Part shown: positions 1 to 64,000 of the stretch, one piece after another | Layout of the letters: every line of letters starts with the position of its first letter | How positions within the stretch are numbered: position 1 is the first letter of the stretch | Assembly: GCF_988242995.1 (NCBI RefSeq) | Contig: NZ_OZ547043.1 | Strand: one strand, 5' to 3' | Length of the DNA stretch: 64,000 nucleotides | Notes under the pieces: generated by a model | Told to the model about the DNA's origin: nothing | What the model saw: only the letters and a program-made list of their open reading frames with translations | Databases searched by the model: none | Made by a program: the position numbers and the translations under genes

Positions 1-1437
1 GACTGGTGTATCTCCCGTCAGCGCACCTGGGGCGTACCGATGTCACTGTTCGTGCATAAAGACACGGAAGAGCTGCATCCGCGTACCCTCGAACTGATGG
101 AAGAAGTGGCTAAACGCGTTGAAGTTGACGGCATCCAGGCGTGGTGGGATCTCGATGCGAAAGAGCTCCTCGGCGACGAAGCTGATCAGTATGTGAAAGT
201 GCCGGATACGCTGGATGTATGGTTTGACTCCGGATCTACCCACTCTTCCGTTGTTGACGTGCGTCCGGAATTTGCCGGTCACGCAGCGGACATGTATCTG
301 GAAGGTTCAGACCAGCACCGTGGCTGGTTCATGTCCTCTCTGATGATCTCTACCGCGATGAAGGGCAAAGCACCGTATCGTCAGGTACTGACCCACGGCT
401 TTACCGTGGATGGTCAGGGCCGCAAGATGTCTAAATCCATCGGCAACACCGTTTCGCCGCAGGATGTGATGAACAAACTGGGCGCGGATATTCTGCGTCT
501 GTGGGTGGCATCAACTGACTACACCGGTGAAATGGCCGTTTCTGACGAGATCCTGAAACGTGCTGCCGACAGCTATCGTCGTATCCGTAACACCGCGCGC
601 TTCCTGCTGGCAAACCTGAACGGTTTTGATCCGGCAAAAGATATGGTGAAACCGGAAGAGATGGTGGTACTGGATCGCTGGGCCGTAGGTTGTGCGAAAG
701 CGGCACAGGAAGACATCCTCAAGGCGTACGAAGCATACGATTTCCACGAAGTGGTACAGCGTCTGATGCGCTTCTGCTCCGTTGAGATGGGTTCCTTCTA
801 CCTCGACATCATCAAAGACCGTCAGTACACCGCCAAAGCGGACAGTGTGGCGCGTCGTAGCTGCCAGACTGCGCTGTATCACATCGCGGAAGCGCTGGTG
901 CGCTGGATGGCACCAATCCTCTCCTTCACCGCTGATGAAGTGTGGGGCTACCTGCCGGGCGAACGTGAAAAATACGTCTTCACCGGTGAGTGGTACGAAG
1001 GCCTGTTTGGTCTGGCAGACAGTGAAGCAATGAACGATGCGTTCTGGGACGAGCTGTTGAAAGTGCGTGGCGAAGTGAACAAAGTCATTGAGCAAGCGCG
1101 TGCCGACAAGAAAGTGGGCGGCTCGCTGGAAGCGGCAGTAACCTTGTATGCAGAACCGGAACTGGCGGCGAAACTGACCGCGCTGGGCGATGAATTACGA
1201 TTTGTCCTGTTGACCTCCGGCGCTACCGTTGCAGACTATAACGATGCACCTGCTGATGCTCAGCAGAGCGAAGTACTCAAAGGGCTGAAAGTCGCGTTGA
1301 GTAAAGCCGAAGGTGAGAAGTGCCCACGCTGCTGGCACTACACCCAGGATGTCGGTAAGGTGGCGGAACACGCAGAAATCTGCGGCCGCTGTGTCAGCAA
1401 CGTCGCCGGTGACGGTGAAAAACGTAAGTTTGCCTGA
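1..1437 (+). CDS. ileS: Isoleucyl-tRNA synthetase, C-terminal portion (CDS enters from upstream of window)
   Basis: Frame-1 ORF open from base 1 to stop at 1437; translation carries the KMSKS motif and C-terminal Zn-binding Cys cluster typical of IleRS; followed by lspA as in the ileS-lspA operon. Confidence 0.95.
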
Positions 1438-1931
1438 TGAGTCAATCGATCTGTTCAACAGGGCTACGCTGGCTGTGGCTGGTGGTAGTCGTGCTGATTA
1501 TCGATCTGGGCAGCAAATACCTGATCCTCCAGAACTTTGCTCTGGGGGATACGGTCCCGCTGTTCCCGTCGCTTAATCTGCATTATGCGCGTAACTATGG
1601 CGCGGCGTTTAGTTTCCTTGCCGATAGCGGCGGCTGGCAGCGTTGGTTCTTTGCCGGTATTGCGATTGGTATTAGCGTGATCCTGGCAGTGATGATGTAT
1701 CGCTCGAAGGCCACGCAGAAGCTAAACAATATCGCTTACGCGCTGATTATTGGCGGCGCACTGGGCAACCTGTTCGACCGCCTGTGGCACGGCTTCGTTG
1801 TCGATATGATCGACTTCTACGTCGGCGACTGGCACTTCGCCACCTTCAACCTTGCCGATACTGCCATCTGTGTCGGTGCGGCACTGATTGTGCTGGAAGG
1901 TTTTTTACCTTCTAAAGCGAAAAAACAATAA
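1437..1931 (+). CDS. lspA: Lipoprotein signal peptidase (signal peptidase II), 164 aa
   Basis: 164-aa hydrophobic ORF starting in the ATGA overlap with the ileS stop; matches LspA size and sequence. Confidence 0.95.
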
Positions 1932-1940
1932 TAAACCCTG

Positions 1941-1990
1941 CCGGATGCGGCCTACAGATTGCTGCGAAATCGTAGACCGCATCCGGCAAA
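1941..1990. repeat. REP-like imperfect palindrome (hairpin) between lspA and fkpB
   Basis: tgccggatgcggcctaca ... tgtagaccgcatccggca arms (about 17-18 bp) around a 14-nt loop, seen directly. Confidence 0.5.
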
Positions 1991-2018
1991 AATCCTCAAA
2001 ATATAAGAGCAAACCTGC

Positions 2019-2468
2019 ATGTCTGAATCTGTACAGAGCAATAGCGCCGTCCTGGTGCATTTCACGCTAAAACTCGACGATGGCACCACCGCCGAGTCTA
2101 CCCGCAACAACGGTAAACCGGCGCTATTCCGCCTGGGCGATGCTTCTCTTTCCGAAGGGCTGGAGCAACACCTGCTGGGGCTGAAAGTGGGCGATAAAAC
2201 CACTTTCTCGCTGGAGCCAGATGCGGCGTTTGGCGTGCCGTCACCGGATCTGATTCAGTACTTCTCCCGCCGTGAGTTTATGGATGCAGGCGAGCCAGAA
2301 ATTGGCGCAATCATGCTTTTTACCGCAATGGATGGCAGTGAGATGCCTGGCGTGATCCGCGAAATTAACGGCGACTCCATTACCGTTGATTTCAACCATC
2401 CGCTGGCCGGGCAGACCGTTCATTTTGATATTGAAGTGCTGGAAATCGATCCGGCACTGGAGGCGTAA
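2019..2468 (+). CDS. fkpB: FKBP-type peptidyl-prolyl cis-trans isomerase, 149 aa
   Basis: 149-aa ORF, FKBP domain, conserved position between lspA and ispH. Confidence 0.93.
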
Positions 2469-2469
2469 C

Positions 2470-3420
2470 ATGCAGATCCTGTTGGCCAACCCGCGTGGTT
2501 TTTGTGCCGGGGTAGACCGCGCTATCAGCATTGTTGAAAACGCGCTGGCCATTTACGGCGCACCGATATATGTCCGTCACGAAGTGGTGCATAACCGCTA
2601 CGTGGTCGATAGCCTGCGCGAGCGTGGGGCTATCTTTATTGAGCAGATTAGCGAAGTGCCGGACGGCGCGATCCTGATTTTCTCCGCACACGGTGTTTCT
2701 CAGGCGGTACGTAACGAAGCGAAAAGCCGTGATTTAACGGTATTCGACGCCACCTGCCCGCTGGTGACCAAAGTGCATATGGAAGTCGCCCGCGCCAGTC
2801 GCCGTGGCGAAGAATCTATTCTCATCGGCCACGCCGGGCACCCGGAAGTGGAAGGTACGATGGGCCAGTACAGTAACCCGGAAGGGGGAATGTATCTGGT
2901 CGAATCGCCAGACGATGTGTGGAAACTGACGGTCAAAAACGAAGAGAAGCTCTCCTTTATGACCCAAACCACTCTGTCGGTGGATGACACGTCTGATGTG
3001 ATCGACGCGCTGCGTAAACGCTTCCCGAAAATTGTCGGTCCGCGCAAAGATGACATCTGCTACGCCACGACTAACCGTCAGGAAGCGGTACGCGCCCTGG
3101 CAGAACAGGCGGAAGTTGTGCTGGTGGTCGGTTCGAAAAACTCCTCCAACTCCAACCGTCTGGCGGAGCTGGCCCAGCGGATGGGCAAACGCGCGTTTTT
3201 GATTGACGATGCGAAAGATATCCAGGAAGAGTGGGTGAAAGAGGTTAAATGCGTCGGCGTGACTGCGGGCGCATCGGCTCCGGATATTCTGGTGCAGAAT
3301 GTGGTGGCACGTTTGCAGCAGCTGGGTGGTGGTGAAGCCATTCCGCTGGAAGGCCGTGAAGAAAACATTGTTTTCGAAGTGCCGAAAGAGCTGCGTGTCG
3401 ATATTCGTGAAGTCGATTAA
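2470..3420 (+). CDS. ispH: 4-hydroxy-3-methylbut-2-enyl diphosphate reductase (IspH/LytB), 316 aa
   Basis: ORF track starts at 2386 but the recognisable N-terminus [19 protein letters not shown] begins at ATG 2470 directly after the fkpB stop; conserved Cys ligands present. Confidence 0.93.
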
Positions 3421-3444
3421 GTCATTAGCAGCCTAAGTTATGCG

Positions 3445-3476
3445 AAAATGCCGGTCTTGTTACCGGCATTTTTTAT
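3445..3476 (+). terminator. Rho-independent terminator after ispH
   Basis: aatgccggt-cttgtt-accggcatt stem-loop followed by TTTT. Confidence 0.7.
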
Positions 3477-3485
3477 GGAGAAAAC

Positions 3486-4400
3486 ATGCGTTTACCTATT
3501 TTCCTCGATACTGACCCCGGCATTGACGATGCCGTCGCCATTGCTGCCGCGATTTTTGCCCCCGAACTCGACCTGCAACTGATGACCACCGTCGCGGGTA
3601 ATGTCTCGGTTGAGAAAACCACCCGCAACGCCCTGCAACTGCTGCATTTCTGGAATGCGGAGATTCCGCTCGCTCAGGGAGCCGCTGTGCCGCTGGTACG
3701 CGCACCGCGTGATGCGGCATCTGTGCACGGCGAATCGGGAATGGCTGGCTACGACTTTGTTGAGCACAACCGAAAGCCACTCGAGATACCAGCGTTTCTG
3801 GCGATTCGTGATGCCCTGATGCGTGCACCAGAGCCTGTTACCCTGGTGGCCATTGGCCCGTTAACCAATATTGCGCTGTTACTTTCACAATGCCCGGAAT
3901 GTAAACCGTATATTCGTCGTCTGGTGATCATGGGCGGTTCTGCTGGTCGCGGCAACTGTACACCAAATGCCGAGTTTAATATCGCCGCCGATCCAGAAGC
4001 GGCTGCCTGTGTCTTCCGTAGCGGCATCGAAATCGTCATGTGCGGTCTGGATGTCACCAATCAGGCAATATTAACCCCTGACTATCTCGCTACCTTGCCG
4101 GAGTTGAATCGCACCGGAAAAATGCTCCACGCCCTGTTTAGTCACTACCGTAGCGGCAGTATGCAAAGTGGACTGCGAATGCACGATCTCTGCGCCATCG
4201 CCTGGCTGGTGCGCCCGGACCTGTTCACTCTCAAGCCGTGTTTTGTGGCAGTGGAAACGCAGGGCGAATTTACCTCTGGCACGACGGTGGTTGATATCGA
4301 CGGTTGCCTGGGCAAACCAGCCAATGTACAGGTGGCATTGGATCTGAATGTAAAAGGCTTCCAGCAGTGGGTAGCTGAGGTGCTGGCTCTGGTGCCGTAA
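3486..4400 (+). CDS. rihC: Non-specific ribonucleoside hydrolase RihC, 304 aa
   Basis: 304-aa ORF with N-terminal DTDPGIDD nucleoside hydrolase signature. Confidence 0.93.
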
Positions 4401-4551
4401 CCTGTCACATGTTATCGGCATGCAGTCATTCATCGACTCATGCCTTTCACTGATATCCCTCCCTGTTTATCATTAATTTCTAATTATCAGCGTTTTTGGC
4501 TGGCGGCGTAGCGATGCGCTGGTTACTCTGAAAACGGTCTATGCAAATTAA

Positions 4552-5388
<837 letters not shown>

Positions 5389-5440
5389 CCACAAAATGTT
5401 TATGATGATGCAAAAATAACACATTTAATTTATTGATTAT

Positions 5441-5473
5441 AAAGGGCTTTAATTTTTAGCCCTTTTATTTTTG
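5441..5473 (+). terminator. Rho-independent terminator after dapB
   Basis: aagggct-ttaattttt-agccctt hairpin followed by a T-rich run. Confidence 0.65.
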
Positions 5474-5794
5474 GTATTATGTTTTTAAATTTTATGTAAG
5501 TGCTAAAAATTACACGTTTTGTCTTCTGTTTTTGTTGTTTTAATGTAAATTTTGACCATCTGGTCCACTTTTTTCTGCTCATTTTTATTTCATGCAATCT
5601 TCTTGCTGCGCAAGCGTTTTCCAGAACATGTTATATGATCTTTTTGTCGCTTAATGCCTGTAAAACATGCATGAGCCACAAAATAATATAAAAAATCCCG
5701 CCATTAAGTTGACTTTTAGCGCCCATATCTCCAGAATGCCGCCGTTTGCCAGAAATTCGTCGGTAAGCAGATTTGCATTGATTTACGTCATCAT

Positions 5795-5815
5795 TGTGAA
5801 TTAATATGCAAATAA
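5795..5815 (+). promoter_or_regulatory. ARG-box-like operator in the carAB promoter (P2) region
   Basis: tgtgaattaatatgcaaa matches the ArgR box pattern TNTGAAT-AT-rich-ATTCA and lies about 30 bp upstream of the carA start in an AT-rich promoter region; assignment to carAB P2 is from established knowledge. Confidence 0.55.
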
Positions 5816-5843
5816 AGTGAGTGAATATTCTCTGGAGGGTGTT

Positions 5844-6992
5844 TTGATTAAGTCAGCGCTATTGGTTCTGGAAGACGGAACCCAGTTTCACGGTCGGGCC
5901 ATAGGGGCAACAGGTTCGGCGGTTGGGGAAGTCGTTTTCAATACTTCAATGACCGGTTATCAAGAAATCCTCACTGATCCTTCCTATTCTCGTCAAATCG
6001 TTACTCTTACTTATCCCCATATTGGCAATGTCGGCACTAATGACGCCGATGAAGAATCTTCTCAGGTACATGCACAAGGTCTGGTGATTCGCGACCTGCC
6101 GCTGATTGCCAGCAACTTCCGTAATACCGAAGACCTCTCTTCTTATCTGAAGCGCCATAACATCGTGGCGATTGCCGATATCGATACCCGTAAGCTGACG
6201 CGTTTACTGCGCGAGAAAGGCGCACAGAATGGCTGCATTATCGCAGGCGATAACCCGGATGCGGCGCTGGCATTAGAAAAAGCCCGCGCGTTCCCAGGTC
6301 TGAACGGCATGGATCTGGCAAAAGAAGTGACCACCGCAGAAGCCTATAGCTGGACACAAGGGAGCTGGACGTTGACCGGCGGCCTGCCAGAAGCGAAAAA
6401 AGAAGACGAGCAGCCGTTCCACGTCGTGGCTTATGATTTTGGTGCCAAGCGCAACATCCTGCGGATGCTGGTGGATAGAGGCTGTCGCCTGACCATCGTT
6501 CCGGCGCAAACTTCTGCGGAAGACGTGCTGAAAATGAATCCAGACGGCATCTTCCTCTCCAACGGTCCTGGCGACCCGGCCCCATGCGATTACGCCATTA
6601 CCGCCATCCAGAAATTCCTCGAAACCGATATTCCGGTATTCGGCATCTGCCTCGGTCATCAGCTGCTGGCGCTGGCGAGCGGTGCGAAGACTGTCAAAAT
6701 GAAATTTGGTCACCACGGCGGCAACCATCCGGTTAAAGATGTTGAGAAAAACGTGGTGATGATCACCGCCCAGAACCACGGTTTTGCGGTGGATGAAGCA
6801 ACATTACCTGCAAACCTGCGTGTCACGCATAAATCCCTGTTCGACGGTACGTTACAGGGCATTCATCGCACCGATAAACCGGCGTTCAGCTTCCAGGGGC
6901 ACCCTGAAGCCAGCCCTGGTCCACACGACGCCGCGCCGTTGTTCGACCACTTTATCGAGTTAATTGAGCAGTACCGTAAAACCGCTAAGTAA
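5844..6992 (+). CDS. carA: Carbamoyl-phosphate synthase small (glutamine amidotransferase) subunit, 382 aa
   Basis: ORF open from 5817; the known CarA N-terminus (M)[16 protein letters not shown] corresponds to a TTG start at 5844 preceded by SD ggaggg; GATase catalytic Cys present. Confidence 0.9.
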
Positions 6993-7009
6993 TCAGGAGT
7001 AAAAGAGCC

Positions 7010-10228
<3,219 letters not shown>

Positions 10229-10279
10229 TAGCGTGTCATGGCGGATATTTTTCATCCGCTAATTTGATCGAATAACTAA

Positions 10280-10310
10280 TACGGTTCTCTGATGAGGACC
10301 GTTTTTTTTG
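10280..10310 (+). terminator. Rho-independent terminator after carB
   Basis: cggttctc-tgat-gaggaccg hairpin followed by TTTTTTTT. Confidence 0.7.
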
Positions 10311-10488
10311 CCCATTAAGTAAATCTTTTGGGGAATCGATATTTTTGATGACATAAGCAGGATTTAGCTCACACTTATCGACGGTGAAGTTGCATACTAT
10401 CGATATATCCACAATTTTAATATGGCCTTGTTTAATTGCTTCAAAACGAGTCATAGCCAGACTTTTAATTTGTGAAACTGGAGTTCGT

Positions 10489-10884
10489 ATGTGTGAAGGA
10501 TATGTTGAAAAACCACTCTACTTGTTAATCGCCGAATGGATGATGGCTGAAAATCGGTGGGTGATAGCAAGAGAGATCTCTATTCATTTCGATATTGAAC
10601 ACAGCAAGGCGGTTAATACCCTGACTTATATTCTGTCGGAAGTCACAGAAATAAGCTGCGAAGTTAAGATGATCCCTAATAAGCTGGAAGGGCGGGGATG
10701 CCAGTGTCAGCGACTGGTTAAAGTGGTCGATATCGATGAGCAAATTTACGCGCGCCTGCGCAATAACAGTCGGGAAAAATTAGTCGGCGTAAGAAAGACG
10801 CCGCGTATTCCTGCCGTTCCGCTCACGGAACTTAACCGCGAGCAGAAGTGGCAGATGATGTTGTCAAAGAGTATGCGTCGTTAA
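10489..10884 (+). CDS. caiF: Carnitine-operon transcriptional activator CaiF, 131 aa
   Basis: ORF track starts at 10384, but the recognised CaiF sequence MCEGYVEKPLYLLIAEWMM begins at the internal ATG 10489. Confidence 0.85.
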   Translation: MCEGYVEKPLYLLIAEWMMAENRWVIAREISIHFDIEHSKAVNTLTYILSEVTEISCEVKMIPNKLEGRGCQCQRLVKVVDIDEQIYARLRNNSREKLVGVRKTPRIPAVPLTELNREQKWQMMLSKSMRR

Positions 10885-10911
10885 TGTCGTTTCGTTGATA
10901 CCGTGCGACCT

Positions 10912-10999
10912 GGTCGCCGGATGCGATGCTGGCGCATCTTATATGGCCTACGGTTCCTTTCCAGCTAGGTCGGATAAGGCGTTTACGCCGCATCCGGAA
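10912..10999. repeat. REP/BIME palindromic units between caiF and caiE
   Basis: gccggatgcgatgctggcgcatcttat ... cggataaggcgtttacgccgcatccgg REP motifs. Confidence 0.7.
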
Positions 11000-11002
11000 A
11001 GA

Positions 11003-11593
11003 TCACCGTTTCGGCGTCACATCCGTCGTCCCCTGCAAACGGGGGCGATTTTCCTCCATTTGCCTCAGTGGTTGTGTTTCATGTAACGATGCATGACAGC
11101 GCCCGACAAGATCCTGATACTCTTTGGTATTCAACCGTTTCCAGTGTAACTCGTCGCCACTAACAGTGCGTACAGCGTGGGCTGGCGTACCGATCAACAA
11201 CTGGCGTTTCTCGCCGCGAAAGCCCGCTTTGACAAAGCTCATGGCGGCAACAATGCTCTCTTCGCCAATGACCGCGCCATCCATAATCACGCTGTTCATC
11301 CCGACCAATGCATCGCGACCAATCACACAACCATGCAGGATCGCTCCGTGCCCGATATGGCCGTTTTCCCCAACGATAGTGTCAGTGTCGCAGTAGCCAT
11401 GCATAATGCAGCCATCCTGAATATTGGCTCCCGCTTGCACGATCAACCGCCCGTAATCACCACGCAGTGAGGCGAGTGGGCCGATGTAGACACCGGCTCC
11501 CACAATCACATCGCCAATCAATACTGCACTGGGATGGACAAACGCCGTCGGGTGAACCACCGGAATTAACCCCTCAAAGGCGTAATAGCTCAC
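11003..11593 (-). CDS. caiE: Carnitine operon protein CaiE (hexapeptide-repeat acyltransferase family)
   Basis: ORF 11003..11614; a GTG start at 11593 gives the approximately 196-aa CaiE beginning [14 protein letters not shown]; start choice is uncertain. Confidence 0.88.
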
Positions 11594-11598
11594 GGTTG

Positions 11599-12384
11599 TT
11601 AACGTCCTTTCCACACTGGATCGCGCTTCTCGGCAAACGCCAGCGGCCCTTCAATGGCATCTTCCGAATGCAGAACCGACGGATAGTGTTTCAACACGCC
11701 GCTGCGAATATAGCGATACGCTTCTTCTACCGGCATTTCGCTGGTGGTGCGGTAGATCTCTTTCAGCGCCGCAATCGCCAGCGGAGCGCTGTTAACCAGC
11801 TGCTGCGCCAGTTCGCGGGCGTTATCCATCAGTTCCGCCTGGCTAACCACGCGGTTGACTATCCCCCAACGCAGCGCCTCTTCTGCGCCCATTCGTCTGC
11901 CGGTCATCACCATTTCATTGACGATGGCAGGCGGCAGGATCTTCGGCAGACGCAGCACGCCGCCGCTGTCAGGAACGATGCCCAGTTTGGCTTCCGGCAG
12001 GGCGAAGCTGGCATTATCGGCACAAACAATAAAATCTGCCGCCAGCGCCAGTTCAAAGCCGCCGCCAAAGGCATAGCCGTTCACAGCTGCGATAACCGGT
12101 TTGTCGAGATTGAAAATTTCGGTTAATCCTGCAAAACCACCCGGGCCAAAGTCAGCATCCGGTGCTTCGCCTTCTGCTGCCGCTTTTAAATCCCAGCCCG
12201 CGGAAAAGAATTTCTCTCCGGCACCGGTAATAATGGCGACACGTAATTGCGGATCGTCACGGAAATTTAGAAATACTTCGCCCATTTCAAAGCTGGTTTT
12301 TGCATCAATAGCATTCGCTTTTGGGCGATCAAGGGTAATTTCCAGAATTGATCCATTGCGGGTCAGATGTAATGATTCACTCAT
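11599..12384 (-). CDS. caiD: Crotonobetainyl-CoA hydratase CaiD (enoyl-CoA hydratase family), 261 aa
   Basis: ORF 11599..12492; the recognised CaiD N-terminus [27 protein letters not shown] starts at ATG 12384. Confidence 0.9.
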
Positions 12385-12492
12385 TCCTTTTCTCCATTTT
12401 TGCTTTTTCAGGGACGACAACATCCCTGCAAAAAATGCATATTGTTTTAGAGCGTGATTATTAGCTGGCAGGGTAGTTCCCTGCCGTTTCAT

Positions 12493-14046
12493 TTATTTAA
12501 GATTCTTTCTAATTATTTTCCCCGAGCAATTACGTGGCAGATCTTTTCTGATCTCCAGATAAGAGGGCACTTTAAATTTCGCCATATTTTGTTCGCAGAA
12601 GCGGAAAAATTCCTCTTCGCTCAATGTTTCACCTTCATTCAGCACCACAAATGCTTTGATGGCTTCATCGCGAATCGAATCTTTAATACCCACAACCACG
12701 ATATCCTGAATTTTTGGATGGGTGGCGATAATATTTTCCAGCTCCACGCAGGAGACATTCTCGCCACCGCGTTTGATCATATTGCAGCGGCGATCGACGA
12801 AATAAAAAAAGCCCTCTTCGTCGCGGTATCCGGTATCGCCGGTATGTAGCCAGCCATCGGCTTCCAGCACTTTCGCAGTGGCTTTCGGGTTGAGAAAATA
12901 CTCTTTGAAGATGGTTTTCCCTGGTACGCCTTTAATACAGATTTCACCGATCTCACCTGCCGGGAGCGGGCGATTGTGATCGTCGCGGATCTCCGCTTCG
13001 TAGCAAAAGCCCGCCCGACCAATCGACGGCCAGCGTCGTTTATCGCCAGGGCGATCGCCGATAATGCCCACAATGGTTTCCGTCATCCCATAAGACGTCA
13101 GCAAGCGAACGCTGAAGCGTTCACAAAACGCGTCTTTTTCCTGCTCCGACAGGTTGAGATAAAACATCACTTCCCGCAGGCAGTGTTGCCGATCGTTCGC
13201 TGAAGGCGGCTGCACCATCAACGTACGAATCATCATCGGAATACATTCGGTAATGGTGGCGCGGTACTTCTGCACCTGTCCCCAGAAGGCGCGGGCGCTG
13301 TATTTCTCGACCAGCACAAAGGTGGCCCCGGCAGAAAACGCCGCCATCGCCGCAGTACACTGGCAGTCAATATGAAACGCAGGCATTACCGTCAGGTAGA
13401 CGTCATCGTCACGCAGTGCACACTGCCAGGCGGAGTAATATCCAGCGAAGCGCAGGTTGTAATGGGTAATCACCACACCTTTCGGTCGGGAGGTAGTGCC
13501 GGAGGTGAAGAGAATTTCCGCCGTATCGTCAGTCGATAGCGGCGGTGCATAGCACAAGGTGGCAGGTTGTTGATTTTTCAGTTGAGTAAACGAACTCACG
13601 CCATCATCAGCGGGAAGTGCCACATCTGTCAGGCAAATGTGCCGCAACTGCGTGGCATCTTCCTGCTGAATCTGTTGATACATAGGATAAAATTGCGCAC
13701 TGGTCACCAGCAGGCACGCCTGGCTATTTTGCAGGAGCCACGCGCTTTCCTCGCGTAACAGGCGGGCGTTAATCGGCACCATAATCGCGCCAATTTTTGC
13801 CAGCCCGAACCAGCAAAAGATAAATTCCGGGCAGTTGTCGAGATGTAGAGCAACCTTGTCGCCTTTGCGAATCCCCAGCGTATAAAACAGGTTTGCCGTG
13901 CGGTTAATCTCCTGATTTAACTTAAGATAACTATACCGGTTAACGACTCCGCTGCTGGATTCACAAATCAGCGCCGTTTTATGACCGTAAACGTCCGCCA
14001 GATCGTCCCACATTTGACGTAGATGTTGTCCGCCAATGATATCCAT
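12493..14046 (-). CDS. caiC: Crotonobetaine/carnitine-CoA ligase CaiC, about 517 aa
   Basis: Adenylate-forming enzyme ORF ([11 protein letters not shown] motif); start set at MDIIGGQHL, five codons inside the ORF-track start. Confidence 0.9.
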
Positions 14047-14119
14047 TGCACCTCTATCCATTGTTGTTCGTTTGTTATTGGGCGGGCGCTAGTCAGGCAA
14101 GCCGACTGACGCCACGCGT

Positions 14120-15450
<1,331 letters not shown>

Positions 15451-15454
15451 GGAC

Positions 15455-16597
15455 TTAGCGGTATTGCTTCAGCACCGCGCGACCCAGCGTCAGGATCTGC
15501 ATTTCGTCAGATCCTCCGGAGACGCGGTCTACACGCAGGTCACGCCAGAAGCGGCTGATGCGGTGGTTGCCCGCAATCCCGACACCGCCCAGCACCTGCA
15601 TTGCGCTATCCACCACTTCAAATGCCGCATTGGCGCAGAAGTATTTGCACATCGCTGCATCGCCAGAGGTGGTGGTGCCGTTGTCTGCTTTCCACGCTGC
15701 TTCATACAGCATGTTTTTCATGGAGTTTAATTTGATCGCCATGTGGGCGAATTTTTCCTGAATCAACTGGAAACGACCAATAGCCTCGCCAAACTGCACG
15801 CGCTGGTTGGCGTAGCGCGCCGCATCTTCAAAGGCGCACATCGCCGTACCGTAGTTGGTCAGGGCTACCAGGAAACGTTCATGGTCGAACTCTTCTTTGA
15901 CGCGGTTAAAGCCGTTACCTTCGCGACCGAACATGTCTTTCTCGTCCAGTTCCACGTCGTCAAAGGTGATTTCACAGCAGCTATCCATACGCAGACCGAG
16001 CTTTTCAAGTTTGGTCACTTTGATGCCCGGTTTGCTCATATCAACAAACCATTCGGTGTAGACAGGTTTGTCCGGAGAAGCCCCGTCGCGCGCCATCACC
16101 ACGATGTACGGGGTGTAGGCGCTGCTGGTAATAAAACACTTACTACCATTAAGATAAATCTTACCATTTCTACGGGTATAAGTCGTTTTCAGGCTACCCA
16201 CGTCGGAGCCCGCGCCCGGTTCGGTAATCGCTGAGTTCCACATCTGCTTACCGGTGCCGCGGAAAGCCATAATCTTGTCGATCTGCTCTTGTGTGCCTTC
16301 GCGCAGGAAGGTATTGAACCCGCCCGGCAACTGGTACAGCACATAGGTTGGTGCCCCCAGACGTCCCAGCTCCATCCACACGGCGGCGAGAGTAACAAAC
16401 CCCGCGTCCAGACCACCGTGCTCTTCAGGGATCAGCAGACTGTCGATCCCCATATCCGCCAGTGCTTTGACAAAACGTTCCGGGTAGACGCTGTCACGGT
16501 CGCACTCGGCAAAATAGGCCTCCCAGTTTTCGCTGGCCATCAGTTCGCGGATACCGGCGACAAACAGTTCCTGCTCATCATTTAAATTAAAATCCAT
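15455..16597 (-). CDS. caiA: Crotonobetainyl-CoA reductase CaiA (acyl-CoA dehydrogenase family), 380 aa
   Basis: 380-aa acyl-CoA dehydrogenase-like ORF matching CaiA. Confidence 0.95.
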
Positions 16598-16627
16598 CTT
16601 TCAACCTCTTGATATTTTGGGGGTTAA

Positions 16628-18145
<1,518 letters not shown>

Positions 18146-18278
18146 TTAATTCCACTGTGAAAACGAATATTTATTTTGCGTTCCCGTTTGTTTTATTTTT
18201 GTTAACATTTAATATAATTATTATTAACCTCGTGGACGCGTTAATGGCTAACTCATAATGGGTATTCAATTGGCTGCG

Positions 18279-18300
18279 TTCTGTGATGTTAGTCACGGTT
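18279..18300. promoter_or_regulatory. CRP-binding site in the divergent caiT/fixA control region
   Basis: tgtga-tgttag-tcacg matches the CRP consensus TGTGA-N6-TCACA; cai and fix are known to be CRP dependent. Confidence 0.6.
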
Positions 18301-18392
18301 TTTTATCGGGTAAAAACAGGGCGTCTTTGTGTAAATATTAATTGTTTATCAATGTGATAAGTTTGATTGTGAGTAAAAAAATAGCATCTGAC

Positions 18393-18427
18393 TTTCAATA
18401 TTGGTGATCCATAAAGCAATATTGAAA
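18393..18427. promoter_or_regulatory. CaiF activator site 1 (inverted 11-bp half-sites, 13-bp spacer)
   Basis: tttcaatattg-N13-caatattgaaa perfect inverted repeat; matches the published CaiF site architecture as I recall it. Confidence 0.7.
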
Positions 18428-18449
18428 ATTTCTTTTTGCTACGCCATGT

Positions 18450-18484
18450 TTTCAATATTGGTGAGGGACTTAACAATATTGAAA
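18450..18484. promoter_or_regulatory. CaiF activator site 2 (inverted 11-bp half-sites, 13-bp spacer)
   Basis: Second tttcaatattg-N13-caatattgaaa copy 57 bp downstream of site 1. Confidence 0.7.
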
Positions 18485-18614
18485 GTTGGATTTATCTGCG
18501 TGTGACATTTTCAATATTGGTGATTAAAGTTTTATTTCCAAATTAAAGGGCGTGATATCTGTAATTAACACCACCGATATGAACGACGTTTCCTTCATGA
18601 TTTCTGGAGATGCA

Positions 18615-36616: not shown

Positions 36617-39523
36617 TTACTGATGCGTTACAACGATCAAACGCAGGGCATCCAGACGCCAGCCTGCCTGATCCAGGCTTTCCATTACCTGCTGACGGTT
36701 GCTCTCAATAGCGGTCAGTTCGTCGTCACGAATGTTCGGGTTCACTGCACGCAGCGCTTCCAGACGAGACAGCTCGGCAGACAGTTTTTCGTCGGCTTCG
36801 TTACGCGCTGCATCAATCAGTGCACGGGCAGATTTCTCGATCTGCGCTTCACCCAACTGAAGGATCGCGTGAACATCCTGCTGCACGGCGTTAACCAGTT
36901 TGCTGCCGGTGTGACGGTTAACCGCGTTAAGCTGACGGTTAAAGGTTTCAAACTCCACCTGCGCCGCCAGGTTGTTGCCGTTTTTATCCAGCAGCATACG
37001 TACCGGTGTCGGCGGCAGGAAGCGGTTGAGCTGCAACTGCTTCGGAGCCTGGGCTTCAACCACGTAAATCAGTTCCACCAACAGCGTACCTACCGGCAAC
37101 GCTTTGTTTTTCAACAGTGAAATCGTGCTGCTACCGGTGTCGCCAGAAAGGATCAGATCCAGACCGTTGCGGATCAGCGGATGCTCCCAGGTAATAAACT
37201 GCGCATCTTCACGCGCCAGCGCCACTTCACGGTCGAAGGTGATGGTGATGCCATCTTCCGACAAGCCAGGGAAGTCCGGCACCAGCATATGATCGGACGG
37301 CGTCAGTACGATCATGTTGTCGCCGCGATCGTCCTGATTGATACCGATAATATCGAACAGGTTCATGGCGAAGGCGATCAGGTTGGTATCGTCATCCTGC
37401 TCTTCAATGCTTTCTGCCAGTGCCTGGGCTTTTTCGCCACCGTTGGAATGGATCTCCAGCAGGCGGTCACGGCCCTGTTCCAATTGTGCTTTCAGGGCTT
37501 CGTGCTGCTCGCGGCAGTTTTTGATCAGATCGTCAAAGCCTTCGGTTTGATCCGGTGAAGCCAGATAGTTAATCAGATCGTTGTATACGCTATCGTAAAT
37601 AGTGCGTCCGGTCGGGCAGGTGTGCTCGAATGCATCCAGACCTTCGTGATACCAGCGCACCAGCACCGACTGAGCAGTTTTTTCCAGATAAGGCACATGG
37701 ATCTGAATATCGTGCGCCTGACCGATACGATCCAGACGCCCAATACGCTGCTCCAGCAGATCCGGGTTGAATGGCAGGTCAAACATTACCATGTGGCTGG
37801 CGAACTGGAAGTTACGTCCTTCAGAACCGATTTCCGAGCACAGCAGTACCTGTGCGCCGGTGTCTTCTTCAGCAAACCAGGCGGCAGCGCGGTCACGCTC
37901 AATAATCGACATGCCTTCGTGGAACACCGCAGCGCGGATACCTTCACGTTCGCGCAGTACTTGCTCCAGTTGCAGCGCAGTGGCAGCTTTAGCGCAGATC
38001 ACCAGCACTTTCTGAGAGCGATGGCTGGTCAGGTAGCCCATCAGCCACTCAACGCGCGGATCGAAGTTCCACCAGGTGGCGTTATCACCTTCAAATTCCT
38101 GATAAATACGCTCCGGGTAGAGCATATCGCGAGCGCGATCTTCCGCACTTTTGCGTGCGCCCATAATGCCGGAGACTTTAATAGCCGTCTGATACTGCGT
38201 CGGCAGCGGCAGCTTAATGGTGTGCAGCTCGCGTTTCGGGAAGCCTTTCACACCGTTACGGGTGTTACGGAACAGCACGCGGCTGGTGCCGTGGCGATCC
38301 ATCAGCATCGAAACCAGCTCCTGACGGGCGCTCTGTGCATCTTCGCTGTCGCTGTTTGCCGCCTGCAGCAACGGCTCAATATCCTGCTCACCGATCATCT
38401 CACCGAGCATGTTCAGTTCGTCATTGCTGAGCTTGTTACCTGCCAGCAGCATGGCAACGGCGTCCGCAACCGGACGATAATTTTTCTGCTCTTCAACGAA
38501 TTGCGCGAAATCGTGGAAACGGTTCGGGTCCAGCAGACGCAGACGGGCGAAGTGGCTTTCCATCCCCAGCTGTTCCGGGGTTGCGGTCAGCAGCAGAACG
38601 CCCGGCACGTGCTCTGCCAGTTGTTCAATGGCCTGATATTCGCGGCTCGGCGCATCTTCGCTCCACACCAGGTGATGGGCTTCATCGACCACCAGCAGAT
38701 CCCATTCGGCTTCACAGAGATGTTCCAGACGCTGTTTGCTACGACGGGCAAAATCCAGCGAGCAAATCACCAGCTGTTCGGTATCGAACGGGTTGTAAGC
38801 ATCGTGCTGAGCTTCGGCATAACGCTCATCATCAAACAGAGCAAAGCGCAGGTTGAAACGGCGCAGCATTTCTACCAGCCACTGATGCTGTAAGGTTTCC
38901 GGGACGATAATCAGCACACGTTCAGCAGCGCCAGAGAGCAGTTGCTGATGCAGGATCATCCCGGCTTCAATGGTTTTCCCTAAACCGACTTCGTCAGCGA
39001 GCAGGACGCGCGGCGCGTGGCGGCGACCAACATCATGAGCGATGTTGAGCTGGTGCGGGATCAGGCTGGTACGCTGACCGCGCAGGCCGCTGTACGGCAT
39101 ACGGAACTGTTCGCTTGAATACTTACGCGCGCGATAACGCAGCGCAAAGCGGTCCATACGGTCAATCTGCCCGGCAAACAGACGGTCCTGCGGTTTGCTG
39201 AACACCAGTTTGCTATCAAGGAAAACTTCACGCAGGGCTACGCCGGACTCTTCAGTATCCAGGCGAGTACCGATATAGGTCAGCAAGCCATTTTCTTCTT
39301 TTACTTCTTCGACTTGCATCTGCCAGCCGTCATGGCTGGTAATGGTATCACCAGGGTTGAACATCACGCGGGTCACGGGGGAATCACTGCGTGCGTACAG
39401 ACGGTTTTCACCAGTAGATGGGAAAAGTAAAGTGACAGTTCGCGCATCCACCGCGACAACGGTTCCAAGTCCCAATTCGCTTTCTGTATCGCTGATCCAG
39501 CGTTGACCAAGTGTAAAAGGCAT
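36617..39523 (-). CDS. rapA: RNA polymerase-associated Swi2/Snf2 ATPase RapA (HepA), 968 aa
   Basis: 968-aa ORF with helicase motifs ([13 protein letters not shown]). Confidence 0.95.
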
Positions 39524-39686
39524 ATGTGTTCGGCTCTATATCTTTAATTGCAGGCAATAACCACCCGCTACCGTGCTTATGAGGTAGTGGTGTTATTCAG
39601 GTCCAGGAATGGAAAGGGCGCTATGGTACTGGATGGCAAAGCATTCGTCACGCATCAAAATGGTATCTGGCGAACTCTTTTTTTGC

Positions 39687-42038
39687 TCAAAATAGCCCAA
39701 GTTGCCCGGTCATAAGTGTAGCAAAATTATCCTCAATAAAAGGGAGTATTCCCTCCGCCACGGGTTGTAGCTGGCGGGTCAGATAGTGTTCGTAATCCAG
39801 TGGTGAACGTTGGTAGTCCAGAGGCTCCGGGCCGTTGGTGGTCCATACGTACTTAATGGTGCCGCGGTTCTGATATTGCAAGGGGCGACCGCGCTTTTGG
39901 TTTTCTTCATCGGCAAGGCGAGCGGCGCGTACATGAGGCGGAACATTACGCTGATATTCGCTCAGCGGACGGCGAAGGCGTTTACGGTAAACCAGCCGCG
40001 CATCCAGTTCACCCGCCATCAGTTTGTCGATGGTTTCGCGGACGTACTCCTGATATGGCTCGTTGCGGAAGATACGCAGGTAAAGCTCCTGCTGAAACTG
40101 CTGGGCCAGCGGCGTCCAGTCGGTGCGTACGGTTTCCAGCCCTTTAAACACCATCCGCTGCTTATCGCCCTCCTGAATCAGCCCGGCATAACGCTTTTTA
40201 CTGCCGGTATCGGCTCCGCGAATGGTTGGCATCAGAAAACGGCAGAAATGGGTTTCATACTCCAATTCTAATGCGCTGGTCAGCCGTTGTTTTTGCAGCG
40301 TTTCCGCCCACCAGGCGTTAACGTGCTGCACCAGTGCACGACCGATTTTCGCCGCTTCTTCTTCCGAATGTGCGCCTTTCAGCCAGACAAACGTTGAGTC
40401 GGTATCGCCGTAGATCACGTCGTAGCCCTGCGCTTCAATCAACGCTTTGGTTTGCCGCATGATCTGATGACCACGCATGGTGATCGACGATGCCAGGCGC
40501 GGATCGAAGAAGCGGCAGGCGGTGGTGCCGAGCACGCCATAAAAGGCATTCATAATGATCTTCAGCGCCTGCGAAAGCGGCTTATTACCCTGACGTTTGG
40601 CTTCATCGCGCCCGTGCCAGATGTTAGTCACAATCTCCGGCAGGCAATGTTTCTCCCGCGAGAACCAGGCATCGAGAAAACCTTCGGTGCTGTGCTCTGG
40701 ATCAGGCTGCGCCATGCCTTCCACCAGCCCGACGGGATCAATCAGAAAGGTGCGGATGATCGACGGGTACAGGCTTTTGTAGTCCAGCACCAGTACCGAA
40801 TCATAAAGCCCTGGCCGCGAATCCATCACATAGCCGCCAGGGCTGGCGTGTGGCGGCACTTCGCCGAGATTAGGCGCGACATAACCAGCGCGATGCATTC
40901 GCGGAAAATAGAGATGACCAAACGCTGCCACTGAACCGCCGTGCCGATCCACCGGCAGGCCGTTCACCGTCGCCCGTTCGAGTAAAAACGGCATGATTTC
41001 AGTTTTGTGGAAGATCTGCGTCACCAGCTCGCAATCTTTCAGGTTATAAGTTGCCAGCGCAGGTTTATCTTCGGCGAAACGGCGGTCAATTTCGTCCATC
41101 CGATCCCACGGGTTATCGATAGATTTTCCTTCGCCTAATAACTCCTGAGCGACGGTTTCCAGCGAGAATGAAGAGAAATTCCAGAACGCGGATTTCAGCG
41201 CCTCGATACCGTCGATAATTAGCCGCCCTTTGGCCTGGGCAAAAAAGACGCCGTTTTTAAAGCCGTGCTCGCGCCACTCCAGCTCGCTGTTATCGCGCCC
41301 CAGCCGCAGCGGAATACGATAACGCTCGGCATGTTTTTGCAGCATTCGTAGATCGAATTGCACCACGTTCCAGCCGATGATCACATCAGGATCGTAGTTG
41401 GCAAACCAGGCGTTGAGTTTTTCCAGTAGCTGCGGGCGGCTGGCGACGTACTCCAGTTCGAAATCGAGCGCGGAGGCGTCGCCATTCTCTGGCCCCAGCA
41501 TATAAACGATGCGCTGCCCGCAACCTTCCAGGCCGATGCAGTACAGCTCACCGTGGCGGGTGGTTTCAATATCAATAGAAACCCACTTGAGCGGCGGACG
41601 GTAGTCGGGATGCGGTTTCAGACGGGCATTAACGATAGCGCCATTGCGTATATCACCCTCGACCCACACCGGTGAGGTGATAAACCGCTCCATCAGATAG
41701 CGTTCTGGCGGGCGCACATCGGCCTCGTAGATGATAACGCCACCTTCACGCAGGCGCTTTTCGTAATTCATCAACTGGCGATGGGCGCGACAGTAAAGGC
41801 CATACACCGGTTGGCGGTGAAAATCTTTTAACGCCAGCGGCGTCAAGCGAAAGCCTTGTTCACCCTGCAAAATATGCTGAGCGCGGGGAACCTGATCGGC
41901 GGGAATAAAGGCCACGGACTCTTGCGGCGCAAGCGTAACCTGCAACGGCCCGTTGTCCGTCGCCAGCCAGAAGGAGACTTCTGTCCCTTGCGGGGTGTCC
42001 CGCCAGTGTCGGGTTAAGATAAAACCTGCCTGCGCCAC
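39687..42038 (-). CDS. polB: DNA polymerase II (B-family), 783 aa
   Basis: 783-aa ORF with exonuclease and B-family polymerase motifs (YGDTDS). Confidence 0.95.
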
Positions 42039-42050
42039 GTTGAAAATCCA

Positions 42051-42081
42051 ATAAAAAACCAGGCTTGATTATAGCCTGGTT
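42051..42081 (-). terminator. Rho-independent terminator downstream of araD (minus-strand sense)
   Basis: Minus-strand RNA aaccaggcu-auaauca-agccugguu followed by UUUUU. Confidence 0.65.
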
Positions 42082-42093
42082 TCGTTTGATTGG

Positions 42094-42109
42094 CTGTGGT
42101 TTTATACAG
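42094..42109. promoter_or_regulatory. LexA (SOS) box upstream of polB
   Basis: Minus-strand CTGTATAAAACCACAG fits CTGT-N8-ACAG and matches the polB/dinA SOS box as I remember it. Confidence 0.75.
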
Positions 42110-42112
42110 TCA

Positions 42113-42808
42113 TTACTGCCCGTAATATGCCTTCGCGCCATGCTTACGCAGATAGTGTTTATTCAGCAGCGTTTGCTGCATATCCGGTAACTGCGGCGCT
42201 AACTGACGGCAGAATATCCCCATATAAGCGACCTCTTCCAGCACGATGGCGTTATGCACCGCATCTTCGGCATTTTTGCCCCATGCAAATGGGCCGTGAG
42301 AATGGACCAGGACGCCGGGCATTTGCGCCGCATCGATACCCTGTTTTTCGAAGGTTTCTACGATGACGTTACCGGTTTCCCACTCATATTCACCGTTGAT
42401 TTCTGCGTCGGTCATTTTGCGGGTGCAGGGAATGGTGCCGTAGAAATAGTCGGCGTGGGTGGTACCGGTTGCTGGAATCGACTGACCCGCCTGCGCCCAG
42501 ATGGTGGCGTGGCGCGAGTGTGTGTGCACAATGCCGCCAATGGACGGGAATGCCTGATAGAGCAGCCGGTGAGTTGGCGTGTCGGAGGAGGGCTTTTTCG
42601 TACCTTCAACCACTTCACCGGTTTCAATGCTGACCACGACCATATCGTCAGCAGTCATGATGCTGTAATCGACGCCGGAAGGTTTGATCACCAAGACGCC
42701 GCGCTCGCGATCAACGGCGCTGACATTGCCCCATGTGAGCGTGACCAGGTTGTGTTTTGGCAGCGCCAGGTTGGCTTCTAATACCTGGCGTTTTAGATCT
42801 TCTAACAT
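42113..42808 (-). CDS. araD: L-ribulose-5-phosphate 4-epimerase, 231 aa
   Basis: 231-aa ORF matching AraD. Confidence 0.96.
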
Positions 42809-42817
42809 GTTGACTCC

Positions 42818-42912
42818 TTCGTGCCGGATGCGCTTTGCTTACCCGGCCTACAAAATCACAGCGTGTAGGCCTGATAAGACGCGCCAGCGTCGCATCAGGC
42901 GTTACACACCTG
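42818..42912. repeat. REP/BIME cluster between araD and araA
   Basis: gccggatgcgctttgcttacccggcctac and gtaggcctgataagacgcgccagcgtcgcatcaggc. Confidence 0.75.
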
Positions 42913-42922
42913 ATGCAGCTAC

Positions 42923-44425
42923 TTAGCGACGAAATCCGTAATACACTTCGTTCCAGCGCAGCGCGTCTTTAAACGCTGGCAGGCGGGTGTCGTTATCAAT
43001 CACCGTGATTTCAATGTCGTGCATCTCGGCGAACTGGCGCATATCGTTGAGGTTTAGCGCATGGCTGAAGACGGTGTGGTGCGCGCCACCAGCAAGGATC
43101 CACGCTTCGGAAGCGGTTGGTAGATCCGGCTGCGCTTTCCACAGCGCATTCGCCACCGGCAGTTTCGGCAGGGTGTGCGGCGTTTTCACCGTGTCGATGC
43201 AGTTAACCAACAGACGGTAACGATCGCCGAGATCAATCAAGCTGGCGACAATCGCCGGACCAGTTTGGGTATTGAAGATCAGGCGGGCAGGATCGTCTTT
43301 ACCGCCAATACCGAGGTGCTGAACGTCGAGGATCGGTTTCTCTTCCACAGCGATCGACGGACAGACTTCCAGCATATGGGAGCCGAGCACCAGATCATTA
43401 CCTTTCTCGAAGTGATAGGTGTAGTCCTCCATAAAGGAGGTGCCGCCCTGCAGACCGGTTGACATCACCTTCATGATGCGAAGCAGGGCGGCAGTTTTCC
43501 AGTCGCCTTCGCCCGCAAAGCCGTAACCCTGCTGCATCAGACGCTGTACGGCCAGACCAGGAAGCTGTTTCAGACCGTGCAAATCTTCAAAGGTGGTGGT
43601 GAACGCGTGGAAGCCACCTTGTTCCAGGAAACGCTTCATCCCCAGCTCAATACGCGCCGCTTCCAGCACGTTCTGTCGTTTTTCGCCGTGGATTTGTGTC
43701 GCAGGCGTCATGGTGTAGCAGCTTTCGTACTCATCGACCAGCGCGTTAACATCGCCATCGCTGATGGAGTTCACTACCTGCACCAGATCGCCAACCGCCC
43801 AGGTATTGACGGAGAAACCGAACTTGATCTGTGCGGCAACTTTATCACCATCGGTGACCGCCACTTCACGCATGTTATCGCCAAAACGGCAGACTTTCAG
43901 ATGACGGGTATCCTGTTTAGATACCGCCTGACGCATCCAGGAGCCGATACGCTCATGTGCTTGTTTATCCTGCCAGTGACCGGTAACGACGGCATGTTGC
44001 TGACGCATACGCGCGCCAATGAAGCCGAACTCGCGACCGCCATGTGCAGTCTGGTTCAGGTTCATAAAGTCCATATCGATGCTATCCCACGGCAGCGCCG
44101 CGTTAAACTGGGTGTGGAATTGCAGCAACGGTTTGTTGAGCATGGTCAGGCCGTTGATCCACATTTTTGCCGGGGAGAAGGTGTGCAGCCATACCACCAG
44201 ACCCGCGCAACGATCGTCGTAATTGGCATCGCGGCAAATTGCGGTGATTTCGTCCGGCGTGGTACCCAGCGGTTTCAGCACCAGTTTGCAGGGCAGTTTC
44301 GCTTCCGTATTCAGCGCATTAACGACGTGCTCGGCATGTTGGGTGACCTGACGCAGGGTTTCCGGGCCATACAGATGCTGGCTGCCAATTACAAACCACA
44401 CTTCATAATTATCAAAAATCGTCAT
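42923..44425 (-). CDS. araA: L-arabinose isomerase, 500 aa
   Basis: 500-aa ORF matching AraA. Confidence 0.96.
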
Positions 44426-44435
44426 TGTCGTGTCC

Positions 44436-46474
<2,039 letters not shown>

Positions 46475-47353
46475 ATGGCTGAAGCGCAAAATGATCCCCT
46501 GCTGCCGGGATACTCGTTTAACGCCCATCTGGTGGCGGGTTTAACGCCGATTGAGGCCAACGGTTATCTCGATTTTTTTATCGACCGACCACTGGGAATG
46601 AAGGGTTATATTCTCAATCTCACCATACGCGGCCAGGGGGTGGTGAAAAATCAGGGACGAGAATTTGTCTGCCGACCGGGTGATATTTTGCTGTTCCCGC
46701 CAGGAGAGATTCATCACTACGGTCGCCATCCGGAGGCTCGCGAATGGTATCACCAGTGGGTTTACTTTCGTCCGCGCGCCTACTGGCATGAATGGCTTAA
46801 CTGGCCGTCAATATTTGCCAATACGGGTTTCTTTCGCCCGGATGAAGCGCACCAGCCGCATTTCAGCGACCTGTTTGGGCAAATCATTAACGCCGGGCAA
46901 GGGGAAGGGCGCTATTCGGAGCTGCTGGCGATAAATCTGCTTGAGCAATTGTTACTGCGGCGCATGGAAGCAATTAACGAGTCGCTCCATCCACCGATGG
47001 ATAATCGGGTACGCGAGGCTTGTCAGTACATCAGCGATCACCTGGCAGACAGCAATTTTGATATCGCCAGCGTCGCACAGCATGTTTGCCTGTCGCCGTC
47101 GCGTCTGTCGCATCTGTTCCGCCAGCAGTTAGGGATTAGCGTCTTAAGCTGGCGCGAGGACCAACGCATTAGTCAGGCGAAGCTGCTTTTGAGCACCACC
47201 CGGATGCCTATCGCTACCGTCGGTCGCAATGTTGGTTTTGACGATCAACTCTATTTCTCGCGAGTATTTAAAAAATGCACCGGGGCCAGTCCGAGCGAGT
47301 TCCGTGCCGGTTGTGAAGAAAAAGTGAATGATGTAGCCGTCAAGTTGTCATAA
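46475..47353 (+). CDS. araC: Arabinose operon regulator AraC, 292 aa
   Basis: ORF track starts at 46424; the AraC N-terminus [22 protein letters not shown] starts at ATG 46475. Confidence 0.96.
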
Positions 47354-47438
47354 TTGGTAACGAATCAGACAATTGACGGCTTGACGGAGTAGCATAGGGT
47401 TTGCAGAATCCCTGCTTCGTCCATTTGACAGGCATATT

Positions 47439-48203
47439 ATGCAAGCATTGCTGGAACACTTTATTACCCAATCCACCGTGTATTCATTGATGGCGGTGGT
47501 GTTGGTGGCCTTTCTGGAGTCGCTGGCGCTGGTAGGTTTGATTTTACCCGGTACGGTGCTAATGGCGGGACTGGGGGCGCTGATTGGCAGTGGCGAGTTA
47601 AGTTTCTGGCACGCCTGGCTGGCAGGGATCGTCGGTTGCCTGCTGGGCGACTGGATCTCCTTCTGGCTGGGCTGGCGTTTTAAAAAGCCATTGCATCGCT
47701 GGTCATTTCTGAAGAAAAACAAAGCATTACTCGATAAAACTGAACATGCGTTGCATCAACACAGCATGTTCACCATTCTGGTCGGTCGTTTTGTCGGCCC
47801 GACGCGTCCGCTGGTGCCAATGGTGGCGGGAATGCTGGATCTCCCGGTGGCAAAATTTATTACGCCGAATATTATCGGCTGCCTGCTGTGGCCACCGTTT
47901 TACTTCCTGCCGGGGATTCTGGCGGGTGCGGCGATCGATATTCCTGCCGGGATGCAAAGTGGTGAGTTTAAATGGTTGCTGCTGGCGACGGCGGTATTTT
48001 TGTGGGTTGGTGGCTGGCTGTGTTGGCGGTTATGGCGCAGCGGTAAAGCAACCGATCGTTTAAGTCATTATTTGTCGCGCGGTCGTTTGTTGTGGCTGGC
48101 ACCGTTAATTTCTGCCGTCGGTGTAGTGGCGCTGGTGGTGTTAATTCGCCACCCGTTGATGCCGGTATATATCGATATTTTGCGGAAAGTGGTTGGGGTT
48201 TAG
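47439..48203 (+). CDS. yabI: DedA-family inner membrane protein YabI, 254 aa
   Basis: 254-aa membrane ORF matching YabI. Confidence 0.9.
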   Translation: MQALLEHFITQSTVYSLMAVVLVAFLESLALVGLILPGTVLMAGLGALIGSGELSFWHAWLAGIVGCLLGDWISFWLGWRFKKPLHRWSFLKKNKALLDKTEHALHQHSMFTILVGRFVGPTRPLVPMVAGMLDLPVAKFITPNIIGCLLWPPFYFLPGILAGAAIDIPAGMQSGEFKWLLLATAVFLWVGGWLCWRLWRSGKATDRLSHYLSRGRLLWLAPLISAVGVVALVVLIRHPLMPVYIDILRKVVGV

Positions 48204-48232
48204 GAGGTAGTTTGCATCGGCGCTGGTTTGTT

Positions 48233-48271
48233 CCCCTCACCCTAACCCTCTCCCCAGAGGGGCGAGGGGAC
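48233..48271. repeat. G/C-rich imperfect palindrome between convergent yabI and thiQ (likely bidirectional terminator or intergenic repeat)
   Basis: cccctcaccc-taaccctctccccagag-gggcgagggg inverted arms. Confidence 0.5.
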
Positions 48272-48284
48272 TGTCCGTGCGCTT

Positions 48285-48983
48285 TTAACCTTTAATCCCC
48301 AATAGTGCCGAAGCACTCGCCTTACCGCTCAACAACTCATCGGTCATACCCTGCCAGGCGATGCGCCCGTCGGCGACCACCACCGAGCGTGTGGCGATCC
48401 GCGCCGCATCTTCCACACTGTGCGACACCATCAATAGCGTCATTTTTTGCTGCTGGCAGCTCGTGCTCACCAGCGTCAACATCTCCTGACGTAACGCCGG
48501 ATCGAGCGCAGAGAACGGTTCATCAAGCAATAAAATCGGCTGTTCGCGCACCAGACAACGCGCTAACGCCACGCGCTGTCGTTGACCGCCAGAAAGCTCG
48601 CCCGGTAATCGCGCCATTAAATTATCAATCCCCATCTGGCTGGCGATAGCGTGCATTTTCTCCTGTTGTGCCGCGTTCAGCTTCAATCCTGGATTAAGCC
48701 CCAGCCCGATGTTCTGCGCGACCGTCAGGTGACTGAACAGGTTGTTCTCCTGAAACAGCATCGACACCGGACGGCGTGACGGCGGCGTAGAGGTGTGATC
48801 AACGCCGTCGATAGTCAGCGAACCGCTGGCTGGCGTCAGAAAACCGGCGATCAAATTCAGCAGGGTACTTTTACCCGCGCCGCTTGGCCCGAGGATCGCC
48901 ACCTGCTCGCCCCGTTCCACCGTTAAGCTAAAACGCATCGGCAAATGGTGGTAAAGCCAGGTGATATCAGTCAGTTTTAACAT
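48285..48983 (-). CDS. thiQ: Thiamine ABC transporter ATP-binding protein ThiQ, 232 aa
   Basis: ABC ATPase ORF (Walker [10 protein letters not shown]); start placed at [11 protein letters not shown]. Confidence 0.92.
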
Positions 48984-50577
48984 TTCGCCCCGGTAGTTTT
49001 TCAATCACGGTAAACAGCAGAAAACAGAGTAGCAGCAGAATTAACGCGGTGACCGCGCCGTCCTGGCTGCGATAGGAGCCAATTTGCTGGTAGAGATAAA
49101 ACGGCAGGGTGCGGAAATCATCGTTACCGAACAACGCCACCACGCCAAAATCACCAATCGATAGCACACAAGCAAAGGCCAGTGCCTGCGCAAGTGGGCG
49201 TTTCAGGGCGCGCAGCTCCACCACTTTTAAGCGTGACCAGCCTTCAATGCCCAGCGACTGACACAACATACTGTAACGCGCGGTGATATCGCGCATCGGG
49301 TTTTCCAGCACCTTCAGCGCATAAGGGATCGCCATTAACGCATTGGTGAAAATCACAATGCCGTCAGCAGATTGCGGCAGGCCGATAGTGTTGTTGAGCA
49401 GTAAAAAGAAGCCCGTAGCCAGCACAATCCCCGGCATGGCGAGGATCAACATGCCGCTCATCTCCAGCGCCTGACCCGCCAGCATTTTTTGCCGCACCCG
49501 CAGTTCGCGACTGCTCCATAGCAGCATCATGGTCAGCACTACGCATAATACGCCTGCCGCCAGCGCAATACGCAACGAGGTCCACAGCGCCTGCCACAGC
49601 ACCGGTTGTGCCAGCACTTCCGGCAACTGGCGATTTACCCCATCGACGAGCACCGCCAGTAACGGTGGCAGCAACAGCAACAGCGCCAGCACAATTAACA
49701 CCGTGTCGCAAATGCGGCTATGCAGACGATCGTCCGGGTCGCGCCAGCCTTGCAGCAGCGTAGTGCCGGGCGCAATGGCCTTACTCAATCGCTGACTCAA
49801 CAGCACTAGCCCGAGGCAACACACCATCTGGATCAACGCCAGCATCGCCGCGCGGGCAGGATCGTAGTCGTAACTCAGCGCCTGATAAATAGCCAGCTCG
49901 ATAGTGGTCGCCTGCGGACCGCCGCCCAGCGACAGCACGGTGGCGAAGCTGGCGAAACAGAGCATAAAGATAAGCGCAGCAACTGGCGGGATTTGTCGCC
50001 GTAACCACGGCCATTCGACGAAGCGGAAAAAATGCCAGCCACGCATCCCAAGCTGGGCGGCAAGTTGACGTTGTTCGCCGGGAATGTTTTCCAGTGCCTG
50101 AAGTAATAAACGGCTCGCCATCGGCAGATTAAAAAACACATGGGCCAGCAAAATGCCTTGCAGGCCGTAGGGCGAAAAGGTCCACTCCAGACCGAGCGAT
50201 TGGCAGAGCGATGCCAGCCAGCCCTGGCGACCATAGACGCTAAGAATGCCGAAAACAGCAACCAGCACCGGGAGGATCAAGGTCATTGCGCACAGACGCA
50301 ACAGCGCCAGCCGACCCGGAAAGCGCCTGCGATAGAGCGCGCGGGCGAGGAATATCGCGGGTACGACAGAGAGTAGCGCCGAGAGAAACGCCTGCCAGAA
50401 GGAGAAGCGCACCACATGCCACAGGTAGCTGTCCTGCCAGACTGCCGACCAGTCACCCTGCGGCGCGTTCCACCACAGGGCGAGAAACGCCGCCAGCGCA
50501 ACCGCCACCACAAGCGTAGCGGCGCTTACACCTGGAATTAACCAGCCGGGAATTAACGGCTGACGGCGCGTTGCCAT
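48967..50577 (-). CDS. thiP: Thiamine ABC transporter permease ThiP, 536 aa
   Basis: 536-aa polytopic ORF overlapping the thiQ start and thiB stop. Confidence 0.93.
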
Positions 50578-51536
50578 TCGCTAATCCATGCCTGACGTTG
50601 TGCCGCCACTTCGGCTGGCGTGAACTCCAGCGTGGTTGCCGGTTTGGTCAATTGTTCAAAACCGGCAGGCAGCGTGACGTTTGCCACCGGATACATCCAG
50701 TTGCCGGTTGGGATCGCATTCTGAAAAGCCGGAGAAACCATAAACTGGAGGAATTTTTGCGCCAGCTCTGGCTGCTTGCTGGCAGCGGTGCGGGCGGCGA
50801 CTTCCACTTGCAAATAGTGACCTTCGCTGAAGTTCGCGGCGGCGTAGTTATCTTTCTTCTCTTCGAGAATGTGATAAGCCGGAGAGGTGGTGTAACTCAG
50901 TACCAGATCGCTTTCACCTTTTAAAAACAGGCCGTAGGCTTCGCTCCAGCCTTTGGTGACCGTGACCGTTTTCTTCGCCAGTTTCTGCCAGGCTTGTGGG
51001 GCGTCATCGCCATAGACTTTTTGCATCCACAACAGCAGACCCAGTCCCGGCGTGCTGGTGCGCGGATCCTGATAAATCACCCGCCAGTTTTGATCGCTTT
51101 CAACCAGCTCTTTCAGGCTTTGCGGCGGATTTTTCAGTTTGTTCTTGTCATAGACGAAGGCGAAATAGCCGTAATCAAACGGGACGAAAGTGTCATTATT
51201 CCAGCCGCCGGAAACGTTAACGGCATCCGCTGCCACACCGCTTTTGGCAAATAGTCCGGTTTTACTGGCGGCATCTAACAGGTTGTTATCCAGCCCCAGC
51301 ACCACATCGGCTTTACTGTTTTTGCCTTCCATCCGCAGACGGTTGAGCAGCGAAACGCCATCTTCCAGCGCCACCAGTTTCAGTTCGCAGTTACAGTCGG
51401 CTTCAAAAGCTTTTTTGATCTTTGGACCAGGCCCCCAGTCGGCGGCGAAGGAATCGTAGGTATAAACAGTCAGAACGGGTTTAGCGAAAACGGGCGCTGT
51501 GCACAGCAACAGCAGGGGAAGACATTTTTTTAACAC
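50553..51536 (-). CDS. thiB: Thiamine-binding periplasmic protein ThiB (TbpA), about 327 aa
   Basis: Periplasmic binding-protein ORF with signal peptide; probable GTG start giving (M)LKKCLPLLLLCTAPVFA, preceded by SD gaggtg. Confidence 0.92.
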   Translation of the reverse strand: MLKKCLPLLLLCTAPVFAKPVLTVYTYDSFAADWGPGPKIKKAFEADCNCELKLVALEDGVSLLNRLRMEGKNSKADVVLGLDNNLLDAASKTGLFAKSGVAADAVNVSGGWNNDTFVPFDYGYFAFVYDKNKLKNPPQSLKELVESDQNWRVIYQDPRTSTPGLGLLLWMQKVYGDDAPQAWQKLAKKTVTVTKGWSEAYGLFLKGESDLVLSYTTSPAYHILEEKKDNYAAANFSEGHYLQVEVAARTAASKQPELAQKFLQFMVSPAFQNAIPTGNWMYPVANVTLPAGFEQLTKPATTLEFTPAEVAAQRQAWISEWQRAVSR

Positions 51537-51574
51537 TTTGCACCTCAAAAAAGAGTGGCAAAGGACTTGAGAAG

Positions 51575-64000: not shown

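Follow-up and report, generated by a model that had tools for sequence, protein, structure and literature searches.

The spacer between lspA and fkpB in a 64,000-nucleotide stretch of DNA (contig NZ_OZ547043.1, hereafter the window) carries a hairpin that almost certainly derives from a convergent REP pair (iREP, 16-nt linker, REP; one BIME unit) collapsed by two internal deletions. Taken as a whole, the evidence is probably best explained by a collapsed REP pair acting as a REP-like, exonuclease-blocking stem-loop with read-through. As an allele, the element is an ordinary REP pair in degenerate form and a common strain polymorphism of a known kind; its most likely effect, judged from better-characterised REPs, would be the capping of upstream mRNA ends only.

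Position and fold of the lspA–fkpB hairpin

The window reads, all on the plus strand, the 3′ part of ileS followed by lspA, fkpB, ispH, rihC and dapB. The list of open reading frames places lspA at positions 1437–1931 (+) and fkpB at 2019–2468 (+), in agreement with how RefSeq annotates identical E. coli DNA, and the spacer between them measures 87 nt. According to both the list and the sequence, the lspA stop codon (TAA, 1929–1931, +) is directly followed by a second in-frame TAA (to 1934), and 7 nt (1932–1938, +) lie between the stop and the first paired base of the hairpin.

A repeat search and a fold both recovered the imperfect inverted repeat that an earlier reading of this DNA (the original prediction) had placed between lspA and fkpB, with different dimensions. 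The arms, at 1939–1955 (TGCCGGATGCGGCCTAC) and 1972–1988 (GTAGACCGCATCCGGCA), measure 17 nt rather than the 18 bp claimed and are 94% complementary (16/17); a linker of 16 nt separates them where a 14-nt loop had been described, and the RNA loop comes to 7 nt after inner pairing. The right arm had been quoted as 'tgtagacc...', whereas the sequence is 'cgtagacc...', and the eighteenth pair is therefore an A/C mismatch, the real base being c and not t. The sole mismatch within the arms, C/A at 1951/1976, is due to a strain-group-specific G-to-A change at 1976.

The predicted RNA stem consists of 12 + 4 + 4 bp closing a 7-nt loop, the last four pairs (GAUU/AAUC) lying inside the linker AGATTGCTGCGAAATC (1956–1971, +), where an inner helix joins 1957–1960 with 1968–1971 around the loop at 1961–1967. 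This linker is unique within the window. In the window allele, a mismatch and a bulge interrupt the duplex. The minimum free energy was −33.3 kcal/mol, compared with −12.65 ± 2.78 kcal/mol for 200 shuffled sequences (z = −7.43), none of which (0/200) was as stable; across predictions (−32.3 to −33.6) the stability of the element is about −33 kcal/mol. With at most one mismatch allowed, the window contains 8 copies of the REP head motif GCCGGATGCGGC, where 0.86 would be expected, and the shuffle z-score together with this excess rules out a chance palindrome.

On the plus strand the stem is followed by AAAATCC, so the absence of a U-run given in the original prediction was correct. An intrinsic terminator on this strand is ruled out, with no U-tract and no call from the terminator scan. 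The Shine-Dalgarno-like AAGAG (2005–2009, +) and the ATG (2019–2021, +) of fkpB, both conserved across genera, are not occluded by the hairpin because they lie 16–30 nt beyond the stem. An Rfam scan of window positions 1–6000 yielded no family at the hairpin that reached its gathering score; the only match there, a bZIP intron on the opposite strand (20.9 bits vs a gathering score of 41, E = 3.1), is at chance level.

Descent from a convergent REP pair

Pairwise and mafft alignments of E. coli alleles revealed three length states of the spacer. The full state (124 nt; K-12 MG1655, BL21 and the outgroup E. albertii) contains two complete, convergent REPs of 34–36 nt in the order GCCGGATGCGATGCTGACGCATCTTATCCGGCCTAC, then AGATTGCTGCGAAATC, then GTAGGCCGGATAAGGCGTTTACGCCGCATCCGGC. 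In the intermediate state (107 nt; MIN11, APEC O2:K1, MS7163, ECONIH2 and others) the right REP is without 18 nt, and in the short state (87 nt; the window, O157:H7 and others) the left REP is additionally without 20 nt. The left deletion falls at about 1947/1948, with a junction that is ambiguous within a CG microhomology, and K-12, BL21, E. albertii and the intermediate alleles all have the 20 nt; the right deletion removed 18 nt between GCCG direct repeats, a segment present in K-12 and E. albertii. In these alignments the window differs from K-12, BL21 and E. albertii by gaps only.

Each arm of the hairpin is accordingly legible as half of a REP, starting with the head GCCGGATGCGGC and ending with the tag CTAC/GTAG. 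The left arm (1939–1955, +) is the stub of the left inverted REP, its head (T)GCCGGATG fused to the tail CGGCCTAC, with the CTAC tag at 1952–1955; the right arm (1972–1988, +) is the stub of the right REP, with the GTAG tag at 1972–1975 followed by ACCGCATCCGGCA. Folded singly, the stubs reached only −6.5 (left) and −1.9 kcal/mol (right), compared with −21.5 and −20.9 kcal/mol for the intact K-12 units. Since these head-plus-tail stubs of 16–17 nt are poor folders alone though mutually complementary, the hairpin is an inter-REP structure. The label of a "truncated REP" used in the original prediction was thus apt as to kind, the element being REP-like, but the allele alignments and stub folds give the anatomy of two half-REPs and not of a single truncated one.

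A REP unit is defined as an imperfect palindrome of 30–40 nt with GTAG 5′ to its foot, and such units form BIME or REPIN pairs (PMC3333891). Measured against this definition, the window element is homologous by descent to the REP/BIME/REPIN elements of E. coli (Stern/Higgins 1984; Gilson/Bachellier; Ton-Hoang 2012, PMC3333891) and retains heads (GCCGGATG), tails (GGCCTAC) and both tags, GTAG at 1972–1975 and CTAC at 1952–1955. It is extragenic and occupies a typical REP site, just 3′ of a stop codon between tandem genes, in a window that holds further family members at 10.9, 15.4, 35.8 and 42.8 kb, and it has intact orthologous REPs in K-12, BL21 and E. albertii. It differs in that each unit has lost 18–20 nt of its own stem-loop, so that the 16–17 nt stubs form no self-folding 30–40 nt palindrome and the hairpin is inter-REP rather than intra-REP; the two-mismatch bulge of the REP stem, relevant to TnpA(REP), disappeared when both units lost their 3′ stem halves. 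At the orthologous locus, the alleles of K-12, E. albertii, Citrobacter and others conform to a BIME/REPIN pair, of which the window keeps the orientation, the linker and the tags, with no intact REP. Compared with BIME-2 (z2 + y, short S linker, usually tandem), the locus has a single pair and no tandem array; the right K-12 unit resembles the y-like units at 10.9 and 15.4 kb and the left one the z2-like unit at 10.9 kb, a comparison made with units of the window and not with a published consensus.

A close parallel within the window is the REP pair at 10915–10999, whose two unit types are those of the ancestral lspA–fkpB pair, with few differences. Other canonical REPs lie at about 15372–15450, about 35810–35924 and about 42820–42900, along with a lone REP tail at 27999–28012, and a search for other collapsed REPs in the window found none. 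The RefSeq annotation of K-12 carries no REP feature at the lspA–fkpB locus or anywhere else; as it labels no REPs at all, the missing label at this locus is uninformative.

Allele frequencies and variation in E. coli

To determine the frequency of the alleles, we queried 5,426 complete E. coli genomes by megablast with allele-specific sequences. The lspA–fkpB stretch was matched in 5,425 of the 5,426, one of them at 100%, which marks the window as E. coli DNA, and the states divided into about 40% collapsed, about 26% intermediate and about 33% full. An intact left REP, which marks the full and intermediate states, was present in about 3,200 genomes, estimated from evenly spaced rows to comprise about 1,400 intermediate and about 1,800 full alleles. 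The collapsed state accounted for about 2,000–2,200 genomes, roughly 1,500 with the O157-type left arm (GATAAGG) and about 485 window-like; about 153 genomes were identical to the window over 1930–1998.

Five distinct short alleles were found, which differ at five stem positions; all the changes disrupt pairing and for none is there a compensating change, which argues that the stem is not under strong purifying selection. Predicted stabilities were −31.9 kcal/mol for O157, −33.6 for the window, −41.7 for TUM20902 (a perfect 17-bp stem), about −41 for the intermediate form and about −58 to −59 for K-12, and the basal 8 bp (UGCCGGAU/AUCCGGCA) were invariant across the E. coli alleles examined. 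Whether the form is full, half-collapsed or collapsed seems to be subject to little or no selection. We consider it distinctly unlikely that the three states form a segregating "dial" that sets LspA : FkpB/IspH ratios by E. coli lineage; its range would run from about −58 kcal/mol (full) over about −41 (half-collapsed) to about −32 to −42 (collapsed). The continuous helix and identical basal stem that follow the mirror-image deletions could reflect selection for a hairpin that blocks exonucleases or stalls ribosomes while shedding the sequence recognised by the REP transposase.

The commonest collapsed allele, that of O157:H7, has GATAAGG in place of GATGCGG in the window, and STEC299 and a few other strains carry a one-step variant, GATACG, within an intact REP. 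As the AA exactly complements the TT of the deleted REP 3′ arm, the O157-type left arm hints at a hairpin-templated (quasipalindrome) mutation that may have preceded the deletion. The predicted two-step, full-length intermediate (GATAAGATGC...) occurred in 0 of the 5,426 genomes.

Variation of BIMEs between strains was reportedly described by Bachellier et al. in 1997. A literature search for BIME polymorphism in ECOR strains returned nothing useful. Strain-to-strain BIME variation in general is well documented (PMC3333891).

Distribution and polarity across Enterobacterales

An LspA-based scan of a genome collection covered 80 species. REP pairs of the local REP flavour occupied the same site, 5–9 nt after the lspA stop, in Citrobacter youngae, C. 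werkmanii, Pseudocitrobacter, a Pluralibacter MAG, Enterobacter asburiae, Enterobacter sp. ENT03 and others, with a linker related to that of the window (A-TT..CTGCGA..CTT) and a conserved fkpB ribosome-binding region. The distance from stop codon to element was 5–9 nt in Citrobacter and Enterobacter; it did not vary among the E. coli alleles, and in Escherichia and its close relatives the element stands 7–8 nt after the stop. A single unit was retained in Citrobacter FP75, Escherichia sp. ESNIH1 and Pseudescherichia vulneris. Within the Escherichia/Citrobacter/Enterobacter group the spacer measured 50–275 nt; in Superficieibacter an extra insert of about 130 nt separates the two REPs, and the spacer of Morganellaceae contains a hairpin and T-run resembling a real terminator.

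Elsewhere, lspA and fkpB adjoin each other or stand 0–11 nt apart: this holds for Serratia, Yersinia, Pantoea, Erwinia, Pectobacterium, Hafnia, Cedecea neteri and for most of the other non-core Enterobacterales sampled. This proximity (loci L029–L067, compared with L009–L028) suggests translational coupling of lspA and fkpB where the genes abut. E. albertii and the sister genera carry undeleted pairs, the opposite of a short form ancestral in the outgroups, and the other genera lack the spacer; on these sequence comparisons the spacer is an old REP insertion in the Escherichia/Citrobacter/Enterobacter lineage and the window form a derived decay product, as far as the sampled genomes indicate. 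The operon can evidently do without the element, as most sampled Enterobacterales outside this group have none.

Conservation of the palindrome, which the original prediction had proposed as a check, gave a divided answer. No E. coli allele seen was without some REP-derived hairpin, and several sister genera had one as well, but it came in three length states within E. coli, showed no compensatory changes and was absent from most sampled Enterobacterales outside Escherichia, Citrobacter and Enterobacter.

RNA 3′ ends and a candidate mechanism

K-12 Term-seq data for LB at OD600 0.4 list an RNA 3′ end at 25802 (+), classed as "orphan" and with a modest mean of 1,009 reads (Adams et al., PMC7815308 supplementary file 1). 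Coordinate mapping puts it 7 nt beyond the final REP base (25795), which corresponds for the end itself to position 1994 (+) of the window, where the RNA 3′ end of the window allele is predicted. In E. coli, 3′ ends left by exonuclease trimming are marked by stable stem-loops that have no U-tract (Dar and Sorek, PMC6061677), and because the K-12 end stands a few nucleotides past a stable, U-less stem, it reads as the signature of 3′-exonuclease trimming, that is, of a REP stabiliser. Stabiliser, processing site and partial attenuator, the three functions offered in the original prediction, are standard REP roles; the first is indirectly supported by this end for the full-length K-12 pair in LB at OD 0.4, but not for the other two conditions, LB at OD 2.0 and M63, where 25802 is unlisted (PMC7815308). 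Across the four supplementary files of that study, the Rho-termination table included, lspA is the only gene named from this operon or rihC.

The genes belong to one operon, ribF-ileS-lspA-fkpB-ispH (PMC10783499). By analogy with known REPs, the stem-loop of the window may well act on this polycistronic transcript in a REP-like manner. The structure of −33 kcal/mol would halt 3′-to-5′ exonucleases, and a 3′ end would be defined or protected about 6–7 nt past the stem, near 1994, for the upstream ileS-lspA mRNA, giving a ribF-ileS-lspA species that ends at the stem-loop; RNA polymerase would mostly read through into fkpB and ispH. Since the basal stem is kept and the fold still reaches −33 kcal/mol, the collapsed allele would be expected to block exonucleases still. 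Ribosomes terminating on lspA would have to melt the base of the stem, which starts 7 nt after the stop codon, and LspA output might be modestly lower as a consequence.

At REP325, the upstream mRNA is stabilised and downstream transcription partly attenuated, and tandem gene pairs with an intervening REP have a higher upstream/downstream expression ratio (Harris et al., bioRxiv 10.64898/2026.03.23.713779). The lspA–fkpB element shares with REP325 (yjdMN operon) and the malE–malF REPs a stable, U-less intercistronic stem-loop, of which the K-12 homologue has a downstream 3′ end; unlike them, it has in the window just one short hairpin where they have several intact REPs, and it is known here from sequence. 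A further difference is the essential gene ispH downstream, given which any attenuation at lspA–fkpB must be weak. Compared with the U-less hairpins at exonuclease-trimmed 3′ ends (PMC6061677), the stable stem and the K-12 end a few nucleotides downstream are alike, whereas the window hairpin is intra-operonic, with a translated gene 30 nt on, and does not stand at the end of a transcription unit.

Alternative explanations

The chief alternative sees the hairpin as a neutral relic, left by the decay of a selfish or parasitic repeat and without measurable effect on operon expression; we regard this as possible, though improbable on balance. The comparable frequencies of the three length states in E. 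coli, the failure of every stem substitution to be compensated and the lack of the element wherever lspA and fkpB abut, as in most sampled Enterobacterales outside Escherichia, Citrobacter and Enterobacter, all speak for it, as does the finding that REPs have no general effect on mRNA half-life (Harris et al.). It is harder to reconcile with the K-12 3′ end at the homologous place and with the persistence of some stable hairpin in all alleles and in each sister genus whose spacer is expanded; moreover, an intercistronic stem of −33 kcal/mol is physically expected to stop 3′ exonucleases (PMC6061677).

The hairpin might instead serve as a translational brake on lspA, a somewhat doubtful reading that is compatible with the preferred one of an exonuclease-blocking collapsed REP pair. 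The terminating ribosome would stall, leading to mRNA cleavage, tmRNA tagging and less LspA (the Liang-Rudd-Deutscher mechanism). In the account of Liang et al. 2015 given in PMC12306157, REPs closer than 16 nt to a stop codon stall terminating ribosomes and lower translation of the upstream gene; the stop-to-stem distance of 7 nt falls inside this reported limit, and the spacing is invariant among E. coli alleles and kept at 5–9 nt in Citrobacter and Enterobacter. The distance rule in that account was, however, derived from intact REPs, and lspA is missing from the supplements of two REP surveys (Harris 2026 and RepRanger), in neither of which lspA or fkpB is entered.

Partial transcription attenuation, intrinsic or Rho-dependent, which would lower fkpB-ispH relative to ileS-lspA, is unlikely. 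It could draw on the partly Rho-dependent attenuation that is possible with BIMEs and REP325 (Harris et al.; PMC6061677), on the higher upstream/downstream ratios of pairs of tandem genes flanking a REP and on the K-12 3′ end mapped just downstream of the element. Against it, the stem is followed by AAAATCC with no U-tract and the terminator scan is silent. Translation of fkpB begins 30 nt on, which leaves little untranslated RNA for Rho loading, and the C excess in these 30 nt is weak (7 C vs 3 G). The Term-seq supplements, including the Rho-termination table, name neither fkpB nor ispH. Like ileS and lspA, the other two essential genes of the operon, ispH cannot be spared, and its position downstream limits any attenuating effect. 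Strong attenuation by the hairpin is unlikely because there is no U-tract, because fkpB is translated from 30 nt downstream with its AAGAG free and because ispH is essential.

We consider it very unlikely that the hairpin is an endonucleolytic processing site at which RNase III, acting on the roughly 20-bp duplex, or RNase E, acting on the flanks, splits the cistrons. The duplex of 17 + 4 bp, far longer in K-12 (−58 kcal/mol), nears the length of an RNase III substrate, but in the window allele it is broken by a mismatch and a bulge, an end 7 nt beyond the stem speaks for exonuclease trimming and not for cleavage inside it, and the main text of a survey of RNase III targets (Altuvia 2018) contains neither lspA nor fkpB. 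A role at the DNA level, as a site bound or cleaved by gyrase, IHF, Pol I or the transposase of REPs, TnpA(REP), is hardly credible: such roles are known for intact REPs and BIMEs (PMC3333891, PMC8266576) and the GTAG tags are kept here, but E. coli TnpA(REP) requires GTAG beside a folded, bulged REP stem (PMC8266576), both stems and their bulges have been deleted, and the linker is only 16 nt long, whereas the IHF site of BIME-1 sits in the long L linker.

What remains mildly new about the collapsed REP pair is that two mirror-image internal deletions turned it into one inter-REP hairpin, with the full, intermediate and collapsed states at about 33, 26 and 40%. A palindrome taken for a single truncated REP can be two half-REPs paired with each other, and a remnant of this kind would escape REP finders that search by motif or be mislabelled by them. 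The natural three-allele series, in an operon with ileS, lspA and ispH, might serve as a test of whether REPs tune expression within operons. Since REPs, BIMEs and their strain polymorphism are long established, current understanding is unchanged, and the element is of little importance beyond annotation.

Other features near the hairpin

On the minus strand, the same hairpin is followed by a T-rich run (GGGTTTATTATTGTTTTTT), and a promoter-like site (TTCAGA, 16 nt, TATATT) lies upstream of it at 2027 to 2000, the whole layout spanning 2027–1900. This arrangement could, from its sequence, produce or end a short antisense RNA. For K-12 in LB at OD 0.4, Term-seq lists no minus-strand 3′ end in the equivalent region.

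Several features cluster at the 3′ end of lspA. A terminator-like stem at 1873–1896 (+), followed by a GGTTTTTT run to 1906, lies within the last 60 nt of the gene, and K-12 Term-seq lists no end at this site (1873–1906). An A/T-rich inverted repeat of 12 nt (1900–1911 with 1915–1926) covers the final lspA codons. Genomic SELEX placed a peak of the RpoF (sigma-28) holoenzyme at K-12 25672, between ileS/lspA and fkpB, with an intensity of 8.1 (PMC5493296 Table 4); this position corresponds to about 1902 in the window, inside the 3′ end of lspA, and a promoter-like element (TTTACC, 17 nt, AATAAT) occurs near it at 1904–1932 (+). A start site at this element would make the hairpin the 5′ end of an fkpB-ispH transcript.

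Further upstream, K-12 Term-seq gives an ORF-internal 3′ end in lspA at about window position 1555 (K-12 25325) in two growth conditions (PMC7815308 supplementary file 1). Downstream of the operon, Rfam returned weak, sub-threshold matches to sroD (3391–3475) and DapZ (5392–5472), and a strong one to the ES003 sRNA downstream of dapB (5744–5796, +; 87.4 bits vs a gathering score of 37, E = 8e-17).

What the first reader, a model, noticed from the sequence alone, without database searches (positions are those of the whole stretch)
18380..18530. Two perfect CaiF-type palindromes plus an orphan third half-site forming a roughly 57-bp tandem unit in the cai/fix control region
The caiT-fixA intergenic region contains tttcaatattg-N13-caatattgaaa twice (18393..18427 and 18450..18484) with identical 11-bp half-sites and 13-bp spacers beginning gtga..., consistent with the CaiF activator sites described for this divergent promoter. 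A third left half-site (tttcaatattggtga, 18509..18523) follows at the same 57-59 bp phasing but lacks a partner and sits just after a tgtgacat CRP-like half-site. The phasing suggests a partially triplicated operator.
Basis: partly seen in the sequence, partly recalled or inferred. Interest (0 to 1): 0.3.

Follow-up and report, generated by a model that had tools for sequence, protein, structure and literature searches.

The report
Conserved third CaiF box at fixA promoter
The two palindromes are the already published binding sites of the carnitine regulator CaiF, and the partnerless third half-site beside them is the most widely conserved piece of this control region, so it is probably a working promoter-proximal CaiF site.

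Summary
TTTCAATATTG occurs exactly five times in 64 kb, all within 127 bp of the caiT-fixA intergenic region: two palindromes with 13-bp spacers and one unpaired copy, phased 57 and 59 bp apart. The palindromes are the published CaiF operators F1 and F2, identical in K-12. Their GTGA-initiated spacers are CRP-like cores, which I recall being published as CRP sites 2 and 3.

The new result concerns the orphan, here called F3. TTCAATATTGGTGA is exact in 48 of 53 Enterobacterales cai-fix regions. It lies 59-61 bp from F2 wherever F2 exists, and it is the only CaiF-type site in Edwardsiella, Hafnia, Serratia, Leminorella, Limnobaculum and Budvicia. No genus has a right-half partner, so the orphan state is conserved, not decayed. 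Outside the motifs the three units share only background similarity.

F3 lies in the fix core-promoter region. It sits between a -35-like GTGACA and a -10-like TAAAGT, and 47 bp upstream of a positionally conserved extended -10-like element. The most likely reading is a functional single CaiF box; the exact geometry is unresolved because no start-site data were accessible. The system is known and the F3 conservation is a modest addition.

The parts
10489..10884 (+). caiF, the gene for the regulator that binds the boxes (131 aa)
   Evidence: ORF. Pfam CaiF_GrlA PF07180 at 28.5 bits against a cut-off of 25. Only PDB relative is GrlA, 4kt5_C.
16628..18142 (-). caiT, first gene of caiTABCDE, transcribed leftwards
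   Evidence: ORF. 100% protein identity to E. albertii CaiT and 98% to an E. coli representative. Annotated as caiT in K-12.
18281..18296 (.). CRP core of the cai promoter, TGTGATGTTAGTCACG (9 of 10 to TGTGA-N6-TCACA). K-12 has the perfect TGTGATTGGTATCACA.
   Evidence: Sequence. From memory of the Buchet 1998 abstract this is 'CRP motif 1 at -41.5 of cai', which puts cai +1 near 18247.
18393..18427 (.). F1, a CaiF palindrome: TTTCAATATTG-N13-CAATATTGAAA. Its spacer holds the CRP-like core GGTGA-TCCATA-AAGCA (18403-18418, centre 18410.5, 6 of 10).
   Evidence: I6. Published sequence. Half-sites 96-99% conserved in 26 class A sequences, against 67% for the rest of the spacer.
18450..18484 (.). 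F2, a CaiF palindrome. Its spacer holds the CRP-like core GGTGA-GGGACT-TAACA (18460-18475, centre 18467.5, 8 of 10).
   Evidence: Present in all 42 species that have any palindrome, always 59-61 bp upstream of F3.
18502..18507 (+). GTGACA, a -35-like hexamer (5 of 6).
   Evidence: Promoter scan, GTGACA-17-TAAAGT. 98% conserved in class A and absent in other lineages.
18509..18537 (+). F3 block: TTTCAATATTG (18509-18519, the orphan box), GTGA (18520-18523), N4-5, then GTTTTATTT (18529-18537). It has no inverted partner.
   Evidence: The 14-mer is exact in 48 of 53 Enterobacterales regions. Columns are 90-100% identical in 20 genera. Mean identity 0.99 in class A, the joint-highest of any segment (F1-R is also 0.99). 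Partner position scores 3-6 of 11.
18525..18530 (+). TAAAGT, a -10-like hexamer 17 bp downstream of GTGACA. It predicts +1 near 18537.
   Evidence: The T-A-n-n-G-T pattern is kept in class A. It agrees with the published fix +1 as I reconstruct it from memory: CRP sites at -69.5 and -126.5 coincide with the F2 and F1 centres only if +1 is 18537.
18553..18567 (+). TGATATCTG, an extended -10-like element (hexamer 18556-18561), followed by TAATTA (18562-18567). This is an alternative, positionally conserved promoter candidate with +1 near 18568-18575.
   Evidence: A -10-like element lies at offset 47 (14 of 21 sequences) or 53/54 (6 of 21) from the F3 start, covering 19 of 21. The conserved block in class D ends there.
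18615..19385 (+). fixA, first gene of fixABCX

Best explanation
This is the CaiF/CRP-dependent control region of the divergent caiTABCDE and fixABCX carnitine operons. F1 and F2 are the known CaiF operators. Each is a pair of CAATATTG boxes 21 bp apart, centre to centre, flanking a CRP-like core.

The 'orphan' is a third CaiF box, F3, that has never had a partner. It belongs to a 29-bp block, TTTCAATATTG-GTGA-N4-GGTWTTATTT, embedded in the fix core-promoter region, and it is the most widely conserved cis-element of the whole region.

Proposed mechanism (inferred, not shown). One CaiF unit, activated by crotonobetainyl-CoA, binds the self-complementary box at F3. Acting next to or within the RNA polymerase footprint, it turns on the fix promoter. 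The phased upstream CaiF-CRP-CaiF assemblies F2 and F1 reinforce it and couple it to the distant cai promoter.

Relative to the published E. coli fix start site (about 18537, reconstructed from memory) the box occupies -28 to -18. That places it inside the -35/-10 spacer, the position reported for the paralogue GrlA at LEE1 P1.

What is shown here: the existence, exactness, conservation, phasing and partnerlessness of F3, and its promoter-proximal position. What is inferred: CaiF occupancy of F3 and the sign and geometry of its action.
For: - Exact copy of a footprinted CaiF half-site, plus the same GGTGA extension as F1-L and F2-L (literature).
- Among E. coli genomes the 161-bp core is at least 95% identical in 5384 of 5390, while the whole intergenic region is only 90-95% identical in 4730. 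K-12 differs from the window at no box position.
- Across species the 14-mer is exact in 48 of 53 regions. F3 sits 103-109 bp from the fixA ATG in classes A-C, and F2-to-F3 spacing is 59-61 bp in 42 of 42.
- F3 is the only CaiF-type site in 10 species of 6 genera. At least Edwardsiella has caiF (PMC2764856).
- In Providencia the upstream right halves have degenerated while F3 stays perfect.
- Segment conservation in class A is 0.99 for F3-L against 0.55-0.68 for the linkers.
- The only sigma-70-like hit on the fix strand brackets F3.
- CaiF belongs to the CaiF/GrlA family. GrlA is reported to act through the non-dyad 18-bp spacer of LEE1 P1 (PMC4730234 citing Islam 2011). I verified that promoter sequence upstream of ler.
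- From memory, the Buchet 1998 abstract reports a critical 50-bp sequence overlapping the fix start site that is needed even for cai transcription. F3 lies in such a window.
Against: - No binding data for F3 were accessible. The available literature speaks of only two CaiF sites, and the primary papers could not be read. A negative footprint at F3 may already be published.
- The fix start site is taken from my memory of an abstract, not from data.
- The fix spacer is an optimal 17 bp, unlike MerR- or GrlA-type promoters with 18-20 bp.
- GTGACA is absent outside class A, so the 'spacer' geometry cannot be universal. Comparative scanning favours a -10 element 47-54 bp downstream of F3.
- Entomohabitans has lost the box.
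- No convincing sequence similarity between F3 and the LEE1 P1 spacer: about 6 of 12 positions, by eye.
Confidence: 0.6

Rival explanations
1. F3 acts from upstream. The conserved fix promoter is the extended -10-type element 47-54 bp downstream of F3 (window TGATATCTG at 18553-18561, +1 near 18568). The CaiF box is then centred near -52.5, and the adjacent GGTGA-N6-TTTTA core (centre 18526.5) is a weak CRP site at the canonical class II position of -41.5. CaiF would help CRP and RNA polymerase as MelR or MalT do. F3 is still a CaiF site, with a different geometry.
For: A -10-like element at fixed offset 47 (TGnTAnnnn, 14 of 21) or 53/54 (6 of 21) from F3, covering 19 of 21 sequences. Conserved columns RTGnTAnTT and TATnTT in all 20 genera. 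In class D the conserved block runs from the box to about offset 58 and then stops. The arithmetic 18568 - 18526.5 = 41.5. F1 and F2 show that CRP-like cores do accompany left-type boxes.
Against: The E. coli hexamer TATCTG lacks the -7 T and was not called by the standard scan. The F3 CRP core scores only 6 of 10, with a right half of 2 of 5. The published start site, as I reconstruct it, is 18537, and the recalled CRP positions (-69.5, -126.5) fit no CRP-like sequence if +1 were 18568. No transcript data were accessible.
Confidence: 0.25
2. F3 is not bound by CaiF in vivo. It is a leftover of motif duplication that is now kept for another reason, such as core-promoter or UP-like sequence, or another factor's site. 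Alternatively it is an operator at which CaiF sterically limits fix transcription and does not activate it.
For: Available sources mention only F1 and F2 as CaiF sites. A site at -28 to -18 is a typical repressor position. The box overlaps sigma-70-like elements. Identical 16-mers can be maintained or spread by recombination, as shown by the F1-L::F3 deletion in strain C6.
Against: Promoter spacers are not normally invariant across 20 genera, and the flanking -35 is not conserved while the box is. In six genera F3 is the only candidate CaiF target in a region that must respond to CaiF. The conserved sequence is exactly the CaiF half-site. The window contains no other exact copy of it.
Confidence: 0.15

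Closest known systems
CaiF operators F1 and F2 of the E. coli K-12 cai-fix intergenic region (Buchet et al. 1999, Mol Microbiol 34:562; quoted in PMC12083890 and PMC3680233)
   Same: F1 and F2 in the window are the same sites: identical 11-bp half-sites, 13-bp spacing, and the same place between caiT and fixA. F3 has the identical left half-site and GGTGA extension.
   Different: F3 has no inverted partner in any genus. It lies in the fix core promoter and is more widely conserved than F1 or F2. I found no source that names it as a CaiF site.
   Same: The GGTGA-N6-TAACA and GGTGA-N6-AAGCA cores sit exactly at the F2 and F1 centres, 57 bp apart, as the recalled positions require. CRP binding to this region is confirmed by SELEX (PMC3105977).
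   Different: The F3 core GGTGA-N6-TTTTA has a poor right half (2 of 5). As far as I recall it was not reported as a CRP site.
GrlA at the LEE1 P1 promoter of EHEC/EPEC (Islam et al. 2011, as summarised in PMC4730234 and PMC3130263)
   Same: Same protein family (PMC9979310). The target is reported inside the -35/-10 spacer with no dyad symmetry. F3 is a single box between GTGACA and TAAAGT.
   Different: The LEE1 spacer is 18 bp (TTGACA-TTTAATGATAATGTATTT-TACACA, verified) and the fix spacer is 17 bp. There is no clear sequence similarity. CaiF also uses upstream palindromes and CRP, whereas GrlA is controlled by GrlR.
Class II CRP-dependent extended -10 promoters such as galP1 (textbook knowledge)
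   Same: Under the rival geometry, the F3 block plus the TGn element has a CRP-like core at -41.5, an extended -10 and no -35.
   Different: The CRP core is weak and is fused to a CaiF box. The start site is unverified.

Membership tests
CaiF operator (F-type site) | 11-bp half-site TTTCAATATTG | tested here: met
   Five exact copies: F1-L, F1-R, F2-L, F2-R and F3.
CaiF operator (F-type site) | Inverted partner half-site after a 13-bp spacer | tested here: not met
   Met for F1 and F2 (I6). Not met for F3: 4 of 11 at spacer 13 in the window and 3-6 of 11 in 20 genera, against a background mean of 3.2 and a 95th percentile of 6. F3 is therefore a single box and not a canonical F-type operator.
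CaiF operator (F-type site) | Located in the caiT-fixA divergent control region, with caiF in the genome | tested here: met
   caiT 16628-18142 (-), fixA from 18615 (+), caiF 10489-10884.
CaiF operator (F-type site) | Protected or shifted by purified CaiF | not testable with these tools
   Published for F1 and F2 in K-12. Nothing was found for F3, and the primary papers are not held.
CRP binding site (TGTGA-N6-TCACA) | Match to both pentamers at 6-bp spacing | tested here: inconclusive
Only CRP1 and F2 are convincing by sequence.
Sigma-70 promoter | -35 and -10 hexamers at 16-18 bp | tested here: met
   GTGACA-17-TAAAGT at 18502-18530 is the only plus-strand hit in the region. Such hits are no more frequent than in shuffles (2 found against 2.2 expected), so this is weak evidence on its own.
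Sequence-level tandem repeat (duplicated 57-bp unit) | Similarity of the units outside the functional motifs | tested here: not met
   Outside the motifs the window units match at 11 of 31, 7 of 31 and 8 of 31 positions. Only the F1/F2 pair reaches 73% overall, and that is driven by the motifs (D1). Proteus units reach up to 18 of 33.
MerR/GrlA-like spacer-acting activation | Activator target between -35 and -10 | tested here: inconclusive
   Met if the promoter is GTGACA/TAAAGT with +1 at 18537 (memory). Not met under the alternative promoter.
MerR/GrlA-like spacer-acting activation | Over-long spacer (18-20 bp) that the activator compensates for | tested here: not met
   The spacer is 17 bp. 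LEE1 P1 has 18 bp.

The most novel reading that the evidence does not exclude
The real recognition unit of CaiF is the single self-complementary box CAATATTG with its left-type flank TTT...GGTGA, and the 35-bp palindrome is a later elaboration. The partnerless F3 block at the fix promoter would then be the ancestral and sufficient carnitine-response element of Enterobacterales. The palindromes F2, F1 and the Proteus extra copy would be later, recombination-prone additions, phased 57-59 bp apart, that recruit CRP and extend control to cai. CaiF would then resemble its paralogue GrlA in acting as a single unit from within the core promoter.
Probability: 0.35. Interest if true: 0.45.

Novelty: new member of a known kind. 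Interest (0 to 1): 0.3.

Why it matters
The cai-fix region is a textbook-level, already dissected control region, so most of this finding is confirmation. The addition is comparative. The unpaired box, absent from the two-site descriptions I could read, is the one element kept in every lineage, and in six genera it is the only CaiF-type site.

If it is functional, three things follow:
- The minimal CaiF-responsive promoter becomes about 60-70 bp, down from the whole 290-bp region. That is useful for the carnitine and crotonobetainyl-CoA biosensors built on the fix promoter.
- It gives a simple substrate for asking how the poorly understood CaiF/GrlA family contacts DNA and RNA polymerase.
- It would explain an old deletion result, as I recall it, that sequences overlapping the fix start site are needed for cai expression.

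Tried and rejected
- Primary papers. Buchet 1999 (PMID 10564497) and Buchet 1998 (PMC107209) are not held. Start-site and CRP positions therefore rest on my memory of the 1998 abstract. I checked them only for internal consistency with the sequence: the 57-bp spacing of -69.5 and -126.5 equals the F1-F2 spacing, and 289 bp between starts fits 18247 and 18537.
- Start-site data. The Thomason 2015 DOI is not held. The Salmonella dRNA-seq paper has no supplements held.
- Literature search for a third CaiF site, SELEX or ChIP data found nothing.
- RNA element. Rfam gave only chance hairpin hits with E of 0.3 or more. The 18537-18625 leader folds no better than shuffles, z = 0.45.
- Degenerate right half at F3, tested at spacers of 11-15 bp: background level.
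- Sequence-level tandem duplication: rejected for the window.
- Similarity between the LEE1 P1 spacer and F3. The LEE1 sequence was verified, but the alignment by eye gives about 6 of 12, which is not convincing.
- Frequency of the strain C6 deletion allele. The junction query is not discriminating, because BLAST joins the two pieces in normal genomes. All I can say is that at most 24 of 5390 genomes lack full coverage of the core.
- IHF, FNR and ArcA consensus checks by eye on F3 found no good match.

Full report
**1. Observation.**
The sequence of 18100-18800 shows TTTCAATATTG at 18393, 18450 and 18509. Its reverse complement lies at 18417 and 18474. This gives two 35-bp palindromes with 13-bp spacers (GTGATCCATAAAG and GTGAGGGACTTAA) and a third, unpaired copy followed by GTGA and preceded by tgtgacat.

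A pattern search finds exactly these five exact copies in 64 kb. With one mismatch allowed there are 7 matches against 1.34 +/- 1.19 in shuffles, and none of 100 shuffles reached 7. The repeat finder reports the three 16-mers TTTCAATATTGGTGAK spaced 57 and 59 bp apart, and the two perfect inverted pairs.

The flanking genes are caiT (16628-18142, minus strand) and fixA (ATG at 18615). caiF itself lies at 10489-10884.

I add that the core CAATATTG is its own reverse complement. Box centres inside a palindrome are 21 bp apart, which is two helical turns.

**2. What is already known.**
Two open papers quote the primary work. [quoted passage not shown] 5'-TTTCAATATTG-N13-CAATATTGAAA-3'' (PMC12083890; PMC3680233). 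K-12 MG1655 is identical to the window at all five boxes. F1 and F2 are therefore simply the published operators.

Other points from the accessible literature:
- CaiF shifts DNA without carnitine, and crotonobetainyl-CoA is now taken as its effector (PMC5540944; PMC12083890).
- CRP binds this region, and cai and fix use different CRP molecules (PMC3105977).

The primary papers (Buchet 1998, 1999) are not held. From my memory of the 1998 abstract:
- The two start sites are 289 bp apart.
- CRP motif 1 is at -41.5 of cai.
- CRP sites 2 and 3 are at -69.5 and -126.5 of fix.
- A 50-bp sequence overlapping the fix start site is needed for cai transcription.

These numbers fit the sequence in only one way. 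The CRP1 core at 18281-18296 gives cai +1 near 18247. That gives fix +1 near 18537. Positions -69.5 and -126.5 then fall exactly on the centres of F2 (18467.5) and F1 (18410.5), where the spacers read GGTGA-N6-TAACA (8 of 10 to the CRP core) and GGTGA-N6-AAGCA (6 of 10). Each published CaiF palindrome is a CaiF box, a CRP core and a second CaiF box.

**3. The third half-site within E. coli.**
The 161-bp core (18385-18545) is at least 95% identical in 5384 of 5390 E. coli genomes. The whole intergenic region is only 90-95% identical in 4730 genomes.

The difference comes from a hypervariable patch at 18271-18367. It has 33 differences in 97 bp against K-12, compared with 6 in the remaining 375 bp. 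None of the differences between the window and K-12 touches a box.

**4. The third half-site across species.**
A scan with CaiT brought in 80 loci, one genome per species. I extracted 53 Enterobacterales caiT-fixA intergenic regions.

- The 14-mer TTCAATATTGGTGA of the orphan, which I call F3, is exact in 48 of 53.
- The 11-mer has 0 mismatches in 30 regions, 1 in 20 and 2 in 3. Most single mismatches are at the first T.
- In Enterobacteriaceae and Morganellaceae, F3 lies 103-109 bp from the fixA ATG. The exceptions are C. sedlakii at 92 and P. heimbachae at 139.
- F3 lies 59-61 bp downstream of F2 in all 42 species that have a palindrome.

The architectures differ by lineage:

| Lineage | Sites present |
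|---|---|
| Escherichia, Citrobacter, Salmonella, Phytobacter, Pseudocitrobacter, Intestinirhabdus (class A) | F1 + F2 + F3 |
| Yokenella, Atlantibacter, Pluralibacter, Trabulsiella and two unnamed genera | F2 + F3 |
| Proteus | three palindromes + F3, all at a 59-bp period |
| Providencia | degenerate right halves, perfect F3 |
| Edwardsiella, Hafnia, Serratia H1w, Leminorella, Limnobaculum, Budvicia (class D) | no palindrome, F3-type block only (two direct copies in Budvicia) |

E. tarda is reported to have caiF (PMC2764856).

In a one-per-genus, F3-anchored alignment of 20 genera, the columns of TTCAATATTGGTGA are 90-100% identical. They are followed by a conserved GGTWTTATTT and, about 43-58 bp from the start, by RTGnTAnTT and TATnTT.

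In 26 class A sequences the mean identity is 0.99 for F3-L, 0.96-0.99 for the other boxes, 0.55-0.68 for the linkers and 0.51 for the variable patch.

At the position where a partner half-site should be, F3 scores 3-6 of 11 in every genus, against a background mean of 3.2 and a 95th percentile of 6. One species, Entomohabitans teleogrylli, has lost the box.

The orphan state is itself the conserved state.

**5. Is it a triplicated tandem unit?**
The phasing is real and conserved. Outside the motifs, however, the three window units match at only 11 of 31, 7 of 31 and 8 of 31 positions. There is no sequence-level evidence of duplication in E. coli, and only modest evidence in Proteus (up to 18 of 33).

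The identical 16-mers do behave as recombination substrates. E. coli strain C6 (NZ_CP195945.1) has a 357-bp intergenic region in which F1-L is fused directly to the F3 downstream sequence. This is a precise 116-bp deletion that leaves a single F3-type site. Copy number of the phased units can thus change by unequal recombination, which fits the 1 to 4 units seen among genera. Which state is ancestral cannot be settled, but F3 is the common denominator.

**6. Where F3 sits relative to the promoter.**
The consensus scan finds one sigma-70-like site on the fix strand, GTGACA-17-TAAAGT at 18502-18530. This predicts +1 near 18537, the same position I reconstruct from the literature.

As a CRP site its right half CAATA matches only 2 of 5. 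The F3 box then occupies -28 to -18, inside the spacer.

GTGACA and the T-A-n-n-G-T pattern are conserved in class A (0.98) but absent elsewhere. A comparative scan shows a different, positionally conserved candidate. It is an extended -10-like TGnTAnnnn at offset 47 from the F3 start in 14 of 21 sequences, or a TATATT-type -10 at offset 53/54 in 6 more; together these cover 19 of the 21 sequences, because Hafnia has both. In the window this is TGATATCTG at 18553-18561. It would give +1 near 18568, put the box near -52.5, and put the F3 GGTGA-N6-TTTTA core (centre 18526.5) at -41.5.

A third possibility is a weak promoter, TTCAAT-17-TATTTY, in which the box overlaps the -35.

I could not obtain start-site data. 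All three geometries place F3 within about 60 bp of the fix start. The leader shows no Rfam match and no unusual RNA structure (z = 0.45).

**7. Mechanism.**
I commit to F3 being a functional, promoter-proximal single CaiF box (confidence about 0.6).

*Shown:*
- sequence identity with footprinted half-sites;
- stronger and wider conservation than those half-sites;
- constant spacing to F2 and to fixA;
- sole presence in six genera.

*Inferred:*
- that CaiF occupies it;
- that it activates.

Given the reconstructed E. coli +1, the box lies in the -35/-10 spacer. CaiF's only structurally characterised relative is GrlA (PDB 4kt5_C; Pfam CaiF_GrlA; PMC9979310). GrlA forms a GrlR2-GrlA heterotrimer, so it enters that complex as a single chain. 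It is reported to activate LEE1 P1 through the non-dyad 18-bp spacer in a MerR-like way (PMC4730234; PMC3130263). I verified the LEE1 P1 sequence TTGACA-N18-TACACA about 170 bp upstream of ler.

The parallel is positional only. The fix spacer is 17 bp and the sequences are not convincingly alike.

The main rival (0.25) keeps CaiF on F3 but moves the promoter downstream, giving a class II-like geometry with a weak CRP core. A second rival (0.15) is that F3 is not a CaiF target or acts negatively.

**8. Comparison and novelty.**
The system, the palindromes and, as far as I recall, the CRP cores are already known. F3 fails one defining feature of the F-type operator, the inverted partner, so it should not be filed as a third 'F site'. 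It is a single-box variant in a known control region.

I found no accessible source that names it. I cannot exclude that the 1999 paper mentions it. The new information is comparative: near-universal conservation (52 of 54 regions keep the box; Entomohabitans and Trabulsiella do not), the F3-only architecture, and natural copy-number change. Interest is modest at 0.3.

Noticed in passing
window 18271-18367: A hypervariable patch between the cai CRP site and F1. It has 33 of 97 positions different from K-12, against 6 differences in the other 375 bp of the intergenic region. It changes the cai CRP core from K-12's perfect TGTGATTGGTATCACA to TGTGATGTTAGTCACG. Only 307 of 5391 E. coli genomes carry an allele at least 99% identical to the window, and every Escherichia species sampled has a different version. 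It looks like mosaic or recombinational replacement, or relaxed constraint, flanked by near-invariant DNA.
   Followed up: partly
L082 (E. coli strain C6, NZ_CP195945.1) 2250-2606; equivalent to window 18393-18508 deleted: A natural 116-bp deletion that fuses F1-L to the F3 downstream sequence through the identical 16-mers TTTCAATATTGGTGAT. It removes F1-R and all of F2 and leaves one F3-type site. Its frequency could not be measured; at most 24 of 5390 genomes lack full coverage of the core.
   Followed up: partly
L048 (Budvicia aquatica), L027-L034 and L045 (Proteus), L037 (Entomohabitans): Budvicia has two direct copies of the F3-type block 28 bp apart. Proteus species have three full palindromes plus F3 at a strict 59-bp period. 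Entomohabitans has lost the F3 box but keeps GGTGA...TTTTATTT.
   Followed up: partly
window 10587-10597: A one-mismatch copy of the half-site (TTTCGATATTG) lies inside the caiF coding sequence. It is probably chance, since one-mismatch hits are expected at about 1.3 per window.
   Followed up: no
L022, L043, L046-L053 (class D intergenic regions): Besides the F3 block, the only strongly conserved intergenic element is TTGATTAAGATCAC, an FNR/CRP-like dyad when read on the cai strand, followed by CATTATAA. This is presumably the cai promoter. In these genera F3 lies 264-349 bp upstream of the fixA ATG, which implies a long leader or an unrecognised feature.
   Followed up: no
window 16628-18142: The window's CaiT protein is 100% identical to that of the E. 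albertii type strain, but its intergenic DNA matches E. coli genomes (best 99.6%) and differs from the 482-bp region of E. albertii. The window is most likely E. coli.
   Followed up: partly

Follow-up and report, generated by a model that had tools for sequence, protein, structure and literature searches.

How can polB have an SOS-controlled promoter of its own when only 74 bp separate it from araD, and when the same 74 bp hold what appears to be the terminator of the arabinose operon? A description made from the DNA letters alone, which we call the sequence-only reading, had noted a LexA box and a hairpin with a U-run in this gap, and had argued that polB transcripts from that box would have to begin inside or just past the hairpin. 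We examined the gap by folding, by comparison across Enterobacterales, and against published transcription start sites (TSS).

The araD-polB gap and its LexA operator

The window, by which we mean the whole stretch of 64,000 nucleotides that was analysed, is E. coli chromosome: its segment 41800-42400 matched 5,400 of 5,426 complete E. coli genomes, in which it is annotated as araD and polB. The alignment with MG1655 was free of gaps, and an MG1655 coordinate equals the window coordinate plus 23742; araD is b0061 there, polB is b0060, and the gap between them is 65781-65854. On the minus strand the genes follow one another as araB, araA, araD (42808-42113), polB (GTG at 42038; 783 aa) and rapA/hepA. 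Read along that strand, the LexA operator comes first and then, after a spacer of 10 nt, the inverted repeat; TTATT and a short U-rich leader precede the polB GTG (Table 1). This layout of box, hairpin and U-run in 74 bp is the one that had been described beforehand, with two corrections: the minimum-energy stem has 11 pairs rather than 9 bp, and the distance from box to hairpin is 10 nt rather than about 13 bp.

Table 1. Features of the araD-polB gap and its borders, in window coordinates and in the order in which the minus strand is read.
Feature	Position	Strand	Basis and remarks
araD stop codon, TAA	42113..42115	-	Sequence; annotated araD
LexA operator, 20 bp, GACTGTATAAAACCACAGCC	42092..42111	-	Sequence, pattern count and conservation; -50 to -31 relative to the polB TSS
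Putative weak -35, CAGCCA	42091..42096	-	Placed from the positions of the -10 and the TSS; 3/6 matches, 17-bp spacer, under the LexA site
Hairpin of the predicted araBAD intrinsic terminator	42055..42083	-	Folding, conservation
polB -10 hexamer, TATAAT	42068..42073	-	First T closes the stem, remainder in the loop; conserved; TSS 7 nt downstream
polB TSS (T)	42061	-	MG1655 65803; fifth base of the 3' arm; Kim 2012 and SMRT-Cappable-seq
polB 5' UTR, 23 nt, UGGUUUUUUAUUGGAUUUUCAAC	42039..42061	-	Weak GGA Shine-Dalgarno-like motif; unstructured
U-tract, TTTTTTATT	42050..42058	-	Sequence; predicted araBAD 3' ends; overlaps polB +4 to +12
polB GTG start codon	42036..42038	-	Sequence; MG1655 annotation

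Compared with the K-12 allele, 3 of the 74 gap positions differ, all of them outside the stem: one lies in the -10 hexamer, which is the consensus TATAAT in the window and TATACT in K-12, and two lie in the leader (42052-42053 and 42040). The genes, the 74-bp gap, the LexA box, the stem and the TSS position are all equal to those of the K-12 polB (dinA) SOS promoter/operator in MG1655. At least 1,867 of 5,361 complete E. coli genomes carry the window allele at 99% identity or more, and the K-12 allele belongs to a larger band of 95-99%. With the C that precedes it, the K-12 hexamer reads CTATACT, a sigma-S-like -10; RpoS dependence of polB is cited by a review. What lies in the gap is the known polB/dinA SOS promoter of a well-studied locus, and neither a new kind of element nor a new mechanism. 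Sequence papers of 1990, by Iwasaki et al. and by Chen et al., are said to have already described the LexA site over the -35 and the hairpin over the -10. Our literature searches on the polB promoter, or on polB with the araD terminator or TSS, returned nothing relevant.

The core of the LexA box, CTG-N10-CAG, reads CTGTATAAAACCACAG at 42109-42094 of the minus strand and begins 4 nt past the araD stop. The sequence-only reading had called this a near-consensus SOS box, and the call was sound: the sequence is present as described, and its CTGTA...CAG core is invariant across the 57 species aligned below. Matches to CTGT-N8-ACAG numbered three in the 64-kb window versus 0.56 expected, and only the polB match has an AT-rich spacer. 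The other two (window 10633-10648 and 51497-51512) have GC-rich spacers and are probably due to chance. The LexA consensus is TACTGTATATATATACAGTA, with which the polB site, compared by eye, agrees at 13 of 20 positions. A LexA operator is expected to be a CTG-N10-CAG palindrome with an AT-rich centre, to overlap a promoter and to be conserved in orthologous promoters, and all of these were found. UV induces polB promoter reporters, and in the literature the SOS regulons of both E. coli and Salmonella include polB, a canonical LexA target. SOS promoters of the recA type likewise have one CTG-N10-CAG operator inside the promoter, where it blocks RNA polymerase. The placement differs: in recA the box lies between the -35 and the -10, whereas in polB of Enterobacteriaceae it lies at -50 to -31, over the -35.

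Hairpin, -10 hexamer and polB start site

The inverted repeat reads GAAACCAGGCT / ATAATCA / AGCCTGGTTTT (42083-42055), with a 5' arm at 42083-42073, a 7-nt loop at 42072-42066 and a 3' arm at 42065-42055, and its onset is 30 nt past the araD TAA. Nine Watson-Crick pairs, a U-A closing pair and a basal G-U pair make up the stem. A hairpin that proved unstable on folding would have counted against the sequence-only reading. Folded alone, it reached -16.2 kcal/mol (z = -5.6), and the whole gap reached -21.8 kcal/mol (z = -5.1), values that 0 of 200 shuffles equalled in either case. These z-scores, with the conservation of the repeat, rule out an inverted repeat that arose by chance. A REP element was also ruled out; some species carry REP-like inserts at other places in the gap, and the hairpin is unchanged there.

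Downstream of the araD stop and co-directional with it, a stable GC-rich stem-loop is followed by UUUUUUAUU, as expected of an intrinsic terminator. A GC-rich stem, a 7-nt loop, a U-tract on the 3' side and an A-run on the 5' side are shared with canonical Rho-independent terminators that have an upstream A-tract. Unlike canonical terminators of bidirectional appearance, this one has no convergent gene that needs the reverse orientation, and its loop is under constraint to remain a -10 hexamer. The araBAD sequence paper of 1986 reportedly noted a structure past araD that resembles a terminator. On the plus strand (window 42056-42082) the inverted repeat scores as terminator-like, with the tail CGTTTGATTG; no convergent gene is present.

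A scan for consensus promoters and terminators listed the hairpin on the plus strand only and no terminator on the minus strand, because the G-T-extended stem uses up part of the T-run there; we treat this as a technical miss and not as a sign that a terminator is lacking. Rfam gave no match at the gathering score. Its best candidate, C0465 on the plus strand (19 bits and E = 0.85, against a gathering score of 40), is a sub-threshold match that overlaps the inverted repeat. The Term-seq tables of Adams 2021 contain no araD 3' end, probably because the cultures were grown without arabinose, conditions under which araBAD is not induced.

Beyond what had been described from the letters, the loop of the hairpin holds a perfect -10 hexamer. 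From this position a start is expected about 7 nt downstream, near 42061 and within the 3' arm, and two datasets place the polB TSS there. In Table S1 of Kim et al. 2012 (PMC3415461) polB has a minus-strand TSS at NC_000913 65803, supported by only 2 reads and leaving a 5' UTR of 23 nt; the 51-nt string upstream of it, which opens with GACTGTATAAAACC and closes with ...CAAGCCT, starts exactly at the 20-bp LexA operator. SMRT-Cappable-seq (Yan et al. 2018, PMC6131387) lists an operon of b0060 alone with its TSS at 65803 on the reverse strand and "same" in the comparison column. The chemistry of that method differs from that of Kim 2012, and the two give 65803 independently.

Relative to this start the hexamer occupies -12 to -7, the spacing of a sigma-70 -10 from its TSS. 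At the 16-18 bp expected of a sigma-70 promoter we found no proper -35, the best candidate being CAGCCA with 3/6 matches; this falls below the 4-of-6 rule of the consensus scan, which is why the scan calls no polB promoter. A weak -35 of this kind fits a repressor-overlapped -35 that is compensated by a strong -10.

Since transcription begins at 42061, the polB mRNA lacks the 5' arm and therefore cannot form the terminator; its 5' end, without the 5' arm and loop, reads UGGUUUUUU... / UGGUUUUUUAUUGG... The sequence-only reading had called for a fold of the predicted leader, and folding from 42061 onwards predicts no pairing in the first 26 nt (z = +1.2). A TGAGA/TGGGA block upstream of the polB GTG is conserved in the species alignment. 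On the start site itself, then, the location that the reading proposed is correct, the start lying in the 3' arm in both datasets. Its wording that the start "would have to" fall there goes too far, because logic does not require the start to be inside the hairpin, as the alternative seen at frd/ampC shows.

At that locus, too, an operon's terminator and the promoter of the co-directional gene that follows are packed into a very short region (Grundstrom and Jaurin 1982, as cited in PMC6045580). The ampC promoter lies inside frdD, and its start is upstream of the complete terminator, which all ampC transcripts must read through. In contrast, polB starts inside the hairpin and its transcripts never contain the terminator. 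An arrangement of the ampC kind would mean that the key polB transcripts begin upstream of the whole hairpin, from a weak start within araD or as araBAD read-through, and that the hairpin is a leader terminator which sets the level of polB. The precedent that the frd terminator is the ampC attenuator (PMC6045580) speaks for this, and so does a second polB-assigned TSS of Kim 2012 (PMC3415461), also of 2 reads, at 65946 (window 42204), which lies within araD and would give a 166-nt UTR. This minor start is the only one that would lie upstream of the complete hairpin, and the start at 42061 does not. However, SMRT-Cappable-seq has only 65803 for b0060 and, among the rows consulted, none for 42204, and only poor hexamers were seen, by eye, upstream of 42204. 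The -10 7 nt before 65803, by contrast, is invariant in the 57 species as TATA[A/C]T, and a LexA box downstream of the start would be a mere roadblock. Transcripts that start upstream of the complete hairpin and read through it were the observation that would have spoken against the sequence-only reading; with the TSS inside the hairpin that objection falls, and we regard an attenuator of polB as very unlikely.

Comparison across Enterobacterales

A scan of one genome per species yielded 80 polB loci from Enterobacterales, of which 56 were aligned with the window (57 sequences), with an upstream region that is nearly gap-free. Invariant in all 57, which are Enterobacteriaceae, were CTGTA.A.A...CAG, TATA[A/C]T, two bases of the GTG and the spacing from box to hexamer, and the flanks varied. 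The -10 was TATAAT in 46 sequences and TATACT in 11.

The column-wise covariation score (0.131 vs 0.138 in shuffles, not significant) was uninformative because an alternative stem found in one clade is shifted by one register, and we therefore folded each sequence separately with the helix constrained to enclose the -10, grouped the sequences by upstream context and set a hairpin cut-off of -11 kcal/mol. Where araD was the upstream neighbour (gaps of 73-346 bp, REP-like inserts in some), 35/36 sequences had a hairpin of -11 kcal/mol or lower (median -15.3), versus 4/20 (median -4.7) where araD was 700 bp or more away or absent. This difference gave p = 2e-8 in a Mann-Whitney test and p = 2e-9 in a Fisher test, both of which ignore phylogeny. 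Taken together, the comparison suggests that the stem behaves as a terminator feature linked to araD, and the box and loop hexamer as promoter features linked to polB.

The alternative stem occurs in Buttiauxella and some Cedecea-like species, where a different and fully complementary pair of arms, AAGTGGTC...GACCACTT, surrounds the same TATAAT. In this clade GTGGTC/GACCAC replaces CCAGGC/GCCTGG, and 4 of the 6 core pairs are changed on both sides; we count this as one clade-level event.

Several lineages have lost the hairpin or are losing it. In Salmonella and several Citrobacter a divergent DUF4751 gene lies in the gap, and the 3' arm is lost or eroding with the box and TATAAT kept; polB of Salmonella, its 3' arm lost, is still counted as an SOS gene in the literature. 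The polB loci of Erwinia, Pantoea, Serratia and Yersinia (L055-L081, about 2920-2995) lack both an upstream araD and the hairpin. The first three of these genera have a LexA-like box, CTGTATAAAyAnnCAT (with CAT, not CAG), that abuts the -10 directly, a placement that is like that in the recA promoter and differs from that of Enterobacteriaceae polB. Pluralibacter gergoviae (L027) has araD adjacent and has lost the canonical hairpin; an alternative stem of -17.1 kcal/mol (2911-2985), with no U-run, extends there from just past the LexA box to the polB GTG.

Inserted genes and repeats provide further cases. A co-directional DUF218-type gene lies between araD and polB, with the hairpin lost, in L013, L021, L028 and L037; these losses, like that in L027, speak against a terminator role of the stem. 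A co-directional insert of the DUF218 family (2339-2947; Pfam was checked for this locus only) is present with the hairpin kept in L043, and co-directional inserts with the hairpin kept also occur in L033 and L036. The DUF218-type frame crosses the polB LexA box and stops just past it in L013, L028, L037 and L043, and stops before the box in L021. REP-like or other palindromic elements lie between the araD stop and the LexA box in L019, L020, L026, L030, L031, L035 and L041 (gap 118-346 bp), and the hairpin-promoter module is unchanged in each. In E. coli EC42405 (L082, 360-440 and 1690-1850) a 1.4-kb insert with three reverse-strand genes, one annotated SMI1/KNR4, parts araD from polB; araD has gained a different hairpin with a T-run, and the hairpin of polB is intact, with the variant CTGTACAAAATATCAG as its box.

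We also asked what these patterns say about a role for the inverted repeat as DNA, in which it would act on the polB promoter and not primarily as a terminator of araD, for example by a supercoiling-dependent extrusion of a cruciform that exposes or hides the -10. The 11-bp arms flank the -10 exactly, and the repeat persists with araD about 1 kb or more away in L033, L036 and E. coli EC42405, as such a role would predict. However, the stem has decayed in 16/20 lineages without an adjoining araD, with box and -10 intact, and polB is still an SOS gene in Salmonella. A GC-rich stem with a T-run downstream is moreover the signature of an RNA terminator, and in L033, L036 and L043 the newly adjoining genes run in the same direction as polB and would need one as well. 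Together these observations leave a DNA-level role of the repeat highly improbable.

Proposed mechanism and its meaning

We put the probability at roughly 85% that the araD-polB spacer acts as a composite control region, with one inverted repeat that carries two signals and a terminator that insulates polB. RNA from the araBAD promoter would fold into the GC-rich hairpin with its U-tract, which would end araBAD transcripts near 42050-42058, about 8-12 nt beyond the polB start, and stabilise them. In the DNA, the loop of this repeat is the polB -10, and RNA polymerase starts at T42061 in the descending arm, as both TSS datasets show. The polB mRNA then carries only the 3' arm and the U-run, with no terminator and with a short leader that folding predicts to be unstructured. 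LexA bound upstream would hide the weak -35, block the binding of polymerase and repress polB until DNA is damaged, and the terminator would shield the SOS-controlled polB from strong transcription driven by arabinose, where the gap is probably too short for separate elements. The observation from which we set out is confirmed, and its interpretation of the TSS is supported and sharpened to a -10 in the loop and a start at 42061. The SMRT-Cappable-seq table (PMC6131387) lists no araBAD-polB cotranscript between 63356 and 70077, in work in which araBAD was barely expressed.

The same geometry means that araBAD polymerases, which would end at +4 to +12 of polB, have to pass over its LexA operator, -35 and -10 on the way. 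Arabinose might in this way alter the expression of Pol II, through eviction of LexA, occlusion of the promoter, read-through of the terminator, or re-initiation by polymerase retained after termination. The geometry alone, and literature on the re-use of RNA polymerase after termination, speak for such coupling; we found no expression data for it, no cotranscript is listed in the SMRT-Cappable-seq table, and the loss of the hairpin in many lineages means that no coupling is obligatory. We give little credence to arabinose control of polB by these routes. The bolder proposal that the overlap is itself a coupling device, which releases araBAD polymerases on the polB promoter after they have swept LexA off its operator, strikes us as very unlikely. 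If coupling did occur, heavy arabinose catabolism would transiently raise Pol II (by re-initiation, LexA eviction or read-through) or lower it (by occlusion), independently of damage, and the TATAAT and TATACT alleles, or engineered ara deletions with the araBAD promoter moved nearer to this site, would alter it.

With the terminator insulating polB as proposed, the gap is an example of how a terminator and a repressible promoter can be packed into 74 bp, one repeat acting as an RNA hairpin for the upstream transcripts and its loop as the -10 of the next gene. The frd/ampC arrangement, with its start upstream of the terminator, is the opposite solution and yields an attenuator. For annotation, the locus shows two signals that are both missed by simple consensus scanners, and for strain engineering it means that deletions in ara, or edits at the araD 3' end, can affect the operator, promoter or insulator of polB. 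Across the family, the species pattern amounts to a natural dissection of the element, in which the stem is retained with an adjacent araD and otherwise decays, and the box and the -10 are invariant.

Follow-up and report, generated by a model that had tools for sequence, protein, structure and literature searches.

The window, a stretch of 64,000 nucleotides read along one strand, contains two convergent genes, yabI and thiQ, whose stop codons are separated by a gap of 81 bp (48204-48284). In NZ_LR778147.1 (E. coli isolate SC418), which shows 100% identity to the window here, RefSeq annotates the neighbours as yabI and thiQ as well. The TPP riboswitch on the minus strand (Table 1) is the reason for regarding thiQ as the last gene of thiBPQ. 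On the plus strand, the sequence runs through GGGGTTTAG at the yabI stop into GAGGTAGTTTGCATCGGCGCTGGTTTGTTCCCCTCACCCTAACCCTCTCCCCAGAGGGGCGAGGGGACTGTCCGTGCGCTTTTAACC. The mechanically called reading frame of thiQ (48285-49004, minus strand) begins with a TTG start 21 nt upstream of the RefSeq start and overlaps the end of thiP (48967-50577). Another reading frame of 67 aa, crossing the gap on the plus strand (48092-48295), was dismissed, being an out-of-frame tail of yabI that runs into the repeat described below.

Table 1. Genes and sequence elements at and around the yabI-thiQ gap (window positions).
Feature	Position	Strand	Basis and remarks
yabI (DedA family protein), upstream convergent gene	47439..48203	+	stop TAG, ending at 48203
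Complete BoxC element of about 65 bp, in which semi-conserved flanks form an outer stem around the three-block core	48219..48283		alignment with K-12 copies, folds, allele breakpoints
TMECO/PIT core, 36 nt, type "A mm", CCCTCGCCCCTCTGGGGAGAGGGTTAGGGTGAGGGG	48233..48268	-	exact match to the published consensus
G-rich block 2, GGGTGAGGG (plus strand CCCTCACCC)	48234..48242	-	paired with the C block in the hairpin of lowest predicted energy
Loop 2, TTA, defining type A	48243..48245	-	
G-rich block 1, GGGAGAGGG (plus strand CCCTCTCCC)	48246..48254	-	pairing with the C block would include one G-A mismatch
Loop 1, CTCTG	48255..48259	-	direct reading; most variable part among paralogues
C-rich block, CCCTCGCCC (plus strand GGGCGAGGG)	48260..48268	-	direct sequence reading
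TTTT run right after the extended stem, in the yabI sense	48283..48286	+	overlaps the thiQ stop codon (48285-48287); sole terminator-like tail, sub-threshold
thiQ, last gene of the thiBPQ operon	48285..48983	-	stop TAA, ending at 48285; 699 nt as annotated
TPP riboswitch	51567-51666	-	

Nearly all of the gap is taken up by a single element, a BoxC repeat; what remains outside it is about 15 nt next to yabI and 1 nt next to thiQ. The G/C-rich palindrome that the sequence-only reading had described between the two genes is indeed present: its inverted arms of 11 nt, TCCCCTCACCC (48232-48242) and GGGCGAGGGGA (48260-48270), are 91% complementary, and an inner pair, CCCTCT/AGAGGG, lies at 48246-48251 and 48256-48261. 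It is not a plain two-arm palindrome, and instead has a three-block structure, in which, on the plus strand, a tandem pair of C-rich blocks is accompanied by a G-rich block complementary to them. Read along the minus strand from 48268 to 48233, the order is CCCTCGCCC-CTCTG-GGGAGAGGG-TTA-GGGTGAGGG-G, while the flanks contribute an outer stem made of GGCGCTGG (48219-48226) and CCGTGCGCT (48275-48283), as seen in the folds. An alignment of the window copy with ten type-A copies of K-12 revealed 41 nearly invariant core columns between semi-conserved flanks. The outer stem formed by these flanks, though variable in sequence, was recovered in most of the 11 copies folded.

BoxC was reportedly surveyed by Bachellier, Clement & Hofnung in 1999, and the PIT element is said to have been treated by Hoyne et al. 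in 2000 and by Hoyne & Maher in 2002. BoxC (known since the 1990s), PIT, and TMECO are one and the same element according to PMC4666352. There, PIT (potential intrastrand triplex) is credited to Hoyne, Maher, and colleagues, and for the first description of BoxC the reader is referred to Bergler et al. 1992, the paper on the envM sequence. The TMECO consensus of Holder et al. 2015 (PMC4666352), CCCTCNCCC-N3-6-GGGNGAGGG-N3-GGGNGAGGG [G/T/C/-], is matched exactly at 48234-48268 on the minus strand, with the terminal G at 48233. Moreover, the 36-mer is identical over 36 of 36 positions to copies 9, 16, 19, and 22 of the 23 TMECO copies compiled for E. coli K-12 MG1655 in Table 1 of that paper, all of class "A mm", the label "mm" for the mismatched triplet being taken from the same source (PMC4666352). 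This identity was confirmed on DNA re-extracted from NC_000913.3, in which copy 9 lies between fabI (envM) and ycjD. The sequence-only reading had noted a resemblance to a family of short palindromes found between genes in enterobacterial genomes; that family is BoxC.

With this family the window copy shares the 36-nt core, the type A loop TTA, one mismatched triplet, an extragenic site, and G/C-rich palindromic flanks, imperfectly matched around the core; it differs only in location. It lies wholly between the yabI and thiQ stop codons (48204-48284) and is thus intergenic, and the family as a whole is multi-copy and dispersed. The published element length is 56 bp, and an independent survey counted 22-32 copies of about 50-56 bp in E. 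coli (PMC2267715). Unlike the inverted pairs of type A and type B described for K-12, the copy in the window is solo. No mention of the yabI-thiQ locus was found in the text of PMC4666352 or in its supplements examined. A search of 47900-48600 against Rfam at a permissive E-value gave only chance hits below threshold; the best of them, Antizyme_FSE, scored 20.3 bits (E = 0.12), where the gathering threshold is 40. Nothing contradicts the identification as BoxC. Neither the element nor its family is new, and novelty is limited to local facts.

Stable structures were predicted when the RNA of both strands was folded, in agreement with the earlier expectation of a stable hairpin on either strand. 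The 41-nt core reached -20.9 kcal/mol on the plus and -25.6 kcal/mol on the minus strand, and the inclusion of the flanks lowered these values to -32.9 and -34.2 kcal/mol; folded as DNA, -13.5 and -16.5 kcal/mol were obtained. Compared with composition-matched shuffles, the core folds are only moderately better, with z-scores of -2.35 (plus) and -2.64 (minus) and with 6 and 2 of 200 shuffles, respectively, folding as well. RNAalifold recovered the core hairpin from the 11 paralogues with 0 compensatory pairs. Since the core does not vary, this absence of compensatory changes has no bearing on selection for RNA structure, either way. Both a 20-mer of the element and the published three-block pattern occur once in the 64-kb window, versus 0 occurrences in 100 shuffles. 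With z-scores that are only moderate, it is the repetition of the motif across genomes that rules out a chance palindrome.

This repetition is extensive. Matches to a 48-nt core were found at 96,775 places in 5,425 of the 5,426 complete E. coli genomes, with a median of 19 per genome, and 99.6% of these places are chromosomal. The strain from which the window derives has 19 such places itself, one of them in the window; additional copies, for which the earlier reading had suggested a search, are numerous. Phage records, in comparison, are nearly devoid of the element (3 of 50,697), which agrees with the published lack of association with mobile elements (PMC4666352). Two records labelled Campylobacter phages A18a and A11a, MG065686.1 (141088-141139) and MG065691.1 (32984-33035), hold three places each with about 94% identity to BoxC. 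Such copies are odd in records of this label, and contamination or chimeric assembly may be the cause.

The three blocks (CCCTCNCCC / GGGAGAGGG / GGGTGAGGG) recur in very distant bacteria. A consensus scan over the genomes of 100,044 species yielded at least 166 matches in at least 120 loci, a biased sample, as the pattern fixes the blocks. Distant hosts among the matches listed are Mitsuaria chitosanitabida NBRC 102408, a Ca. Methylomirabilota MAG, a Ca. Contendobacter MAG, and an unclassified MAG; nearly all of the matches listed come from one Mitsuaria genome (Betaproteobacteria), and none of them is an enterobacterial locus. The first loop differs in these distant copies (GCTTGC), and, among the matches listed, they often form plus/minus inverted pairs about 30-300 bp apart. 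Judging from these matches, the three-block motif extends beyond the enterobacteria, and the same is reported by Holder et al. (PMC4666352).

At the yabI-thiQ locus itself, BoxC is a minority allele. A 111-nt query spanning both junctions, counted at a coverage of at least 80%, detected it in 253 of the 5,426 complete E. coli genomes (4.7%). Alignment of the gap from five strains revealed three alleles, namely one with two REP elements and a gap of 113 bp in K-12 and S88, one with a single REP and a gap of 86 bp in O157:H7, and the BoxC allele with its gap of 81 bp in the window and in strain 4973. Table 1 of PMC4666352 records no TMECO for MG1655 near 72 kb and none at yabI-thiQ. The K-12 gap carries the REP head motif GCCKGATGCGRCGY twice (274-287 and 345-358 of the K-12 locus, L001); this motif has no match in 48204-48284 and 12 matches elsewhere in the window. 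Evenly spaced rows sampled from a 401-nt search showed the longer allele with K-12 spacing in most other genomes. Homology between the alleles ends at the stop codon of thiQ and, on the other side, about 8 nt past that of yabI; the intergenic segment has been exchanged as a whole. At least two flank backgrounds, differing by 4-6%, carry the BoxC allele. The 3' ends of yabI and thiQ beside the gap (47960-48203 and 48285-48545) are 91.5-99.6% identical, which is unusually divergent among ordinary E. coli strains; the value of 91.5% is that of the thiQ ends of K-12 and S88. These divergent gene ends suggest a neighbourhood that may be recombination-prone or otherwise variable.

REP/BIME elements were reportedly described by Stern et al. 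in 1984. They resemble BoxC in being short, dispersed, extragenic, G/C-rich palindromes that are often located at the 3' ends of genes, and they occupy the yabI-thiQ gap in K-12, S88, and O157:H7, but they represent an unrelated sequence family and are far more abundant. For REP elements, binding proteins have been described, and a transposase family (RAYT) is dedicated to them, whereas nothing of this kind was reported for BoxC in the literature examined. Three of the ten type-A BoxC copies of K-12 (pstA-pstB, frlR-yhfS, and fimH-gntP) have a REP within about 70 nt. The BoxC and REP families often share intergenic gaps. Elsewhere in the window, naRNA4 (CssrE), of the REP-derived family of nucleoid-associated RNAs, is called by Rfam with 77.3 bits at 35842-35921 on the minus strand, a place that also holds two paired REP motifs (35862-35904).

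The sequence-only reading had taken the hairpin for a probable bidirectional terminator, that is, an intrinsic (Rho-independent) terminator common to yabI and thiBPQ at which RNA polymerase would be released in both directions. The predicted hairpins are stable on both strands, the element is placed exactly between the two convergent stop codons, and several K-12 copies of BoxC likewise lie between convergent genes. As in an intrinsic terminator, a G/C-rich stem-loop stands at the end of a transcription unit; the BoxC stem, in contrast, is long, interrupted, and branched, and a U-rich tract, taken as at least five U in 8 nt starting 0-2 nt past the stem and expected on each strand of a bidirectional terminator, is missing. 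In the thiQ sense (minus strand), no U-tract is present: GAACAAACCAGCGCCGAUGC / GAACAAACCAGCGCCGAUGCAA comes after the hairpin, with GAACAAACC past the core and CGAUGCAA past the outer stem. On the plus strand, ACUGUCCG follows the core and UUUUAACC the outer stem; in the yabI sense, the core runs into ACUGUCCGUGCGC, and only past the extended stem are there four U, followed by AACC. A consensus scan for promoters and terminators called none in the gap; the two terminator-like sites that it returned lie inside yabI (47975-47996).

According to PMC4666352, which cites the published reporter tests of PIT elements, no terminator activity was found, and in its account of Hoyne & Maher 2002 there was neither promoter nor terminator activity nor an effect on RNA polymerase, only an arrest of polymerase in vitro. 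BoxC shows no orientation or position bias, and some K-12 copies reside upstream of genes or inside operons (pstA-pstB and yihS-yihR). Since BoxC is lacking at this locus in about 95% of the complete E. coli genomes, it cannot be the conserved terminator of yabI and thiQ. Altogether, the terminator proposal does not hold up, and we regard it as highly improbable.

A milder role at the 3' ends of transcripts is easier to accommodate, as it would be compatible with an ordinary BoxC repeat as a side effect. By analogy with REP elements, for which this action is established, the hairpin would block 3'-to-5' exonucleases and stabilise the mRNA of yabI and/or thiBPQ, and the extended stem with its UUUU may additionally bring about weak, one-way termination of yabI. 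REP hairpins fill the same gap in the other aligned strains, so that a G/C-rich hairpin exists in every allele examined; the UUUU directly follows the extended stem on the yabI strand, and in the pstA-pstB, fimH-gntP, and yihS-yihR paralogues the C-rich strand has a T-run in the corresponding position. Set against this are the invariance of the core, which leaves no covariation pointing to selection for RNA pairing, the lack of orientation bias of the family relative to genes, and the published work, as presented in PMC4666352, that found no effect on gene expression; we consider such a role unlikely. Somewhat less probable still appears an action at the level of DNA, in which the G-rich (minus) strand, when single-stranded, would fold into an intrastrand purine-motif triplex, stall DNA polymerase, and create a hotspot of small rearrangements, which would account for the differences between strains in this gap. 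Triplex formation by type A mm oligonucleotides has been shown in vitro by CD and NMR (PMC4666352), and the presumed test oligonucleotide and the window copy differ at a single base of a loop. The same authors observed that polymerase stops in vitro and that variability is higher at TMECO loci than at control loci (PMC4666352). The presence of at least three alleles at the locus, next to gene ends of the divergence given above, would fit a hotspot, but this variability is equally explicable by the REP elements or by relaxed constraint in a convergent gap. Furthermore, DMS footprinting in vivo gave no evidence of a stable triplex, a duplex forms once the complement is present (PMC4666352), and GC skew together with K-12 synteny suggests that the G-rich strand is the leading-strand template, which would be less exposed as single strand.

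That different repeat families can occupy an intergenic site as alternatives was reportedly noted by Bachellier et al. in 1997. At yabI-thiQ, one could imagine that BoxC and REP/BIME elements are functionally interchangeable or that BoxC insertion targets sites that contain REP. Because every allele examined has a G/C-rich hairpin, selection may require a structured 3' element whose family can be swapped, and such an interchangeable hairpin could hold back exonucleases or insulate the convergent transcription units from each other. We think that either version is decidedly doubtful.

The account that we favour, with a probability of roughly 0.88, is that the palindrome is a solo copy of BoxC residing in a permissive convergent gap, without a dedicated role for yabI or thiBPQ. 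The gap would be a site at which repeat families have accumulated or replaced one another. That BoxC probably has no dedicated role here follows from the negative results, as far as they are relayed in the publications cited, and from the polymorphism of the locus, although this polymorphism could also be compatible with a beneficial but replaceable role, for example with REP and BoxC both acting as 3' hairpins. If transcribed, BoxC would add a stable hairpin to the 3' untranslated ends of both mRNAs and may slow 3' exonucleases. As single-stranded DNA, its G-rich strand can adopt the intrastrand triplex in vitro, as published (PMC4666352). The general behaviour of the family, which is always intergenic, without bias in orientation, distance, or operon context, and situated in variable loci (PMC4666352), is that of a dispersed repeat, and the copy at yabI-thiQ is an ordinary one. 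Neutral decay does not readily explain the near-invariance of the 36-nt core among paralogues, which points instead to recent spread, gene conversion, or selection that is sequence-specific.

For annotation, this means that the correct label of the palindrome is BoxC/PIT/TMECO repeat and not terminator, with little significance beyond that. What is new concerns the locus: about 5% of complete E. coli genomes have BoxC there, whereas the other aligned strains have REP elements. BoxC, two REPs, and one REP between the same convergent stops form a natural allelic series, which could be used to study the effects of repeats on mRNA 3' ends, on convergent transcription, and on local genome stability. 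Questions about the effects of BoxC date from the 1990s onward, and the mildly useful point of this locus is that it offers an allelic series for them.
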